From an uncultured Lachnospiraceae bacterium (lineage in GTDB: Bacteria > Bacillota > Clostridia > Lachnospirales > Lachnospiraceae): a stretch of DNA of 64,000 nt. The DNA is taken from contig CAMOGH010000008.1 in assembly GCA_946614135.1 (NCBI GenBank), forward strand, positions 447 through 64,446. Reading direction: 5' to 3'. The position numbers were made by a program, and so were the translations under genes. A model generated the notes under the pieces. That model saw nothing but the letters and a program-made list of their open reading frames with translations, made no database searches and was not told where the DNA came from. The first letter of the stretch is position 1; every line of letters starts with the position of its first letter. Shown here piece after piece: positions 1 through 64,000 of the stretch.

Positions 1-1230
1 TATGTTAATCCTTTACTTATTTTTTCATATTTATATGCACACTCAAACCATCCATCCACGAGCGATAGTTCCTCATCTATCGAATCATAAAACTCTTTTG
101 TTCTTGAACCATATTCTTTTAGCCCCTTACTAGTTGCCTTTAATAATCCATCAATAGCTTTTCCTTTTTCAATTTTAGAAAAAACCTCAAGATACGAATA
201 ACAATCCCCTGCCTTCTCTGCTACAGTATTTAATAATTCTACATTTTCATCAAATTTATCAACTTTTTTACTATTTGAATTTTTAACAGCTTTATAAAGA
301 TGTGGATAATCAGCAATTAAATAATCTTTTTTTTACATAGTTATTACCAAATTGAGGAGTATTATTGTCCTTGGATACTGATATTTTATGTTCTTCAATA
401 AATCTAACACTTTCAGATGAAAGAATCATAAATTCTCTCATAAACTTATTAAAAGCTTGATCTTCTCTAGAATATTTCATGGTCATCAAAGATGCCATTT
501 CTTCATTAAAATTTAATTTTCTTAATAAATTGTATAACTTTTTATCATCATCTGAGATTTTAAAAGGAAGTACCATCTTATTATTAATTTCATCACTTGG
601 AAAGAGATGCAGTTTTGCATAACCATTATCATGTCTAATATATTCTCCCTTGTCATCCACCTCAGCAATGATTGTCGCATATAATCCGCGATTTTGAATA
701 TCAAAATAATCATTAAATACAGCATTGGTTTCACTTGTTGAATACCCCAACAAGTTGCATACTTCCATTATTCTATTGATTTTTTTCTCTTGAAACACCG
801 TTTATTGATGTTATTTTTTCATTATCGATCAATTCCTCAAGCGACTCTAACCAACCAGCATTATTATCAGTATTAAAATATATTGCATAAATATCCCCAG
901 ATAATTTTACAAATAATTCCTCTCTAATTTTGGAGACAATCTCCTCGTTATTTATTCCGAATTTACTATTTACAAGTGATAATATTTCGGAATCGTCTAA
1001 GCACTTATATGCTTCAGATTCACTTAAACTATACAAACATTCTTCATTTAAACTAACTTCATATGCAATTTCAGTTGCTTTTATACCATTTTTTGTTCCT
1101 TCAGATATAATAATTCTTTTGTCTTTTATTTCCTCAATAATACTATTACTCAGTAATTTTGCTATTTCTCCAAGGAAAGTATTTTTATCATCAGATTTTT
1201 AATAATTTTTATTATTTCATTTTTATCCAT
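1..1230 (-). pseudogene. Hypothetical protein gene broken into four frame segments (about 1230-1162, 1198-773, 798-310, 332-1); it runs off the window start
   Basis: ATG at 1228-1230 is preceded by GGAGA. The segments join if one A is added at the A5 run (plus-strand T5, 1196-1200) and one A is removed at each of the A7 run (780-786) and the A8 run (327-334). The last segment has no start codon of its own and stays open to base 1. Confidence 0.45.
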
Positions 1231-1232
1231 CG

Positions 1233-1568
1233 TCATCTCCAAATTGATAATACTATTATAAACATACAAATATAAAATACTAATTCAACCCAAGTATCCT
1301 TATCAATATCGCTTATATGAGGTCTTCTAATATCTCGACATCTACAATGCTGCAATAAATAGCAACTAGACATAAGAACTGATCCCCATATCATTGTAAA
1401 AAAAGCAATACCTGAATGAAAAAAAGTCACTATAAAAGCAATTGTTGCAACCAAAGTTCCAATAATAAACATTATTTTTTTTAGTTTTTCTGTTATAATT
1501 TCACTACTATATATAAACACCAACGCTATACCGATAAATAATCTCAAATAAATATGATTCATTTCCAT
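1233..1568 (-). CDS. Small integral membrane protein, function unknown
   Basis: 111-aa ORF with three or four hydrophobic stretches. Its stop lies 2 nt before the ATG of the downstream broken gene. Confidence 0.5.
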   Translation of the reverse strand: MEMNHIYLRLFIGIALVFIYSSEIITEKLKKIMFIIGTLVATIAFIVTFFHSGIAFFTMIWGSVLMSSCYLLQHCRCRDIRRPHISDIDKDTWVELVFYICMFIIVLSIWR

Positions 1569-1683
1569 TATTTTCTTTTCACTTCACTAAACAAGCCTCC
1601 TTTCAAAATGCAGCCTATTTAGTATATATATATGCCTATTGTCAAGACTAATCCTCTTATTTTTCAAGGGATTTCAGCAAACT

Positions 1684-1739
1684 AAAAAACACCTCCTCAA
1701 AAGGACAATTCTTAGTCCGCTTGAGGAGGTTGTTTTTTT
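1684..1739. terminator. Bidirectional rho-independent terminator
   Basis: Perfect 10-bp stem acctcctcaa / ttgaggaggt, flanked by an A-run and a T-run, just after the stop of the 1745-3160 gene. Confidence 0.75.
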
Positions 1740-1744
1740 ATTCT

Positions 1745-3160
1745 TTACTCACGGCCATCCCAGCAATATGTGCAGAGCTTATCTCTATCTATTCCTGTTG
1801 CCTTGATCATATCATCGATACGGTTAAACTTAAGAGAAGTGAAATTGAGTCTTTCTCTTATCTTTTCAAGCATCTTCTCATATCTTTCTGAATCTGGATT
1901 TGCATAATCATCAAGGATTGTTCTATCCACATTCTCACCCTCTTCTTCAGCAATAACCTGACGAGCGATAAGTTCCATCTCAGAATTCTCACGAGAGAAG
2001 TTAAGATACTTACAGCTGTAAAGGATTGGTGGGCAAGCTGGTCTTATATGAACTTCCTTAGCACCTGCATCATAAAGATACTGAGTTGTCTCACGAAGCT
2101 GTGTTCCACGTACGATTGAGTCATCAATAAGAAGAAGCTTCTTACCATTTACTAACTCATGGATTGGGATAAGCTTCATATGAGCGATCAGATTTCTCTT
2201 ATCCTGATGTGTTGGCATAAATGAACGTGGCCAGGTTGGAGTATATTTAACAAATGGACGACCATAAGGAACGCCAGATTCATTTGAATATCCAATAGCA
2301 TGACCGATACCTGAATCAGGTACGCCTGCAACAACATCAATATCATCTTTAGTAAAGCCGTCACGCTTAGCCATTTCAACACCACAGCGGTTTCTTACAT
2401 TTTCAACTGTCTGGCCTTCATAACGTGAAGCTGGATAACCATAATAAACCCAGAGGAAAGTACATATCTTCATGTCTGTTCCTGGTTTAACTACTGTAAC
2501 AACCTTCTCCGGAGTCATAACGCAGATTTCTCCAGGTCCAAGTTCCTTATAATCTGAATAGCCAAGATTAAGATAAGCAAATGATTCAAGGCTGGCACAG
2601 AATCCTTCATCCTTCTTACCAACGATAACAGGAGTTCTTCCAAACTTATCTCTTGCAAGATAAATGGCATCTGGAGTAAGGATAACGATAGTCATAGAAC
2701 CATCGATTTTTTCCTGAGCATACTGGATTCCTTCAAGAATATTGTCCTTAGTATTAATAAGAGCTGCTGTAAGCTCAGTCTTATTGATATTTCCACCGCT
2801 CATTTCAAGGAAGTGAGAGCTTCCATTATCAAATAATTCATTTACTAATTCATCAGTATTATTAACTTTACCTACAGTAGTAAGAGCATATGTTCCATGA
2901 TGAGAACGAACAATAAGTGGCTGTGGATCATAATCTGAAATGCATCCGATTCCGAGACTTCCTTCCATCTCGTGTATATCTGATGAGAATTTACTTCTAA
3001 ATGGTGCATTCTCTATATTGTGAATAGCTCTGTTAAATCCATCTTTTCCATGTACAACAAGGCCTGCTCTTCTTGTACCAAGGTGTGAATGATAATCTGT
3101 TCCATAGAATAAATCAAACACGCAGTCCTCTTTTAACGCTGATGCAAAAAATCCACCCAT
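1745..3160 (-). CDS. Amidophosphoribosyltransferase-family protein (class II glutamine amidotransferase domain plus PRTase domain), PurF-like
   Basis: Start chosen at MGGFFASALKEDC, with AAGGAG upstream. A short propeptide is followed by Cys (CVFDLFYG), as in Bacillus-type PurF. PRPP-binding motif LLLIDDSIVRGTQL. The C-terminus contains CTYCWDG. Confidence 0.7.
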   Translation of the reverse strand: MGGFFASALKEDCVFDLFYGTDYHSHLGTRRAGLVVHGKDGFNRAIHNIENAPFRSKFSSDIHEMEGSLGIGCISDYDPQPLIVRSHHGTYALTTVGKVNNTDELVNELFDNGSSHFLEMSGGNINKTELTAALINTKDNILEGIQYAQEKIDGSMTIVILTPDAIYLARDKFGRTPVIVGKKDEGFCASLESFAYLNLGYSDYKELGPGEICVMTPEKVVTVVKPGTDMKICTFLWVYYGYPASRYEGQTVENVRNRCGVEMAKRDGFTKDDIDVVAGVPDSGIGHAIGYSNESGVPYGRPFVKYTPTWPRSFMPTHQDKRNLIAHMKLIPIHELVNGKKLLLIDDSIVRGTQLRETTQYLYDAGAKEVHIRPACPPILYSCKYLNFSRENSEMELIARQVIAEEEGENVDRTILDDYANPDSERYEKMLEKIRERLNFTSLKFNRIDDMIKATGIDRDKLCTYCWDGRE

Positions 3161-3311
3161 TGTTAGTCTCCTTTGTATATACAGTATTTTATTAACAAAG
3201 CTACTATACATCAAAACCAATACTTTTGTCTATTAAACTTTTAAATGTAAATTATTATAAAAATATTGTATTTTTTATGCTTTTTGTGGAAACTTTTACT
3301 TTCCCAAATGT

Positions 3312-4088
3312 TTATTCAACAGATTTAACCGCATTCTTCATGGCACTTACATATTCTTCAAGTTTTTTTGGTGCATTTTCTTTTTCTGAAGCTACAATCT
3401 TTACCATTGCAGAACCAACGATAACTCCATCTGCAATTTCAGCCATCTTTTTTGCCTGCTCCGGATTACTGATTCCAAATCCAATGGCACATGGAACATC
3501 TGTAACAGATCTTATGCTTTCTACCATAGACTTTAAGTCAGTATTTATCTCACTTCTTACTCCTGTTACTCCCATTGAAGAAACTACATAGATAAATCCC
3601 CTTGCACTTTCAGCGATCATCTTAATTCTGTCTTCACTGGTTGGTGCTACAAGAGGGATAAAATCTATCCCGTATTTTTCAGCCACTTCTGAAAATTCCT
3701 TTGATTCTTCATATGGAACATCAGGGATTATTATACCGTCAGCTCCTGCAGCCGCTGCATTATTAAAGAATCTGTCTAATCCATAATGAAATACAGGATT
3801 TGCATAAGTCATAAATACAAGAGGGATATCGCTCTCTTTTCTGATATCCTTAACTAAGTCAAATACCTTATCTGTAGTCATTCCGGAAGCTAGGGCTCTT
3901 ATATCTGCTTCCTGAATTACAGGTCCTTCAGCAATAGGATCTGAAAATGGAATTCCCACCTCTATAAGGCTTGCTCCTCCTCTTATTGCTGCTCTGAAGT
4001 TTTCGAGAGATTCTTCATATGATGGATCTCCAGCAGTAAGAAAGGCTATAAATGCTTTTTCTTTAAATGCGTCTTTTATTCTAGTCAT
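3312..4088 (-). CDS. trpA: Tryptophan synthase alpha chain
   Basis: [22 protein letters not shown]... is typical TrpA. The ATG overlaps the trpB stop by 8 nt (ATGACTAG). Confidence 0.9.
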
Positions 4089-5262
4089 AGATCTTTTCTC
4101 CTCTATATCTTGCAATTGCAGCAACGTCCTTATCACCTCTGCCTGAAACTGTAGCAACGATAATGCTGTCTTTAGGCATTGTTGGTGCAAGTTTCATAAC
4201 ATGAGCTATTGCATGTGAACTTTCTATTGCAGGGATAATTCCTTCTGTTCTTGAAAGATATTCAAATGCATTTACTGCTTCATCATCTGTTATTGCCACA
4301 TACTGAGCTCTTCCAATTGAATGAAGATAAGCATGTTCCGGTCCGATTCCCGGGTAATCAAGTCCGGCTGAAATAGAATAAACCGGAGCTATCTGACCAT
4401 ATTCATTCTGACAGAAAAGGGATTTCATACCATGGAAGATACCGATGGTACCATTTGCAAGGGTAGCTGCATTCATATCTGTATCAACTCCGCGACCTGC
4501 AGCTTCACAGCCAATAAGCTTTACTCCCTCATCTTTAATATATTCATAGAAAGAACCAATGGCATTAGAACCTCCGCCAACACAAGCTACTACTGCATCC
4601 GGAAGACGTCCCTCTGCTTCTAAGATCTGTGCTCTTGATTCCTTACTGATAACACTCTGAAAATCTCTTACTATTGTTGGGAATGGATGAGGTCCCATTA
4701 CAGAACCTAAAACATAAAGAGTATCATCTACTCTTGTTGTCCACTCACGCATACATTCATTAACAGCATCCTTAAGGACCTTAGTTCCACTTGTTACAGC
4801 ATGAACCTTTGCTCCAAGAAGTTTCATTCTATATACATTAAGAGCCTGTCTCTTTGTATCTTCTTCTCCCATGAAGATCTCACATTCCATCCCCATAAGA
4901 GCAGCTCCTGTAGCAGTTGCAACCCCATGCTGGCCGGCTCCTGTCTCAGCTATCACTCTGGTCTTTCCCATCTTCTTTGCAAGAAGGATCTGACCTAAAA
5001 CATTATTTATCTTATGAGAACCTGTATGATTAAGATCTTCTCTCTTAAGATAGATCTTTGCTCCTCCTAAATCCTTTGTCATCTTCTCTGCATAGTAAAG
5101 AAGAGAAGGACGTCCAGCATAATTTTTAAGAAGACTTTCTAATTCCTTATTAAACTCTGGATCGTTTTTATAAAATTCATATGCCTTTTCTAATTTGTGG
5201 ATCTCATTCATTAAGGTTTCTGGAATATACTGTCCACCAAATTCACCAAATCTACCAGCCAT
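4081..5262 (-). CDS. trpB: Tryptophan synthase beta chain
   Basis: 393 aa. Contains GGQYIPE, the [12 protein letters not shown]-lysine motif and GGGSNAIG. Confidence 0.95.
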
Positions 5263-5272
5263 TTTTATCTCC

Positions 5273-6052
5273 TTATATCTTATGTAAACTTTCTATCAAT
5301 TCTTTTTTATTTTCACTTCTCATAAACATCTCGCCTATAAGAACCGCATCAGTACCATTTTCCTTTAAGATCTTAAGATCTTCAGGAGTCTTTATCCCAC
5401 TTTCAGATACATAGATAACATCTTCCGGGATCAGTTCTCTTAATCTGATACTGTTATTTATATCAACTGTAAAATCCTTTAGATTTCTATTATTTACGCC
5501 CACTATCCTTGCTCCCAGAGCTAAGCATCGCTTTACTTCTTCCTCTTCATGAGCTTCAAATAAAGCTGAAAGCCCTAGAGAATCTGCAACCTCATAATAT
5601 TCCTTTAATTCCTCGTCACTAAGGATTGCCGCAATAAGAAGTATCGCTGATGCCCCAAGTGTTTTTGCTTCATAGATCATATAAGGATCTACTGTAAAAT
5701 CTTTTCTTAAAACAGGGATCTTTACTTCCTTTGCTATCTCCTCTAAATACTTATCGCTGCCCTTAAAATATTCTGGCTCTGTAAGGCAGGAAATTGCATC
5801 TAATCCTGATGCCTCATATTCTTTAGCAATCTCTAGATAAGGAAAGTCAGCTGCGATGATCCCTTTTGAAGGAGAAGCTTTTTTTACTTCAGCTATTATA
5901 GAAAGTCCTTCTTTTTTTAGAGCCTTTTCAAAAGGAAAATCTTTTGTATTTTCCATCATAAGAGCTTTTTCTTTAATCTCTTCTAAAGAAATCTTTTCCT
6001 TTTTCTTTGCAACTCTCTTTCTAGTTGATTCTGCAAGTTCATCAAGTATCAC
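5273..6052 (-). CDS. trpC: Indole-3-glycerol-phosphate synthase (single domain, no fused TrpF)
   Basis: 259 aa. Contains [12 protein letters not shown] and NNRNLKDF motifs. Only 10 nt separate it from trpB. Confidence 0.9.
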
Positions 6053-6069
6053 GAGTAACCTCCTAATTC

Positions 6070-7116
6070 TTATGCCTGAGCTTCAAGATTAGACATCTTT
6101 ACATATCTATCGATCACATTAAGTGCCTTGCCTGAATTCATTACTTCTTCAGCTTCCTTAAATCCTTCTTTAAGAGATACTCCTTTAACTAAGTGAAGGG
6201 CTGCAGCTGCATTTAAAAGAACTACATTCTTCATGGCAAGATTTGCCTTTGAGCCTTCCATCCCAGCCTTACCAGAAAGGATTTCTTTAGTAAGTAAAGC
6301 GTTTTCTTTAGGCTCTCCACCCTTAATATCATCTCTTGTATATTTTTCTGTGATTCCAAAATCTGCTGGATTGATTTCGTATCTTTCGATAGAGCCATCT
6401 TCCTTTAATTCAGCTACAGAAGTCTTTGCACTTACTGAAATCTCATCTAACTCATCCTGTCCAAAGACTACCATGGCACGCTTTACTCCCATTTTTTTAA
6501 GTGTCTCTGCAATCTCATCCACTAATTCTTCCTTATAAACTCCAAGAAGGAAATAGTCCGGTCTTGCAGGATTTGTTAGAGGTCCAAGAAGATTAAATAT
6601 TGTCGGAATTCCGATAGTCTTTCTAACAGGTCCAACATATTTCATAGCTGAATGATATTTCTGAGCAAACATAAATGCAAAGCCGTTTTCTTCTATCATC
6701 TTCTGATTAAGTTCAGGGCTTACCATAAGATTTCCACCTAAAGCTTCAAGAGCATCCGCTGTTCCGCATTTTGATGTAGCAGCTCTGTTGCCATGCTTAG
6801 CTATATTTACACCCGCTGCAGCTAAAAGAAAAGCTGTTGTGGTTGAAACATTCATTGACTGAGCCTTATCTCCACCTGTTCCTACAATTTCAAGCACCTT
6901 TGATTCATGTTCTACAGGAAGAGCTTTTTCTCTCATTGCTGTTGCAGCGCCTGATATTTCATCAGGTGTTTCTCCCTTAATATGGAGGGCTGTTAAAAAT
7001 GCCGCTGTCTGGGCCTGATCTGTCTCTCCGCCCATGATCTCACTTACTACCTCATAAGCTTCGTCAAATGTAAGATCTTTACCTTCTGATACTTTAACTA
7101 TTGCTTCTTTAATCAT
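6070..7116 (-). CDS. trpD: Anthranilate phosphoribosyltransferase
   Basis: 348 aa. Contains GTGGD, HGNRA and NLLGPLTNP motifs. Confidence 0.9.
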   Translation of the reverse strand: MIKEAIVKVSEGKDLTFDEAYEVVSEIMGGETDQAQTAAFLTALHIKGETPDEISGAATAMREKALPVEHESKVLEIVGTGGDKAQSMNVSTTTAFLLAAAGVNIAKHGNRAATSKCGTADALEALGGNLMVSPELNQKMIEENGFAFMFAQKYHSAMKYVGPVRKTIGIPTIFNLLGPLTNPARPDYFLLGVYKEELVDEIAETLKKMGVKRAMVVFGQDELDEISVSAKTSVAELKEDGSIERYEINPADFGITEKYTRDDIKGGEPKENALLTKEILSGKAGMEGSKANLAMKNVVLLNAAAALHLVKGVSLKEGFKEAEEVMNSGKALNVIDRYVKMSNLEAQA

Positions 7117-7119
7117 TTT

Positions 7120-7692
7120 TTAGTCCTCCTTTAAGAAATTCTCTAACATTTTCTTGCCATCCGGCGTAAGTATTGATTCAGGATGGAACTGCAATCCGTA
7201 GACTTTATTTTTACTATCTTCTACTGCCATTACTTCACCGTCATCTATACTTATGGCTGTGATCTTTAAATCTTTTGGTATTGTCTCTTTCTTTGCAGAT
7301 AAGGAATGGTATCTTGCCACTTCCGTCTCTTCATTTATCCCTTTAAAGATATTGGAAGTAATGTCTATCCTGCAAAGAGATTTTTTTCCATGCATAAGAC
7401 GAGATGCATAACCTACTGTAGCTCCATATACTTCACAGATTGCCTGATGTCCAAGACAAACACCAAGGATTGGGATCTCTCCTTTAAATTCTCTTATCAC
7501 ATCCTCAATTATTCCCGCTTCACCTGGTCTACCGGGTCCCGGTGAAAGTATTATCCTTTCAGGCTTTAACTCTCTTATCTCGTCTAAAGTCATTTCATCA
7601 TTTCTTATAACTTTTATATCATTATTGATGCTTCCCACAAGCTGATAAAGGTTATAGGAAAAACTATCATAATTATCTATCAGTAAAATCAT
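7120..7692 (-). CDS. trpG: Anthranilate synthase component II (glutamine amidotransferase, TrpG/PabA type)
   Basis: 190 aa. Contains the GVCLGHQ triad motif and HPES. Located between trpE and trpD. Confidence 0.85.
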   Translation of the reverse strand: MILLIDNYDSFSYNLYQLVGSINNDIKVIRNDEMTLDEIRELKPERIILSPGPGRPGEAGIIEDVIREFKGEIPILGVCLGHQAICEVYGATVGYASRLMHGKKSLCRIDITSNIFKGINEETEVARYHSLSAKKETIPKDLKITAISIDDGEVMAVEDSKNKVYGLQFHPESILTPDGKKMLENFLKED

Positions 7693-7700
7693 ACGTCCTC

Positions 7701-9194
7701 CTACCTTTCATTTGCTTCTTTGATAGCATCAATCACGGCACCGGCCTTGTTTATACATTCCTGATATTCATTTGCGGGAAAGGAATCTGCCACAATTCCG
7801 GCACCGGATCTAACAGTTACTTTGCCATTTTTCTTAAATGCAAGTCTAATGGCTATACAGGTATCCATATTACCTGTGAAATCTATATATCCAATGGCTC
7901 CGCCATAGATTCCCCTCCTGTCTCCTTCTAATTCATCGATAATCTGACAGGCTCTTATCTTAGGAGCTCCTGAAAGTGTACCTGCAGGAAGAATTGATGC
8001 AATTGCATCTGTCGCATCATACTTTGTATCATCAATTTCTCCCTTTACTGTAGAACCTATATGCATTACATGAGAATACTTTTCAACTGACATATAGTCC
8101 ACAACCTCAACTGTTCCAAACTTTGCAACTCGTCCAAGATCATTTCTACCAAGATCTACCAGCATATTATGCTCTGCCAGTTCTTTTTCATCCTGTAATA
8201 ACTCTTCCTCTATCTCTTTATCTTCAGCAGGTGTCCTGCCTCTCTTTCTTGTTCCAGCAAGAGGAAATGTATAAAGGTCTCCATTATCTAATTTAGTAAG
8301 TGTTTCCGGAGATGCACCTGCTATTTCTTCTCCGTTAATGTCGAAATAGAACATATATGGCGATGGATTGCTGGATCTAAGAATCCTGTATGTATCAAAC
8401 AAGCTTCCGGCAAATTGAGCTTGCTGCTTGTTAGAAAGCACAACCTGAAAGATATCCCCCTCGAAGATGTACTTCTTTCCTTTTTCAACCATCTCTTCAT
8501 ATTCTTCTTTGCTAAAAGCTGTTTTAAAATCACTTAAAAGCCTCCCCTTTGGAACATTTTCCTTCTCTCCTGATATTATCAGTTCTTCCATATGATCAAG
8601 CTGGGCAAGTGCCGCTACATAATTTTCGATCAGGTTATCAGTCTTTATATTTACTATCAGCACCAGCTTTTGCATGATATTATCAAATGCTATTACCTTA
8701 TCAAACAGCATAAGATTCATATCTGAAAAATCATCTTCTTTTGCTTCTTTTAGTTTTAGTACCGGTTCAGCATATTTTATAAAATCGTAAGAAAAATATC
8801 CTATAAGGCCTCCGGTAAAAGAAGGAAGTCCAGGGATCCTTGGAGAAGAATTCGCGTCAATTATCTCCTTAATTATGTCTCCTGGTTTTTCAACTTCTTT
8901 TCCTTTTCCTACTTCATATACTTCTTTTTCTTCAGTAAGAAGATCTGTTTTGGTTAGAATTCCATTCTTTAATTCAAGATCAAGGATCGGATCATACCCT
9001 AAAAATGTATATCTTACCCAGTAAGACTGGCTCACTACACTTTCTAAAATATAAGTTCTCTTGCTGACTTTCTTAAGTCTCTTTAATACTTCAATGGGTG
9101 TTACCATGTCTGACAGGATTTCTTTTGCAACAGGAACTATTTTCTTATCTTTCCCATATTGCTTTAAATCCTGTAAACTAGTTAAGATACTCAT
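7701..9194 (-). CDS. trpE: Anthranilate synthase component I
   Basis: 497 aa chorismate-binding enzyme with LAGTRKRG and GGAIGY motifs. AGGAGG lies upstream of the ATG. Confidence 0.9.
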   Translation of the reverse strand: MSILTSLQDLKQYGKDKKIVPVAKEILSDMVTPIEVLKRLKKVSKRTYILESVVSQSYWVRYTFLGYDPILDLELKNGILTKTDLLTEEKEVYEVGKGKEVEKPGDIIKEIIDANSSPRIPGLPSFTGGLIGYFSYDFIKYAEPVLKLKEAKEDDFSDMNLMLFDKVIAFDNIMQKLVLIVNIKTDNLIENYVAALAQLDHMEELIISGEKENVPKGRLLSDFKTAFSKEEYEEMVEKGKKYIFEGDIFQVVLSNKQQAQFAGSLFDTYRILRSSNPSPYMFYFDINGEEIAGASPETLTKLDNGDLYTFPLAGTRKRGRTPAEDKEIEEELLQDEKELAEHNMLVDLGRNDLGRVAKFGTVEVVDYMSVEKYSHVMHIGSTVKGEIDDTKYDATDAIASILPAGTLSGAPKIRACQIIDELEGDRRGIYGGAIGYIDFTGNMDTCIAIRLAFKKNGKVTVRSGAGIVADSFPANEYQECINKAGAVIDAIKEANER

Positions 9195-9237
9195 CTTCTT
9201 ACCTCCTTTGATATGTTTACTTTTGCCTTTCAGGCAA

Positions 9238-9545
9238 TAAAAAAATCCCCAGGTCGATATATTAATATCAACCTGAGGACGAATAATCTTAATTAATAAA
9301 ATATCCGCGGTGCCACTCTCATTTTAAAAGGCTTTCGCATTTTACACTTAGCTGGGTACCAACATACCCACGGCAGTTAACGCCTGCACTTAACGTAGTG
9401 GAATACTAAGAATAACTTTTCACCACTCCCTCAGCGGTCCATTTAATGAATTGTTACTGCAAGGTTCTCAGCATCCCTTACTCTCTGTGAGCACATCTTT
9501 CATTTTTATCTCCGCATCAACGGTTTACTGATATTTTTTTGTTGG
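9238..9545 (-). promoter_or_regulatory. T-box leader (tRNA-Trp responsive) with an intrinsic terminator, upstream of trpE
   Basis: On the minus strand there is a T-box sequence AATGAGAGTGGCACCGCGG (plus-strand 9303-9322). This is followed by a hairpin cctcaggttgat...atcgacctgggg plus U7 (9238-9281). Stem I elements AGAGAG and GCTGAGAA are present. A candidate specifier reads AAA-UGG-A in ATTAAATGGACC. Confidence 0.8.
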
Positions 9546-9549
9546 ATTA

Positions 9550-9578
9550 ACTATAACGCTTTATCTTTTTCGTGTCAA
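9550..9578 (-). promoter_or_regulatory. Sigma-A type promoter for the trp T-box leader
   Basis: Minus strand reads TTGACA, 17 nt, TATAGT, immediately upstream of the leader. Confidence 0.6.
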
Positions 9579-9621
9579 CACTTTTTTACTTTAATTCGCT
9601 AAAGTTTATTTTATGATCAGA

Positions 9622-10287
9622 TCAACCAATGCCATTACTCATATGGATCACATCCTTGGCATCCGGCATATTTTCCAATTTAGCCTGCTGTGCTTCTCTC
9701 CACATCTTTCTCATATGTTCAACATAGCCTGGATCGTATTTTCCAATACATGCATAAGGGCATGCACTTCCTAAGATTTCCAGCTGTTTATCAAGCACAT
9801 GGCCCTTTATAAGATCTTTTATATTAAACCTGTCTGGGTCTATAGTTAATTGATCATCCGTTCTTACAGTTTTTACCTCTAATATGTAAAAACAATTACC
9901 TCTTACTCTGAATTTGGTATAAAACATATTAAGGACTTCATCTCTTTTGAAAATATGATCTGGCGCCAGTTTAAATGATACATATTCTTTTGAAATGATC
10001 ACATATTCATTTTCAAATTCAATATTTTCATAATGTTGTTTTTCTTTAAATAATATTTTAGGATCTTTTTTTAAAAGTTGTTTTTTCCATCCAAAAATTA
10101 ACCATATTCCCAAAACGAAAGATCCTAACCCAGTAAAAAGGCAAATAAGAAGATCTTTAAATGATAATTTATCAGAACCTCCATTAACAACTACGGCGAT
10201 AAAAAATATGATAAGAAATGAGCCAATATATATAAAAATACGCCCATTCCTTCTTTTCTCTTTTCCTATTTTTTTTCCCATTTTCAT
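9622..10287 (-). CDS. Membrane protein of unknown function (paralog of the next gene)
   Basis: 221 aa with two N-terminal TM helices. The C-terminal motif CPYACIGKYDPGYVEHMRKMWREAQ is shared with the neighbour. Confidence 0.55.
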   Translation of the reverse strand: MKMGKKIGKEKRRNGRIFIYIGSFLIIFFIAVVVNGGSDKLSFKDLLICLFTGLGSFVLGIWLIFGWKKQLLKKDPKILFKEKQHYENIEFENEYVIISKEYVSFKLAPDHIFKRDEVLNMFYTKFRVRGNCFYILEVKTVRTDDQLTIDPDRFNIKDLIKGHVLDKQLEILGSACPYACIGKYDPGYVEHMRKMWREAQQAKLENMPDAKDVIHMSNGIG

Positions 10288-10313
10288 ATTTTACTTATCC
10301 CTTTATTAATTAT

Positions 10314-10964
10314 TTATGATAATGTATGGTCAAAGCCACCATGTTTTTTCTTTTCAGCAGATTCCCACATCTGTCTCATATATGTAACATAATCCTGATT
10401 GCCATATCCAGGACGACAGAAACGACAGGCATTTGCAAGGATCATAAAATCCTCCTTATAGGAGTCTTTCTCTTTAAACTTGATAGGAATATTAAACTGA
10501 TCATTTACAGTCTGAACAACAAGAGATACACTTGATGGAACTCCATTATAATACTGTACAAATACATAAACTGAAAGAAGATGATCCCTCATTACTATTC
10601 TTGTAAGATCTGTCTTAAATGCAAATAATCTATTTGAAATGATAAGATGATCATTCTGATATTCCATAGTTGCATAAAGTTCATCCGCATATTCTAATAC
10701 TTCCGGATGTTTTCTTAAATACCTCTGCTTCTCTGGATGTTTTTTTCTTGAGATTCCAAACAATAAAAGAGGTATTGCAAATAAAAGCAATATCGCTGCA
10801 AAAACACCAAAAACAATTCCTGGGCCTAAGTCAGATTCTCCAGAACTTACAATCACTCCAAGCCCAATAAGTATAGCTGCTAATACCATAAAAACTATAC
10901 TCAGTACAAAAAACTTCTTAGTTTTACTTTTTATCTGGTTAAGAATAATCTCTCTTCCCCACAT
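10314..10964 (-). CDS. Membrane protein of unknown function (paralog of the previous gene)
   Basis: 216 aa with the same architecture. C-terminal motif CRFCRPGYGNQDYVTYMRQMWESAE. Confidence 0.55.
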   Translation of the reverse strand: MWGREIILNQIKSKTKKFFVLSIVFMVLAAILIGLGVIVSSGESDLGPGIVFGVFAAILLLFAIPLLLFGISRKKHPEKQRYLRKHPEVLEYADELYATMEYQNDHLIISNRLFAFKTDLTRIVMRDHLLSVYVFVQYYNGVPSSVSLVVQTVNDQFNIPIKFKEKDSYKEDFMILANACRFCRPGYGNQDYVTYMRQMWESAEKKKHGGFDHTLS

Positions 10965-11053
10965 AGTGTAACTCCTCCTTAAAATGTTCGTTTTAAATAA
11001 AGATAGCTTAATAGTTTATCTTTTTTTCGTCAATCCCCTAATCATTATCTGTG

Positions 11054-12886
11054 TCACTGACTTATGATCCTGTCATTTAAGTCTTCTAAATACTCCCACC
11101 GACTCATCTTTTCTTCAAGTTCTTTTTCTAACCGATCTCTTTCTTCCCCCAACTCTCTAAGCTTAACAAAATCGCTGCCATATTTAAGGATTTCAGCATC
11201 ACACTTCTCAATTTTTTCTTCCAGAAGAGCAATATCTTCCTCAATAGTCTCATATTCCTTTTGTTCTTTATAAGACATCTTAAGTTTTTCTTCATGCCGA
11301 GGTTTATATGTCTGCTTTCCAACATTACTTTTAGGAATTGACGCACTTTCTCCTTCTTTTGCTGAAGCATCACTATTCTTTAGTTTCATAACATATCCTG
11401 ATTTTTCAACAAAATCCGAATAGTTACCATCATACTGTTTTATATTTCCACTGCCATCAAATAAAAGTATCCTGTTAACAACATTATCCAGGAAATATCT
11501 ATCATGACTTACAGTGATGATTATCCCATCAAAACTAGAAAGAAAAGACTCCAGAACTGAAAGAGTCGCTATATCCAGATCATTTGTAGGCTCATCTAAA
11601 AGCAAAACATTTGGAGCCGTCATAATTACCTTAAGCAGCTTTAAGCGTCTCTTTTCGCCTCCTGACAGCTTATAGAGAGGTGAATACTGCATCTCTCCCT
11701 CAAAAAGAAAATTTTCCAGCATTTGAGAAGCAGATATATAACCGTTGGGTGTCTTTATATATTCCGCAGTATCTCTGATATAATCAATAACCCTTTGATT
11801 CTGCGGTGCATTTTCAAGTTCTGTTATTTCCTGCTCAAAATATCCGATCTTTATGGTATCTCCAAGGGATATATCGCCCTTATCGGGTTTTATAAGACCA
11901 GCTATCATCTTAAGAAGAGTGGATTTTCCTATTCCATTTGGTCCTACGATACCAATTCTGTCATTTCTAAGAGCAGTATAGGTATAATCTTTAATGAGCA
12001 CTTTTCCATCATATTCCTTGGAAATGTTATTTATCTCTATAGTCTTTCTTCCCATTCGCGAAGCTACCGATTCAAGGACAAGTGTTTCATCCAAAACTGG
12101 AGCTCCAATACTACTTGCTTCCTCAAATCTCTGAAGCCTTGCCTTTTGCTTTGTTGTCCTTGCTCTGGCCCCTCGTCTTACCCATTTAAGTTCATTTCTA
12201 AGAAAGTTCTGCCTCTTCTTTTCCTGATTTATAGCATCTTCAATCCTCTTATTCTTAAGCAGAAGAAATCCGGAATAATTGGATTCATAACTATAAACAT
12301 CTCCATGATCAAGTTCTATTATTTTACTGGTTACAATATCAAGGAAATATCTGTCATGAGTAACCATAAGGATGGTTCCCTTATAAGCCTTAAGATAATC
12401 TTCAAGCCATCTGACCATAGCCGCATCCAGATGGTTTGTCGGCTCATCCAAAAGCAAAATATCTGATGGTTCTATCAAACATCTTACCAAGGCTACCTTC
12501 TTTTTTTCGCCACCTGAAAGAAGATTTACTTTCTTATTAAAATCAAGAATTCCAAGACGAATAAGCATATCCTTCGCTTTAACATCAAGATTCCAGCCGT
12601 CTGCCATATCTGAAAGGTTGTCCGTAGCATATTCTATAATAGTCTTATCAGAACTAAAATCAGGTATCTGTGGAAGATAAGCAACTTTAGCTTTATTCGC
12701 CTTTATTATCTTTCCATCGTCACTTTCCTCTTCTCCTGCAATCATCTTAAGAAGAGTCGATTTTCCTGTTCCATTGATGCCTATAACACCTGCTTTTTCT
12801 CCTTCTTCAAGACCAAAGGTTGCGTCATTTAATATTATTTTTTCACCGAAAGCTTTCTTTAATCCTTCAACTGAAATGATGCTCAT
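11054..12886 (-). CDS. ABC-F family ATPase (Uup-like, two ABC domains plus a C-terminal coiled coil)
   Basis: 610 aa. Two Walker A motifs (GINGTGKST, GPNGIGKST) and two LSGGEK signatures. No TM domain. Glu/Lys-rich tail. Confidence 0.9.
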   Translation of the reverse strand: MSIISVEGLKKAFGEKIILNDATFGLEEGEKAGVIGINGTGKSTLLKMIAGEEESDDGKIIKANKAKVAYLPQIPDFSSDKTIIEYATDNLSDMADGWNLDVKAKDMLIRLGILDFNKKVNLLSGGEKKKVALVRCLIEPSDILLLDEPTNHLDAAMVRWLEDYLKAYKGTILMVTHDRYFLDIVTSKIIELDHGDVYSYESNYSGFLLLKNKRIEDAINQEKKRQNFLRNELKWVRRGARARTTKQKARLQRFEEASSIGAPVLDETLVLESVASRMGRKTIEINNISKEYDGKVLIKDYTYTALRNDRIGIVGPNGIGKSTLLKMIAGLIKPDKGDISLGDTIKIGYFEQEITELENAPQNQRVIDYIRDTAEYIKTPNGYISASQMLENFLFEGEMQYSPLYKLSGGEKRRLKLLKVIMTAPNVLLLDEPTNDLDIATLSVLESFLSSFDGIIITVSHDRYFLDNVVNRILLFDGSGNIKQYDGNYSDFVEKSGYVMKLKNSDASAKEGESASIPKSNVGKQTYKPRHEEKLKMSYKEQKEYETIEEDIALLEEKIEKCDAEILKYGSDFVKLRELGEERDRLEKELEEKMSRWEYLEDLNDRIISQ

Positions 12887-12970
12887 ATGCTAATTCCTTT
12901 TCTTTTTTTTGTACCTCTCGGGCTAAATGAAAGACCCCACGCTTTATAGTGTGAGGTCTTAAAATACATC

Positions 12971-13804
12971 TTAATTATCTCTATCTGTAAGTATAATGCT
13001 TCTTTCTGTAAGTCTAACCTTACCTTCTTTAAGAAGTCGTCCAACTGCACGTTTAAATGCATTTTTGCTGATACCAAATTCTGTTTTTATAAGTTCAGCA
13101 CTTGCCTTATCTGTAAATGGAAGAACCCCGTCATAACTCTTTATGATATCATAAACCATCTCAGCGTCTTTATTCATCTGCTGTGGTATAGCTTCTCTCA
13201 TGGAAAGATCAGCCTTTCCATCATCTCTTATCTTTACTATTCTACAGCTGACTTCTTCACCTACAAAAACCTTATCGAATATCTCGCTCTGGTGAATAAG
13301 TCCTGAATACTTATCATCTATCGCAACAAAGGCACCAAATCCTTTTCTTATCTCATAAATAGTTCCAGTTACTGTGCTGCCTTCCTCATATCCAAAACAT
13401 CCGTCAAGAAAATCATACAATTTCATTGATACACAAGGTCTTCCAGATTTATCTACGTACATCCTTACAAGATATCTTGATCCAGGAACTACCTTTATTG
13501 TCTGCTGCTTGAAAGGAAGGAAGATATCCTTCTCAAGTCCCCAGTCCATAAATGCTCCAAAATCCGATACAGCCTTACACTTAAGCTTTGCCATACGTCC
13601 CAGCTCGATCAGCGGTGTATCAAGTGTTGCAATTGGTCTGTCACTTGAATCCATATAAATAAAAGCTTTGATAGTATCTCCAATTTTTGTTCCTTCTGGA
13701 ACCTGTTTATTGGGAAGAAGCACATCTTCACTGCCATCCGTAAGATAGACACCGAAGTCCTTTATCCTATCAACTTTAAGTTCATTCCATGTTCCTGTTC
13801 TCAT
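12971..13804 (-). CDS. S1 RNA-binding domain protein, CvfB/YitL family
   Basis: 277 aa with repeated S1-like segments (DFGVYL, DFGAFM, GFGAFV) and a C-terminal winged-helix-like tail. Confidence 0.75.
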   Translation of the reverse strand: MRTGTWNELKVDRIKDFGVYLTDGSEDVLLPNKQVPEGTKIGDTIKAFIYMDSSDRPIATLDTPLIELGRMAKLKCKAVSDFGAFMDWGLEKDIFLPFKQQTIKVVPGSRYLVRMYVDKSGRPCVSMKLYDFLDGCFGYEEGSTVTGTIYEIRKGFGAFVAIDDKYSGLIHQSEIFDKVFVGEEVSCRIVKIRDDGKADLSMREAIPQQMNKDAEMVYDIIKSYDGVLPFTDKASAELIKTEFGISKNAFKRAVGRLLKEGKVRLTERSIILTDRDN

Positions 13805-13817
13805 TTAATCTCCTGTT

Positions 13818-14198
13818 TTATACTGCCTGTTTTTTACTTACTTTCTTTTTACCAGGCTTCTCAATCATCAGCACTTTTTCTCTGATAAACTGTCTCTCTG
13901 TTTCATCAGCTAACTCATATCCAAGACTCTTTAAATTGGTTATTGAATTGGTAAGCTTAACTATCTCTACAGGTTTCTTCTTGTCTGCATTATCAAAATC
14001 ATAACCGTTATATACATCTATTATTGCATAAACATCTTTCGTTCTTCTGTCTGGACTGCTTATAACATCCCTGATACACCAGTCATCAACCGGAGTCCCC
14101 TTATCAAGAACATCTGCCCCTTCCAAACCAACTTTTTTTATGTAGACATTCTCTGTATCACAGATTGCCCATGGCACTACATAAATAATACTACTCAC
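13818..14198 (-). CDS. Hypothetical protein
   Basis: 126-aa ORF packed 13 nt downstream-adjacent to the CvfB-like gene. I see no recognisable motif. Confidence 0.4.
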   Translation of the reverse strand: MSSIIYVVPWAICDTENVYIKKVGLEGADVLDKGTPVDDWCIRDVISSPDRRTKDVYAIIDVYNGYDFDNADKKKPVEIVKLTNSITNLKSLGYELADETERQFIREKVLMIEKPGKKKVSKKQAV

Positions 14199-14285
14199 TT
14201 TACTTTCCTCCTAATAGCAAAATACCTGCTGTATGCAACACGCAAATATTAGCATCATATAATAAAACTTGTCAAGAAAAGAAAA

Positions 14286-14312
14286 AGACGAGCTAAGAAT
14301 CTTAGTTCGTCT
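14286..14312 (-). terminator. Rho-independent terminator after tRNA-Gln
   Basis: Hairpin agacgaactaag / cttagctcgtct, followed by a T-run on the minus strand. Confidence 0.7.
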
Positions 14313-14320
14313 AGTAAAAG

Positions 14321-14393
14321 CTGGGCTACAAGGATTCGAACCTTGAAAATGCTGGAGTCAGAGTCCAGTGCCTTACCATTTGGCGATAGCCCA
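14321..14393 (-). tRNA. tRNA-Gln (anticodon CUG)
   Basis: Minus strand TGGGCTATCGCCAAATGGTAAGGCACTGGACTCTGACTCCAG...GGTTCGAATCCTTGTAGCCCAG. The cloverleaf folds by eye and the anticodon loop is CTCTGAC. CCA is not encoded. Confidence 0.9.
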
Positions 14394-14489
14394 ATATTCA
14401 AGTGCTTGCGTTTCAGCAACGAATATGATTATACGGCATCCTTTTCTGAAATGCAAGCACTTTTTTAAAAATTTTTAAAATTTTTTTAT

Positions 14490-16034
14490 TTATTTTTCTT
14501 CCTCAAGACTTTCGCTCTTATGAACCACTACAGTTTCCTCATAACAAGAGAATATATCGTCTATCAGAGCCTTGTCAGGTTTTGGTGTTACAAGACTTAC
14601 CACTGGAACAAGGATAAGACCTACCAACATTGTAAATGCTCCTGCATTGATTGGAGATTTTATCATTGGATGTAACATATTAACAACAGTAAATCCTACA
14701 CCAAAAATATAACTTGCCCAAACTGAAGCCTTTGTGATCTTCTTTGAGTAAAGACCAAACATAAACGGTGCAAGGAACGCTCCGGCAAGGGCTCCCCATG
14801 AAATACCCATTAACTGTGCAATAAACATTGGCGGATTAAATGCAAGTATTACTGAAAGAGCAATAAATGCAACAACTAAAATTCTCATAAGACTGAGCTG
14901 TGTCTTCTCTTTCATATTCTTTGCTATCACCGGTTTAATAAGGTCAAGCGCAAGTGTTGAACTTGATGTAAGTACCAGTGATGAAAGAGTTGACATTGAA
15001 GCTGAGAATACAAGTACAACTACTATACCGATAAGTAAATCAGGAAGTGTTGAAAGCATTGCAGGAACAATAGAGTCAAATGCTACTGATCCATCCGGCT
15101 TATAAATATCAGCTCCACTAAAAAGTCTTGCAAAACCTCCAAGGAAATAACATCCTCCTGAGATTACAATAGCAAAAAATGTTGAAACAATAGTTCCTGT
15201 TCTAACCGCCTTCTCATCCTTAATGGTATAGAATTTATGTACCATCTGTGGAAGTCCCCAGGTTCCAAGCGAAGTAAGTATTACAACACCTAAAAGATTA
15301 AGTGGATCTGGTCCAAAGAAGCTGGCAAAAAGTCCCTTAGAACCAAGAAGAGGTGCTGCAGTAACCGCTGCATCCACTTCTACTTCTGAAAGTTTCTTAA
15401 CTGCAGCAAGGAATCCCCCCTGTCCATTAAGTACTGCTATTATTACAGCAGCAATACCAATAAGCATTATTATACCCTGAATGAAATCGTTTAATGCAGT
15501 TGCCATATAACCACCTACAACTACATAAACACCTGTAAGGAGTGCCATAATAACGATACATACATGATAGTCTATTGAAAAAGCCATTCCAAAAAGTCTT
15601 GAAAGTCCATTATAAACTGATGCTGTATACGGAACCAGGAAAACAAAAGCAATAACAGAACCAACAACCCTGAGGGCTTTTGAATCAAATCTCTTTCCAA
15701 AATATTCAGGCATGGTTCTAGCTTCAAGTTTCTGAGTCATAACTCTTGTTCTTCTTCCAAGAACAAGCCATGCAAGAAGACTTCCTATCATCGCATTTCC
15801 AAGTCCGATCCAGGTAGATGAAAGTCCATACTTCCATCCGAACTGACCCGCATATCCTATAAATACAACTGATGAAAAATAAGATGTTCCAAAGGCAAAG
15901 GCCGTGATCCATGGACCTACAGTTCTTCCACCAAGTACATAATCATTAACATTTTTGGCTCTTTGTCTCGAATAGAAACCTACACCAATCATCACAGAAA
16001 AAAACACAACCAGAAGTATAATTTTTACTGCCAT
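14490..16034 (-). CDS. Sodium:solute symporter family transporter
   Basis: 514 aa with about 13 TM segments. The N-terminal region is typical of SSF/PutP/PanF-like carriers. Confidence 0.8.
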   Translation of the reverse strand: MAVKIILLVVFFSVMIGVGFYSRQRAKNVNDYVLGGRTVGPWITAFAFGTSYFSSVVFIGYAGQFGWKYGLSSTWIGLGNAMIGSLLAWLVLGRRTRVMTQKLEARTMPEYFGKRFDSKALRVVGSVIAFVFLVPYTASVYNGLSRLFGMAFSIDYHVCIVIMALLTGVYVVVGGYMATALNDFIQGIIMLIGIAAVIIAVLNGQGGFLAAVKKLSEVEVDAAVTAAPLLGSKGLFASFFGPDPLNLLGVVILTSLGTWGLPQMVHKFYTIKDEKAVRTGTIVSTFFAIVISGGCYFLGGFARLFSGADIYKPDGSVAFDSIVPAMLSTLPDLLIGIVVVLVFSASMSTLSSLVLTSSSTLALDLIKPVIAKNMKEKTQLSLMRILVVAFIALSVILAFNPPMFIAQLMGISWGALAGAFLAPFMFGLYSKKITKASVWASYIFGVGFTVVNMLHPMIKSPINAGAFTMLVGLILVPVVSLVTPKPDKALIDDIFSCYEETVVVHKSESLEEEK

Positions 16035-16143
16035 TTTTCCTCTCCCTTTTCATACTTTAAAATATTGTTATGCCAGTGCCTTATTGCGCTGATGCATTAA
16101 CGCACTAAAGTGATTATGGCAGAATCATCCTTTTGTGTCAAGA

Positions 16144-16178
16144 ATGGCTTCTTCTTGAAATTATCAAGAAGAAGCCAT
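16144..16178 (-). terminator. Strong hairpin ending the RiPP operon
   Basis: Perfect 15-bp stem atggcttcttcttga / tcaagaagaagccat, 27 nt after the peptide stop. The T-tract is weak (TTCTTG). Confidence 0.6.
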
Positions 16179-16204
16179 AGGCATAATTCAATAAAATCAG
16201 ATAA

Positions 16205-16369
16205 TTAATTGCTAATTTTACCAGTAACTGATGCACCTACTGTTCCACTTAAAGATGCTGCAGCTGCAACAACAGTTCCTAACGTTGCTGTAACAGCACA
16301 TGCCACTGTACAACCTGATGCAACTGATCCAGCACAAATAAGTCCACATGCAAACCCACATGATGCCAT
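16205..16369 (-). CDS. RiPP precursor candidate: a 54-aa Cys-ladder hydrophobic peptide (an alternative TTG start at 16426 would add a 19-aa leader)
   Basis: GAGGAGG lies 8 nt before the ATG. The peptide is MASCGFACGLICAGSVASGCTVACAVTATLGTVVAAAASLSGTVGASVTGKISN, and 45 of its 54 residues are A/G/S/T/V/C. It is the last gene of an operon with two rSAM/SPASM enzymes. Confidence 0.75.
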   Translation of the reverse strand: MASCGFACGLICAGSVASGCTVACAVTATLGTVVAAAASLSGTVGASVTGKISN

Positions 16370-16430
16370 ACCTTTCACCTCCTCATATATAATATTGTAT
16401 AATTCTTGTTTTTTAATGAAAAACAAGCTA

Positions 16431-17117
16431 TTACACCTTATCTAATAACAAAGCATTAGGTATTTTTTTAATAAAAAAATACGAAGAAATTATTAATATA
16501 AAACCTACAATTGCAACTATTCCAATTACACCAACAGATATTTTCTGAAAAGTATCCATCAACATCATTATCGATATTATTAATAACACTGGTAATATTA
16601 AAGAAATCATCATTACTATTATTTCTCTTTTTATTATCCATATGATAAGCATATTTATTGCAATAAAGGAAAGTCCAATTAGTATGCCTGTAATAATAAA
16701 CTCTATATCAGTTACAAAATTAACCGCTATATATCCTTTTTGGAAATACATATACATCATAGCAACGCACCCTACTATAGATAATATAAAACCTACAATA
16801 AAGCTATATACCACTTTTGCTAACCAGATAAGCTCTTTTCTTTTTGTCATACCTAATAATATAGGCATAACTTTCGCCTTCATATCTACTCCCATATTAA
16901 TATTAGAAATAAGACTCCCCATTACCGCCATGTTTAATGCAGTAAAAATAAATAACTGTCCTCTTAATATTTTTTCATTAAAAATTACAGCATTATTAAT
17001 ATTGCTTATGAAAAAATACAACTCCAACCCAAAATATAATAAACATAATGGAAAACAGGATTTAAAAAATACTTTATTTTCCTTCCAAATTATTGTTTTT
17101 AAAATCTTATTCTTCAT
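16431..17117 (-). CDS. ABC-2 type transporter permease (export or immunity)
   Basis: 228 aa with about 6 TM helices. Overlaps the ATPase gene by 11 nt. Confidence 0.75.
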   Translation of the reverse strand: MKNKILKTIIWKENKVFFKSCFPLCLLYFGLELYFFISNINNAVIFNEKILRGQLFIFTALNMAVMGSLISNINMGVDMKAKVMPILLGMTKRKELIWLAKVVYSFIVGFILSIVGCVAMMYMYFQKGYIAVNFVTDIEFIITGILIGLSFIAINMLIIWIIKREIIVMMISLILPVLLIISIMMLMDTFQKISVGVIGIVAIVGFILIISSYFFIKKIPNALLLDKV

Positions 17118-17985
17118 ATACTTTCAAATATATTTCCTTTAAATTCAAATATTTTTTTGATATTTCTCTGATACTAATCTGATTATTTTGAATTTCATCA
17201 ATTAATACATCAGCATCACTCTCGTTCAAATGAATTTCAAACTTATCTTCACTTTTTTTATAATCTATATTTTTATTATCTAATAATACTTTTATATCTC
17301 TCGGATTGCGCCCTACTATTTCTAAGTGTTTAAACTTCATTCTTTCAATATTTGATAAATCACGTTCAAAAAGAATTTTTCCCTTCTTCATTATCCCCAC
17401 TGAATCACATAAATCGATTATTTCATCTACATTATGTGATACAAAAATAGCACTATTATCCCCTTCTTTTACCCATTCCCGAATACATTTAGATATTATT
17501 GTTCTTGAATTAATATCAAGTCCATCATATGGTTCATCCAGTAATAGCAAGTTAGGTTTTATCATTAACGCTCTTGCTAAAACCACTCTTCTTTTAAGTC
17601 CCTTTGACAATTTACTTATTATTATTTTTTTATATTCTTCCAGATTAACCATCCTCAAGTATTTTTTTACATATTCTTTATTATATACGCCATGAAGTCT
17701 TGCAAAAAATTCCAGATTAAACCAAACTGAATATTGATCATATAAACCATTATCATCTAAAACAAGTCCAATAACGCTGTCTTTATTAGAAAAAGAAATG
17801 GTTCCACCGTTATACTCAATAAGATCCGCTATTATTTTTAATAACGTAGTTTTTCCAGATCCATTTTCTCCTAATAAACCATATATATGATTTTTTTTTA
17901 TAGCCATGGTTAAATTATTTATAACCACTTTTTCTTCGTATTTTTTTATAATATTGCTTAATTCGACTAAATTACTGTTTTCCAC
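17107..17985 (-). CDS. ABC transporter ATP-binding protein
   Basis: 292 aa. Walker A GENGSGKTT, signature LSKGLKRR, Walker B LLLLDEP. Confidence 0.9.
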   Translation of the reverse strand: MENSNLVELSNIIKKYEEKVVINNLTMAIKKNHIYGLLGENGSGKTTLLKIIADLIEYNGGTISFSNKDSVIGLVLDDNGLYDQYSVWFNLEFFARLHGVYNKEYVKKYLRMVNLEEYKKIIISKLSKGLKRRVVLARALMIKPNLLLLDEPYDGLDINSRTIISKCIREWVKEGDNSAIFVSHNVDEIIDLCDSVGIMKKGKILFERDLSNIERMKFKHLEIVGRNPRDIKVLLDNKNIDYKKSEDKFEIHLNESDADVLIDEIQNNQISIREISKKYLNLKEIYLKVYEE

Positions 17986-19153
17986 AAATATACTTCCCCT
18001 CCATATTTTTTTCTTTTAAATCTCTATGTAGCATCATACAATCATTGCACGCCCACTTTAATGAACATTTTTCACATGATGATATTTTTTTCCTAAGTGT
18101 CCAATATTTCGAAATTTTGCCATTACAAAATGCTTTATCAATTTTTTCATTCGATAGATTTAAAATCACTTCATCCCACGCCGGACAAACCTTAACATCT
18201 CCATTTAAGGAAATTGCCATATTCCCTCGTAAACATCTATTATTATTCTTTTGAATTAAAATTTCATCCATTGAATAATTTATTCTTACGTTAAAATCAT
18301 CCAACGTCAAGGGTGTATTTACATAATTTATCTTTTCAATTATAGTATACTTCCTTATATTATTTTCCTTCAATAATTCTATTGATGTTTTTATCAACTC
18401 CGTCTTTTCAATTAGAACCAATTTATACTTTATTTTTGTATTATCTACATTTAGTATAGATTCTTTAATTCTATTAATATTTTTTTTAACATCAGTTAAT
18501 GTAATATCCAAACAAACCTTATTACCTCTCATAAAATCAATTTTATTAATATCAATACATAAAGCATTTGATACCAATGTAATCTTTGTTTTTTTATTAT
18601 TATTTCTAATAGCTAAAATCGTTTTTTCTATATAACCCCAGTTTGTAAAAGGATTTCCTCCTAGTATGACTACCTCTTCAACAGGAATATTTAATATCCT
18701 ATTTAAACAATCCGTTAGAATACTCTGATCACACACATTTTCTTCATTTTCCCAAATCGCACACACCCTACAAGGTCTTGTCAAACTATCCCATCCACAT
18801 AATTTACAATTCACTCCGCATTCTCGCGATGCTTCAATATATAATTTTTTTAATCTAGGCGGATTTTCTATAATCCCCGGTATACTTTTTTCATTATTAA
18901 AGAATAACTTCGTATTGTATACCGATGTATCATACAAATATAATACCCCCTCATCAAGTAATTTATTTACAAGTTCTTTAAACTTCTCATCAACGTTATC
19001 CTCTATATATTCAACTCTATTATTCAGTAAACTATTGAAAATATTCGCATATTCATTTTCAATATGGTAATTCCTCCCACTTAAATTAAAAAAACACCCA
19101 TCATCCCCATAATATTCATATCTAGCAATTGGTAACAGTCGTAAAAAAGCCAT
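17972..19153 (-). CDS. Radical SAM / SPASM-domain peptide maturase B
   Basis: ATG (MAFLRLL) follows GAGGAG. CGVNCKLC is the rSAM motif after an N-terminal extension of about 115 aa. The C-terminus has C-x10-G-x4-C and CEKCSLKWACNDC (C-x2-C-x5-C-x2-C). Confidence 0.85.
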   Translation of the reverse strand: MAFLRLLPIARYEYYGDDGCFFNLSGRNYHIENEYANIFNSLLNNRVEYIEDNVDEKFKELVNKLLDEGVLYLYDTSVYNTKLFFNNEKSIPGIIENPPRLKKLYIEASRECGVNCKLCGWDSLTRPCRVCAIWENEENVCDQSILTDCLNRILNIPVEEVVILGGNPFTNWGYIEKTILAIRNNNKKTKITLVSNALCIDINKIDFMRGNKVCLDITLTDVKKNINRIKESILNVDNTKIKYKLVLIEKTELIKTSIELLKENNIRKYTIIEKINYVNTPLTLDDFNVRINYSMDEILIQKNNNRCLRGNMAISLNGDVKVCPAWDEVILNLSNEKIDKAFCNGKISKYWTLRKKISSCEKCSLKWACNDCMMLHRDLKEKNMEGKYICGKQ

Positions 19154-19314
19154 TTTTCTCCTCACATTTTCCTATCTATTTAAAGCCCATTCTATTTTAT
19201 TTTCAAATATATCAAATGCATTGGGATTAATTTCCAAGATGGAATAAATAACAACCAATAGCATTCTAAAATTTTCAATTAGATTATTACAATTTTTTTC
19301 CTGAACTTGTTCAT

Positions 19315-20679
19315 CTAAGCATAATGTAGAATAACAAACAGGGCATGCCTTATACAGAGGACAATACCCACATTTTTCAGCACATTTTTTTTGTTATATT
19401 TTTTCATTACATTAACTATCGCTTTAAAATCAATACCATCATATACGTTTCCAATAGGCATACTATAATCAACTCTTTCACACATATCAAACGTTCCATC
19501 AACTCTAACGGACAGCTTTGTTCCTGGAACACAAGCCCCTGTATATGGTAAAATGGGTACCTTATAGTCTTTATACATCCTTCTCATAAAAAAAAGCGCA
19601 GAATTAAGATTCCAAAACATATCTGCATATTCATTTGAAAAACTATTATTTTTCATATCCCCTATAAATAATTTTAATATTTCACTATATTCCGCATTGA
19701 ATTTCTCAATATCTTCCTTTCTAAACTTTTTGTAATAATTCGTATTTTTATCTAATACGGCGTTAACAAATGATAATCTCGGTAAATCCTCATCTTTAAA
19801 AAATTCATTATTTTCTAATAAATTTGTTTTATAATCGAATACACTTATTATATTAATTCTATTATAATCGGGATATTTTTCCTTGAAAGATTTCAAATTA
19901 TTCATGATTATATCAAAAGAACCTTTATTATTCGGAAGAACTCTATTTCTATCATGATTATTTTTGTTTCCATCCAAACTAACCGAAATATAAAAATCAT
20001 TAGAAACTAAGTATTCCGCAATTTCATTCTGCAATAATAAACCATTTGATGTTATGCTAAAAATATACTCTGACGGACAATTTTCTTTAGTATATTCCAC
20101 ACATTTTTTAATTATTTCGAAATTTAATAGTGGTTCTCCTCCATAAAATGTAACAACACATTTTTTTCCTGGATTATACATTAATACCTTCTTAAATTCC
20201 TTAAAATAATAATCTAATGCATCTATTGCAGTTTTTTCACTCATTATCTTATCCGTTCTATTTCTTGTATTGTCATATGACTCAGAAAAAAAACAATATT
20301 TACATCTCAAATTACAATTTTCAGTTAAATTAAGAACTATCTGTCCAAAATACCCCAGCTTAAACAAACATATTTCAACTTCTTGCTCATCAAACCTATC
20401 AATAAATTGTTGTTCTCTCTTTACCTGTTCACTTGTCTTATAAAATCCTGTAAATAACCTCGAATATTTTTCTACAAAAGATAATCCCCTTTTTACCATT
20501 TTTTCGTTTTTATATTTTTTAAATAATATTTTTTCAACATCTTCAATTGTATTTCCCTCATATAAATCAATACTCTCTTTTATTATTTCATCACACGCGA
20601 TAACACATCCCGTATTAGAATCATATATATACTGATTTCCATTTACTGTTTTAAAGTCGATATAACATTTTTTCTTCAT
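19315..20679 (-). CDS. Radical SAM / SPASM-domain peptide maturase A, frame-broken at an A8 run; the intact frame would continue to 19193
   Basis: CNLRCKYC at residues 122-129 and GACVPGTKLSVRVDGTFDMC (C-x11-G-x4-C). The remaining SPASM cysteines (CAEKCGYCPLYKACPVC) are encoded in the -1 frame after plus-strand T8 at 19385-19392. Confidence 0.8.
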   Translation of the reverse strand: MKKKCYIDFKTVNGNQYIYDSNTGCVIACDEIIKESIDLYEGNTIEDVEKILFKKYKNEKMVKRGLSFVEKYSRLFTGFYKTSEQVKREQQFIDRFDEQEVEICLFKLGYFGQIVLNLTENCNLRCKYCFFSESYDNTRNRTDKIMSEKTAIDALDYYFKEFKKVLMYNPGKKCVVTFYGGEPLLNFEIIKKCVEYTKENCPSEYIFSITSNGLLLQNEIAEYLVSNDFYISVSLDGNKNNHDRNRVLPNNKGSFDIIMNNLKSFKEKYPDYNRINIISVFDYKTNLLENNEFFKDEDLPRLSFVNAVLDKNTNYYKKFRKEDIEKFNAEYSEILKLFIGDMKNNSFSNEYADMFWNLNSALFFMRRMYKDYKVPILPYTGACVPGTKLSVRVDGTFDMCERVDYSMPIGNVYDGIDFKAIVNVMKKYNKKNVLKNVGIVLCIRHALFVILHYA

Positions 20680-20807
20680 TCCTTACTCCACATCCCTTAT
20701 GACGTTATTTTTTCTGCAAATATGTGTGTTTTATATATTTATCTTCACATTCCAATCAATTGTATGACATTTTTTTCATTAGTTAATTTAAGCATAAAAG
20801 CAGAACT

Positions 20808-20835
20808 ATTGTAAAAAAAAAGAGAGTTGTGTCAA
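20808..20835 (-). promoter_or_regulatory. Sigma-A type promoter of the RiPP operon
   Basis: Minus strand reads TTGACA, 16 nt, TACAAT, about 120 nt upstream of the maturase A ATG. Confidence 0.55.
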
Positions 20836-20882
20836 GTAAAATTGCATATTTTTTAAATTATTTTTCATCAAATGTTAATAAT

Positions 20883-20930
20883 AAAAAATCTCCAGGATCC
20901 TAGGTACATACTAGACTCCCGGAGATTCTT
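20883..20930 (-). terminator. Rho-independent terminator after the large surface protein gene
   Basis: Hairpin aatctccggga...tcctggagatt followed by TTTTTT on the minus strand. Confidence 0.7.
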
Positions 20931-20944
20931 CACCTTATATTATA

Positions 20945-23900
20945 TTACCTATCCAATTCTATTGTAAATCGCTTTATTCCACCAGAGAATTTATAATCTC
21001 CTACCCAGAGGTATTTGCCATCATAATTTAAATAATGGGCATTAAAGAACGTATCACTGGACTGAATTGACTTTGCATCATAGGCCATATCAAAGAATTC
21101 ATTTGTTGGATCTGACAGCAATACATCATAACCATCATACATAGAGGAACCAAGTCCAAGAACAGCTATAGATTTTTTCTCCTGCTCCTGTATTTCAGAT
21201 ACTGCATCATCTATGGAATTCCATATTATAACTCTTCCAAATCCTCCATCACTAAGCACAACTTTTCCAGTTTTTGTAACTAATGCGTCTGCCACACCAT
21301 TAAATGATCTGTATACCTCCTCATATCTTCTTTCACCATTATCTAATCCCACTACCATCTTAACTTGGGCGCCTTCAATTACATTTGCGTTATTGTAGGC
21401 TGTATCATTTAAAATATCAGCTACATTTACTATTGTGGCTGTATCTGTACTAGAGGCCATAGCAATGTATGTATTTCCATCATCACACTTCGTTACATGA
21501 ATTGAAGGGCTGTCGTAACTAATCACTCTTTCAGATGGAGCCTTAAATGTAAGCTTTAATATTTTAACTGGCTCATCTCCATCTTTAGGTATACCCTGAT
21601 AAATATAAAGCTCATCGTGCTGAACAAGATATAAATACCCATCACAATAGTCAATTGATTTAATATAATTAAACTCTCTATTTCCTATTTTTTTATTAAG
21701 ATATATATCCGGATACTCTCCTTCAAATACATCCTCAATATTTTCCCAATAATAAAGTCTTCCTCTTTCAGCTATAACAAGGCCTGTTTTATTATTCTTA
21801 TTAATTAGTGCTGCATCTTCCACAGGTCTTGTAAAAGTTATTCTCATATCTGGTTTTGCATCATTTTCATTTGGAATCTTCTTCCAAAGACAAACCACTC
21901 CATTATAGTCATCTATTGCAAGCATTCTTTCCCCATCTGAAACAACGATACAGTTCTGATATTTGTACATTACATCTGCTGTCTTTACATAAGGATTTTC
22001 AGCACCAATACAGATATCAGGCACATCTATACAATGCTTTTCTATAACGCCTATATCCCTTCTATTCCAATAATAAGCCCCATTATAGACAAATGTATCT
22101 CCGTCAATTTCTTCTAGTTCAGATATATTAATATCTGCAGGTTCATCAGGGAACTGATTTGCAGCAAAGCCAACTACCTTTCCTGCATTTATGCCTACTG
22201 AAAATAGATTACCTTTTTCATCCTGAACAAGAGAACATATGTCTCCTCCCAGGAAATAATAATAGTCATCTGCATCTATCTGACTTCCGCCTATATAATA
22301 ATCCGGCCTGTCACTGGCGTTATCAATTTTTCCATCTTTCCAGACAGTTATTGCTCCTGCCTCATGAAGAAGAAGAGTTCCTTTAGGAATAACCTTACCG
22401 TCTTTTGTTGTCATATCATACTTTAAATAAAGTCCAGATGGCTGTCCTGAATTTCCGTCCCAATATGTAAAATCTCCCGGATTTTCAGCAAATTGGAAAA
22501 GAACTTTTGAGTCATCATTTTTGCTTCTAATTTCCTCATAGGATATATTTTCATAATCATTAAAGACTCTTAAAGCTGTCATATTAGCCCCGTCAGACTG
22601 AACTATATTATGATCTCCTATAAGAAGAATATTATCCTTACAGGTTATAGTACGTGGAGTACCTCCTGTCTTAATAACTTTATCTGGAAATTTATCCTCT
22701 CTTGTTGGAAATCCCTTATCCCATATAAGAACATATCCATTCTGAGTTGATGTACATATAAGTTTTCCTTCCTCTGTCCATAAATCCCAAGGCCAGGCAA
22801 TTCTTGATTCATTGGAATTTATAAATGCAGCTTCTTCTCCATAGTTGTAGTCTGTATGGTCAATCATCTGCATAATAGAGAAATCTGCAGGAGTACCATT
22901 TGCCCCTTCATCTGGAAGATCTTCCCATACAAGAATTCTGTCATTCTTTGCGTCTGCCACAAAGATTTTAACTTTTTCATCTTTAGTAACAGTAGCTGCA
23001 ACTCCCACAGGCCAGTTAAGACTTCCCAGGTCATATCCCGCCTTTGAAGACTCCGCATCTTTTTGTCCTAAGACACAATAAATATATTTTGAAACATCTG
23101 CCCCATTGAATAATCTGTCTTCTGGCACCTTAAATATTATTACTCTGTTAGACCATGTGTCTGACAGGAAATAATAATTAAATCCGTCCAAACAAACTGA
23201 ATCCATATCTCCCGGATGCTCATAATAAGTATCACTGCATTTTTCCATACCGGAAGAAAGAAGTGTAAGATCTAAAGCCATTCCATCTTTTAATTCACGA
23301 TACTCTGGATTTTCTGCAGCTATATATGAATTATTCTCTATAAAATCTGTTTTATAAAGACTTGAAAATGATTCAACATATACAGATACTGATTTATAGT
23401 AAATTCCATTTACAGAATTAAATCCCACTCTGATATCGCACCTTCCGCCTTCTCCTGGAACTGCGTATATTACGCCCTCTTTATCAACCTTTGCAATTGT
23501 TTCATCAGAAGAACTCCAGCTATATTCTACTTCTGTTCCCTTTACTAAAACATCCAGATCAAAATATTCCCCTGGTTCAAGGCGTACTCCCATTCGGGAG
23601 AATTCAAAATCAATAACATTTACAGTACATTTATACTGCTTTCCTTCATAAGTCGCTGTTATTTCACAACTTCCCGGTTGATTGCCAAATACTTCACCGT
23701 TTCCAACTCCAGCTATATTATTATTTGAAGAACTCCAGCTAACTTTATTTTTATCTGCTTCTTTTAAATCCAGCTGATATTTTTCTCCAGCTCCAAGAAA
23801 TATATTTTTCTGATTAAGTTCATATGTCTTATCCTCTTTAATTTCTTCTTTTAGGGCACCACTGGAATCAAATAAATATTTCTTTCCATCTATTGTTTGT

Positions 23901-24370
23901 CTTCCAGTTACCATGGCTCCAGAGGAATCCATATAATATTTTTTTCCTCCTGAATTAACCCAACCGGTTACCATAGCTCCAGAAGAATTCATATAGTACC
24001 ATTTTCCGCCCGATTTTACCCAGCCAGTTGCCATAGCACCACTGGAATTCATATAATACCATTTACCGCCTGATTTTACCCAGCCTGTAGCCATAGCTCC
24101 AGAAGGATTCAAATAATACCATTTTCCACTAACCTTGATCCAGCCGGTCTCCATATAACCCTTGGAATTAAAATGATACCATTTTCCACCAATACTAGCC
24201 CACTTACTTGCAGGATAAGATCCATCCTGATAACAATACCACCAACCGGTAGCATTATGTTTCCACCCCGCAGTGGCTGCATCAACTTGCCCATATCCAC
24301 TTTTAAAACGAACTGAAAAAATGAGAAAAAGCGCAAGAAAAAAAGCTAAAAACCTTTTTGTTTTTACCAT
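20945..24370 (-). CDS. Secreted cell-wall-binding protein: signal peptide, about 7 choline-binding-type repeats, two Big_2-like Ig domains, and a large C-terminal propeller-like region
   Basis: GGGAGGTG precedes the ATG (MVKTKRFLAFF...). There are 20-aa GWxKxxGKWYYxxxSGAMxT repeats. Two segments resemble Big_2 domains. Recurrent h-h-h-W-x-x-h-P motifs fill the C-terminal region of about 800 aa. Confidence 0.8.
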   Translation of the reverse strand: MVKTKRFLAFFLALFLIFSVRFKSGYGQVDAATAGWKHNATGWWYCYQDGSYPASKWASIGGKWYHFNSKGYMETGWIKVSGKWYYLNPSGAMATGWVKSGGKWYYMNSSGAMATGWVKSGGKWYYMNSSGAMVTGWVNSGGKKYYMDSSGAMVTGRQTIDGKKYLFDSSGALKEEIKEDKTYELNQKNIFLGAGEKYQLDLKEADKNKVSWSSSNNNIAGVGNGEVFGNQPGSCEITATYEGKQYKCTVNVIDFEFSRMGVRLEPGEYFDLDVLVKGTEVEYSWSSSDETIAKVDKEGVIYAVPGEGGRCDIRVGFNSVNGIYYKSVSVYVESFSSLYKTDFIENNSYIAAENPEYRELKDGMALDLTLLSSGMEKCSDTYYEHPGDMDSVCLDGFNYYFLSDTWSNRVIIFKVPEDRLFNGADVSKYIYCVLGQKDAESSKAGYDLGSLNWPVGVAATVTKDEKVKIFVADAKNDRILVWEDLPDEGANGTPADFSIMQMIDHTDYNYGEEAAFINSNESRIAWPWDLWTEEGKLICTSTQNGYVLIWDKGFPTREDKFPDKVIKTGGTPRTITCKDNILLIGDHNIVQSDGANMTALRVFNDYENISYEEIRSKNDDSKVLFQFAENPGDFTYWDGNSGQPSGLYLKYDMTTKDGKVIPKGTLLLHEAGAITVWKDGKIDNASDRPDYYIGGSQIDADDYYYFLGGDICSLVQDEKGNLFSVGINAGKVVGFAANQFPDEPADINISELEEIDGDTFVYNGAYYWNRRDIGVIEKHCIDVPDICIGAENPYVKTADVMYKYQNCIVVSDGERMLAIDDYNGVVCLWKKIPNENDAKPDMRITFTRPVEDAALINKNNKTGLVIAERGRLYYWENIEDVFEGEYPDIYLNKKIGNREFNYIKSIDYCDGYLYLVQHDELYIYQGIPKDGDEPVKILKLTFKAPSERVISYDSPSIHVTKCDDGNTYIAMASSTDTATIVNVADILNDTAYNNANVIEGAQVKMVVGLDNGERRYEEVYRSFNGVADALVTKTGKVVLSDGGFGRVIIWNSIDDAVSEIQEQEKKSIAVLGLGSSMYDGYDVLLSDPTNEFFDMAYDAKSIQSSDTFFNAHYLNYDGKYLWVGDYKFSGGIKRFTIELDR
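23849..24268 (-). repeat. Tandem 60-nt coding repeats (cell-wall-binding repeat array)
   Basis: About 7 successive 20-codon units. The central three are near-identical at the DNA level. Confidence 0.85.
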
Positions 24371-24535
24371 AAAACACCTCCCTGACATTATAATTTTAAC
24401 TACTTCTTTTCTACTTACCCCTAAATAGAATTTTTTCTTCCTGCAGATATTTCCCGCAAGAAGTCCTACATATATAAATTATAAAATACAGGATTTTATT
24501 ACTCAAATGAAGGAATTGTGAAATGGTTTTAAACA

Positions 24536-24578
24536 AAGAAAATCGGGATCCCCTCTAGAAAGGTTTCCCGATTTAACA
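24536..24578 (-). terminator. Terminator after tRNA-Arg
   Basis: Hairpin aaatcgggaaacc...ggatcccgattt followed by a T-rich tract on the minus strand. Confidence 0.6.
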
Positions 24579-24581
24579 GTG

Positions 24582-24655
24582 TGCGTGTTAGAGGATTCGA
24601 ACCCCCGGCCTTTTGATCCGTAGTCAAACGCTCTATCCAGCTGAGCTAAACACGC
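24582..24655 (-). tRNA. tRNA-Arg (anticodon ACG)
   Basis: Minus strand GCGTGTTTAGCTCAGCTGGATAGAGCGTTTGACTACGGATCAAAAGGCCGGGGGTTCGAATCCTCTAACACGCA. The anticodon loop is CTACGGA. Confidence 0.9.
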
Positions 24656-24691
24656 AAAATATATATGAAGTCGCATCAGCAACAAAAGATA

Positions 24692-25345
24692 TTATATACT
24701 TACAATGTATTCTATGTCAAGAGAAAAATTATCTTTTTTTGAAGCAATTGCAATAATATATTCTTCTTTATAGCTGTTTTCATTCATAAGATATATATAT
24801 CCATTATTATCCTTTACTTTGCAGCTGTCTGTAGTCACTTCAAATGACTTTAACGGAATGCTTATCCCTGTACCATTCAGCTTAAGATATGCCTCTTTCA
24901 TAGTCCAGATCTTTCTAAATACTATCTGTTTCTCATCTTCAGGCGCATCCTCAACTGCACTTCTTTCTTTATCTGTAAACAGTCGTCTTGTAACAGCATA
25001 ATTTTTATCATCCTTTGTTTCTATGTCAACACCGCACTCACTATCATCTGTGACCACAACACAGTAATTACCTGAATGGGCTATATTAAAGAAACAGTTT
25101 TCAAATCCTTTAAGATATGGCTTTCCCATTTCATTATATCTGATCTTTATATCATCCTTACTGATACCAAAGGATTTTTTTAAAGCTCTCTGTACTAAAA
25201 GACCTGCACCGGCTGAAGTAAGGATTGCATCTTCCACCTTAAGTTTATCGAGCTTTTCTTTTCTCCAGTCACAGAGCATTTCCCTTACAGCCTTAATCTT
25301 TTCGCCAATATAAATCTTATCAACTTTATAAATATATACTTTCAT
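24692..25345 (-). CDS. 4'-phosphopantetheinyl transferase, Sfp type
   Basis: 217 aa. Motifs GKPYL, GVDIE and WTMKEAYLKL. Confidence 0.85.
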   Translation of the reverse strand: MKVYIYKVDKIYIGEKIKAVREMLCDWRKEKLDKLKVEDAILTSAGAGLLVQRALKKSFGISKDDIKIRYNEMGKPYLKGFENCFFNIAHSGNYCVVVTDDSECGVDIETKDDKNYAVTRRLFTDKERSAVEDAPEDEKQIVFRKIWTMKEAYLKLNGTGISIPLKSFEVTTDSCKVKDNNGYIYLMNENSYKEEYIIAIASKKDNFSLDIEYIVSI

Positions 25346-25492
25346 TAAAATATCCCCTTAATATCAATAAGATTTTATCACAGCGCTTAAGATAGTTGTA
25401 ACTTTATTTTTTGAAAAAGCCGGGAAATCGTTATCACTCGACCTCCCGGCAACCCGCTTTAATACAAATACTTTTAAGCATGTCTAGCTTTA

Positions 25493-26554
25493 TTATTTTC
25501 TCTTCTCAAGTCTGGAAAGCACTTCAAGCAGAACACTCGCTTCCTTTTCTCTCGCTATTCCAAAATACATTTTAAATCTGGAAGCATCTTCCATATTCTC
25601 TGTAATTGAGATCTTGATAAGAAGATTTCTTGCAGTAAGCATGTTTTTAACTACAAGGCTGTAGTTATCCAGCAGCTCCGCATCATAGGCGATGTAGCCT
25701 CTTTCCATAAGATATTTTATTCTCTCATACATAAGTTTTTTATGATCATAGAGAACATGAATCGCTCTTATGTCAAAATCAGGCTCTTCCATATTAACCT
25801 GTTCCATAAGCCTGTCATAGACCGCATCTAAAACGCTTATACCATAAGTTGTATTATCATGAACGTTTCTTAACATCCTATATTTTTTCTTTGTATTTAC
25901 CGAATTCAGATATTCAAAAATACTCTCTTTGATGAATTCGATATCTACTTCATACACAGGATTTTCTGTATTCTTAAAGATAACATAAAGCCCTCTGTGA
26001 CCCATATAGTCATCTCTGAACATATGATCTTCATCTGGTGAAATGGCTTCATAACCTTTTCTTAATTCATCAAAAGAAACGGTATTGTGAGAATATCTCT
26101 CCTTAAATGTAAAATCACCTGTATAAAAATATTTCTTATCCCTGTTATATCCATAAATAAATAATTCATGAGGAAACTTATAATCTACGCTATAATCACT
26201 TAGAATCTTTGCTTCATCAAAAACACCATAAACATAACCACCCAGATCAAGTGTCTTAATGATAAAATCTACTATATCCCCACAATAGCACTCTATCTGG
26301 GATTTAGTCATAAGTGAAGTTACCAGATACGGACAAGCCTTTAAAGAACTTGTACCGGGGATCATATCTGCAAAGAGGATCTCATCCCCTGTAAATATCT
26401 CTTCAACTTTAAAACTTCTTAACTGAATATAATTACTGTATATCCACTTTTTTGCATTATCATCCTCTGAAAGGATTGAGAATAATGTTGCATGCCACTG
26501 CCATGAGGTAATAAGTGGATTCCTTGTTACCGGCAAACGCATCTTATCTTCCAT
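25493..26554 (-). CDS. Hypothetical protein associated with the carrier protein (possible papain-fold acyl or peptidyl transferase; unverified)
   Basis: 353 aa. GGAGGGA precedes the ATG, which sits inside the 3' end of the carrier-protein gene (11-nt overlap). Contains KACPYL and, later, PHELFIYGYNRD. Confidence 0.45.
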   Translation of the reverse strand: MEDKMRLPVTRNPLITSWQWHATLFSILSEDDNAKKWIYSNYIQLRSFKVEEIFTGDEILFADMIPGTSSLKACPYLVTSLMTKSQIECYCGDIVDFIIKTLDLGGYVYGVFDEAKILSDYSVDYKFPHELFIYGYNRDKKYFYTGDFTFKERYSHNTVSFDELRKGYEAISPDEDHMFRDDYMGHRGLYVIFKNTENPVYEVDIEFIKESIFEYLNSVNTKKKYRMLRNVHDNTTYGISVLDAVYDRLMEQVNMEEPDFDIRAIHVLYDHKKLMYERIKYLMERGYIAYDAELLDNYSLVVKNMLTARNLLIKISITENMEDASRFKMYFGIAREKEASVLLEVLSRLEKRK

Positions 26555-26837
26555 ACTCTATCCCTCCAATAACTCTTTTCTCTCCTGCCTGTTCTTCCAA
26601 CTTATTGCCCACTCTCTCGATCAGATCATCAAATGTTCTATAATCGGAAATATCTAACTCATAATCCGAAAACTTCACCTTAAACATATTCTCGCAGGAA
26701 ACAATAAGTTTAATGATTGAGATAGAATTGACACCATATTCAGTTATTAAATCCTTTGTGGTATCAACATTTTTAATTTCCGGAAGTGCCTCATTTATAA
26801 GACTTATCACCGCTTCCTGAATCTTCGTCATCCCCAT
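26544..26837 (-). CDS. Stand-alone acyl/peptidyl carrier protein
   Basis: 97 aa from MGMTK, with GGAGAGGGGG upstream. Phosphopantetheine-site-like GVNSISIIKL in a 4-helix-sized protein. Confidence 0.7.
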   Translation of the reverse strand: MGMTKIQEAVISLINEALPEIKNVDTTKDLITEYGVNSISIIKLIVSCENMFKVKFSDYELDISDYRTFDDLIERVGNKLEEQAGEKRVIGGIEYGR

Positions 26838-26934
26838 CTTTAACCCCCTCTCCAATGGTTATTTTATACAAAACAACTACTGATTCAAATGCAAATCTAG
26901 TAACATTTTACTATTTTTTTTCTTTAAAATCAAC

Positions 26935-26975
26935 TAAAAAAGAGACCTGTCGTTAACCGACAGGTCTCAAATATT
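26935..26975 (-). terminator. Rho-independent terminator after rplA
   Basis: Perfect 11-bp stem gagacctgtcg / cgacaggtctc followed by TTTTTT on the minus strand. Confidence 0.8.
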
Positions 26976-26990
26976 TTATAAAATGCTATA

Positions 26991-27707
26991 TTACTCTTCA
27001 GTTGAAACAGCAACATCCATAAACTTCTGTGGATTAAGCTTGATTCCAGGGCCCATTGTTGAAGTGATTGTTACACTTCTTAAATACTGACCCTTAGCTG
27101 CTGCTGGTCTAGCTTTAACTACAGCATCTAATAAGGCTTTAAAGTTGTCCGCGATCTTAGCTTCTTCGAATGAAGCCTTTCCTACTGGCACGTGGATAAT
27201 GTTTGCCTTGTCAAGTCTGTATTCGATCTTACCGGCTTTAACGTCAGCGATTGCCTTAGCAACGTCCATTGTAACTGTACCAGCCTTAGGATTTGGCATT
27301 AATCCCTTAGGTCCGAGTACACGTCCTAAACGTCCTACAACACCCATCATATCAGGTGTAGCAATAACAACGTCGAAGTCTAACCAACCTTCGTTCTGGA
27401 TCTTTGGAACGAGCTCATCGCCACCAGCGTAATCTGCGCCTGCAGCAAGTGCTTCGTCAACCTTGTTACCCTTAGCAAATACGAGAACCTTAACAGTCTT
27501 ACCTGTACCGTGAGGAAGAACTACGGCACCACGTACCTGCTGATCAGCATGACGTCCATCAACACCGAGCTTTAAGTGAGCTTCAACTGTCTCATCGAAC
27601 TTTGCGCTGGCTACTTTCTTGATAACTGAAACAGCCTCATCAAGGTCATATAACTTATTCTTTTCTACGAGCTTTGCAGCTTCGATATATCTCTTACCTT
27701 TTTTCAT
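26991..27707 (-). CDS. rplA: 50S ribosomal protein L1
   Basis: 238 aa. [14 protein letters not shown]...[14 protein letters not shown] is typical L1. Confidence 0.95.
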
Positions 27708-27778
27708 TAAATAAACCTCCTGTGGTATTATCGGAGGAGCGACCTCCTTCCACCTAATTAATTATTAATCACTGTGAA

Positions 27779-28204
27779 TTATTCTACTACTTCAACGCCC
27801 ATTGAACGTGCTGTACCTGCGATCATGCTCATAGCAGCCTCGAGGCTTGCAGCGTTAAGGTCTGGGAGCTTTGTCTTAGCAATCTCTTCAACCTGAGCCT
27901 TTGTAATCTTTCCAGCTTTCTTTCTGTTAGGTTCACCTGAAGCCTTTGAAAGCTTAGCAGCCTTCTTGATAAGAACTGCAGCTGGAGGAGTCTTTGTGAT
28001 GAAGCTAAAGCTTCTATCAGCATAAACAGTGATAACTACTGGGATGATCATATCACCCTGATCAGCTGTCTTTGCATTGAACTGCTTTGTGAATTCTACG
28101 ATATTAACACCGTGCTGACCAAGTGCTGGTCCAACAGGTGGTGCAGGAGTTGCCTTACCTGCAGGTATCTGTAATTTAATGTATCCTGTTACTTTCTTCG
28201 CCAT
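27779..28204 (-). CDS. rplK: 50S ribosomal protein L11
   Basis: Start [34 protein letters not shown], with AGGAGG upstream. Confidence 0.95.
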
Positions 28205-28261
28205 CTTAGCGTACCTCCTAAAAGTGGTATTAACGGGTTCTTCTAACCCTTCCACAAATTG

Positions 28262-28867
28262 TTACAATTTCTCAATATCACCTAAGCCGATTTCAACATC
28301 TGTTGAACGACCGAAGATATCAATATCGATTGTTACTGTCTGCTTAGTAGCATTAATTGACTTGATAACACCGATTGTGTCTGCCCATGCACCTGCGATT
28401 ACTTTGATAGAATCGCCAATCTCAACGTCGATCTCGATATCGTCTGACTTAACGCCAAGCTTCCTCATCTCTTCATCGCTGAGAGGTACAGGTTCTGATC
28501 CAGGTCCAACAAATCCTGTTACACCACGAGTATTTCTTACAACGTACCATGTAACATCATTCTTGATCATGTGAACAAGAACATAACCTGGGAAAATTTT
28601 TCTTGAAACGACCCTCTTAGTGCCGTTCTTCATTTCGGTAACGTCCTGAACAGGAACCATAACTTCGAACATCTGGTCCTGAAGTTTACGATTCTCAATA
28701 GTCTTCTCGATATCAGTCTTTACTTTGTTCTCGTATCCTGAGTATGTATGGACTACATACCAATGTGGTTCATTATCCCCACCCTGCTTGATATTTTTTG
28801 ATACAGGGGCCTCTGATGCATTGATGTTTTCAATGTTTGTTACATTTTCAATTCTATCTTCTGCCAT
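28262..28867 (-). CDS. nusG: Transcription termination/antitermination factor NusG
   Basis: 201 aa. WYVVHTYSGYENKV in the NGN domain, a KOW-like C-terminus, and the conserved secE-nusG-rplK context. Confidence 0.9.
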   Translation of the reverse strand: MAEDRIENVTNIENINASEAPVSKNIKQGGDNEPHWYVVHTYSGYENKVKTDIEKTIENRKLQDQMFEVMVPVQDVTEMKNGTKRVVSRKIFPGYVLVHMIKNDVTWYVVRNTRGVTGFVGPGSEPVPLSDEEMRKLGVKSDDIEIDVEIGDSIKVIAGAWADTIGVIKSINATKQTVTIDIDIFGRSTDVEIGLGDIEKL

Positions 28868-28882
28868 CTTTACACTCCCTAA

Positions 28883-29086
28883 TTAAAAAATAAAAGTAAG
28901 TCCATACTGAAGAACCTGATCAACACCCCAGATAATCGCACCAAGCAACACTGCTGAAACAACCACAACGACTGTTTCTTTGATAAGCTGGTTCTTAGAT
29001 GGCCAAGTTATCTTGCCAAATTCAGCCTTGATAGACTTGAACCAACTTCTCTCTAAAGCAGGTGATGTCTCTTTCTTATCTGACAT
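28883..29086 (-). CDS. secE: Preprotein translocase subunit SecE
   Basis: 67 aa with a single C-terminal TM helix. Located between rpmG and nusG. Confidence 0.85.
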   Translation of the reverse strand: MSDKKETSPALERSWFKSIKAEFGKITWPSKNQLIKETVVVVVSAVLLGAIIWGVDQVLQYGLTFIF

Positions 29087-29106
29087 AATAATTCTCCTAA
29101 TTTAGA

Positions 29107-29256
29107 CTATTTTGTTTCCTTGTGAACTGTATGAGCCTTGCAGAATGGACAATACTTCTTTGTTTCCATTCTATCAGGGTGCTGTCTCTTATCCTTAGTC
29201 ATATTGTAATTACGCTGTTTACAATCCTGACATGCCAATGTGATCTTTACGCGCAC
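29107..29256 (-). CDS. rpmG: 50S ribosomal protein L33
   Basis: Not in the ORF track because it is under 60 aa. The GTG start is preceded by GGAGGTG. Translation: [49 protein letters not shown]. Confidence 0.9.
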
Positions 29257-29443
29257 AACTGTCACCTCCGTATTTTTTTATTTTGTACAACTTTTGCCTT
29301 GCGAAATTCGGTCGTTTATTTCCAGCCGTCGCTGGTAATGTGCACCATTTCATGCACAAAAATAAAAGCCCGAAGGCATCGCAACGTATAGATTACCATA
29401 ATACGTACTGATGCGTCAAGGCTTTTATTGTATATGTTCTTAT

Positions 29444-30238
29444 TTAATTCTCACTTTGTAAGATATCAAGTTCTTCTTTTGTTAATTTTCTGTAGGATCC
29501 AATGGATAAATCTTCCGGAAGCTTAAGCAGCCCCATAGAAATTCTCTTCAGGTATATAACCTCACATCCAACAGCTTCAAACATTCTCTTTACCTGATGG
29601 AATCTTCCTTCTCTTATAGTAAGATAAGTTCCTGTTAGTTTCTCATCAAAAATGCTGTCATCTATCTTATCACTATTCTTTATATAATTCAAAGCATCTT
29701 TAAAACAAGGCGATTCATCTTCTTTTAAGATCAAAAGATCTGCAGGTTTTGTAAGCGTTTCATCATGAATATCAACTCCTAAAAGAAAGGCTTTCTTTGT
29801 ATCCTCATTAACAGGACCTCTTACATAGGCAAAATATGTCTTATCCACATGTTTTCCTGGCTTAAGAAGTCTGTTGGCGAGATGTCCGTCATTGGTAATA
29901 AGAAGAAGTCCCTCTGTATCCCTGTCAAGACGCCCCACAGGAAACAGATCTCTTCTTTTTCTTTCTTTGATAAGATCAACTACTGTCTTCTCCTTCTTAT
30001 CCTCCGCCGCAGAAATGATTCCTGCCGGTTTATTCAGAAGATAATATTCAAATTCTTCATGACAGATCACTTTACCGTCTACAGCTACCTCATCACTTTC
30101 TGTATCGACTTTTGTATCCGGCTTTATTATCTTTATACCATTTACAGTTATATTATGTCTCTTTAATAATTGTTTTACTTCACTTCTTGTGCCAAGTCCT
30201 GCATCACAAAGGAGCTTGTCAAGTCTGATTAATTTCAT
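29444..30238 (-). CDS. Pseudouridine synthase, RsuA/RluB family (S4 domain plus catalytic domain)
   Basis: 264 aa. RLDKLL S4 N-terminus and the PVGRLDRDTEGLLL catalytic motif. Confidence 0.85.
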   Translation of the reverse strand: MKLIRLDKLLCDAGLGTRSEVKQLLKRHNITVNGIKIIKPDTKVDTESDEVAVDGKVICHEEFEYYLLNKPAGIISAAEDKKEKTVVDLIKERKRRDLFPVGRLDRDTEGLLLITNDGHLANRLLKPGKHVDKTYFAYVRGPVNEDTKKAFLLGVDIHDETLTKPADLLILKEDESPCFKDALNYIKNSDKIDDSIFDEKLTGTYLTIREGRFHQVKRMFEAVGCEVIYLKRISMGLLKLPEDLSIGSYRKLTKEELDILQSEN

Positions 30239-31080
30239 TTAGCAATAACCTTTACAATAGCTACTATTAATACTATAATTCCAAGTCCGATACGATAATA
30301 TCCAAAGGCTTTAAAATCGTGAGACTTGATATATTTCATCAGGAATTTGATCACAAATATTGATACTATAAATGAAATTCCCATTCCAAGTATCAGTGCA
30401 AAGAATTCATATGCTTTAAAATGGAATCCGAATTTAAGGATTTTTAAAAGACTCGCACCAAACATAGCTGGAATTCCAAGGAAGAAAGTATATTCTGCTG
30501 CAACCTTTCTTGATAATCCTATCCAGAGACCACCAATGATAGTTGCTCCTGATCTTGATGTACCAGGAATGATAGAAAGCACCTGAAAAAGCCCTATCAT
30601 AAGAGCATCCTTATAAGTCATCCTTTTCATCTTTTCTACTCTTGGTTTTCTTCCTTTATTTCTATTCTCAATAAAGATAAACCATACGCCGTATGCGATA
30701 AGCATTATTGCAATCACAACTGCATTATGAAGATGTTTATCAATAAAGTCATCAAATAACAGGCCTATAACCATAACAGGTAATGTACCTATTATAACTT
30801 TAACCCACATGAGAAGTGTTGAGCGCTTAACAACAACACCGGAATTTGTCCCTTCTTCTTTATAAAAAGGCCAAAGACGTTTCCAATAGATAACAACAAC
30901 AGCCATTATAGCTCCCAGCTGTATTACCACCAGAAACATATTCATAAACTGCTCTGATACATTTAATTTAAGGAATTCATTTACAAGAAGCATATGCCCC
31001 GTACTGCTTATTGGTAGCCATTCTGTGATTCCTTCCACAATTCCAAGAAAAATAACCTTTATTATCTCTAAAAAGCTCAT
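30235..31080 (-). CDS. uppP: Undecaprenyl-diphosphate phosphatase
   Basis: 281-aa polytopic membrane protein with the EWLPISSTGH and PGTSRSG motifs. Confidence 0.9.
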   Translation of the reverse strand: MSFLEIIKVIFLGIVEGITEWLPISSTGHMLLVNEFLKLNVSEQFMNMFLVVIQLGAIMAVVVIYWKRLWPFYKEEGTNSGVVVKRSTLLMWVKVIIGTLPVMVIGLLFDDFIDKHLHNAVVIAIMLIAYGVWFIFIENRNKGRKPRVEKMKRMTYKDALMIGLFQVLSIIPGTSRSGATIIGGLWIGLSRKVAAEYTFFLGIPAMFGASLLKILKFGFHFKAYEFFALILGMGISFIVSIFVIKFLMKYIKSHDFKAFGYYRIGLGIIVLIVAIVKVIAK

Positions 31081-31155
31081 ACCTGCCCCCTTTTAGTTTT
31101 TTGTCATAACAAAGAAATTATAACTTATTTTTCACAATCAATCTATCTTTTTTTC

Positions 31156-31896
31156 TTATTTTTCAACCAGTTCTGTATATTTATCCGCCACCTGGTTAAC
31201 TTCTCCAAAATCTATCATCTTTCCATGATCAAGTATCATGGCTTTGTTGCATATTCTTCTTACCTGATCTGTATTATGGGATACAAAGAGAACTGTAACA
31301 CCTTTATCAAGAAGAGACATGAGCTTCTTCTCACTCTTTTTCTTAAATTTTGCATCACCAACAGATAGTACTTCATCAAGGATCAGGATATCCGGTTCAA
31401 CAATGGTTGCTATGGCAAAGCCAAGTCTGGTCTTCATACCGGAAGAATAATTCTTAAGAGGAACATCAATAAAATCCCTTAATTCTGAAAATTCTATTAT
31501 TTCCTCTAACTTTGAATCTATGAACTTCCTGCTATAACCAAGACACGCGCCATAAAGATAGATATTTTCAAGTCCTGTATATTGGGGATCAAACCCTGCT
31601 CCCAGTTCAATAAGTGGGGCAAGGACTCCCGATCTTTCCACAGAACCCTTTGTAGGCTTAAATACACCGGCAATAACCTTAAGAAGTGTAGATTTTCCAG
31701 CCCCGTTAAATCCAAGTATTCCCAGCCTGTCTCCTTTTTTAAGCTGAAAATCAATATTTTCCAATGCCCAGAATTCATCAAATTCAAGCTGTCCTTTAAG
31801 AAGCTTGATAATATATTCTTTTAGAGAATCCACCTTTTCTTTACTAAGGTTAAATCTCATGCTAACATCATTAACTTTTAAAACTGTATCACTCAT
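31156..31896 (-). CDS. Polysaccharide/teichoic acid export ABC ATPase (TagH/Wzt-like)
   Basis: 246 aa. Walker A GFNGAGKST, signature YSSGMKTR, Walker B ILILDEV. Confidence 0.8.
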   Translation of the reverse strand: MSDTVLKVNDVSMRFNLSKEKVDSLKEYIIKLLKGQLEFDEFWALENIDFQLKKGDRLGILGFNGAGKSTLLKVIAGVFKPTKGSVERSGVLAPLIELGAGFDPQYTGLENIYLYGACLGYSRKFIDSKLEEIIEFSELRDFIDVPLKNYSSGMKTRLGFAIATIVEPDILILDEVLSVGDAKFKKKSEKKLMSLLDKGVTVLFVSHNTDQVRRICNKAMILDHGKMIDFGEVNQVADKYTELVEK

Positions 31897-31908
31897 ACAT
31901 TTACGCTC

Positions 31909-32679
31909 TTATATATTAAGGATAAATTTATCTTCATTCTTCTTAAACATGAATAATCCCACAACAACTGATATCACACTGAATATAAATGCATAGAGAA
32001 GATAAGGCAGAGCCATTGGTCTTCCAAATATGCAATCTCTGAAATTCATGATAACACAGTAAAGCGGATTTACTTTAAGTACAAATCCCCAGCCACTTTT
32101 TAAAAGTCTTTCAGGTTTATAGAATATTGCACAGGTGTACATTATCAGCATAAGGAATACATTCCAAAGATATTCCATATCTCTGAAGAACACTCCTATA
32201 GTAGAAAGAATAAGTCCGCATCCTGTAGAAAGGATAAGCAGTATAAAAAGAGGCACTATAGCTAATGGCAGGTATATAGTAGGATAAACCCCCAGCACAA
32301 TAGCGACAACCGCCAGCACTATAAGAGATATTAAAAATATAATATAGTTAAATAAAATACCTGAAAATGGATAAAGAAGCTTTGGCACATAAATCTTCTT
32401 TATCATAGATGCATTCTGCCTGATAGATTTAAGAGCTGCTGTAGTTGACTGTGAAAAACAGCTGTAAAGAAGTCGTCCGGCAAGAATATACACTGGAAAC
32501 GCCTTATCTTTAACTCCCATCAGTGTCCCAAAAACTATGGTAAGTATTATCATTGTAAGAAGTGGTTCAAGAAGTGACCAAATGATACCAAGATAAGATC
32601 TTCTATACTTAAGTTTGATCCCTTTCTTTACAAGCTCAGATAATATAAATCTGTTCTGTAAAAATGTATTTGTGTTCAT
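31909..32679 (-). CDS. ABC-2 permease (TagG/Wzm-like)
   Basis: 256 aa with 6 TM helices. Adjacent to the TagH-like ATPase. Confidence 0.8.
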   Translation of the reverse strand: MNTNTFLQNRFILSELVKKGIKLKYRRSYLGIIWSLLEPLLTMIILTIVFGTLMGVKDKAFPVYILAGRLLYSCFSQSTTAALKSIRQNASMIKKIYVPKLLYPFSGILFNYIIFLISLIVLAVVAIVLGVYPTIYLPLAIVPLFILLILSTGCGLILSTIGVFFRDMEYLWNVFLMLIMYTCAIFYKPERLLKSGWGFVLKVNPLYCVIMNFRDCIFGRPMALPYLLYAFIFSVISVVVGLFMFKKNEDKFILNI

Positions 32680-32689
32680 CTCATTATCC

Positions 32690-33181
32690 TTAATTATTTA
32701 TAAATTTTACACTGTCAGCCCATTTGAAAATATCTTTTCTATAAAGATCATAAGTTTTTCCCATTGGGCATGCAAAAGAAACAAGCCAGTAATAATCTTC
32801 ATTATCGTAGAAGAAATTAACATAAGTAAGCTTTGATTCTTTATTATCATATGTAAAATAAATATAATTATCTTCTGTGTTTACAGTAACAGTATCCGGA
32901 ATATCATTTCCTTTTATATATGCTGCAACATAGTCTGAAAGTGAATTAACTTCAAGGCCTGATTTCTCAAGGTCATCACTATCAGTTCTAATACCCACAG
33001 CATTAATATATCCATTTGTCATAGCCCAGGTTGCATTCTTATTCTTAACTGATCTCATATCTTCACTCATGGAAATTGACATTCCACCCAGATCAGAATA
33101 CCTTTTTGCCTTGCATCCTGTAAGTGATAGCACTGCTACAATAAGAACCATTGTAACTAATACTTTTTTTCTATATTTCAT
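32690..33181 (-). CDS. Lipoprotein of unknown function
   Basis: Start MKYRKKVLV, with a lipobox LSLTGC. Confidence 0.6.
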   Translation of the reverse strand: MKYRKKVLVTMVLIVAVLSLTGCKAKRYSDLGGMSISMSEDMRSVKNKNATWAMTNGYINAVGIRTDSDDLEKSGLEVNSLSDYVAAYIKGNDIPDTVTVNTEDNYIYFTYDNKESKLTYVNFFYDNEDYYWLVSFACPMGKTYDLYRKDIFKWADSVKFINN

Positions 33182-33381
33182 ATTATCAACCCTTTTCAAA
33201 AAACCAATTTCTAAGACAAATGCCTATACAGTTTATAAAAAGCCATAATTCTGCATCGTAATATACATTAATAATAGAATCATTTCATATAAAAGTCAAC
33301 AAAGCGCCCACTATAAAAGGCACCTTTCCCACAGGTGAATCCCATAAGAAAAGTGCCATAAAACCTTAAATTTATTAACGA

Positions 33382-34404
33382 TTAAAGAATTGTATGAACC
33401 CAGCCTTCTGGTCCTTCAATCTCACCCATCTGGATACCAGTAAGAGTGTTACGAAGCTTTGTAAGAACAGGTCCCATTTCTTCCATTCCGCTTGGGAAAC
33501 AGATTTCTCTTCCATGATCATTGATCTTTCCAACTGGAGAGATAACTGCAGCTGTACCACAGAGACCACACTCGTCGAATGTCTCAACTTCATCAAATAA
33601 AACTTCTCTTTCTTCAACTTCCATTCCAAGGTAGTCCTTTGCAACTACTTCAAGAGAACGACGTGTGATAGAAGGAAGGATTGAATCAGACTTTGGAGTG
33701 ATAAGAGTATTACCTTTAATAAAGATAAAGTTTGCACCACCTGTCTCTTCAACCTTTGTTCTTGTAGCAGGATCAAGATACATATTTTCTGCAAAACCAT
33801 TCTTATGAGCATCAACTATTGCATGAAGACTCATAGCATAATTAAGTCCTGCCTTGATATTTCCTGTTCCTCTTGGAGCTGCTCTGTCGAAATCACTTAC
33901 TCTGATAACGATCGGCTTTGCACCGCCCTTGAAGTAAGGTCCAACAGGAGTAACAAGAATTCTGAACATATAATCATCAGCTGGTTTAACACCAATAACT
34001 GAATTAGCACCGAACATATAAGGTCTGATATAAAGTGTAGCACCTGAACCGAATGGAGGAACCCATGCTGCATTGGCCTTAACAACTTCATCAACGGCCT
34101 CTACAAATTTATCAACAGGGAAGACTGGCATTTCAAGGCGAGCTGCTGAATCAGCCATTCTCTGGGCATTAAGATCAGGACGGAAGCAGACGATATGTCC
34201 ATCCTTTGTTGTATAAGCTTTAAGTCCTTCAAAGATTGACTGTGAATACTGAAGCACGCCAGCGCATTCACTGATAGTTACAGTGTGCTCTTTTGTAAGA
34301 GCGCCATTATCCCATTTGCCATCTTTGAACCATGATACATAGCTCGCATCAGTTTCCATATATCCGAAACCAAGTGAGCCCCAGTCGATATCCTTCTTTT
34401 CCAT
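33382..34404 (-). CDS. ilvE: Branched-chain amino acid aminotransferase
   Basis: Class IV aminotransferase-like sequence (EGLKAY, GTGNIKAGLNY). Start taken at MEKKDIDWG after GGAG. Confidence 0.85.
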   Translation of the reverse strand: MEKKDIDWGSLGFGYMETDASYVSWFKDGKWDNGALTKEHTVTISECAGVLQYSQSIFEGLKAYTTKDGHIVCFRPDLNAQRMADSAARLEMPVFPVDKFVEAVDEVVKANAAWVPPFGSGATLYIRPYMFGANSVIGVKPADDYMFRILVTPVGPYFKGGAKPIVIRVSDFDRAAPRGTGNIKAGLNYAMSLHAIVDAHKNGFAENMYLDPATRTKVEETGGANFIFIKGNTLITPKSDSILPSITRRSLEVVAKDYLGMEVEEREVLFDEVETFDECGLCGTAAVISPVGKINDHGREICFPSGMEEMGPVLTKLRNTLTGIQMGEIEGPEGWVHTIL

Positions 34405-34477
34405 AATTTGCATCTCCATTCTTAATTTAATAAATACATTTTATTCCGTATTAGTAGAATGTCAAGAAAATTTTATT

Positions 34478-35338
34478 CTATTCTGCAGTTTTTACCATAT
34501 TTTTTAAACTAAGGTCCATGATTGGAGCTGAATAAGTAATGGCACCTGAAGAAACATAGTCAACTCCGATGGATGATATGTCACGAAGACGATCCTCTGT
34601 AACATTTCCGGAAACCTCAATTTCTGCTCTTCCATCTATCATATCTACCGCTGTCTTCATGGTCTGAAGGTCCATATTATCCAGCATGATGATATCAGCC
34701 TTTGCTTCAAGAGCTTCCTTAAGCTGATCTAAAGTTTCAACCTCAATCTCAATTTTTCTTACAAATGGAGCATATTCTCTTGCCATTTCAATAGCCTTCT
34801 TAACTCCACCTGCCGATGAAATGTGATTGTCCTTAAGAAGGACACCATCTGAAAGATTGTATCTGTGATTTGTTCCACCACCGCACTTAACGGCATACTT
34901 TTCAAAAGCTCTCATACCAGGAGTTGTCTTTCTTGTATCTAAAAGCTTTGTTTTTGTTCCCTTAAGAACTTCCACATACTTATTTGTATATGTAGCGATA
35001 CCACTCATTCTCTGAAGATAGTTAAGAGCTGTTCTTTCGCCTGAAAGAAGAGCCTTAATATCTCCATAAATAACGCCAATAAGCTGTCCTTTCTTTACGA
35101 AATCACCATCTTTAACTTCTGTTTCAAATCTTGACTTGTCATCTAAAAGATAAAATACTCTCTCAAATACCTTAAGTCCGCAGATGATACCATCCTGCTT
35201 ACAGATAAGGTCTGCTTTTCCGGCTGCATCTTCAGGCATAATAGCATTTGTAGATACATCTTCACTGGTAATATCTTCTTTTAAAGCTGCGATTATATAA
35301 TCATCTATATTAATTCTAAAGTTTACACCATTTATCAT
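34478..35338 (-). CDS. nadC: Nicotinate-nucleotide diphosphorylase (quinolinate phosphoribosyltransferase)
   Basis: 286-aa typical NadC (ERTALNYLQ, LLDTRKT, MLDN). Confidence 0.9.
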   Translation of the reverse strand: MINGVNFRINIDDYIIAALKEDITSEDVSTNAIMPEDAAGKADLICKQDGIICGLKVFERVFYLLDDKSRFETEVKDGDFVKKGQLIGVIYGDIKALLSGERTALNYLQRMSGIATYTNKYVEVLKGTKTKLLDTRKTTPGMRAFEKYAVKCGGGTNHRYNLSDGVLLKDNHISSAGGVKKAIEMAREYAPFVRKIEIEVETLDQLKEALEAKADIIMLDNMDLQTMKTAVDMIDGRAEIEVSGNVTEDRLRDISSIGVDYVSSGAITYSAPIMDLSLKNMVKTAE

Positions 35339-36632
35339 AAAAAGCTTTATCCTTTCTCTTTATCTCATTCATAATGATCTTCTTATTATTTTCCTTCCAC
35401 TTCTTTTCATCCTTAAGTGGCTCTAAATCAACTGAAGGTTTCTTTAAAGAAATATTTCCTATCTCTTCATTTATAACGTATCCGGCTCTTTCTCCAAATA
35501 TAAGGCTCTCAAGAAGTGAGTTACTTGCAAGACGGTTAGCCCCATGAACACCATTACAAGCTGTTTCTCCAACTGCATAAAGATGTTCCATAGTAGTTCT
35601 TCCATAAGTATCTGTATGGATTCCTCCCATAAGATAATGCTGGGCAGGTGTTACAGGGATAGGCTCCTTGGTGATATCATATCCAGCTTCTTTACAATGA
35701 TTATATATATTTGGGAAATGACTTAAAATTTCTTCTTTAGGTATATTTTCAAATGAAAGTCTTACGTAAGGAAGATCATCTTTCTCCATCTGTACCTTTT
35801 CAGCTGCTGTTACCACATCACGAGGCTGAAGTTCATCTGTGAAACGTTTTCCATCCTTTCCTATAAGAATGGCACCTTCACCTCTTACAGATTCTGATAT
35901 GAGGAACTTTCTTCCAGGCACATTTTCATAGAAAATCGTCGGATGTATCTGAATATAATTAATATTCTCAAGTTCTATATCATGCTTTAGGGCTATGGCA
36001 AAACTGTCTCCGGAAATGTGACTGAAATTAGTGGAATTCTTAAATAATCCACCAATACCTCCGGTAGCGAGGATTACTTCCTTTGCATATATAAGGATAA
36101 ATTCATCATCCTTTTTTGCAACGATACCATGACACGAATTCCCGTCTGTAATAAGGTCCATCATGGTAGTATGTTCACTGAATGTTATATTATCAGCTTT
36201 TTTTACTGCTTCAAAAAGCTTTGAAGTTATCTCTTTTCCGGTAACATCTTCATGGTGAAGGATCCTGAAGGTAGAATGTCCGCCTTCTCTTGTATAATCA
36301 AATGTTCCATCACTGTTCTTCTCAAAATCCACGCCATATGAAACCAGTCTTTCTATAACACGTGGTGAATTTTCGATCATTATCCTTACTGATTCTGCTC
36401 TGTTTTCATAATGTCCGGCTTTCATTGTATCTTCATAAAAAGAATCAAAATCGGATGGTTCTTTTAAAACGCAGATACCTCCCTGTGCAAGATATGAATC
36501 ACTATTAAGGATTTCATCTTTTGTAATCATGAGGACCTTAAGGTTGTCTGGCATTGAAAGGGTAGCAAAAAGTCCCGCTGCTCCTGTACCGACAACAACA
36601 ACATCAAATTCCTCTTCTCTGACTTTAATCAT
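35316..36632 (-). CDS. nadB: L-aspartate oxidase
   Basis: Start MIKVREEEFDVVVVGTGAAGL (FAD fold). Contains HYLMGG and NRLASNSLLE motifs. Confidence 0.9.
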   Translation of the reverse strand: MIKVREEEFDVVVVGTGAAGLFATLSMPDNLKVLMITKDEILNSDSYLAQGGICVLKEPSDFDSFYEDTMKAGHYENRAESVRIMIENSPRVIERLVSYGVDFEKNSDGTFDYTREGGHSTFRILHHEDVTGKEITSKLFEAVKKADNITFSEHTTMMDLITDGNSCHGIVAKKDDEFILIYAKEVILATGGIGGLFKNSTNFSHISGDSFAIALKHDIELENINYIQIHPTIFYENVPGRKFLISESVRGEGAILIGKDGKRFTDELQPRDVVTAAEKVQMEKDDLPYVRLSFENIPKEEILSHFPNIYNHCKEAGYDITKEPIPVTPAQHYLMGGIHTDTYGRTTMEHLYAVGETACNGVHGANRLASNSLLESLIFGERAGYVINEEIGNISLKKPSVDLEPLKDEKKWKENNKKIIMNEIKRKDKAFYDKWCKL

Positions 36633-36800
36633 AGTCTTTCTTTGTTGTCCTTCTTTCCAACATAAATATATCTTTTTAAATATGCCACAACCCATGGTAG
36701 GTGTCAATGGGACGGTTTTTTCTTTAATCTTTAAAAAACATGTTGCGTGTGTTATAATGAAGAATGTTTTTTATTATTTTGGAAAGGAAGAATAGTCATT

Positions 36801-38195
36801 ATGTACCAGGTAGATTTTACAAAGCCATGCCATGTACATTTTATAGGAATTGGCGGAATCAGCATGAGTGGACTTGCTGAGATATTAAATAAGGAAGGCT
36901 TTAAGGTCACAGGTTCAGATATGAAGGAATCTGAGACAACAAAAATATTAGAAGACAAAGGTATCAAAATATATATCGGACAGTACGCCTCAAACATAAC
37001 CTCTGAAGAAGATATTGATCTGGTTGTCTATACTGCAGCCATTTCAAATGATAACGAAGAACTTCTCATGGCTAAGGAAAGAAATATCCCTCTTCTTACC
37101 CGTGCCCAGCTTCTTGGTCAGATTATGGAGAATTATAAATATTCTATAGCAGTAAGTGGAACCCATGGAAAAACAACTACAACTTCAATGCTTTCACACA
37201 TTTTCATGGCTGCAGCCAAAGATCCAACCATATCAATAGGCGGAATGCTTAATCTTATAGGTGGAAACATCCGTGTAGGATCATCACCTTACTTTATTAC
37301 AGAAGCATGTGAATATACCAACAGCTTCCATTCATTCTATCCTTATATAAGCATCATCCTTAATATTGATAACGATCACCTGGATTTCTTTAAGAATATT
37401 GAAAATATCGTAAAGTCATTTGCCAAGTATTCAACCAACCTTAAGGATAACGGTCTCTTAGTTGTAAACGGCGATATGAAATATCTTGATGATATAAAGG
37501 CAGCCGTTAAGGATAAAGACTGCAAGATCATAACTTTCGGTCTTAATGATGGAAATGATTATCAGGCTAAAAATGTAGTTTTAAATGAAGAAGGTCATCC
37601 AACTTACGACCTTTATATCAACGGAGAGTATATGGATAAGATTGAGCTGGCAGTAACAGGAATTCACAATGCTGTTAACTCCCTTTCTACCATTGCCGCT
37701 GCAAAATTCCTTGATATAGATCTTTCTATTATAAAAGAAGGTTTAAAAAACTGTGCATCAGCCCACAGAAGATTTGAATATAAAGGAACTCTTCCTGGTA
37801 ACATCAAAGTTATAGATGATTATGCTCATCATCCAACAGAGATTGCAGCTACTCTTAAAGTAGGACGTTCTGTTGTAAAGAACGAGCTCTGGTGTGCATT
37901 CCAGCCGCATACCTATTCACGTACCAAGGCACTTCTCCCTGATTTTGCCAAGGCACTTTCAGTATGTGACCATGTACTTCTTGCTGACATCTATGCAGCA
38001 AGAGAAAAAGATGACGGCACTATCTCCTCAAAAGATTTGGAAAGAGAACTTAAAGCTTTAGGATGCGATGCTGTATATTTGGGCGATTTTGAGTCTATTA
38101 AAAAATATTTCAAATCTAATGTAAATAACAATGACATGTTGATAACTATGGGTGCCGGTAACATTGATTCTATCGGTGTTGAGTTACTTAAATAA
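36801..38195 (+). CDS. murC: UDP-N-acetylmuramate--L-alanine ligase
   Basis: Start MYQVDFTKPCHVHFIGIGGISMSGLAEIL. Contains GTHGKTTTT. Confidence 0.9.
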   Translation: MYQVDFTKPCHVHFIGIGGISMSGLAEILNKEGFKVTGSDMKESETTKILEDKGIKIYIGQYASNITSEEDIDLVVYTAAISNDNEELLMAKERNIPLLTRAQLLGQIMENYKYSIAVSGTHGKTTTTSMLSHIFMAAAKDPTISIGGMLNLIGGNIRVGSSPYFITEACEYTNSFHSFYPYISIILNIDNDHLDFFKNIENIVKSFAKYSTNLKDNGLLVVNGDMKYLDDIKAAVKDKDCKIITFGLNDGNDYQAKNVVLNEEGHPTYDLYINGEYMDKIELAVTGIHNAVNSLSTIAAAKFLDIDLSIIKEGLKNCASAHRRFEYKGTLPGNIKVIDDYAHHPTEIAATLKVGRSVVKNELWCAFQPHTYSRTKALLPDFAKALSVCDHVLLADIYAAREKDDGTISSKDLERELKALGCDAVYLGDFESIKKYFKSNVNNNDMLITMGAGNIDSIGVELLK

Positions 38196-38220
38196 CACTT
38201 ATCAACATTATCCACAAAAT

Positions 38221-38252
38221 TTCAGGTCTCTTAATAGAGACCTGATTTTTTA
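38221..38252 (+). terminator. Rho-independent terminator after murC
   Basis: Hairpin caggtctcttaatagagacctg followed by TTTTTT. Confidence 0.75.
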
Positions 38253-38493
38253 TTTATCAACATTTCAACTTTCTCATTATTTTTTATTGAGTCCGCATAT
38301 TACTTATCTTTATAAACATACCCCTTCATTTTGGTTTCTATTATCAACAAAATCAACATTCTATTTCGAGCCTCCCATGGATTTGCATTAGCAAAATAAG
38401 TAATATATAATCTCATTGCAGTCAAACGAGAGGACACAAAAAACCACCGTTTGCTTTAAATAAATAAGGTATGAAATAGGGATAAAAAGCGTT

Positions 38494-39636
38494 ATGGGTT
38501 ACATCAAAGTTAAATCAGAAAAGAAAGAAAAATTCACCACAATATCAAACATCTTCATAGACAGATATATGCCTGAAGCTAACGGAGAATTTGTGAAACT
38601 TTACATCTATCTCATCAGACTTCTCCAGGATAATATCGGTGCTACAGTTTCATCTATAGCTGATAAGATGTCCTGTCAGGAAAAGGATGTTTGTCGTGGT
38701 ATCAAATACTGGATTTCCAAAGGTATCCTTGATCTTAAATATGATAAGGCTGAAGATACTTATAGCATCACCCTTCTTAAATTAGAAGAGGAAGAAGAGA
38801 AAGAATCTTCATATGAAAGTGATGATTATCTTATGAATATCATCGCATTCCAAAAGAATGAGAAAAAGACAGCAGCAAAGAAGGAAGAAATTGCAGAAAC
38901 AGTTAACGAAGTAACTCCTGTTTCTTCTGAAACAACATCTGTTACAAAGAAGAATCCTTCAAAGAAGCGCCTTACACAAAACCAGCTTAACCTTAAGCTT
39001 CAGGATCCGGAACTTATGGATCTTCGTGATGAGGCTGAAGCATATTTCCAGAGAGAACTTGCCCAGGAGGATATGAATTCACTTATCTATATCCACGACG
39101 AGCTTCATTTCTCTTTTGATCTTTGCGAATATCTCCTTGAATACTGCGGAGAGATAAAGAAGACTGATTCAAAGTTTTATGAGAAAGTTGCCATTAACTG
39201 GTATGAAAATGAAATAACAACAAGAGCCGAGGCAAAAGAATTCACATTGCGTTATTTCACCCTCTACGGAAAGATCTTAGAAAAACTTGGTATACAGTGG
39301 CACTCCATAAATGTGAAAGAAAAGTCATTTATTAACAAATGGACTACTACTTTCCTCTTCGATAATGCTATAATACTTAAGGCATGTGAAATTGCCATCG
39401 TTAACAGCCCATCTAAGGCTACATTTAATTATGTTGACGGAATACTTACAAAATGGCACGCAGCTGGAGTTAAGACTCTTAAAGATGTAGACAGCTACCA
39501 GTCTTCTACAGTTTCTAATGTAATAAGTGTTAATACTTCAAAGAAGCGTAATATCAATTCATTCAAGCAGACAGATCATTCAGACGATCTTAAGATGATA
39601 GAAGACCTTTATATGGACGAGGTTAAGGAAAATTGA
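38494..39636 (+). CDS. DnaD-domain replication initiation / membrane attachment protein (Bacillus DnaB-like)
   Basis: 380 aa. Winged-helix-like N-terminus and DnaD-like repeats. Overlaps and precedes a DnaI-like loader gene. Confidence 0.7.
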   Translation: MGYIKVKSEKKEKFTTISNIFIDRYMPEANGEFVKLYIYLIRLLQDNIGATVSSIADKMSCQEKDVCRGIKYWISKGILDLKYDKAEDTYSITLLKLEEEEEKESSYESDDYLMNIIAFQKNEKKTAAKKEEIAETVNEVTPVSSETTSVTKKNPSKKRLTQNQLNLKLQDPELMDLRDEAEAYFQRELAQEDMNSLIYIHDELHFSFDLCEYLLEYCGEIKKTDSKFYEKVAINWYENEITTRAEAKEFTLRYFTLYGKILEKLGIQWHSINVKEKSFINKWTTTFLFDNAIILKACEIAIVNSPSKATFNYVDGILTKWHAAGVKTLKDVDSYQSSTVSNVISVNTSKKRNINSFKQTDHSDDLKMIEDLYMDEVKEN

Positions 39637-40664
39637 GCAATTATTATATAGCTGATAAGAATGAGATTAAAAATATTTATAGTCGTTTAAAATCAGAGGC
39701 TCTTCGTAACAGAGTTCTTTGTAAGGAAGAGGTTTATAAAAAGATTCCAAGAATAGCTAAAATTGATGAGGAGATATCTCTCCTTAACATAGGTTTTATC
39801 AAAAGCCGTCTCAGAAATCCGGCCCTTGCTAAATCAAAGGATCCTGATATAGAAAGAAAAAAGAAGCTTTCACTTCTTAATAAAGAGAAAGCCACTCTTC
39901 TTAAAGATGCCGGTTATCCAGCAGACTATCTTTTGATCCACTATTCATGTCCTATCTGTAAGGATGAAGGATTTGTAGATGGAAAGAGATGCGAGTGTTT
40001 TAATAAAAGGCTTGCTGATATCCTCTATAAACAATCAAGCCATGCAGAAATAATAAAACAGGAATCATTTGAGAACTTCTCTCTTGATTATTACAGCCAT
40101 GAACTTATAGATGGATACAGGAAATCACCATACGATAATATGGTGGATAAACTCGAAAAAGCAAAAGAGTTTACAAAACAATTTGACAACAGAGGTCAAA
40201 ATATATTAATATACGGCGAGGCGGGACTTGGTAAGTCCTTCCTTTCGCATGCAATTTCAAAAGAACTTATTGAATCAGGTCATTCAGTACTTTATGTATC
40301 TGCAAATGAGCTTTTCAGCGACATTTTATCCAAGTATTTAATGTCCTATGATGCTGACACTAAGCTTAAAGTTGAGCCGGTGTATGAACTGGTTTATAAT
40401 GCAGATCTGCTTGTTATAGACGACCTTGGCACAGAAGTTCCAAATAACTTTACTGCTTCCCAGTTATTTGAAGTGGTAAATCAGAGATTGATACAGAACA
40501 GGTCCACTATCATTACTACTAATCTATCTGTCCAGGACCTTAGTAAGGCATACAGCGAAAGACTTATGTCACGCTTTGTTGACCGATATGAGTTTTTCAA
40601 TATATTCGGCAAAGACATACGTTACCAGAAAAAGCAACAAGCTTTTCAAAATAAAAACAAATAA
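39633..40664 (+). CDS. dnaI: Replicative helicase loader, DnaI/DnaC family AAA+ ATPase
   Basis: 343 aa. Zinc-ribbon-like CPICKDEGFVDGKRCEC, Walker A GEAGLGKS, Walker B LLVIDDLG. Confidence 0.75.
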   Translation: MSNYYIADKNEIKNIYSRLKSEALRNRVLCKEEVYKKIPRIAKIDEEISLLNIGFIKSRLRNPALAKSKDPDIERKKKLSLLNKEKATLLKDAGYPADYLLIHYSCPICKDEGFVDGKRCECFNKRLADILYKQSSHAEIIKQESFENFSLDYYSHELIDGYRKSPYDNMVDKLEKAKEFTKQFDNRGQNILIYGEAGLGKSFLSHAISKELIESGHSVLYVSANELFSDILSKYLMSYDADTKLKVEPVYELVYNADLLVIDDLGTEVPNNFTASQLFEVVNQRLIQNRSTIITTNLSVQDLSKAYSERLMSRFVDRYEFFNIFGKDIRYQKKQQAFQNKNK

Positions 40665-40688
40665 GTACTTAAGTTGGAGGAGAAAGAA

Positions 40689-41897
40689 ATGCCAGACGCA
40701 AGTAAACTTGTAACTGTTCCAGTAGGCAAACTTGGTATTATTCCATTACAGAGTTGCACATCACTCGGTGATAAGGTTAACCAGTACCTTGTAAAATGGA
40801 GAAAAGAGAGAAATCTCAACGAAAATAACTTTGTATTCAACGGCTATGAAAGAGATAGCTACATCATCGATTCTAGCTGCCCTAGATTCGCTTCAGGTGA
40901 AGCAAAGGGTACACTTTCAGAATCAGTTAGAGGAACTGACCTTTATCTCTTAGCTGATGTAACTAACTACAGCATTCAGTACAACTTAGGTGGTCAGATG
41001 ATCCCTATGTCTCCTGATGATCATTTCCAGGATTTAAAGCGTGTGATCGCAGCTATCGGTGGTAAAGCTAACCGTCTCAACATCATCATGCCTTTCCTTT
41101 ATGAATCAAGACAGCATAAGCGTAATAAGAGAGAATCTCTTGACTGTGCTCTTGCTCTTCAGGAACTTGTAAATTATTATGGCGTTTCAAATATCATTAC
41201 ATTTGATGCTCATGATCCTCGTGTACAGAATTCAATTCCTCTTAGTGGTTTTGAAAATGTTATGCCTACATATCAGTTCATCAAGTGTCTCCTCAAGAAT
41301 ATAAGCGACCTTCAGCTTGATAAGGATCACCTTATGGTAATCAGTCCAGACGAAGGTGCTATGCATAGAGCAATCTACTTCGCTAACCACGTTGGAGTTG
41401 ACGTAGGAATGTTCTATAAGAGAAGAGATTATTCTAAGGTTGTTAACGGCAAAAACCCTATCGTTGCTCATGAATTCCTCGGTGATTCAGTAGACGGTAA
41501 GGACGTTATCATCATCGATGATATGATCGCATCAGGCGAGTCAATGCTTGACGTAGCAAGACAGTTAAAGGAAAGAAAGGCAAAGAGAGTATTCTGTCTT
41601 TCAACATTCGGTCTTTTCACAGCTGGTCTTTCAGTATTTGATGATGCATATAACAAAGGAATCATCGATAAGGTTATTACAACAAATGTTGTTTACCAGA
41701 ATCCTGAACTCTTCACACGTGATTGGTATCTTTCAGCTGATATGAGCAAATATATTGCCATCATCATCGATCACCTTAATCACAACGCATCTCTCAGCTC
41801 ACTTCTTGATCCAAGAGAGCGTATCCAGGCAAGAGTTAATGAGTATCGTGAGAATCATACAATCTCAGATAACTACGACGGATCAGCACAGTTCTAA
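40689..41897 (+). CDS. prs: Ribose-phosphate pyrophosphokinase (long form)
   Basis: GGAGGAG lies 6 nt before the ATG. Contains the DAHD motif and the PRPP loop VIIIDDMIASGES. Confidence 0.8.
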   Translation: MPDASKLVTVPVGKLGIIPLQSCTSLGDKVNQYLVKWRKERNLNENNFVFNGYERDSYIIDSSCPRFASGEAKGTLSESVRGTDLYLLADVTNYSIQYNLGGQMIPMSPDDHFQDLKRVIAAIGGKANRLNIIMPFLYESRQHKRNKRESLDCALALQELVNYYGVSNIITFDAHDPRVQNSIPLSGFENVMPTYQFIKCLLKNISDLQLDKDHLMVISPDEGAMHRAIYFANHVGVDVGMFYKRRDYSKVVNGKNPIVAHEFLGDSVDGKDVIIIDDMIASGESMLDVARQLKERKAKRVFCLSTFGLFTAGLSVFDDAYNKGIIDKVITTNVVYQNPELFTRDWYLSADMSKYIAIIIDHLNHNASLSSLLDPRERIQARVNEYRENHTISDNYDGSAQF

Positions 41898-41914
41898 ATA
41901 AATAACTCATGCAA

Positions 41915-41953
41915 TAAAAAAACTCAGCGAATTCTTTCGCTGAGTTTTTTTTG
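41915..41953. terminator. Bidirectional terminator between prs and the LysR gene
   Basis: Stem aactcagcga / tcgctgagtt flanked by an A-run and a T-run. Confidence 0.8.
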
Positions 41954-41995
41954 TCCCAGAATCTAATATAAGCCCCAGATTTTAAGTTTTTACAC

Positions 41996-42901
41996 TTATA
42001 TGACCTGATCCTCATATTTACTTAATTCTTCCACGTATAGCTCTCCTAAGCGGCTCAGATTGGATCCTTTACGTTTGATATAACCTATCCTCATCTTCTG
42101 GTTCTCTTTTAATGGAACGGCCTTATAGGCATCTCCATTAAGATCTTCACTTATTATACCGGAACAAAGTGTATATCCATTTAATCCTACCATGAGATTA
42201 AGCATTGTGGCTCTGTCATTTGCTTTTATTATCCTGCTGTAATTATAGGTAGAAAGCTGCTCTTCTGAAAGATACAGAGAAGCATTTAACCCCTGATCGA
42301 ATGAAAGACATGGATAACAAGTAAGATCATTTATCGATATCTTCTTTTTATTTGCAAGAGGATGCTGTCCCCAAAGATATACATATGTATTACAGGTAAA
42401 CAACTCCTTAAATTCAAGATCGTTTTCCAAAAAAAGCTTTCTTAATACTTTCTCATTAAAGTCGTCAATATAAAGGATTCCTATCTCACTCTTAAAATTC
42501 TTTACATTTTCTATTACTTCTTTTGTTTTAGTCTCATGCACTGCAAATTCAAAAGAGTCCATACCAAACTGCTTTACTACCTCAACAAACGCCTTAACTG
42601 CAAAGGAATAATGCTGCATGGAAACACTGAATTTCTTTTTAGATTTCTTCTCTATAAATTTGTCATTTAATAATTCAAACTGATCTAAAACCTGCCTTGC
42701 ATATCCAAGGAAATCTTCTCCATCTGGAGTTATAACAATTCCTCTGTTGGATCTTAAAAATATATCGAATCCCAGTTCTGATTCTAAGTCTTTCACTGCT
42801 CCTGATAAACTTGGCTGTGACAAAAAGAGTTTCTTTGCCGCCACATTCATTGAGCCACTTTCTGCAATTTCAATAACATATCTTAACTGTTGCAATGTCA
42901 T
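41996..42901 (-). CDS. LysR-family transcriptional regulator
   Basis: MTLQQLRYVIEIAESGSMNVAAKKLFLSQPSLS helix-turn-helix. Starts 4 nt after the cysK stop. Confidence 0.85.
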   Translation of the reverse strand: MTLQQLRYVIEIAESGSMNVAAKKLFLSQPSLSGAVKDLESELGFDIFLRSNRGIVITPDGEDFLGYARQVLDQFELLNDKFIEKKSKKKFSVSMQHYSFAVKAFVEVVKQFGMDSFEFAVHETKTKEVIENVKNFKSEIGILYIDDFNEKVLRKLFLENDLEFKELFTCNTYVYLWGQHPLANKKKISINDLTCYPCLSFDQGLNASLYLSEEQLSTYNYSRIIKANDRATMLNLMVGLNGYTLCSGIISEDLNGDAYKAVPLKENQKMRIGYIKRKGSNLSRLGELYVEELSKYEDQVI

Positions 42902-42905
42902 ACTA

Positions 42906-43841
42906 TCACTCACCAAATACAGTTGTTGAAAGGTATCTGTCTCCTGAATCAGGAAGAAGAACTACAATAGTCTTTCCCTTATTTTCTGGTCTCTTTGCTA
43001 TCTCTGAAGCTGCAAAAAGTGCTGCTCCTGATGAAATTCCTACAAGAATACCTTCGTCTTCTGCTACCTTTCTTGTTGTTGCAAAAGCATCATCATTTGA
43101 AACAGGTATAATCTCATCATATACCTCTGTATCAAGAACCTTAGGTACAAAGCCTGCACCAATTCCCTGAATCTTATGAGGCCCTGCTTCTCCTTTTGAA
43201 AGTACCGGACTTGAAGAAGGTTCAACTGCTACAACTTTAATATCAGGATTTTTCTCCTTTAAAAATTTTCCTGTACCTGTTATTGTTCCACCTGTACCAA
43301 CACCTGCTACAAATATATCTACCTTACCATCTGTATCTTCCCAGATTTCAGGTCCTGTTGTCTTATAATGAGCCAGTGCATTAGCTGAATTTTCAAACTG
43401 GCCAAGAATGAGCGATCCCTCTATCTCTTTATTTAATTCTTCAGCTTTTGCAATAGCACCCTTCATTCCCTTTGCACCTTCAGTAAGAACAAGCTGTGCT
43501 CCATATGCTCTCATCAGTTTTCTTCTTTCAACTGACATGGTTTCTGGAAGTGTGATTATTACTTTATAGCCCTTTGTAGCTGCAACTGCCGCAATTCCAA
43601 TACCTGTATTTCCACTGGTTGGCTCGATTAAAGTTGCACCTGGCTTTAATTTTCCACTTTTTTCGGCTTCCTCAATCATAGAAAGAGCAATTCTATCCTT
43701 CACAGATCCGGCAGGATTAAAATATTCCACTTTTGCAATGATATTTGCTTCCTTTAATCCTTCCTTCTCCTGATAAGCCGCCAAATGAAGAAGTGGTGTA
43801 TGTCCAATAAGTTCTGATGCATTTTCATAAATCTTTGCCAT
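42906..43841 (-). CDS. cysK: Cysteine synthase A (O-acetylserine sulfhydrylase)
   Basis: Start [18 protein letters not shown]. Contains NPAGSVKDR (PLP lysine) and GTGGTITG. Confidence 0.9.
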
Positions 43842-44003
43842 AATTTCATCCTCCATAACCTTTTATATTGTTTTTTCTTATATCCCACCTTACCTACCTG
43901 TTTGGTGGGTTATAATTTTTTCTGATATAGTAACACACTCTAACAAAGTATGTCAATGCTTAAATACCCATTAATCCTGACTGCGCCAACACGCCTTTTA
44001 AAT

Positions 44004-44032
44004 AAAAAAAGGCCGCATTACATGCGGCCTTG
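44004..44032 (-). terminator. Terminator after the suf operon
   Basis: Hairpin aaggccgcat / atgcggcctt followed by T7 on the minus strand. Confidence 0.8.
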
Positions 44033-44043
44033 CAATACTTATA

Positions 44044-44505
44044 TTACTGATCCTCAGTGGAAACTTCTCTTCCCTGTTTTTCTTCTTTAAATATTTCCTC
44101 AAGTGTATGCCAACCAAGAACTGCACATTTTACTCTTGATGGCATATGTGCAATATCCTGAAGAGCTGATGCCTCTTCAAGCATCTCAAGTTCCTCATCA
44201 CTTACCTTTCCTTTTATCATCTTAAGGAAAGTGTCTTTAAGAGAAAGCGCCTCTTCAACGCTTCTTCCAATAACAAGATCCAGCATCATATCAGCGCTGG
44301 CCTGTGATATGGCACAACCATCTCCTATAAAGGATCCATCTTCTATAATTCCATCATCAGAAACATTAAGCTGAAGTGTTATCTTATCTCCACAGGAAGG
44401 ATTAACTCCTCGCATTTCTTTGTTATAAGTCATCAGCTTATGTTTATGTTCCGGATTCATATTATGTTCTGTAAGTATTTCATTATAGAACGTTCTATTC
44501 TCCAT
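44044..44505 (-). CDS. sufU: Fe-S cluster scaffold / sulfur acceptor SufU
   Basis: Start MENRTFYNEILTEHNMNPEHKH. Contains NPSCGD, GDGCAIS and the C-terminal VKCAVL. Confidence 0.85.
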   Translation of the reverse strand: MENRTFYNEILTEHNMNPEHKHKLMTYNKEMRGVNPSCGDKITLQLNVSDDGIIEDGSFIGDGCAISQASADMMLDLVIGRSVEEALSLKDTFLKMIKGKVSDEELEMLEEASALQDIAHMPSRVKCAVLGWHTLEEIFKEEKQGREVSTEDQ

Positions 44506-45721
44506 AACCCATTTTCCTCCTGACTGATGAAACACTTTCAATCAGCCTTTCTATTTCTTCTTCAGTATTATAGAACATGATACTTGCTCTGGTAGTAGGT
44601 CTTCCATCCATATATGTATGAAGCGGCTCAGCGCAGTGATGTCCTGCTCTTATAGCAACATTGTCTTCAGCCATTATAGCTGCCACATCATGTGGATGCA
44701 CACCATCTATCTTAAATGTAAAAATGCCATGATGTTCATCAGGATCATCAGCCCCAAGAAGCTCCACATGTGGAATCTCTTTAAATTTTGCAAATGCAAG
44801 ACGGCTGAGTTCTCTTTCTCTTTCTTCAATAGCCTCAAGCCCTATACTCTGTAGATAATTAATAGCTGCTTCAAGTCCTACAGCTCCACCGGCATTAACT
44901 GTTCCTGCCTCAAACTTATGTGGAAGTTCAGCATAAGAAACATAATCAGTCTCAACTGTCTCAATCATCTCTCCACCTGTAAGGAAAGGAGGCATTTTAT
45001 TAAGCAAATCTTCCTTACCATATAAAACACCTATTCCAAATGGTCCAAGTAATTTATGTCCTGAAAATGCAAGAAAATCGCAGTCCATTTTCTGAACATC
45101 TGTTACAGAATGAGGTACACTCTGGGCACCATCAACCACAAGGTATGCTCCCGAGTCATGCACTAACTTTGCAACCTGGCTCATATCGTTCAGTCTTCCA
45201 AATATATTAGACATAGCTGTCATAGCTACTATCTTTGTCTTCGGTGTTATAAGAGCCTTTAATTTATCAAGATCAAATGATCCATCTTTTTCGCAATAAA
45301 AAAATTTAAGCTCAGCCTTATTTCTCTTTGCAGCCTCCATCCACGGAAGCATGTTACTGTGATGTTCAACAATAGTTGTTATCACTTCATCCCCTTCTTT
45401 AAGCAGAAGGTTACCAAGACTATATGCCACAAGATTAAGACTTTCTGAGGCATTTCTTGTAAAAATGATCTCCCTGTCAGAAGATGCATTTATAAACTGA
45501 GCAACTGTGTGTCTTGCATGCTCATACTTTTCAGTAGAGTCAATTGAAAGCTGGTAAAGTCCTCTGAAAGGGTTCGCATTAAAATGATAATAATAATCAT
45601 TTACTGCGTCCAATACCACTTTAGGCCTCTGAGAAGTAGCAGAATTATCTAAATATATAAGATCAGTAGATTCAAAAAACGGAAAATCTTTTCTAATTGC
45701 AGCAACATCAAGTCTACTCAT
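44495..45721 (-). CDS. sufS: Cysteine desulfurase SufS
   Basis: Class V aminotransferase with SGHKLLGP (PLP lysine) and RAGHHCAEP (active-site Cys). Confidence 0.9.
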   Translation of the reverse strand: MSRLDVAAIRKDFPFFESTDLIYLDNSATSQRPKVVLDAVNDYYYHFNANPFRGLYQLSIDSTEKYEHARHTVAQFINASSDREIIFTRNASESLNLVAYSLGNLLLKEGDEVITTIVEHHSNMLPWMEAAKRNKAELKFFYCEKDGSFDLDKLKALITPKTKIVAMTAMSNIFGRLNDMSQVAKLVHDSGAYLVVDGAQSVPHSVTDVQKMDCDFLAFSGHKLLGPFGIGVLYGKEDLLNKMPPFLTGGEMIETVETDYVSYAELPHKFEAGTVNAGGAVGLEAAINYLQSIGLEAIEERERELSRLAFAKFKEIPHVELLGADDPDEHHGIFTFKIDGVHPHDVAAIMAEDNVAIRAGHHCAEPLHTYMDGRPTTRASIMFYNTEEEIERLIESVSSVRRKMGYGE

Positions 45722-46814
45722 CCTCTTCCTCCTCAATTTCCTCATCCTCTTTTTTTAGTAAAGATCCAAAGATATAATCCTTTGTCTTTTCGTCTTCAAT
45801 CTTAGAGGCAACTTCTGCTATTCTTCCATCTATCATAAGCTTATAGGCATTCTCTTCATCGATTCCCCTCGCCATTAAATAGAAAAGCACTTCATCACTA
45901 AGTTTTCCTATTGTTGCACCATGAGTTCCTTCAACATCTTCCTCAGCACAAAGGATAAGTGGTACTGTCTTATTAACTACATCCTCATCAATAAGAAGGA
46001 CATCTTCCTTCTCGTCACCTACTGCACCGGCACATCCCTTTATAAAATCAATAGTGCCACGGAATACCTTACTTGCACTATTCTTAAGAACGCCATTACA
46101 ATAGATATTACTCTTTGTCTCTTTTCCTCTATGTCTTGCAACATAGTTGAAATCCAGAGTATCTTCGTTCTTTGCAAGATATGCAGTATCAATTCTAAGG
46201 GAACTTCTATCTCCTAAAAGATTACAGCAAAGCCCTTCATATATTCCTGCTCCGCAAAGTTCAAGATGGATAACTTCAAATCTTGCATCTTCTGCACACT
46301 CACAGGATACATTATTATAGAATTTCATATCATCTTTAAAGCAGTGGATCTGAATCAACTTGACAACAGATTTTTTACCAATGATAAATCTCATATCACA
46401 CGCTGCTTCTTTAATATCTGAACCTTCACAAATGATATGGTTCACAATAAAAGTACACTCTGAATCATTTCCAATTTCTGCCTGATAACAATTATATGCA
46501 AAGTCATTTTCAGAGTAACTGATATCTATTCTTACAGGTTCTTTAACCTTTGTATCATCTGCTATCTTAAAGCTTTCTTTTTCAATTCCAAAGCTTTCAG
46601 CCAACTGAATAAACTCACTGTCTAATCCAGACTCAAGGTTTAAGAATCTTTCCTGATCTAAAGTGTCATTTATCTTTATTTTTTTATCAGCTTCAATTAT
46701 CTCATTTCCTTCTAAAGCTTCTGATGGAACTTTAACATAGGCCTCATTAACCCTGAGCCAGTTCCATGTTGGTGAAGGTAAATGATTTACGCTGATCTCT
46801 CTTAATTCGCTCAT
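45714..46814 (-). CDS. sufD: Fe-S assembly protein SufD
   Basis: 366 aa. SufB/D-family C-terminus. Located between sufB and sufS. Confidence 0.8.
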   Translation of the reverse strand: MSELREISVNHLPSPTWNWLRVNEAYVKVPSEALEGNEIIEADKKIKINDTLDQERFLNLESGLDSEFIQLAESFGIEKESFKIADDTKVKEPVRIDISYSENDFAYNCYQAEIGNDSECTFIVNHIICEGSDIKEAACDMRFIIGKKSVVKLIQIHCFKDDMKFYNNVSCECAEDARFEVIHLELCGAGIYEGLCCNLLGDRSSLRIDTAYLAKNEDTLDFNYVARHRGKETKSNIYCNGVLKNSASKVFRGTIDFIKGCAGAVGDEKEDVLLIDEDVVNKTVPLILCAEEDVEGTHGATIGKLSDEVLFYLMARGIDEENAYKLMIDGRIAEVASKIEDEKTKDYIFGSLLKKEDEEIEEEEDE

Positions 46815-46825
46815 CTCCTACCTCC

Positions 46826-48235
46826 TTAACCTATGCTGCCCTTCATCTCGATACGTATTAAGTTATTCATCTCAACAGCATATTCAAGAGGAAGTTCCTT
46901 AGATACATTATCAGCAAATCCGCTGACTATCATTGTTCTTGCATCTGCTTCTGAAATACCACGTGACATAAGATAAAATACTGCTTCGTCACTGATACGT
47001 CCAATCTTAGCTTCGTGTCCGATATCAGCATCATCTGTTCTTACGTCCATTGAAGGAATAGTATCAGAACGAGAAATATCATCTAACATAAGAGATGCAC
47101 AATCAACCGAAGATTTAGCACCTTTAGCATTCTTATTAACTACAACAGCACTTCTAAATGTACTGATTCCGCCATCCTTAGAAATAGACTTTGCACTTAC
47201 AACAGACTTTGTATCCTTACCTGTATGAACTACCTTCATACCTGTATCAAGATTCTGTCCATTACCTGCAAAAGTGATTCCGGTATATTCCATCTGGGAA
47301 TTGTCACCCTTAAGGATAGTCATAGGATAAAGATATGAAACATGAGAACCAAATGAACCTGATACCCATTCCATCTTGCCACCTTCTTCAACGATGGCAC
47401 GCTTTGTGTTCAGGTTATACATATTCTTTGACCAGTTCTCAATAGTTGAATAACGAAGTTTTGCATTCTTTCCAACGAAAAGCTCAACACAACCCGCATG
47501 AAGATTAGCAACATTATACTTAGGTGCTGAACATCCTTCTATGAAATGAAGATCTGCACCCTCATCAACTATTATAAGTGTATGCTCAAACTGACCTGCA
47601 CCTGGTGCATTAAGTCTGAAATATGACTGAAGAGGGATTTCCACAGAAACTCCCTTTGGTACATATACAAATGATCCTCCTGACCAAACTGCTCCATGAA
47701 GAGCGGCAAACTTATGATCCTGTGGTGGCACAAGCTTCATAAAATGTTCCTTTATCATCTCTTCATAAGGTCCATGCATCGCAGACTCAAGATCAGTATA
47801 TATGACTCCCTGAGCTGCAACTTCTTCTTTTACATTATGATAAACAAGTTCTGAATCATACTGGGCTCCAACCCCTGCAAGACTCTCTCTTTCAGCCTTT
47901 GGAATACCAAGCTTTTCAAAAGTCTCTTTGATCTCTTCCGGAACTTCATCCCAGTCAGCACTCATTTTATTATTCTTTGGTCTTACATAGGTAACGATAT
48001 TATCCATGTTAAGACCATCTATAGAAGGTCCCCACTGAGGGACTCTTATCTTACGGTATTCTTCAAGAGATTTCAGTCTGAATTCACGCATCCATTCAGG
48101 ATCATTCTTTTCTTTTGAAATCTGTTCTACAATCTCTTCTGTAAGTCCTTCATCTACCCTGTAGTAGTCCTTTTCCTCATATCTGAAATCATAGAACTCT
48201 CTTGAAATATCTTCGACTTTAGTCTTTTCTTTCAT
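46826..48235 (-). CDS. sufB: Fe-S assembly protein SufB
   Basis: 469-aa typical SufB sequence. Confidence 0.9.
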   Translation of the reverse strand: MKEKTKVEDISREFYDFRYEEKDYYRVDEGLTEEIVEQISKEKNDPEWMREFRLKSLEEYRKIRVPQWGPSIDGLNMDNIVTYVRPKNNKMSADWDEVPEEIKETFEKLGIPKAERESLAGVGAQYDSELVYHNVKEEVAAQGVIYTDLESAMHGPYEEMIKEHFMKLVPPQDHKFAALHGAVWSGGSFVYVPKGVSVEIPLQSYFRLNAPGAGQFEHTLIIVDEGADLHFIEGCSAPKYNVANLHAGCVELFVGKNAKLRYSTIENWSKNMYNLNTKRAIVEEGGKMEWVSGSFGSHVSYLYPMTILKGDNSQMEYTGITFAGNGQNLDTGMKVVHTGKDTKSVVSAKSISKDGGISTFRSAVVVNKNAKGAKSSVDCASLMLDDISRSDTIPSMDVRTDDADIGHEAKIGRISDEAVFYLMSRGISEADARTMIVSGFADNVSKELPLEYAVEMNNLIRIEMKGSIG

Positions 48236-48262
48236 ATAGTCTCCTAAATTAATCTGGTCAGA

Positions 48263-49006
48263 TTACTTACCTAAATATTTCTCAAATCCATTTTCATTGA
48301 TCTCATCTACAAGAGAACCATCTCCTGAAGCAACGATCTTACCATTAACAAGAATGTGAGTATAATCAACATGAAGTGACTCAAGAATTCTTGTACTATG
48401 TGTAATGATAATAAGTGCTCCTTCTCTTTCCTTCATGAACTCTTCCACACCATCTGATACAGTTCTTACTGCATCAACATCAAGTCCCGAATCAGTCTCA
48501 TCAAGGATTGCAAGATCAGGCTTTAACATAAGCATCTGAAGAATCTCTGCCTTCTTCTTCTCGCCGCCTGAAAAACCTACATTAAGATCTCTATCAGCAT
48601 ATGAAGGATCCATCTTAAGAACCTTCATTTCTTTTTCTAACTTCTTTCTGAAGTCCCAGAGTCTTGAACGCTTACCAGTCTTCTGATCAACAGAACTTCT
48701 GATAAAATTTGAAAGTGTGATACCAGGAACTTCAATAGGATTCTGGAACGAAAGGAACAGTCCGTCTTTTGCGCGCTCTGCTGCGTTCTCTTCCAGGATA
48801 TCTTTGCCGTTAAAGGTTATTGAACCTCCCGTTACTGAATAATTAGGATTTCCCATTAATGCGTAGCCAAGTGTTGATTTTCCGGCACCATTTGGTCCCA
48901 TCAACACATGAACTTCTCCCTTGTTGACATTAAGATCAACTCCGTGAAGAATCTCTTTATCGCTCACGTTAACAGTCAGCCCTTTTATTTCTAACAACTG
49001 TGGCAT
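48263..49006 (-). CDS. sufC: Fe-S assembly ATPase SufC
   Basis: 247 aa. Walker A GPNGAGKST, FSGGEKKK, ILDETDSGLD. Confidence 0.9.
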   Translation of the reverse strand: MPQLLEIKGLTVNVSDKEILHGVDLNVNKGEVHVLMGPNGAGKSTLGYALMGNPNYSVTGGSITFNGKDILEENAAERAKDGLFLSFQNPIEVPGITLSNFIRSSVDQKTGKRSRLWDFRKKLEKEMKVLKMDPSYADRDLNVGFSGGEKKKAEILQMLMLKPDLAILDETDSGLDVDAVRTVSDGVEEFMKEREGALIIITHSTRILESLHVDYTHILVNGKIVASGDGSLVDEINENGFEKYLGK

Positions 49007-49023
49007 AATGTACCTCCATTTAT

Positions 49024-49965
49024 TTAAAGCTGTAACAGCTTATATGCATTCTTATAAAAAATATTATCTTTCTCTTCATCAGAGAGAGGCATGATACTGA
49101 TCCTGTCAATATATTCCTTCTGATCTGACCATGGAGAATCAGTGGCAAAGAGTATTCTCTCGCTGCCAAATCCTTTGACCATCTTTACAAAGAGGTCATC
49201 ATTCATCATATGGAAACCATATCTTATTTTAGATAACTGCTTCCAGTTTATCTCACCAATTGAAAATGAAGTATCAAGATAAACATTTGTTTCTCTTAAT
49301 TTATCAAAAGCTTCATTCCATACCATCCATCCTCCCATATGAGCCAGGATGAATTTTTCAGGATTGACATCCTTTATTACCTTTACGATGCTATCTACGG
49401 GACTAAGGGCCGGTGGATAGAGTCCGATATCAGGACCTGCATGAGTTACTATAAATAATCCCTGATTTGAAGCCTCATCTATAATCCTTTCAAGTCTGAT
49501 ATCATCAAGTCTTACACCATAATAATCCGGATGAAGTTTGATACCTTTAAGTCCAAGAGACTTTATCTCTTTAATGATCTCCTTATAATTATCATTATCA
49601 GGATGAATTCCGCCAATAGACATGATACCTGTCTCACTAAAAGTCTCATTAGTGCGTGCTGCCACCTGATTAATATGTGATGCCTTGGCAGGATTTGTAA
49701 CAATAGGAAGTACCACAGAGATATCTGTTCCTGATTTCTCCATGGAAGCTTTTAAATCTGCGGCTGTTCCGCGGGTATATGGCCCAATCCCACTAAGATC
49801 TTCCAGTTTACTGATTGTTCTTTCTGCAATTTCATCAGGAAAGATATGCACGTGGAAATCTACCACCTTTGTATTAACATACCTTTTTCCTATGATTTTC
49901 TCCTTAATAAAATCCGTTCCTGGAAAATTAGGACCGGATTTATGAATGTTATGCTTTAATTCCAT
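49024..49965 (-). CDS. Amidohydrolase-2 family metal-dependent hydrolase (TIM barrel)
   Basis: 313 aa. DFHVHIF, HPD, THAG and FATDSPW motifs. Confidence 0.7.
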   Translation of the reverse strand: MELKHNIHKSGPNFPGTDFIKEKIIGKRYVNTKVVDFHVHIFPDEIAERTISKLEDLSGIGPYTRGTAADLKASMEKSGTDISVVLPIVTNPAKASHINQVAARTNETFSETGIMSIGGIHPDNDNYKEIIKEIKSLGLKGIKLHPDYYGVRLDDIRLERIIDEASNQGLFIVTHAGPDIGLYPPALSPVDSIVKVIKDVNPEKFILAHMGGWMVWNEAFDKLRETNVYLDTSFSIGEINWKQLSKIRYGFHMMNDDLFVKMVKGFGSERILFATDSPWSDQKEYIDRISIMPLSDEEKDNIFYKNAYKLLQL

Positions 49966-49976
49966 TTAAAAAACTC

Positions 49977-51653
49977 CTACAGATCAATATAATTATAAGA
50001 AATCTTCATATCATCAAGGATGTTTGAAACTGTATCCTCTGAAGTAAGAATTACAATCTGTTCCGTATTTATACCTGAAAGTACAGAAAGAAGTGCTTCT
50101 GTATCCTTCTGGTTTTTAAAATTAATAGCATTATCTATGATAAGCGGAAGCTTCTCATTATCTGTATGCTTGGCAATACTAAGCCTTACAGCTGTATAAA
50201 CCTTTGCAGCCATTTCTTCTGAAAGAGATGAAACCGGCATATTTTCGCCATGTCCTTCTGCAATAAGTTTACCTTCGCTATCTGATGAAATACCAACAAA
50301 AAGATTATTGGTAAGAACAGGAACAAACTCTGAAAGATAAGGAACGATATTCTTTCCTGCTTTTTCCATATAACTTCTTGATAAAGCTTCAATTGTGCTT
50401 ATAGCCAGCTTGATACTCTTAACTTCGTCCTCAAGCTCTGCCTTCTTTTTAAATACCTGAGCCTGCTCTGCCTTAAGTTTATCTCTGGCAGCTTTTCTCT
50501 CTAAGAGCTTTTCTTTTTCCTCAGCTAATTTCTGTTTCTTCTCCTGATATTCCTTTGCAAAGGTCATATCAAATTCTGTTTCTTCCTGCTGTTCTCTCTC
50601 TTCTTTAATCTCTTCCAGGACTTTATTAAATTCATCTTCATCCGGAGTTTCTATGTCATCCGTATTGAAGAATCCTTTTCTTCTAAGACCATCTACAATG
50701 GTGATTATTACAAGACCTATTGAAAATATAATAAACAGCTTCTGAATTGCTTCATCAAATGGAAGAAGATGAACTATTTCAGCTATAACAAGTACTACCA
50801 AAACACCTGTAAGAAGGATCACTGGCATTCTGTCAGTTAAAGGAGTCTCTTTAGCCTCCTCAATTTCTACATCATCCTCGTCCTTTTTTCCATTCAAAGC
50901 CTCAATTTCTTTATCTATCTCTTCATCATCCTTATAAGAAACTGAGCCATCTTCATTTTCCACCAACTGTCTTGCCACTCTTTTTCTTCTCTGAGCTTCC
51001 ATAGAGAATTTCTCAGTCAGATCTTTAAGAGCCTGTTTATTTTCAGCAAGTCCCGGATCTACATCATCATATTCTTCTATCTTTTCAGCCAGTTCACTTA
51101 CCTTATGAGAAAGAGCCCTTGAATTATGCTTTTCTTTCTCCTCCTTAAGATGAGCGATTGCCTTGTTTAAATCTATATCAGATGAACCAGTAAGGATCAT
51201 ACTGCTAAGATAATCATTTAATTCCTTAGCTGCTCCTTCTCTGTTATCTCCAATATACATTGTATCACGATAGGTATTCTTATCAGTTTCAATAAGAGTA
51301 CCTGTTATGGTATTGCTGTCTTTTAAAGTAATATCTCTGCCTGAATTAACATCAAGCACAGACATTTTCTTTGCTCCATCCAGGAATGTTCTGTCTAAAA
51401 GATAATTAGTACCATCTTTTTTAAGATAGGCCGCTCCTGAATAATAAGCGCCTTTTTCCGGTTTATAGAGATTGTATTCACTGTTTTTCTTATCATCCTT
51501 AGGAATACCAAACATCATTCCCTTGATAAATGAACCAACAGTTGATTTACCTGAATCTTTGCCACCATGAACTACATTAAGACCAGGCTTAAGAACAATC
51601 TCTTCGTTATGAAATTTACCAAAATCTCTTAATAAGAGCTTTGTAAGATACAT
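49977..51653 (-). CDS. SbcC/YhaN-like AAA ATPase with a coiled coil and two internal hydrophobic helices
   Basis: 558 aa. N-terminal Walker A GGKDSGKST, Glu/Lys-rich coiled coil, internal segment PVILLTGVLVVLVIAEIVHLL...FIIFSIGLVIITIV, and a C-terminal LPLIIDNA. Confidence 0.65.
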   Translation of the reverse strand: MYLTKLLLRDFGKFHNEEIVLKPGLNVVHGGKDSGKSTVGSFIKGMMFGIPKDDKKNSEYNLYKPEKGAYYSGAAYLKKDGTNYLLDRTFLDGAKKMSVLDVNSGRDITLKDSNTITGTLIETDKNTYRDTMYIGDNREGAAKELNDYLSSMILTGSSDIDLNKAIAHLKEEKEKHNSRALSHKVSELAEKIEEYDDVDPGLAENKQALKDLTEKFSMEAQRRKRVARQLVENEDGSVSYKDDEEIDKEIEALNGKKDEDDVEIEEAKETPLTDRMPVILLTGVLVVLVIAEIVHLLPFDEAIQKLFIIFSIGLVIITIVDGLRRKGFFNTDDIETPDEDEFNKVLEEIKEEREQQEETEFDMTFAKEYQEKKQKLAEEKEKLLERKAARDKLKAEQAQVFKKKAELEDEVKSIKLAISTIEALSRSYMEKAGKNIVPYLSEFVPVLTNNLFVGISSDSEGKLIAEGHGENMPVSSLSEEMAAKVYTAVRLSIAKHTDNEKLPLIIDNAINFKNQKDTEALLSVLSGINTEQIVILTSEDTVSNILDDMKISYNYIDL

Positions 51654-51655
51654 AT

Positions 51656-52714
51656 TTATTCTCCTGCCTTGATCAGAGCTTCAAGACCATATCTTAAAGC
51701 TTTTTCTCTAATCCTTGTGTCTATAGTGTAACTATCATTTACTTCACTGATGAATCTTCCAACAAGATTTTTCTCGTTATCAGCCTCCATCTGTTCAACT
51801 TTCTTTCTTGAAATAGTCTTATCAACTATCCTATATACATTAAACCTGCTCTGGATTCTTGTAAAATCCGGTCTCTTATCTTCATTGGTAAAGCCTTTTA
51901 AAATAATGGTATAGATATTCTCTTTACCAAGCTTAAGCATCTTATCCTCAGCCATCTTCTCAACTTCTTCATTCTTAAGATCTGAGCTGAGATCAAACTG
52001 GAAATTGATATAACTTCTTTTAGCTATAGGACACCATTTGATCCTGGTGCCTTTCTCATCAATTTCTCCAAGAATATAACCGTGATTTCCTCTGTCATTT
52101 GGCCCCAGTGGTTCCGGTGAACCTGAATAAGCCATACGATTTTTTAATATGTGCACCGGATTAGTTGAATGTCCCAGTGCAATATAGTGGAAACCTTTTC
52201 TTGCAATATTTTCTCTGCTAAACGGCATATGCTCAGCATCACCGCCACAACCAAGTAAGATATTGATTGCTCCCGGCTTACCAGGATTGATATTCCCGAT
52301 AACATTTTCTATATGCTCATTTTTACCGTAGCTATATCCTGTAATACATGTATTTATATTTTTAAGGAACGCATTCGTAGTCTTCTCTGCAGGAAGAACT
52401 GCGCTCTTTGATCTGAATTTAAAATGTGCCCAGTCACTTGTTGGTTCCATATAATCTCTGTCTCCAGAGATCATAATAGTCCTTGTATGTTCAAGGGTCT
52501 GAAGCTTTGCATCCACCTTTACCAGGTCATCGAAGGTTGGTGGCGCATTAAAAAGATTACCAGCAATAAGGAGAAGATCTACATGTTTCTCATTACAGTC
52601 TGATATTATTCTATCAAATGCTTCTTCAATTTCTCTTGCACGATCCTGACTCCATTCACGTCCTTCATCAGGAACGGCCCCAAGACATATATCTGATGTA
52701 TGAATAAACCTCAT
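51656..52714 (-). CDS. SbcD/YhaO-like calcineurin-type phosphoesterase with non-canonical metal-site motifs
   Basis: 352 aa. N-terminal MRFIHTSDICLG, then IAGNLFN, ISGDRDY and ALGHS, in the order of phosphoesterase motifs I-IV. Confidence 0.6.
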   Translation of the reverse strand: MRFIHTSDICLGAVPDEGREWSQDRAREIEEAFDRIISDCNEKHVDLLLIAGNLFNAPPTFDDLVKVDAKLQTLEHTRTIMISGDRDYMEPTSDWAHFKFRSKSAVLPAEKTTNAFLKNINTCITGYSYGKNEHIENVIGNINPGKPGAINILLGCGGDAEHMPFSRENIARKGFHYIALGHSTNPVHILKNRMAYSGSPEPLGPNDRGNHGYILGEIDEKGTRIKWCPIAKRSYINFQFDLSSDLKNEEVEKMAEDKMLKLGKENIYTIILKGFTNEDKRPDFTRIQSRFNVYRIVDKTISRKKVEQMEADNEKNLVGRFISEVNDSYTIDTRIREKALRYGLEALIKAGE

Positions 52715-52825
52715 ATTTAATCCTTCTTCATTCTTAAATAAATACGTGGGTAGACTATACCCATTTTTTTACATACCTTCATATTATAATAAAAAAAAAT
52801 GAAATTAACAACCATATAAGAAACG

Positions 52826-52891
52826 AAAAAACCTGTCATTAGCCTCAGATTTTAGTAAATAATATCTGATAATCATATCTGACAGGTTTTT
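52826..52891 (-). terminator. Terminator after the EAL protein gene
   Basis: Outer stem aaacctgtca / tgacaggttt with an inner stem, followed by a T-run on the minus strand. Confidence 0.6.
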
Positions 52892-52897
52892 CTTGAT

Positions 52898-54961
52898 TTA
52901 GATCTTTTCCTTCATATTAACATTCTTTGTAATATTGTTAATACTTAAAGCATACATATATCTACCGTTTAGTTCAGCAATTACGCGGGCTTCCAGCTCC
53001 ATATATTCTTTGCCATAAGGATAGGTCATTTCCTTTTCCTCATTTTCCTGAACTCTTACCGCAAATTCACGAAGCATTTTATGAATAGGATTATCAGGAT
53101 TATTCATATTTCTTTCTGCCTCTTCGACTGATTGAACCCCACTGTCACGTAGAATCTCACTAAACAGTTCATTTGCAAAGAATATACGGAAATGTTTCCC
53201 ATCATCTTCTGAAATAGCCAGCGGCTTATCTGTAAGGAAATTAACCTTACCTACCCTGTCATAATATTCTGACTCTGACAATTCTTCCACCACGGCCCCC
53301 TTCTCCTCACAATTTTTAATTATCTCTTCGTAAGGAGACGGCTTACTGAAATAATACCCTTGGATCTTCTCACATCCAATACTTCTTAAAAATTCAAACT
53401 GCTCTTTATTTTCGACTCCTTCAGCAAGAGTCTGGATATTTATTTTTTTCGCCATCATTACTGCTGATTCCAGGATATCTTTTGACTTTTTATTAAAGTT
53501 TGAAAGAAAGACCATATCAATCTTTAATTCATCGAAATCAAAGTCTTTTAGAACATTTAAAGATGAATATCCGCTTCCAAAGTCATCCATCCATACATTG
53601 TATCCTGATTCATGGAAGCCATCGATTTGTGATTTGATCCGGCTTGCATCCTCCATAAACATACTTTCAGTAATCTCAATATTCAGCATTTTTTTAGGTA
53701 CATTATAAAGAACTGCAAGATCATCAATTTCTTTTCTAATGTCTGTAAGTACAAAATCGAGTCTTGAAAGGTTAAATGATACCGGAACGAGAGGGATATC
53801 ATTTTCAACACATCTCTTATAATTTTTGCATACTTCTTCAACAATATACCTGTCCAGTTTATGGATCAGTCTTGCATCTTCAAGTGCGGATATGAAATCG
53901 TAGGGATTAAGAAATCCCACTTCCGGATCAATCCACCTGGCGAGGGCTTCCATGCCACATAATTCACCAGTCAGTGCTCTTATCACCGGCTGATAAAATA
54001 CTTTTATATAACCTTTTTCAATAGCCTTTTCTATATTATTTACCACATAGTACTGAAGATTTATCTTACGTCCCAGTTCCTCTGTGTAATATATAAAATG
54101 TTCCCCTGCCTGATATTTTATGCTTTCGCAGGCGATCTGTGCATATCCAACAGAAATCTCCGCCTTCTCATTATAATCAGTTACCAGATATGCACCTATT
54201 TTTAATTCTATAGTATTTCCTATAAGTTCTATATCCATTATGCGTCTGCTTACAGATTCAATCTTTTCTTTAATGCCTTCATGTACCGTAAGAAGAGCAA
54301 AATGATCATCTGCAAACCTGGAAATATAATCATTCTTAAAGGTATCTTTTAAGATTGATGCAACTTCCTTTAAGATCCTGTCTCCACGTTCAATGCCATA
54401 TTTAATATTTATTATTTTGAAATGACTGATATTTAAATAGATATACACCATTTCCGGTGCATCTTTATTAATAGACATTAACTTTAGCAGCCTGGTAGCA
54501 TATTCATCAAATCTTTTCTGCCCAGGCAGTCCTGTTAATTTATCCACATCATAAGTAAGATATTTAATATCTGTATCCACAAGGAAAACATAATATAAAA
54601 GCCCCAGTTCAGGATGCTCAACTAACTTTCCATAATCTTCCAGATATCTGACTTTATTATTTTTTGTGATTATCCTGTAATTAACATGGTCAAATTTATC
54701 GATGCCGGTGATTATCTGATTCTCGATATCACTCTCAACCAGCTCAATATCATCGGGATGGACCATTTTTTTAAATGATCCCTCTGATAATTCCATAAAT
54801 TCATCGAAAGAATCGCATTCAAAAATAGTGAGGGTCGCATGATTCGCATAGAGAATCTCTTCCTCTTCATTTGCTTTATATATCAGCACTCCTCCCGGCA
54901 TTGAATCAAATGCATGAAATAAAAGCTGCTCTTTATATTTATCTGCGTCATATTTCCCCAT
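52898..54961 (-). CDS. PAS / degenerate GGDEF / EAL domain protein (probable c-di-GMP phosphodiesterase)
   Basis: 687 aa. The GGDEF position reads RFADDHF. EAL motifs are intact (MEALARW, DDFGSGYSSL). Confidence 0.8.
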   Translation of the reverse strand: MGKYDADKYKEQLLFHAFDSMPGGVLIYKANEEEEILYANHATLTIFECDSFDEFMELSEGSFKKMVHPDDIELVESDIENQIITGIDKFDHVNYRIITKNNKVRYLEDYGKLVEHPELGLLYYVFLVDTDIKYLTYDVDKLTGLPGQKRFDEYATRLLKLMSINKDAPEMVYIYLNISHFKIINIKYGIERGDRILKEVASILKDTFKNDYISRFADDHFALLTVHEGIKEKIESVSRRIMDIELIGNTIELKIGAYLVTDYNEKAEISVGYAQIACESIKYQAGEHFIYYTEELGRKINLQYYVVNNIEKAIEKGYIKVFYQPVIRALTGELCGMEALARWIDPEVGFLNPYDFISALEDARLIHKLDRYIVEEVCKNYKRCVENDIPLVPVSFNLSRLDFVLTDIRKEIDDLAVLYNVPKKMLNIEITESMFMEDASRIKSQIDGFHESGYNVWMDDFGSGYSSLNVLKDFDFDELKIDMVFLSNFNKKSKDILESAVMMAKKINIQTLAEGVENKEQFEFLRSIGCEKIQGYYFSKPSPYEEIIKNCEEKGAVVEELSESEYYDRVGKVNFLTDKPLAISEDDGKHFRIFFANELFSEILRDSGVQSVEEAERNMNNPDNPIHKMLREFAVRVQENEEKEMTYPYGKEYMELEARVIAELNGRYMYALSINNITKNVNMKEKI

Positions 54962-54973
54962 ATGCTAATCCCC

Positions 54974-55360
54974 TCAGTCTATAAGTCTGAAAAATTCAAT
55001 TGCTCCTATGGTTTTATCTCCATCATATAAACAATCCGTTTCAACTTTAACTTTTATCCTATCTTGGGATTTACTAAGAAGCCATACTTCAGCTGCCCTC
55101 TTCTCCCCATCAAACATGCTTCCCAGCATAGGACACATAGTATTACAAAGATGAACATCATCTTCCGTTATATGATCAAGTCCACCTTCAAAGCAATACT
55201 TTCCCATCATTTCGTCTGCTGTATAGCCAGTGATCTCTTCTGCCTTTTTATTCCAATAGGTAATTCGTCTATCCTCATCAAGACAATATACCCCCATATC
55301 TGAATTATCAAAATCTTCTTTATTATCTAAAAAAAAACTATTTTTCATAAGCGCCCCCAT
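54974..55360 (-). CDS. Stand-alone PAS domain protein
   Basis: PAS core GVYCLDEDRRITYWNKKAEEITGYTADEMMGK. The start is uncertain (MGALMKN chosen). Confidence 0.6.
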   Translation of the reverse strand: MGALMKNSFFLDNKEDFDNSDMGVYCLDEDRRITYWNKKAEEITGYTADEMMGKYCFEGGLDHITEDDVHLCNTMCPMLGSMFDGEKRAAEVWLLSKSQDRIKVKVETDCLYDGDKTIGAIEFFRLID

Positions 55361-55442
55361 AAAAAAATCCTGTAAATGCAACACATATACAGGATAATTT
55401 TATCATATGGAATATTTGTTCTCTATAAAATGACTTTTAAGT

Positions 55443-57344
55443 TCATAAATTTTTCTTATATTTTACTTTGGTTTGCTTTATCTTTCCTTGTTTCTCCGGT
55501 TTCTTCTTTCCACGCTTCTCTTGATTAATATTTCCTCGGTTCTCTGGATTCATCTTTCTAGGTGGAATGAGACATTTCTCTCCAAATCCAATCAGGTCTT
55601 TCCTGTTCGCCTTAAGTAAAGCCTCTTTCACCAATTCATAATTTTCAGGTTTTTTATATTGAAGAAGAGCCCTCTGCATTGCCTTCTCATGCATATCATG
55701 AGCTGTTCTTACTTTTTTCATGGTTCTTGGATCAAGACCTGTGTAATACATAACCGTTGAAACTGTGGATGGTGTCGGATAAAAATCCTGCACCTGTTCC
55801 GGCATATATCCCATATCCCTTATAGCTTCCGCAAGAGCAATGGCATCATTTAAATCCGAACCCGGATGAGAAGAAATAAGATAAGGAACAAGGTACTGAT
55901 CTTTCTTACATTCCTTATTTATTTTTTCAAACCTCTGACAGAATCTGTGATATACCTCACTTCTTGGTTTTCCCATAAGATCCAGCACGTGATCAGTTAC
56001 ATGTTCCGGTGCTACACGAAGCTGTCCTGAGATATGATATTTTATCAACTCTCTAAAAAATGTATCATCCTTATCTGCAAGGACATAATCAAACCTTATA
56101 CCAGATCTGATAAAAACCTTTTTAACTCCCGGAAGATTTCTTAGTTCACGCAGGATCTGAACATATGCCTTATGATCCACCTTCATATTTGGACAAACTT
56201 CTGGATAAAGGCACTGCTTATTCGGACATACGCCATATTTCTTTTGCTTCTCACAGGCTGGATGATCAAAATCTGCCGTTGGTCCTCCCACGTCATAGAT
56301 ATATCCTTTGAAATCCGGCTGTTCTATCATCCATTTCGCTTCCTTAAGGATGGATTCCTTTGATCTCGCCTGCAAAACTCTCCCCTGATGAAATGTTATT
56401 GCACAGAAACTGCATCCCCCAAAGCATCCACGATTTACAGTAAGGGAAAATTTCATGTCTCCAAAAGCCGGAACCCCTCCTAGTTTGTCATAGGAAGAAT
56501 GCCATTTATTTTCATAAGGAAGTGCGTATACATCATCTAATTCCATAGTAGTAAGGGGGCGCATTGGAGGATTCTGTATCACAAATCTGTGAGCTCCATA
56601 CTGTTCCACCAAAGTTTTTCCACTTATACTATCCGTATTCATGTGCTGTACTCTAAAGGACTCTGCATATTTTGTTTTATCCTGAAGACATTCATCATAA
56701 GAAGGAAGCATTATATGATCATATACTGTATCAAGGTTTTTAGCATTATATGCAGTTCCCGCCACATAAGTTATATCTCTTATGGCTATTCCTGAATTAA
56801 GTGCATCTGCCACTTCAACTGTAGCCAGTTCTCCCATTCCATATATTAAAAGATCTGCCCCAGAATCAAGAAGAATAGATTTTTTATACTTATCCGCCCA
56901 ATAATCATAATGAGCCAGACGTCTTAAGCTCGCTTCAATGCCGCCTATTATTATAGGCATGTCATTTCCATACTCTTTTCTTATCATCTGACAGTAGCAT
57001 ATTGTAGCATTATCTGGTCTTCTTCCAGCTTTTCCGCCAGGCGTATAAGCATCCTCATGTCTTCTTTTTTTGTTAACTGTATAATGATTTACCATGGAAT
57101 CCATATTACCGGCTGATACAAGGAACCCAAGACGTGGTTTTCCCAGGACCGTAATACTGGCAGAATTTTTATAATCCGGCTGTGAAATGATAGCTATTTT
57201 GTAACCATGAGCTTCAAGTGTACGGCTGATTATAGCCGGGCCAAATGAAGAATGGTCCACATACGCATCTCCGATCACATATATAAAATCAGCTGTGTCC
57301 CAGCCTCTTTCCTTCATTTCATTTTTAGATATTGGTAAAAACAT
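55443..57344 (-). CDS. YgiQ-family radical SAM protein (UPF0313)
   Basis: 633 aa. N-terminal MFLPISKNEMKERGWD, the CFGGCSFC cluster motif, and a Lys-rich tail. Confidence 0.85.
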   Translation of the reverse strand: MFLPISKNEMKERGWDTADFIYVIGDAYVDHSSFGPAIISRTLEAHGYKIAIISQPDYKNSASITVLGKPRLGFLVSAGNMDSMVNHYTVNKKRRHEDAYTPGGKAGRRPDNATICYCQMIRKEYGNDMPIIIGGIEASLRRLAHYDYWADKYKKSILLDSGADLLIYGMGELATVEVADALNSGIAIRDITYVAGTAYNAKNLDTVYDHIMLPSYDECLQDKTKYAESFRVQHMNTDSISGKTLVEQYGAHRFVIQNPPMRPLTTMELDDVYALPYENKWHSSYDKLGGVPAFGDMKFSLTVNRGCFGGCSFCAITFHQGRVLQARSKESILKEAKWMIEQPDFKGYIYDVGGPTADFDHPACEKQKKYGVCPNKQCLYPEVCPNMKVDHKAYVQILRELRNLPGVKKVFIRSGIRFDYVLADKDDTFFRELIKYHISGQLRVAPEHVTDHVLDLMGKPRSEVYHRFCQRFEKINKECKKDQYLVPYLISSHPGSDLNDAIALAEAIRDMGYMPEQVQDFYPTPSTVSTVMYYTGLDPRTMKKVRTAHDMHEKAMQRALLQYKKPENYELVKEALLKANRKDLIGFGEKCLIPPRKMNPENRGNINQEKRGKKKPEKQGKIKQTKVKYKKNL

Positions 57345-57460
57345 CCGTCAAAAATCCTTTGCTTTAACTTATAAATATTTCTATCTTTTGTTTTTTCTTT
57401 TTTTGTTATTTTACGTCATTGACAACTTTATCTGCAACCAAAAATAAGCAAATAGACAAG

Positions 57461-57517
57461 CTGATGGACTTTGAAAACGAAAAAAAACCAAAAAAACTGA
57501 TGGTCTTTGAAAACGAA
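57461..57517. repeat. Direct repeat of a 21-nt unit, two copies at a 36-nt period
   Basis: ctgatggactttgaaaacgaa (57461-57481) and ctgatggtctttgaaaacgaa (57497-57517). Confidence 0.8.
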
Positions 57518-57536
57518 CAAAAACAAAGACCATCAG
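57497..57536 (-). terminator. Terminator after the AAC(3)-family gene
   Basis: Stem ctgatggtctttg / caaagaccatcag followed by T-runs on the minus strand. Confidence 0.7.
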
Positions 57537-57621
57537 CTAAATAAGTGAGTTTTAAAGCGGGTAAAATGCTAAAGGGAAACTCATACCCTCTAAGCCAAAT
57601 TAAATTGTGAGACTAACAGAC

Positions 57622-58416
57622 TTATTTTCTGTTTGCTTCAATCCATTTTACAGAAAAATCAACTATATCACGCTGATTCATAAGTCTGAGTTCGGCGTCT
57701 CCTGCCTTAGCATGTGCTACAGAACACTCTGCCTCAAATGCTTCTCCGATGGCATCAAAATCTTCGCCATCAACAAATAAAGTATCATATGCCTTCCATA
57801 CTCTCTTTCCATTTTCCATAATGGCACTATATTCAGTGCAGTTATGTTTTCCTGGATAATCAGCTCTAACATCCGCAAGATGAATAGATGTATTCTTATC
57901 ATATCCAACACCGATAAGAAGTACCTTGGCATTTAATTCATATAATTTTGCAATAGGTGAACCCTCTCCAAAGATATTAGAGAGATCATGATCTTTTGTA
58001 AGATACTCAGCATGTTTTCCCCATGCTGCAACAGATCTGGCTGGATGATCACTTCTTAAAGCTCCAGGCCAGCTTCTAAACATTTCTGCAACGGCTCCCA
58101 TTGTATTTGTTGGAGTTATAGCCTTATCATATGCTGGCCAGTTATCTCTTACGATCTGCCAGTCATCCTTTGAGATAGTCCAATGAACGCCATCTTCTGG
58201 ATCAAGATTCTTCCAGGACTGAGTTGGCATCATAATTGTTCCTTCACTGCCTACTGTCTCAATTAAAGCTTCAATAACACCTTGAGCTCCGCCACATACA
58301 TATCCAATACTTCCAAGTGAAGTATGCACCATTACAGTGTCCCCACTAGCAAGTCCTAATTCTTTTAATGATTTTTTTATATCTTCTTTGGTAACTGTCG
58401 TCATAAACTTTTCCAT
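57622..58416 (-). CDS. Aminoglycoside 3-N-acetyltransferase family protein, AAC(3)
   Basis: 264 aa. AGGAGA upstream. GDTVMVHTSLGSIGYVCGGAQGVIEAL and MPTQSW are typical of the Antibiotic_NAT family. Confidence 0.75.
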   Translation of the reverse strand: MEKFMTTVTKEDIKKSLKELGLASGDTVMVHTSLGSIGYVCGGAQGVIEALIETVGSEGTIMMPTQSWKNLDPEDGVHWTISKDDWQIVRDNWPAYDKAITPTNTMGAVAEMFRSWPGALRSDHPARSVAAWGKHAEYLTKDHDLSNIFGEGSPIAKLYELNAKVLLIGVGYDKNTSIHLADVRADYPGKHNCTEYSAIMENGKRVWKAYDTLFVDGEDFDAIGEAFEAECSVAHAKAGDAELRLMNQRDIVDFSVKWIEANRK

Positions 58417-58589
58417 TAAAAAATCTCCTGTCGTTTCGTTAGATTTATTATCTGTCCTGTTTATGATTATTACCTAAGTTTCCTTATTTGGCAATAGGTT
58501 AAACGCATAACCTAGAAAAAATATTTTTCTTTATATAAAATAAGTTGCATGAACAACCGTTTTTTTATTGCTGATACTCTGCTTTTAAT

Positions 58590-58651
58590 GCTTAGTTTTG
58601 TTTTGAAAGCATAATTGTTGCTTGTTACGCTTAGTTTTGTTTTGAAAGCAT
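58590..58651. repeat. 39-nt-period duplication of the 3' end of the 58631-59038 gene
   Basis: The 23-nt sequence gcttagttttgttttgaaagcat is identical at 58590-58612 and 58629-58651. The second copy contains the last codons and the stop codon. Confidence 0.8.
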
Positions 58652-59038
58652 GATTCCTGCTACTAATAAAACCAGCGAACCAAGAATCGCTATCCAAAAA
58701 CCGAGTCCCTGAGTAACGAGCCCCAGATCAATCCTTTTTAGTGCTCTTGCCACTGGATCAGCGCTTTCAAAACGCACTGCGAAATAAATATTTGTAGCAA
58801 GGGACGCTATACCTGCAATTCCTGTTGCAAGGCCGCTGCCCTTATATGCAGCATAACATCCTGCAAGTGCTACCATGATAATAATTACCCCACCTACTCT
58901 GTTGCTATCAAATACAGTAAGCGTACTATATCTGATATCCATATAATCTCTGTCCACACTTGGCAGGAATAATGCAATTATTATCACAATTGATGATATG
59001 ATTCCTAGAAATCTCCCTACTTTGTTAATGGTTTTCAT
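58631..59038 (-). CDS. Small membrane protein, unknown function
   Basis: 135 aa with four hydrophobic helices. Confidence 0.5.
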   Translation of the reverse strand: MKTINKVGRFLGIISSIVIIIALFLPSVDRDYMDIRYSTLTVFDSNRVGGVIIIMVALAGCYAAYKGSGLATGIAGIASLATNIYFAVRFESADPVARALKRIDLGLVTQGLGFWIAILGSLVLLVAGIMLSKQN

Positions 59039-59351
59039 ATCAACCTTCCTTAATCCCCTAATGATTTTCTACGTGATTTTTATTATTCTATAATACGCCT
59101 TATTTATTGTGGATGTCTATACAAAAAATGGATGCAGAAATTTGTCTCTTAATAAAGCTTCCTGTGATGCATAAGACACATTGGCTAAATTCCACGATTG
59201 TGTCTGCCCCCCCCACAAAAATTATAGTACCGCCGCAAACCAACACCTTATATAAGAGCCGCCTGCCCAGCCAAAATATAATAAAAGGCACGAAAGAATG
59301 CCATCAAAGGGCATGTTTTAGCCCGCTGATGGCATTGCTTGAGTGTCTTTT

Positions 59352-59409
59352 ATATTTTGGCGTCCGTTCGTCCATATTTTGGCGTTCGTTCGTCTATATT
59401 TTGGCGTCC
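59352..59409. repeat. 22-nt tandem repeat, about 2.6 copies
   Basis: atattttggcgtccgttcgtcc / atattttggcgttcgttcgtct / atattttggcgtcc, immediately 3' of the S41 peptidase stop. Confidence 0.85.
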
Positions 59410-59416
59410 ACCATAT

Positions 59417-61159
59417 TTAATCTACTTGCTGAAGTATATAATCCTCCCCCTCATCAAATATAGCCTTCACCATCTCTTTTGTTACAGGGATGTATTCATC
59501 AAAATCAACTCTTGCTTTATGATCTTTTAAGGTGTCGATTGCAATGTCTCCTTCTGGAGTAAGATTTGGAACTACTGAAAAAGAAAATGAGCCTGTTGAA
59601 ATATCCATTGCCTGTACAGCCTGACAGGAATTATTACTTTTTGTTATTCCTTTTATTTTTACATTAGGATACTCTCCCATCATGTATACCATATCATCCC
59701 CGGCACTGACTGTCTGGGCATTTACAAGCAGGGTGATATTTCCATCATGCCAAAGATCTTCGCCTTCATAGCTAACAGCCTCTTCTCCTATTATGTATCT
59801 TCCATCTTCTCCTCTTTCATATGTAGCTGTGTTTTCATTTATCTTTGCTGAATAATATGCTAAATGCTTTCCCTCAGGGGCAAAGAGACACGCCACTCCC
59901 CTTACCATAAATGGACTTCCTCCTGTATTTGATCTAAGGTCGATTATTATATTCTTATATCCTGCATCTTTATAGGCTAAAAGCTCGCTTCTAAGCTTAT
60001 CTGTCATTTCACTATAATCTGTGCCAGTATAAGATTTCATATCATAAGCCATCTGATAAATTCTAAGGACAACAGTTTCTTCATTTAAAGCTTCCCAGCC
60101 AAGATTATTTATCTTAAGACCTTTATCAATAGTCATTAATGTATTATAAAGCCTAGGGGCATAAGCTCCCAGCTTATTTACTGTTACAGTCTTTTCTTTT
60201 CCTTCTTCATCAATAAATGAAATCTCTACCGAATCTCCTCCCATACCTGCCACATACATCGGCTTATAGAATTCTTCGTTTTCATCTACAGGTACCTGAA
60301 AGAAATAGTATTTTATATCATCATAATAATCTTCTATATTTTTTCCATTCCATTTAGTGATAACGGTACCATTTTTAATTCCTGCATTTAAAAGACTGAG
60401 CCTGTCATTATCTGAGTTTTTTGTTTTAAATTCTAACCTTGCATCCTTAAATAATTTAATCTCTTCATCTTCTAAGTAATTCCCTTCTTCTAAACTCTTT
60501 ATTGAATAAGAAGCCTTGCTTCCTTCAACATTTACTGCCACAAATTCTCCTGAAGAAAGCTTTATTATTGAAAGTCCGTAATCATTGCCATAGGACTCAC
60601 AAATGATACGGCTCACTTCTTTATCCTTCATATTACCAGGTGCATAACCTACATGACCGTCATAGAATTCCTGAGAAAACTGCTGCCAAAGCTGATAATT
60701 TAAAGTAAGATCCTGCTTTTTATCCGCCTCCTTAAACAAAGGCTGATATTTAAGATAAAGCCCATCAAAATCTATTCCCTTTTCTTCTGACAAAACATAA
60801 TGCTCTTTCATAGTGTTGTAGACATTTTCAAAATCTTCACTTATGGAATATCTTTTATAATTTTTTGAAAATTTCATCATAAGCAAACTGCTTAATGATA
60901 AAAGAAATGCCGCCAAGGCTATGCCCCTTCTTACATTAATCTTCTCCGTAAACAGACTAAGGCAAAGTAAAGAGGAAGCTAAATAAAGCCCCGCCATTAT
61001 CAGATTAAAGCCCACAAAACCAAGCATAATTAAGGCAACTGCCACCGGTACAAAATATAAAACCCTGCCTTTTGGAGTGGGATATTTTTTTAAACGTACT
61101 GACATAAAAAATAGAAATACTGACAGTAATATCTCCAAAATCGCAAATGATATATCCAC
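59417..61159 (-). CDS. Membrane-anchored S41-family (tail-specific/C-terminal processing) peptidase-like protein
   Basis: 580 aa with about 3 N-terminal TM helices. Contains IIIDLRSNTGGS and NAQTVSAGDD motifs. Confidence 0.7.
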   Translation of the reverse strand: MDISFAILEILLSVFLFFMSVRLKKYPTPKGRVLYFVPVAVALIMLGFVGFNLIMAGLYLASSLLCLSLFTEKINVRRGIALAAFLLSLSSLLMMKFSKNYKRYSISEDFENVYNTMKEHYVLSEEKGIDFDGLYLKYQPLFKEADKKQDLTLNYQLWQQFSQEFYDGHVGYAPGNMKDKEVSRIICESYGNDYGLSIIKLSSGEFVAVNVEGSKASYSIKSLEEGNYLEDEEIKLFKDARLEFKTKNSDNDRLSLLNAGIKNGTVITKWNGKNIEDYYDDIKYYFFQVPVDENEEFYKPMYVAGMGGDSVEISFIDEEGKEKTVTVNKLGAYAPRLYNTLMTIDKGLKINNLGWEALNEETVVLRIYQMAYDMKSYTGTDYSEMTDKLRSELLAYKDAGYKNIIIDLRSNTGGSPFMVRGVACLFAPEGKHLAYYSAKINENTATYERGEDGRYIIGEEAVSYEGEDLWHDGNITLLVNAQTVSAGDDMVYMMGEYPNVKIKGITKSNNSCQAVQAMDISTGSFSFSVVPNLTPEGDIAIDTLKDHKARVDFDEYIPVTKEMVKAIFDEGEDYILQQVD

Positions 61160-61193
61160 GGAAATCCTCCTTTTTTATAATCCATCTAATATC

Positions 61194-61991
61194 CTAAAGC
61201 TCATCCCTTTTAAATAGTGCATATCCTAAAAGAAGATAAATGCCCGTTGCAATAAGGGATATGATCACTGTCCCTGCCACCATCTTTACAGTTACTGAGC
61301 TGTCAAAAGCGGCATAAGTCACTAATCCTCTTAAATTGCTGATATTGTAAACACTCCAGCCTTTAAAACCTGATAAAAGATTCAGATTAAACATTGCTGT
61401 AAAAAAATTAGTATGATCTTTTACCGTACCTGAGGTAACAAGGCAAAATGATATGATGCCATAACCAATTCCCAACATTGCATATTGATTTTTTATCAAA
61501 AATGTAAACATTGAAAATAATGCGGCTATCCTGATAAACGGAAATAAATAAAGACATGTTCTTAAAATCACGTCGCTAAGTACCAGTCTGTTTCCAAATC
61601 CCCATCCGATACAGGACGCAACAAGCGGAACAAAACTAAGGATCAGCCCACCAAATGAAGCAACTAATATCGCAATTATATTCCTTGCCATAAAGATACT
61701 TAACCTGGAATGTCCTGACATCACCTCATAATTAATAACCTTATCTTTAAAATCTCCGCCAGCTATCATAGCAACAGCAAATAAAACAAAATACATCCCC
61801 ATCATATATGAAAAACTGTTTCCCTCTGCAAGCATTGCACTAGCTGATTCTTCACAAAATGAATTTTCTCCTATATTGATAAAAACTAATAAAATATTTA
61901 ACAGAGCTAGTCCTATAAATGCCAGCTTTAAAGATTTATTTTTTCTTATCTCATATAATAACGATCTGATCATATTTTTCATAATCATCAA
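61194..61991 (-). CDS. ABC-2 family permease
   Basis: 265 aa with 6 TM helices. Overlaps the upstream permease gene by 4 nt. Confidence 0.7.
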   Translation of the reverse strand: MMIMKNMIRSLLYEIRKNKSLKLAFIGLALLNILLVFINIGENSFCEESASAMLAEGNSFSYMMGMYFVLFAVAMIAGGDFKDKVINYEVMSGHSRLSIFMARNIIAILVASFGGLILSFVPLVASCIGWGFGNRLVLSDVILRTCLYLFPFIRIAALFSMFTFLIKNQYAMLGIGYGIISFCLVTSGTVKDHTNFFTAMFNLNLLSGFKGWSVYNISNLRGLVTYAAFDSSVTVKMVAGTVIISLIATGIYLLLGYALFKRDEL

Positions 61992-62797
61992 CCCTTGTCT
62001 TTCTTTTTAAAATATAAATAGGCTCCTATAATATAAATAGCTGCCATGATAAGTGATACATAACATGTCTTCCTTACCATTTCACTATTTGTACTAAAAT
62101 CAAACCAGTTTATGACCCTTCCCTCTTTAACAGTCTGCCACGAGTTGTTAACCTCTGCCAGCTTAGTGAGATTTGAAAGACTTAAAAAATTAAAATACTC
62201 TTCTTTATTTTGAGTTTCATCTAAGACAGAATCAAAAACAGCCTCAATAAGGACAATAAGGTAACTAACTCCAATTCCTGCGCCACAGCTATCAGCCAGA
62301 ACTGTTATCAGCATAAAAAGTGCAGATAGTCTGAGTATAGGAAAAAACAAAAGTCCATTTCTTATAAGCATCTCATTTAAGGAACAATTATCTCCCCAGC
62401 CATTGATAAAAATCACTACAACATAAGGCAGGAATATGGTGATCATTACAAATATGACACTCCAGAAAAAACCATTTATCACTCTTGCAAAAAACACCTT
62501 TTCTCTGCTGTGACCATTCATTAATTCATAATTTATTGTCTTATCACTGCTATCTCCTCCCACAGTCTTAGCCGCAAAGATCATAATGATAAAAATATTA
62601 AATGCAACAATATCCTCATTGAGAAGAATATGATACATTGATCCTGTAATATTTGAAAAATCTATTTCCTGCATCATTCTGGTAAAATAAATTCCAAGGA
62701 AAGGCAGAGCTATAGCTGTAAGTATCGTAAGCACCACCAGTAGATCACGGCGAAGCGAATAATTTTGAGATTTTATAATATTAAACATAAGCATCAC
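61988..62797 (-). CDS. ABC-2 family permease
   Basis: 269 aa with 6 TM helices. Overlaps the ATPase gene by 4 nt. Confidence 0.7.
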   Translation of the reverse strand: MMLMFNIIKSQNYSLRRDLLVVLTILTAIALPFLGIYFTRMMQEIDFSNITGSMYHILLNEDIVAFNIFIIMIFAAKTVGGDSSDKTINYELMNGHSREKVFFARVINGFFWSVIFVMITIFLPYVVVIFINGWGDNCSLNEMLIRNGLLFFPILRLSALFMLITVLADSCGAGIGVSYLIVLIEAVFDSVLDETQNKEEYFNFLSLSNLTKLAEVNNSWQTVKEGRVINWFDFSTNSEMVRKTCYVSLIMAAIYIIGAYLYFKKKDKG

Positions 62798-63708
62798 TCC
62801 TCTTGTACCTTACGCATATAGTAATCTTCCAGGTTGATTTCATTTCTCGATATTTCAACCGGAATCACATTGTCCTTATAAAGACTAAGGGAAATGTTCC
62901 TTATGTCCTCTAAGCCGTCATAGATCCTTATCTTTCCTGATTCCTGCACATCCAGATTTTTTATAGCGCATTTTTCAGTAAGAATTGTACAGGCCTTTTC
63001 ATTATTATCTGTATCAATCTCAATATATTCACTGCACTGAGCCCTAAGTTCATCAGCAGTAAATATTCCTTTAATCTTGCCCTTATTTATAAAAATGTAA
63101 TCCGTACAGAGAAGTGAAAGTTCACTTAATATATGAGATGAAATTACAAGTGTTACTCCTTCTTCTTTATTTATCTTCTTAAAGAGTTCTCTCATCTCAA
63201 CTATACCTTCCGGATCAAGACCATTAATCGGCTCATCAAGCACCATAAATTCTGGTTTTCCAAGAAGAGCATTTGCAAGTCCCAGTCTCTGTCTCATTCC
63301 AAGCGAAAAATTCTTCACCACCTTCTTACCAGTATTAAGAAGGTTAACCTGCTTTAACACTTCATCAATCCTCTGCTTATCAGGGATGCCTTTCTGAAGT
63401 CTCTGTTTTTCCAGATTCTCTTTGGCTGTCATCTTCTCTTTTTCATAAGGAGTCTCTATCATAAAGCTCATTCTTGTTCTGGCATGATTAAGACCTTTTT
63501 CACTGCTCTCACCATACATTTCAATGCTTCCATCAGTAGGATAAGCCAGCCCTCCAAGTATTTTCATTATGGTGGTCTTGCCGGCTCCATTTGGACCGAT
63601 AAGGCCTACTATAGAACCTTTTTTTATTTCAAAACTTACATGATCTAAAGCAAGTTGTTTTTTATATTGCTTTGTCAGATCATTAACTCTTACAATGCTT
63701 TCCGACAT
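62794..63708 (-). CDS. ABC transporter ATP-binding protein
   Basis: Start MSESIVRVNDL after AAGGAG. Walker A GPNGAGKTT, signature FSLGMRQR, Walker B MVLDEP. Confidence 0.85.
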   Translation of the reverse strand: MSESIVRVNDLTKQYKKQLALDHVSFEIKKGSIVGLIGPNGAGKTTIMKILGGLAYPTDGSIEMYGESSEKGLNHARTRMSFMIETPYEKEKMTAKENLEKQRLQKGIPDKQRIDEVLKQVNLLNTGKKVVKNFSLGMRQRLGLANALLGKPEFMVLDEPINGLDPEGIVEMRELFKKINKEEGVTLVISSHILSELSLLCTDYIFINKGKIKGIFTADELRAQCSEYIEIDTDNNEKACTILTEKCAIKNLDVQESGKIRIYDGLEDIRNISLSLYKDNVIPVEISRNEINLEDYYMRKVQEE

Positions 63709-63842
63709 ATTTTTCTCCTTTTCTAGGTATCTAAATAACCTCATACTTTCTTTACAATGATCATGATAAAAGTTAAATATAAAGAAATTCTTAAATAATT
63801 TAAAATTTTTTAAAATAAAAAAGTGCGCCAAAATCCGCACTA

Positions 63843-63882
63843 AAAAAACCTCTCTACTGTTTAAATCAGTAAAGAGGTTTTT
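63843..63882 (-). terminator. Terminator after the histidine kinase gene
   Basis: Stem cctctttactg / cagtagagagg (1 mismatch) followed by T-runs. Confidence 0.65.
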
Positions 63883-63884
63883 AT

Positions 63885-64000
63885 TTAGTCCTGTAAAAAA
63901 TAAAGATCAAAATATATAAAATCATCTTCTATCTTAGCTTTGATCTTTGCCTTCTGTTTTTCCAAGAGAAGCTTTGCTATATAAAGACCTAGTCCTGCAC
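63885..64000 (-). CDS. Sensor histidine kinase, C-terminal fragment (continues beyond the window)
   Basis: The open frame ends ...GLGLYIAKLLLEKQKAKIKAKIEDDFIYFDLYFLQD*. GLGLYI is the G2 box of the HATPase domain. Confidence 0.6.
   Translation of the reverse strand, partial: AGLGLYIAKLLLEKQKAKIKAKIEDDFIYFDLYFLQD

Follow-up and report, generated by a model that had tools for sequence, protein, structure and literature searches.

The locus at positions 16,144 to 20,835 of the 64,000-nucleotide stretch of DNA analysed in this study (hereafter the window), from an uncultured Lachnospiraceae bacterium, is probably a strain-specific OFF allele (probability roughly 0.6) of a radical SAM RiPP cluster that encodes two such enzymes and is conserved but uncharacterised. 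A sequence-only reading had described a RiPP-type operon of the radical SAM/SPASM class that pairs a Cys-ladder precursor with an ABC-2 transporter of its own, and our analysis agrees with this description. The peptide had also been assigned to no named family. No curated model reached its cut-off for either maturase or for the peptide and a literature search for the peptide motifs found none, which supports the view that the system is undescribed.

Results

Organization of the locus

All five genes are located on the minus strand in the order maturase A, protein B, ABC ATPase, permease and small peptide ORF, with overlaps of 14 nt between B and the ATPase gene and of 11 nt between the ATPase and permease genes. 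This order, the overlaps, the motifs of A and B and the 54-aa peptide sequence are as first read. The 4-nt gap previously given before the last ORF fits a TTG-started reading of 73 aa only; counted to the conserved peptide ATG at 16369, the spacer is 61 nt. The sigma-70-type promoter-like site TTGACA-16-TACAAT was recovered at 20835..20808 with 11/12 matches, about 130 nt 5' of the A start codon. Its support is positional and not statistical, since the region contains 36 promoter-like matches and 39 are expected from shuffled sequence. At the operon end, an inverted repeat of 15 bp without mismatches, enclosing a loop of 5 nt (16144..16178; -26.3 kcal/mol, z = -5.5), had been called a terminator. 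The stem is real, but no U-tract is present (UCUUGACAC comes next) and a terminator scan made no call. A role as terminator or as mRNA-stabilising hairpin is probable, but the structure lacks the textbook form of an intrinsic terminator. The locus flanks contain no sulfatase, protease or regulator.

The ATPase (292 aa, 17107..17985) is of the DrrA / lantibiotic-protection type (PF00005, E 1.9e-25; DrrA subfamily, 153 bits; DrrA1-3_C domain) and shows 62-70% identity in related loci. Its partner, a membrane permease of 228 aa (16431..17117), matched no Pfam model. The earlier designation as an ABC-2 permease is carried by its orthologues: those of L020 and of L026 (Paenibacillus sp. FSL M7-0896) match ABC2_membrane models, the latter above the ABC2_membrane_2 and ABC2_membrane_4 cut-offs. 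A weak profile link (hhalign probability 54%, E 1.3e-4) adds to this support.

The precursor peptide and its conservation

The last gene (16205..16369) encodes a 54-aa peptide, MASCGFACGLICAGSVASGCTVACAVTATLGTVVAAAASLSGTVGASVTGKISN, behind a GAGGAGG Shine-Dalgarno sequence 6 nt upstream. Cysteines occupy positions 4, 8, 12, 20 and 24, the remaining 30 residues form a tail free of Cys, and the first charged residue does not occur before position 51. A possible lack of a leader had been proposed. All ten homologues compared start at an ATG with a Shine-Dalgarno sequence (10/10) and six of them have an in-frame stop at most 9 codons upstream (6/10); judged by these conserved start sites, a precursor without an N-terminal leader is firmly supported. 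Close relatives carry homologues with 64-77% identity, and the Cys pattern persists to Paenibacillus and candidate division TA06. Across the family, peptides of 51-98 aa share the core pattern C-x3-C-x7-C-x3-C in a ladder beginning 3-11 residues from the N-terminus, and end in a tail that lacks Cys and abounds in Gly, Ala, Ser, Thr and Val. The small ORF is a real gene, beyond chance: it is under purifying selection (dN/dS 0.11-0.18) and is kept with its ribosome-binding site in all related loci examined except L016, where the ORF is lost.

The cluster is genuine: in more distant A-homologue contexts, A, B, an ABC ATPase, a permease and a Cys-ladder peptide occurred together in 6/6 cases examined (L020/21, L022, L023, L024/25, L026 and, from TA06, L028/29), which span rumen Clostridia, Paenibacillus and candidate division TA06. 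In TA06, the place of the ATPase and permease is taken by a fused ABC exporter accompanied by OEP/MFP components. The small ORF is conserved in other genomes beside homologous A and B pairs or their remnants, as the earlier reading required of a valid hypothesis, and the single precursor for two maturases read in the window is likewise found in the intact clusters examined. That the precursor is encoded last is true of the window relatives and L020-L023, but not of Paenibacillus, TA06 and L024/25, where it lies upstream of A.

Maturase A and protein B

Maturase A (19172..20679) has an RRE-like N-terminus, the motifs CNLRCKYC and C-x11-G-x4-C and a SPASM end, CAEKCGYCPLYKACPVC, and matches Pfam PF04055 with E 8.7e-17. 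Its best NCBIfam model is CcpM (230 bits, cut-off 500); RumMC (168 bits, cut-off 720), GG_samocin (167), lachnocin (149), PapB (140) and the SCIFF maturase (118 bits, cut-off 425) also scored. These best-scoring models all target Cys-containing or Cys-rich peptides. Among solved structures, A is closest to the thioether synthase CteB (5WGG; E 1.5e-22 over residues 12-433), and the alignment covers the RRE, as it starts at residue 12. By these scores, A resembles thioether-forming maturases (CcpM, RumMC, PapB and, in structure, CteB). Against sacti- and ranthi-type models it falls short by about the same margin, and it lies far under every curated cut-off, so that the scores do not separate sactionine, ranthionine or another modification. 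The maturases are placed outside the sulfatase-maturase family, in line with the earlier reading (A 92 bits, cut-off 349; flanks free of sulfatases).

Protein B (17972..19153) is intact (393 aa) and combines an RRE-like N-terminus and CGVNCKLC with a SPASM domain (C-x10-G-x4-C; C-x2-C-x5-C-x2-C); an additional motif is C128-x2-C131-x2-W. The gene is always directly 3' of A, and its start is most likely the ATG at 19153, with AGGAG 5 nt upstream and 18 nt past the restored stop of A. An AlphaFold model (pLDDT 92.3) has the architecture RRE-rSAM-SPASM, with anSME, TigE and CteB as nearest structures, and the best curated model is SPASM_w_grasp, under its cut-off. B is not a paralogue of A but a member of a separate, very divergent RRE-rSAM-SPASM family. 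The SAM-cluster motif is missing in 3/36 aligned members of this family, although window B retains CxxxCxxC and the SPASM cysteines. In addition, 16/36 members weakly match the TIGR04150 'pseudo-rSAM' partner model (~27 bits, cut-off 250), and A matches TIGR04148, the rSAM partner of TIGR04150 (167-190 bits, cut-off 300). These losses and matches are compatible with B acting as an accessory protein or partner.

TigE, the nearest solved relative of B, makes a cyclopropane and not a thioether, and B may therefore, rather than being a partner, carry out a second and different modification. In that case A alone would make the Cys cross-links and B would independently tailor the Cys-free tail, with cyclopropylglycine formation, epimerisation or other C-H functionalisation of Val, Ile and Ala as candidate reactions. 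The methyl-cyclopropylglycine synthase TigE (8VPO) is the best solved match of the B-family profile (E 1.8e-21, full length) and gives the top query-normalised TM-score among the structural matches of B (TMq 0.58), which also include the rSAM epimerase EpeE. The TIG cluster likewise contains two rSAM enzymes (PMC10878394). The tail of the window peptide has GTVG, a G-[TS]-[VA]-G-A motif being semi-conserved, and the sole model match of the peptide is the TigE substrate TigB (E 1.4e-3). However, this match scores 18.6 bits where 70 are required, the similarity is compositional, and the Val of TVG is replaced by Ala in L020, L022 and L023. The GYW signature, strictly conserved in cyclopropyl synthases and required for TigE activity, is missing from B and from the B-family profile, and the loss of SAM-binding Cys in some members argues against an essential independent radical reaction family-wide. 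We consider independent tailoring by B unlikely.

The frameshift in maturase A

The sequence-only reading treated A as a maturase gene and hinted at a lesion only by the term 'frame-repaired'. The maturase motifs are present, but A is not a single ORF. The frame as written stops at 19315 (454 aa), and a frameshift in an A8 homopolymer tract (19385..19392) puts the SPASM end into another frame; the restored frame stops at the TAG at 19172-19174. The gene is a pseudogene or OFF allele. The in-frame allele has ...YNKKCAEKC..., corresponding to two fewer A, and one extra A also restores the frame. An intact 501-aa allele (P0279), seen as A alone, is present on 7 contigs of near-identical strains; outside the A8 tract, window A is free of defects, and a single residue distinguishes it from P0279. 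The A8 sequence is 100% identical in the independent rumen metagenome contigs L011, L013, L014 and L015. The frameshift is genuine and polymorphic among near-identical strains.

It is tempting to speculate that the A8 tract is a phase-variation or slippage switch and that the cluster has remained productive: transcriptional or ribosomal slippage, or reversion in part of the population, would supply some full-length A and with it low or switchable levels of mature peptide. Only the length of one homopolymer is altered in an otherwise sound gene, the population contains alleles in frame as well as out of frame, a second lineage (L008/9) carries a separate A frameshift likewise in a homopolymer (A7), and promoter, B, transporter and peptide are all intact in the window. 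However, the frameshift site recurs in no other lineage and is therefore not a programmed signal, and A8 is shorter than the tracts known to give efficient transcriptional slippage. Several disrupted B alleles exist in other strains, and alleles of the species that are irreversibly broken by IS3 (as in B) or by truncation point to loss rather than regulation. A switch of this kind thus seems quite improbable.

Loss of the maturases in related lineages

Four related lineages have lost the maturases and kept the transporter (L007/18, L001-3/17, L008/9 and L016). In L007/18 and L001-3/17, A and B are deleted, each deletion leaving recognisable, mostly stop-free remnants, while both transporter genes, the peptide gene and a gene for a membrane protein of 163 aa are intact. 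The defect of the window copy and the absence of maturases from its closest relatives had both been missed before. Since the peptide is intact and conserved in the maturase-less lineages, L016 excepted, it could have a maturase-independent function. One reading denies it the role of a RiPP substrate or gives it a further role beside that one. As a hydrophobic peptide or a micro-protein of the membrane, it would act unmodified with the ABC-2 transporter, either in the manner of a leaderless bacteriocin or as an accessory subunit of the transporter, and the rSAM genes would be dispensable. This reading is very unlikely: pairwise peptide dN/dS is still low in comparisons with L007/18 and L001-3/17, and the length and uncharged sequence would suit membrane insertion, but remnants of A and B persist, dN/dS is averaged over long branches so that the maturase losses can be recent, L016 shows that the transporter does not need the peptide, and at least five conserved Cys beside two Cys-peptide-type rSAM enzymes across phyla are hard to account for unless the peptide is modified.

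Discussion

The window locus shares with thuricin CD two adjacent rSAM/SPASM genes (TrnC/TrnD) and an ABC ATPase/permease pair (TrnF/TrnG). Like the window peptide, the thuricin CD peptides are hydrophobic and combine an N-terminal C-x3-C-x3-C ladder with a C-terminal arm lacking Cys. However, thuricin CD has two precursors (TrnA/TrnB) instead of one, and the window family lacks a leader, a GG cleavage site and a protease. In contrast to thuricin CD, B belongs to a separate family and is no close paralogue of A, and both proteins score under the cut-off of every curated sactisynthase model. CcpM / CLI_3235 (TIGR04068), whose substrates are Cys-rich, is the top curated model for A of the window, Paenibacillus and TA06 (230-240 bits), but window A does not reach half of the 500-bit cut-off. 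Systems of the CcpM type comprise a leader (19 aa in SacP23 of Paenibacillus polymyxa), a subtilase and the accessory proteins TIGR04066 and TIGR04069 (PMC10731318). All of these are missing at the window locus, whereas the B-type second rSAM present here is missing from CcpM systems. Ruminococcin C (RumC1-5, RumMC1/2) and CteB/SCIFF share the RRE-rSAM-SPASM architecture with A and have gut or rumen Clostridia as hosts, but A is under both cut-offs, and RumMC1 and RumMC2, unlike A and B, are close paralogues. The TIG/TVG systems (TigB/TigD/TigE; TvgA/TvgB), related through TigE, combine the two rSAM enzymes with a transporter and Gly/Ser/Thr/Val/Ile-rich substrates (PMC10878394), but the window peptide lacks repeated TVGG or TIGSVS, TIG substrates lack a Cys ladder and B lacks GYW. 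The bioinformatically defined TIGR04148/TIGR04150 'GG_samocin_CFB' also pairs an rSAM maturase with a divergent rSAM-like partner; going by its name, its targets carry a GG-type signal sequence, whereas the window family is leaderless.

In the intact form of the cluster of which the window would hold an OFF allele, a Cys-ladder precursor of 51-98 aa would be translated without a leader, and A may install Cys-derived thioether cross-links, probably jointly with B as an obligate partner as in TrnC/TrnD. [quoted passage not shown] Without a leader, recognition would occur via the core itself or via the C-terminal tail as a follower. Every studied sactisynthase is leader-dependent according to a review (PMC8172795), and since a leaderless substrate has no precedent among them, the recognition step is speculative. 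The label 'sactipeptide' is putative here, and the leader rule of that family fails. The S-to-alpha-carbon (sactionine) bridges, the hairpin with up to five of them and the assignment of one Cys group to each maturase, all proposed earlier, are conjectural. The DrrA-type ABC-2 transporter would export the hydrophobic, nearly uncharged product, which may be antimicrobial, and may also protect the producer. With A frameshifted in the A8 tract, the mature product is not expected in the window strain unless slippage restores the frame. In-frame A versus IS3-disrupted B among near-identical strains would represent the production polymorphism expected for a bacteriocin locus.

The operon and its precursor peptide

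The five minus-strand genes that the sequence-only reading placed between 20835 and 16144 were confirmed as a set, but the first of them is broken by a frameshift. The ORF map comprises rSAM A (20679..19172), rSAM B (19153..17972), an ABC ATPase (17985..17107), a 228-aa membrane protein (the permease, 17117..16431) and the small peptide gene, which ends at 16205. Every cysteine motif quoted for the maturases is present. In family-model searches the ATPase is of the DrrA/lantibiotic-protection type; the permease gave no match in Pfam, and its Paenibacillus orthologue passes the ABC2_membrane models. The proposed promoter, TTGACA-16-TACAAT, was found on the same strand at 20835..20808 in a promoter scan, where its position is what supports it, since promoter-like hits in this region are no commoner than in shuffled sequence. 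At the other end, the 15-bp hairpin taken for a terminator exists as a perfect stem with a 5-nt loop (16144..16178, minus strand; −26 kcal/mol, z −5.5), but it is without a U-tract and the terminator scan made no call. Directly after it lies a strong extended −10 promoter-like site, TTGACA-17-TG-CATAAT (16113-16141, minus strand; 11/12 matches), which presumably drives the sodium:solute symporter gene further downstream (16034..14490). A search of the operon and its surroundings, leader included, against Rfam gave no match to a riboswitch or other RNA element.

The true start of the peptide gene is the ATG at 16369, preceded by GAGGAGG, and not a TTG found 4 nt past the permease stop. The TTG start, which gives a 73-aa ORF with a 19-aa leader, is ruled out because the extension is the Shine-Dalgarno region read in frame and stops block it in orthologues. 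All ten homologous peptide ORFs begin with an ATG and a Shine-Dalgarno site, and six of the ten have an in-frame stop at most nine codons upstream, which bears out the earlier suggestion that there is no leader. The first Cys stands at residue 3-6 in the 10 peptides compared and at residue 11 in the TA06 peptide, and every family peptide examined starts with M followed by A, S or P. The core reads C-x3-C-x7-C-x3-C with a conserved G-C-x2-x-C unit. Behind it comes a tail, at least some 30 residues long and free of Cys, that has much Gly, Ala, Ser, Thr and Val and hardly any charged residues. In the window peptide the Cys lie within residues 4-24, ahead of a 30-residue Cys-free tail. A hairpin-type layout, with N-terminal Cys donors and a Cys-free arm of matching length, was found in 9/11 family peptides; the exceptions are those of L025 (an additional Cys at 37) and L026 (first Cys out of alignment with the others). 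Two homologues, P0001 (L002:4512-4688) and P0002 (L006:154-348), have gained one or two GCTV(A/V)(P/S) units in tandem and carry 6 or 7 Cys, not 5. In L006, an IS91-type transposase (Y2_Tnp) and an integrase come after the peptide gene.

The only model match of the peptide was TigB (18.6 bits, cut-off 70), which we read as shared composition. The A, B and peptide members of the family all go unnamed by NCBI curated models, a literature search on six peptide motifs gave no match, and searches on leaderless sactipeptides, follower peptides and rumen/Hungate bacteriocins turned up no description of it. The sequence-only reading was correct in calling this a genuine, unnamed RiPP-type cluster.

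Conservation of the cluster in distant genomes

Homologues of A number about 45, of roughly 500 aa, at ≥36% identity. In each of the six distant A contexts examined, A is directly followed by the gene for a B-type protein, and a transporter and a Cys-ladder peptide are encoded alongside, so that the small ORF recurs beside homologous maturase pairs, as had been anticipated. A and B co-occur and adjoin in 7/7 intact clusters, and each locus examined has one Cys-ladder ORF only. The peptide gene follows the permease in L020/21, L022 and L023, which encode an extra membrane protein of about 165-216 aa. In three other contexts it precedes A: L024/25, the complete genome of the cultured Paenibacillus sp. 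FSL M7-0896 (L026; CP150250, around 4.573-4.589 Mb) and candidate division TA06 (L028/29), where the peptide has 98 aa and nine Cys and a fused ABC exporter is found with OEP/MFP partners. Across loci, the accompanying membrane protein (163-216 aa; L007:12539-13030, L001:3879-4370, L020:12717-13283, L022:9663-10313, L023:1749-2249) is poorly conserved and has a charged N-terminal helix; it is encoded downstream of the peptide, but in L023 upstream of A. It matched no significant Pfam family and has no homologue in the window, and is a candidate immunity or accessory protein.

The window operon has a GC content of 0.27-0.28 (16001-20000), about 8-10 points below its surroundings (0.35-0.38). 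It is flanked by housekeeping genes (sodium:solute symporter, CvfB, ABC-F protein, choline-binding repeat surface protein, PPTase, ribosomal protein L1), and homologous clusters lie in unrelated neighbourhoods. The low GC together with the differing contexts fits a mobile island, and the low GC also fits horizontal acquisition; these are the sole signs of an island. No convincing direct repeats flank it, and a megablast search against PLSDB gave no match to a plasmid. Immediately upstream, at 20945-24388 (minus strand), a 1147-aa secreted protein with choline-binding/cell-wall-binding repeats and a Big_2 domain is encoded. A long region without a family match follows.

Families of A and B

Maturase A matches PF04055 at E 8.7e-17. 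It lies below the cut-offs of all its best NCBIfam models: CcpM (230 bits, cut-off 500), RumMC (168, cut-off 720), GG_samocin_CFB (167), the lachnocin maturase (149), PapB (NF047865; 140, cut-off 340) and the SCIFF maturase (TIGR03974; 118, cut-off 425). The substrates of these six models are all Cys-containing or Cys-rich peptides. The nearest solved structure is the thioether synthase CteB (5WGG, E 1.5e-22), and the alignment begins at residue 12 and thus covers the RRE. Both A, with its frame repaired, and B possess CxxxCxxC and auxiliary-cluster cysteines. An RRE with CxxxCxxC and auxiliary-cluster cysteines is not a combination specific to sactipeptides.

Protein B turned out to be a different kind of enzyme from the second maturase that the sequence-only reading saw in it. 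Its match to the radical SAM family is marginal (PF04055, E 1e-3), and the highest-scoring model, SPASM_w_grasp, gives 31 bits (cut-off 175). Scanned in full with HMMER, a set of 1.84 billion representatives yielded 483 relatives of about 400 aa at E < 1e-3. In an alignment of 36 members the SAM-cluster cysteines are 92% conserved, and three members are without CxxxCxxC altogether. The family has an extra C-x2-C-x2-W 8-12 residues past CxxxCxxC, with its Cys 89% and 97% conserved (B residues 128-131, 18760-18771 on the minus strand; columns 152-155 of alignment A3), and this motif is retained even in the three members without SAM-cluster cysteines. It may be an additional metal site. The best PDB match of the family profile, over its full length, is 8VPO (E 1.8e-21), which is TigE, a methyl-cyclopropylglycine synthase (PMC10878394); unlike the B family, TigE does not have the extra motif. 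The AlphaFold model of B (pLDDT 92.3, pTM 0.90) opens with a strand-and-helix domain that fits an RRE and continues with the rSAM core and the SPASM domain. Foldseek matched the model to anSME, TigE (TMq 0.58) and CteB (0.53). Taken together, the family models, the profile match and the Foldseek matches point to no particular chemistry.

Comparison with known systems

The sactipeptide label for the cluster is unproven. Neither A nor B reached the cut-off of the sactisynthase models (RumMC, StsB, GggB and others), and the family peptides do not have the maturase-recognised N-terminal leader followed by a C-terminal core that is the rule for sactipeptides. The known sactisynthases studied are all leader-dependent (PMC8172795), so recognition would have to differ here. 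Thuricin CD-type two-component sactibiotics use two different precursors that act together, whereas the loci examined here have one Cys-ladder ORF each. Ranthipeptides of the SCIFF/PapB type are recognised by a maturase that passes TIGR03974 or NF047865 and by a precursor that either fits the SCIFF model or carries, behind a leader, repeats of the Cys-X3-Asp type; A remained under both cut-offs, and the peptide has no leader and TigB as its sole weak match. CcpM/CLI_3235 systems are defined by ≥500 bits to TIGR04068, accessory genes of TIGR04066 and TIGR04069 and a TIGR04065-type precursor (PMC10731318). A reached 230 bits, and no operon protein or peptide matched TIGR04066, TIGR04069 or TIGR04065.

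The TigE and TigB matches prompted us to consider B as a cyclopropyl synthase. In TvgB/TigE enzymes a strictly conserved GYW gives the Aux I cluster its Tyr ligand and is needed for TigE activity (PMC10878394). This motif is absent from B, and the B-family profile is not conserved where TigE 338-340 aligns with it; the idea was downgraded on this result. The repeated TVGG/TIGSVS substrate motif is not in the peptide either, which has a single GTVG whose Val is Ala in three orthologues. An anaerobic sulfatase maturase is ruled out, with A at 92 bits against the TIGR03942 cut-off of 349, no sulfatase in the flanks and a likeness of B to anSME at fold level only. We rate the cluster as belonging with the rSAM thioether RiPPs, with a leaderless architecture that appears to be new.

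Inactivation of the maturases

The frame of A is lost in an A8 run at 19385..19392; reading ends at 454 aa, which leaves the SPASM end, CAEKCGYCPLYKACPVC, in a different frame from the rest. The 454-aa product was matched exactly on 2 contigs, and the same A8 occurs in independent metagenome assemblies, which rules out a sequencing error. Programmed frameshifting is ruled out as well, by the lack of conservation at the site and by the existence of an in-frame allele: the intact 501-aa allele P0279, on 7 contigs of up to 37.9 kb, reads ...YNKKCAEKCGYC... and has one further substitution relative to the window. Intact copies of B were found on 8 contigs by exact-sequence look-up. Across B, five metagenome contigs match the window at 100% identity, and four of these extend over part of A with the A8 tract. 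In each of the five the match breaks at 18395, at an IS3-family element (rve transposase and HTH_Tnp_1; L011:1257-2458, L012:827-2028) that splits B after residue 254. The IS3-bearing contigs of this species come from sheep-rumen metagenomes, and the C-terminal half of the split B is on a 102.8-kb contig. Several truncated A and B alleles, including P0282, P0283, P0285 and P0287, point to additional insertions or deletions within the population. A and B are polymorphic in the species, and the allele in the window is therefore an OFF allele made by a change in homopolymer length. The window copy of the cluster is inactivated, and its strain probably makes no product.

A search of 5.8 billion proteins found only three homologues each of the peptide and of B, and a metagenome scan with the peptide alignment found a conspecific contig only. 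The contigs of the peptide and B homologues were compared together with two MAGs. In Eubacterium sp. RGIG7096 (L007/L018), residues 1-122 of A are joined to 150-393 of B, and the ATPase, the permease, a 53-aa peptide and a 163-aa membrane protein are all intact. A GC-rich palindrome, GAACTAAGTCGCTGCG...CGCAGCGACTTAGTTC (L007:9914-10000, identical in L018), foreign to its AT-rich surroundings, marks the junction of the deletion, which took A from residue 123 onward and residues 1-149 of B; a small mobile or REP-like element, or the scar of one, may account for it. In a Lachnospiraceae MAG (L001-3/L017), A (1-51, with a stop at codon 2) and B (330-393) survive as remnants only; the transporter is present, as are a 58-aa peptide and the gene for the 163-aa protein, the latter cut by the contig end in L002/L017. 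In the metagenome contigs L008/L009, from a second lineage, A is frameshifted in an A7 tract at residue 240 (L008:780-800, L009:158-178; two independent assemblies) and B is broken after residue 281. Homopolymer tracts thus look like a recurrent weak point of the AT-rich A gene. In Eubacterium sp. RGIG507 (L016:9118-10684) the ATPase and permease, 58-70% identical to those of the window and adjoining a two-component system, are the sole survivors and look like an orphan immunity or export pair. Pairwise dN/dS was 0.11-0.31 for every gene of these loci, 0.11-0.18 for the peptide and 0.11 for A after both frameshifted copies had been repaired. On these values the maturase inactivations are recent and independent.

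Proposed mechanism and implications

Two rSAM/SPASM proteins, each with a putative RRE, are always encoded together with an exporter and a single leaderless Cys-ladder peptide in the intact clusters examined. Within this set, A would turn the Cys thiols into thioether cross-links to the backbone or side chains of the peptide itself, whether at an alpha, beta or gamma carbon, probably in complex with B. Precedent comes from TrnC/TrnD, which function solely as a complex in which radical activity is essential in TrnC only (PMC12093266). Pseudo-rSAM members occur in the B family, and there is a weak parallel to TIGR04148/TIGR04150; both fit the picture of an A/B complex. Our best guess for the recognition element is the tail, acting as a follower. 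By analogy, the DrrA-type ABC-2 pair would serve export and self-protection, and the product would be antimicrobial; relatives that keep the transporter after loss of production support such a role.

It is conceivable, at roughly one chance in three, that this is the first leaderless class of rSAM thioether RiPPs. Its Cys ladder would stand at the extreme N-terminus, the RREs would bind the core or a follower tail, and a heteromeric complex of A with B, carrying the metal-binding-like CxxCxxW, would cross-link it into a multiply bridged, almost uncharged product of about 50 residues. RiPP genome mining and engineering presume an N-terminal leader that docks on the RRE of the maturase. If the proposal holds, two RRE-bearing rSAM enzymes working on a leaderless peptide would demand a different recognition model, and it would explain why the family is unnamed by RODEO/antiSMASH rules and by NCBI curated models. 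It would also give the B-type rSAM family its first functional handle. The interest rests with the family and its leaderless architecture, not with the window copy. In rumen Clostridia, the locus clearly exemplifies bacteriocin-type production polymorphism: its maturases have been inactivated over and over, in independent events that include homopolymer frameshifts, IS3 insertion and deletions, with the transporter kept.

What the first reader, a model, noticed from the sequence alone, without database searches (positions are those of the whole stretch)
16205..16426. Ambiguous start of the precursor: leaderless 54-mer versus a 19-aa leader from a TTG start
There are two credible initiation sites in the same frame. 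The first is ATG at 16369, with GAGGAGG 8 nt upstream. It gives a peptide whose first Cys is residue 4, so there is effectively no leader. The second is TTG at 16426, with AAGGTG 7 nt upstream (overlapping the permease stop). It adds MFFIKKQELYNIIYEEVKG, a charged, Cys-free, helix-prone segment that looks like a RiPP leader. The strong SD for the ATG lies inside the Glu-Glu-Val codons of that putative leader. Leader-dependent recognition is the norm for rSAM maturases that contain a recognition element, and no leader protease is encoded here. The choice of start therefore decides between a leaderless substrate, which would be unusual, and leader-guided maturation with an unlinked protease.
Basis: partly seen in the sequence, partly recalled or inferred. 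Interest (0 to 1): 0.7.

Follow-up and report, generated by a model that had tools for sequence, protein, structure and literature searches.

The report
Leaderless cysteine-rich peptide beside radical-SAM enzymes
The small gene starts at the ATG, not the upstream TTG, so it encodes a 54-residue cysteine-rich peptide with no leader; related loci show the same, which is unusual for a peptide that sits beside radical-SAM modifying enzymes.

Summary
I compared eight independent lineages of the same gene, all from rumen Lachnospiraceae/Eubacterium metagenomes. Only the ATG and its strong Shine-Dalgarno site are shared. In six lineages the frame closes 0-11 codons upstream. These include the three whose radical-SAM (rSAM) maturase genes look intact. 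The 19 "leader" codons have no counterpart elsewhere. They lie in a 36-nt insert specific to this lineage, and its hairpin buries the TTG. The "AAGGTG" is the invariant Lys-Val end of the ABC permease. From the ATG onward the ORF is under purifying selection (dN/dS 0.11-0.22).

The leader model is therefore refuted, and the peptide family is leaderless throughout. It is tiny: five clusters among 1.84 billion representative proteins. It is always arranged as rSAM1 (nearest CteB, CcpM, RumMC and PapB), rSAM2, ABC ATPase, ABC permease, peptide.

I infer thioether cross-linking guided by the peptide's own conserved sequence; this is untested. One caveat applies to this strain. rSAM1 carries a real frameshift in an A8 run, and the maturase genes are broken in most related lineages.

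The parts
16205..16369 (-). Peptide gene: 54 codons plus TAA, starting at ATG 16369. Product MASCGFACGLICAGSVASGCTVACAVTATLGTVVAAAASLSGTVGASVTGKISN.
   Evidence: Gene callers called exactly this 54-aa product on six independent metagenome contigs. dN/dS is 0.11-0.22 against L001, L006, L020 and L021, with dS 0.7-1.3. Homologues start at the same ATG.
16375..16384 (-). Shine-Dalgarno site GAGGAGGTGA; the GGAGG core lies 8 nt before the ATG.
   Evidence: Duplex with the assumed anti-SD sequence is -15.8 kcal/mol, top 0.1% of ATGs on this strand. An equivalent SD site (-9.1 to -19.1 kcal/mol) lies before the ATG in all seven other lineages.
16424..16426 (-). In-frame TTG, rejected as a start codon.
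   Evidence: No counterpart in six of the seven other lineages, where the frame is closed by stops. It lies in the 5' arm of a 9-bp stem. Its SD-like site is weak.
16434..16439 (-). AAGGTG: the last two sense codons (Lys-Val) of the ABC permease, not a dedicated ribosome-binding site.
   Evidence: K227 and V228 are invariant in the four aligned permeases. The same codons read AAGGTA in L001 and L020.
16405..16427 (-). Hairpin CTTGTTTTT-CATTA-AAAAACAAG. It lies within a 36-nt spacer insert specific to this lineage. The predicted outer structure spans 16391-16442.
   Evidence: RNA fold -17.9 kcal/mol, z -2.4. It occurs once in the window. It is absent from the 24-29 nt spacers of L001, L020 and L021. 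Function unknown.
16144..16178 (-). 15-bp GC-containing hairpin that starts 26 nt after the peptide stop codon; probably the end of the operon.
   Evidence: Fold -30.6 kcal/mol, z -5.9, matched by 0 of 200 shuffles. The simple terminator scan missed it because the T-run is weak.
16431..17117 (-). ABC-2-type permease, 228 aa, no curated family.
   Evidence: Orthologues are 54-59% identical in L020 and L001, and 21-33% identical in L021, L022 and L027.
17107..17985 (-). ABC ATPase, DrrA/lantibiotic-protection type.
   Evidence: PF00005 E 1.9e-25; TIGR01188 E 1.3e-44; TIGR03740 E 1.5e-39.
17972..19153 (-). rSAM2: a divergent radical SAM/SPASM enzyme of 393 aa, with a CX3CX2C motif (CGVNCKLC).
   Evidence: Weak hits to Radical_SAM and to TIGR04193. 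The L021 orthologue scores E 1.5e-14 to SPASM_w_grasp. The AlphaFold model is poor (pLDDT 53), but its core matches anSME and TigE.
19172..20679 (-). rSAM1: radical SAM/SPASM thioether-type maturase, interrupted by a 1-nt frameshift.
   Evidence: TIGR04068 (CcpM) 230 bits, RumMC 168, PapB 140, all below their cut-offs. CteB (5WGG) E 1.5e-22, aligned over residues 12-433. Adding one A restores a 502-aa protein collinear with the 503-aa L021 enzyme.
19385..19392 (-). A8 homopolymer that carries the rSAM1 frameshift.
   Evidence: The same A8 run is present in four other metagenome contigs that are 100% identical here.

Best explanation
Translation starts at ATG 16369 and gives a 54-residue, uncharged, cysteine-rich peptide with no leader. 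Cysteines lie at positions 4, 8, 12, 20 and 24, a period of four.

The peptide belongs to a very small family from rumen Lachnospiraceae/Eubacterium. Members are 45-64 aa and share the invariant motif C-A-[VIL]-T-A-T-L-G. Every member begins with Met, with the first Cys 2-5 residues later. The gene is always the last in the operon rSAM1, rSAM2, ABC ATPase, ABC permease, peptide.

The following steps are inferred, not shown.
- rSAM1 is a SPASM enzyme nearest to the thioether-forming maturases CteB, CcpM, RumMC and PapB. It cross-links the cysteines to acceptor residues in the same peptide. The expected product is a hairpin like that of thuricin CD or thurincin H.
- rSAM2 adds a second modification or acts as a partner.
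- The ABC-2 pump exports the product or protects the producer.
- With no leader, the enzymes must recognise the peptide's own conserved sequence, either the central CA[VIL]TATLG motif or the C-terminal half.

In this particular strain rSAM1 is frameshifted in an A8 run. Full maturation is therefore probably lost, or it depends on slippage at that run.

Sub-confidences: ATG start and leaderless family about 0.93; peptide is an rSAM substrate about 0.65; the modification is a thioether about 0.5.
For: Start site.
- Eight lineages share only the ATG and a strong SD site 5-7 nt from it.
- In-frame stops close the upstream frame after 5 codons (L001-5), 9 (L006), 2 (L020), 6 (L021), 11 (L022-26) and 0 (L027-29).
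- L021, L023 and L027 carry apparently intact maturase genes.
- The spacer is only 24-29 nt in L001, L020 and L021.
- dN/dS is 0.11-0.22 from the ATG onward.
- Gene callers chose the 54-aa form on six contigs.
- The TTG lies in a hairpin stem, and AAGGTG is the invariant Lys-Val of the permease.

Link to the rSAM enzymes.
- Gene order is conserved across loci that share only 21-50% identity in the enzyme and transporter proteins.
- No other conserved small ORF is present.
- rSAM1 is homologous to CteB, aligned over residues 12-433. Its best family matches are thioether maturases.
- After frameshift correction the SPASM cysteine motif is restored.

Recognition without a leader.
- The peptide is the most conserved gene in the cluster. 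It is 70% identical to the L021 peptide, against 50% for rSAM1, 36% for rSAM2, 37% for the ATPase and 33% for the permease.
- PapB, a related enzyme, modifies leaderless substrates in vitro (PMC12715619).
Against: - There is no chemical evidence for any modification.
- The peptide matches no curated precursor family and no solved structure.
- rSAM1 falls below every curated cut-off.
- rSAM1 is frameshifted here.
- The maturases are disrupted or deleted in five lineages, while the peptide and the pump stay intact in most of them. The peptide might therefore work without them.
- rSAM1's N-terminal region aligns with that of CteB, which from the literature is its leader-binding RRE. That would normally imply a leader.
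- The anti-SD sequence used is the generic Firmicutes one, not read from this genome.
Confidence: 0.6

Rival explanations
1. Leader model: translation starts at TTG 16426, coupled to the end of the permease gene. This gives a 73-aa precursor whose first 19 residues (MFFIKKQELYNIIYEEVKG) guide the RRE-containing maturases and are removed by an unlinked protease.
For: - The frame is open, and a TTG lies 7 nt after AAGGTG.
- rSAM1's N-terminal region aligns with that of CteB.
- One other lineage (L007-9) also has an in-frame 20-codon extension, whose ATG overlaps the permease stop.
- The weak TigB hit is slightly better with the extension included (E 0.0014 against 0.1).
Against: - Six of the seven other lineages have in-frame stops 0-11 codons upstream and no alternative start, apart from a TTG at -7 in L006. 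These include the lineages with intact maturases.
- The two extensions share only EEV, which is the SD site.
- The L007 and L022 spacers are homologous DNA read in different frames.
- The 19 codons lie in a lineage-specific 36-nt insert.
- The TTG is in a 9-bp stem.
- SD pairing is -6.4 kcal/mol, and 15% of TTG triplets do as well.
- AAGGTG is the invariant Lys-Val of the permease.
Confidence: 0.03
2. The peptide is not an rSAM substrate. It is an unmodified, leaderless, hydrophobic peptide that works with the ABC-2 pump, either as a bacteriocin-like or membrane-active peptide or as a small membrane subunit. The rSAM genes are dispensable neighbours.
For: - The peptide and pump are intact in L001-5 and in L010/L020, where both rSAM genes are deleted down to remnants.
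- In the window's own lineage rSAM1 is frameshifted, and some strains carry an IS element in rSAM2.
- The peptide is more conserved than any enzyme in the cluster.
- Known leaderless bacteriocins are unmodified (general knowledge).
Against: - Every locus with a complete upstream region carries either both rSAM genes or recognisable remnants of them, in the same order.
- Cysteines at every fourth position followed by a Thr/Ser/Ala/Gly/Val-rich tail is the pattern of hairpin sactipeptides (general knowledge).
- The peptide has neither the cationic, Trp-rich character nor any family match of the known leaderless bacteriocins.
- Deletion of the maturases may simply be recent decay.
Confidence: 0.2
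3. In this genome the locus is a decaying relic. With rSAM1 frameshifted and the accessory 163-166 aa membrane protein absent, no functional product is made. The peptide ORF survives only because it is a small mutational target, while the pump is kept as orphan immunity.
For: - The A8 frameshift is reproduced in four other contigs.
- Maturase inactivation recurs in L011/12, L020, L001-5, L013-17 and L022.
- L018 keeps the pump but has lost both the peptide and the rSAM genes.
- The 163-166 aa protein is absent from the window.
Against: - The peptide sequence and its 150 upstream bases are identical in five independent assemblies, and L035 is near-identical (99.4%) from about 109 nt upstream.
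- The very strong SD site and the terminator-like hairpin are retained.
- An A8 run may allow slippage to restore the frame in some transcripts (inference).
- dN/dS is low, but it averages over long history and cannot date the loss.
Confidence: 0.3

Closest known systems
Hairpin (type I) sactipeptides: thuricin CD (TrnA/TrnB with TrnC/TrnD), thurincin H, subtilosin A
   Same: - A small, uncharged peptide rich in Gly, Ala, Ser, Thr, Val and Cys.
- Cysteines spaced i, i+4, i+8 in the N-terminal half, followed by a possible acceptor-rich C-terminal half.
- Two rSAM/SPASM genes, as in thuricin CD.
- An ABC ATPase plus permease in the operon.

The peptide patterns of these known systems are recalled from general knowledge, not tested by alignment here. 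There was no PDB sequence hit.
   Different: - Those precursors carry 8-20 residue N-terminal leaders that are cleaved off. This family has none.
- The peptide here is longer (45-64 aa) and has 4-7 Cys.
- The chemistry is unknown.
CteB/SCIFF and PapB ranthipeptide maturases; CcpM (TIGR04068); RumMC (ruminococcin C)
   Same: rSAM1 is homologous over nearly its full length. CteB (5WGG) gives E 1.5e-22 over residues 12-433, which takes in CteB's N-terminal region. Family scores are CcpM 230-247 bits, RumMC 168-195 and PapB 140-147.
   Different: - All scores are well below the curated family cut-offs (500, 720 and 340), so this is a separate subfamily.
- The known substrates of those enzymes have N-terminal leaders and C-terminal cores.
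- Here a second, very divergent rSAM/SPASM gene is always paired with rSAM1.
PapB leader-independent activity (Pedigo, Eastman and Bandarian 2025, PMC12715619)
   Same: It shows that a thioether-forming rSAM/SPASM enzyme with an RRE can fully convert substrates that lack any leader. A natural leaderless substrate is therefore biochemically plausible.
   Different: That result is in vitro, with engineered substrates; PapB's natural substrate has a leader. Here the natural substrates themselves would be leaderless.
Leaderless (class IId) bacteriocins, such as aureocin A53, lacticin Q and enterocin L50
   Same: Translated without a leader, and encoded next to ABC transporter genes.
   Different: Those peptides are unmodified, cationic, Trp/Lys-rich helical bundles with no rSAM genes (general knowledge). 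This peptide is uncharged and Cys-rich, has no family hit, and is linked to two rSAM genes.
Bottromycin-type follower-peptide RiPPs
   Same: The core lies at the extreme N-terminus, after Met. Any recognition sequence would have to lie C-terminal to it.
   Different: The enzymology is unrelated (YcaO and rSAM methyltransferases), and a follower and its hydrolase have been demonstrated there. Here a follower role for the C-terminal half is only a hypothesis.

Membership tests
Thioether rSAM RiPPs (sactipeptides / ranthipeptides) | A radical SAM enzyme with a CX3CX2C motif and a C-terminal SPASM domain, encoded next to the precursor | tested here: met
   rSAM1 has CNLRCKYC, and after frameshift correction the SPASM motif CAEKCGYCPLYKACPVCY. 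It is homologous to CteB. rSAM2 has CGVNCKLC and a C-terminal Cys-rich motif.
Thioether rSAM RiPPs (sactipeptides / ranthipeptides) | A precursor with an N-terminal leader that is bound by the enzyme's RRE and later removed | tested here: not met
   No leader can be encoded in six of the seven other lineages, and the first Cys lies 2-5 residues after Met.
Thioether rSAM RiPPs (sactipeptides / ranthipeptides) | Cys sulfur linked to an alpha, beta or gamma carbon in the mature peptide | not testable with these tools
   Needs mass spectrometry or NMR of the product.
CcpM / Cys-rich peptide system (TIGR04068) | Maturase scores above the curated cut-off of 500 bits | tested here: not met
   230 bits for the window protein and 247 bits for the intact L021 orthologue.
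RumMC / ruminococcin C sactipeptide system (NF035951) | Maturase scores above the curated cut-off of 720 bits | tested here: not met
   168 and 195 bits.
TigB methyl-cyclopropylglycine RiPP precursor (NF047709) | Precursor scores above the curated cut-off of 70 bits | tested here: not met
   18.6 bits with the spurious 19 residues and 12.7 bits (E 0.1) without them. Only one of the four other family members scanned gives even a trace hit (P0001, 9.3 bits, E 1.1). The match is compositional.
RRE-dependent maturases | An N-terminal PqqD-like winged-helix domain in the enzyme | tested here: inconclusive
   - rSAM1 residues 12-114 align with residues 12-99 of CteB. That this part of CteB is its RRE comes from the literature, not from a test here.
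- There is no Pfam hit for either N-terminal domain.
- In the rSAM2 model, residues 11-70 form a strand-strand-strand-helix-helix unit at pLDDT 70-79, but the model as a whole is poor (pLDDT 53), and the fold search matched mainly the rSAM core of anSME over about 200 columns.
Leaderless class IId bacteriocins | An unmodified, cationic helical peptide that matches a known family | tested here: not met
   No Pfam or NCBIfam hit. The sequence has a single Lys, no Trp and five Cys.

The most novel reading that the evidence does not exclude
This is a naturally "core-first" rSAM RiPP family. The N-terminal Cys-rich segment is the core. The invariant CA[VIL]TATLG motif, together with the C-terminal Ala/Gly/Thr/Val-rich half, acts as a built-in or follower recognition sequence for the N-terminal domains of two rSAM/SPASM enzymes. 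No leader and no leader protease are then needed. This would be the first natural leaderless substrate class for thioether-forming rSAM maturases.
Probability: 0.25. Interest if true: 0.8.

Novelty: new variant of a known kind. Interest (0 to 1): 0.55.

Why it matters
RiPP biosynthesis is taught and mined on one rule: an N-terminal leader is bound by an RRE, the C-terminal core is modified, and the leader is then removed. Genome-mining tools and engineering strategies depend on this rule.

A natural family would break that rule if its peptide next to RRE-type rSAM/SPASM maturases has no leader in any lineage. It would show that recognition can reside in the product itself or in a C-terminal segment. 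It would explain why no protease is encoded. It would also supply enzymes that need no leader tags, which is useful for peptide macrocyclisation.

The family also shows a clear ecological pattern. Maturase genes are repeatedly lost in rumen populations while the peptide and pump are kept, consistent with loss of production and retention of immunity.

For annotation, the practical result is simple: the gene is 54 codons long and starts at ATG 16369.

Tried and rejected
1. TigB membership. The E 0.0014 hit falls to E 0.1 without the 19 spurious residues and is all but absent from the other family members scanned. Rejected as compositional.
2. A halocin C8-like domain gave E 0.13 for one member only. 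Rejected.
3. The peptide has no PDB sequence match, even at E 10. Similarity to thuricin CD or thurincin H is therefore only a pattern recalled from general knowledge.
4. No Rfam family matches in 15900-21000, so the spacer hairpin is not a known RNA element.
5. The promoter scan found two 9/12 matches just upstream of the ATG (TTTTCA-17-TACAAT and TTAAAA-16-TATTAT), but the count is no higher than in shuffles. I make no claim of an internal promoter.
6. The Pfam scan of both rSAM N-terminal domains for PqqD/RRE found nothing.
7. The AlphaFold model of rSAM2 from a 4-sequence alignment was poor (pLDDT 53). The fold search confirmed only the rSAM/SPASM class, through anSME and TigE.
8. I looked for another precursor candidate upstream of rSAM1 in the window and in L021 and found none.
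9. I looked for the 163-166 aa membrane protein of L001, L020 and L021 in the window. It is absent.
10. Literature searches for natural leaderless or follower-type sactipeptides, and for TIGR04068, found no description of this family.

Full report
**Observation**

- ATG at 16369, preceded by GAGGAGG at 16384-16378, 8 nt upstream.
- In-frame TTG at 16426, preceded by AAGGTG at 16439-16434, 7 nt upstream. This abuts the permease stop TAA at 16433-16431.
- The ATG product is MASCGFACGLICAGSVASGCTVACAVTATLGTVVAAAASLSGTVGASVTGKISN (54 aa).
- The TTG would add MFFIKKQELYNIIYEEVKG, in which Glu-Glu-Val is the Shine-Dalgarno (SD) site read as codons.

**Surroundings**

The gene closes a minus-strand operon.
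- rSAM1 (19172-20679) is a radical SAM/SPASM enzyme. Its best family hits are CcpM (TIGR04068) at 230 bits, RumMC at 168, PapB at 140 and the SCIFF maturase at 118, all below their cut-offs.
- rSAM2 (17972-19153) is very divergent and has a CX3CX2C motif.
- An ABC ATPase lies at 17107-17985 and an ABC-2-type permease at 16431-17117.
- A 15-bp hairpin starts 26 nt after the peptide stop codon (fold -30.6 kcal/mol, z -5.9).
- A TTGACA-17-CATAAT match follows, ahead of an unrelated sodium/solute symporter gene.
- None of the cluster genes or the flanking ORFs I scanned has a protease domain.

**The decisive test: orthologous loci**

Protein searches found very few relatives.
- The word-indexed search gave three clusters.
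- A profile search of 1.84 billion representative proteins gave five.
- All are 45-69 aa, and in every one the first Cys lies 2-5 residues after the conserved start Met. The 69-aa P0003 is the one exception as called, because its gene call includes a 20-codon upstream extension.

I recovered the DNA for seven further lineages. The sources are rumen metagenomes and metagenome-assembled genomes titled Eubacterium sp. or uncultured Lachnospiraceae.

The table gives the number of in-frame codons open upstream of the shared ATG.

| Lineage | Open codons upstream | Alternative start in that stretch |
|---|---|---|
| Window | 24 | TTG at -19 |
| L001-5 | 5 | none |
| L006 | 9 | TTG at -7 |
| L010/L020 | 2 | none |
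| L021 | 6 (TAA TAA TGA at -9 to -7) | none |
| L007-9 | 28 | ATG at -20 |
| L022-26 | 11 | none |
| L027-29 | 0 | none |

- L021 has both maturase genes complete. L023 and L027 are intact as far as their contigs reach. All three are leaderless.
- The permease-to-peptide spacer is only 24-29 nt in L001, L020 and L021.
- The window carries an extra 36 nt in the spacer, and that insert supplies most of the 19 codons.
- The only other long extension (L007: MIYLPVYIYLHIACREEVLD) resembles the window's only at EEV, which is the SD site.
- The homologous spacer of L022 is read in another frame.

**Independent support for the ATG**

- Pairing to the generic Firmicutes anti-SD sequence (assumed, not read from this genome) is -15.8 kcal/mol for the ATG, in the top 0.1% of ATGs on the strand. 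It is -6.4 kcal/mol for the TTG, and 15% of TTG triplets do as well. Every other lineage has -9.1 to -19.1 kcal/mol before its ATG.
- AAGGTG encodes the Lys-Val that ends the permease. Both residues are invariant in the four aligned permeases.
- The TTG lies in the 5' arm of a 9-bp stem, CTTGTTTTT/AAAAACAAG, within a larger predicted structure (-17.9 kcal/mol, z -2.4).
- From the ATG onward, dN/dS is 0.11-0.22 against L001, L006, L020 and L021, at dS 0.7-1.3.
- Gene callers chose the 54-aa form on six other contigs.
- An open extension of this kind arises in 5% of shuffles of the spacer and at 27% of random positions. Two of eight lineages having one is what chance predicts.

**What the peptide is**

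The family alignment has these invariant positions, in window numbering: C8, C12, G14, C20, C24, A25, T27, A28, T29, L30, G31 and A37.

The N-terminus varies in length, and the last 6-10 residues vary in sequence. There are no charged residues until the extreme C-terminus. Cysteines fall every fourth residue (4, 8, 12, 20, 24).

The peptide matches no curated family. The TigB hit disappears once the spurious 19 residues are removed, and there is no PDB sequence match.

Gene order is the same in every locus that is complete enough to judge. It holds even where enzyme and transporter identity to the window is only 21-50%. No other conserved small ORF is present. The peptide is therefore the likely substrate, by synteny.

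The peptide is also the most conserved gene in the cluster. Against L021 it is 70% identical, compared with rSAM1 50%, rSAM2 36%, the ATPase 37% and the permease 33%. That would fit a peptide that carries both the product and its own recognition information.

**Mechanism (inferred)**

rSAM1 aligns with CteB (5WGG) from residue 12 to 433, which takes in CteB's N-terminal region. From the literature, that region is CteB's RRE. The nearest families of rSAM1 all make Cys thioether cross-links.

I therefore propose cross-linking of the N-terminal cysteines to acceptor residues further along the same peptide. The product would be a hairpin like thuricin CD or thurincin H; that comparison is a pattern recalled from general knowledge, not tested here. 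rSAM2 would supply a second modification or act as a partner, and the ABC-2 pump would provide export or immunity.

With no leader, recognition must use the conserved central motif or the C-terminal half. There is a biochemical precedent: PapB fully modifies leaderless substrates in vitro (PMC12715619). A sactipeptide review describes leader-dependent recognition as the general logic and does not mention leaderless precursors (PMC8172795). My searches found no description of this family.

**Caveat: maturase decay**

In the window rSAM1 is out of frame after an A8 run (19385-19392). Adding one A restores 502 aa, collinear with the 503-aa L021 enzyme and including the SPASM cysteines. The same A8 run occurs in four other assemblies, so it is not a sequencing error confined to this window.

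Other lineages show independent damage.
- In L013-17 the match to the window breaks at 18395 inside rSAM2, next to an IS3-type transposase gene.
- In L011/12 rSAM1 is split and rSAM2 is truncated.
- In L010/L020 a deletion leaves only the first 122 codons of rSAM1 and the last 246 codons of rSAM2, 87 nt apart.
- In L001-5 only about 300 nt of remnants remain.
- In L022 rSAM2 is frameshifted, whereas it is intact in L023.
- L018 keeps the pump but lacks both the peptide and the rSAM genes.

The peptide and the pump usually survive. Two readings fit: the peptide has a use without modification, or producers are repeatedly degenerating while keeping immunity. I cannot separate these, because dN/dS averages over long history.

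**Verdict**

- The leader model is refuted.
- The gene is a 54-codon leaderless ORF (confidence about 0.93).
- It is probably the substrate of a new subfamily of thioether-type rSAM/SPASM maturases (about 0.65) and would be recognised without a leader.

I class this as a new variant of a known kind. The interest lies in natural leaderless recognition. It is limited by the lack of any chemistry and by the broken rSAM1 in this strain.

Noticed in passing
window 19385-19392 (minus strand), within rSAM1 19172-20679: A 1-nt frameshift in an A8 run cuts rSAM1 before its SPASM cysteines. Adding one A restores a 502-aa protein. The same A8 run is present in four other metagenome contigs, so the frameshift is real. 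An A8 run might allow slippage to rescue the frame.
   Followed up: yes
L001-5, L010/L020, L011/12, L013-17, L018, L022 (related loci): The two rSAM genes have been inactivated independently in at least five lineages, by frameshift, a break next to an IS3-type transposase (at window position 18395), truncation or large deletion. The ABC pump, and usually the peptide gene, stay intact. L018 keeps only the pump.
   Followed up: partly
window 16391-16442 (hairpin core 16405-16427): The permease-to-peptide spacer carries a lineage-specific insert of about 36 nt that forms an AT-rich hairpin (9-bp stem). It occurs once in the window and has no Rfam match. Its function is unknown; it could be an RNA processing or stability element, or an attenuator.
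   Followed up: partly
P0001 / P0002 (L001-L006), aligned to window peptide residues 19-24: The hexapeptide unit GCTV(A/V)(P/S) is present once in the window peptide, twice in P0001 and three times in P0002. Each extra copy adds one cysteine, so the unit expands in frame like a repeat.
   Followed up: no
L001 3879-4370, L020 8959-9450, L021 1803-2303: A conserved 163-166 aa two-helix membrane protein with no family assignment accompanies the cluster. It lies downstream of the peptide in L001 and L020 and upstream of rSAM1 in L021. It is absent from the window. It could be an immunity or accessory protein.
   Followed up: partly
L035 1-181: In one rumen contig the peptide gene and its spacer match the window (99.4% identity), but the sequence upstream of the last ~48 nt of the permease gene is unrelated. 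This is either a rearrangement or an assembly chimera.
   Followed up: no
window 20945-24388 and 24692-25345 (minus strand): Immediately upstream of the cluster lie a 1147-aa secreted protein with choline-binding cell-wall repeats and a Big_2 domain, and an Sfp-type 4'-phosphopantetheinyl transferase. Neither has an evident link to the peptide cluster.
   Followed up: no
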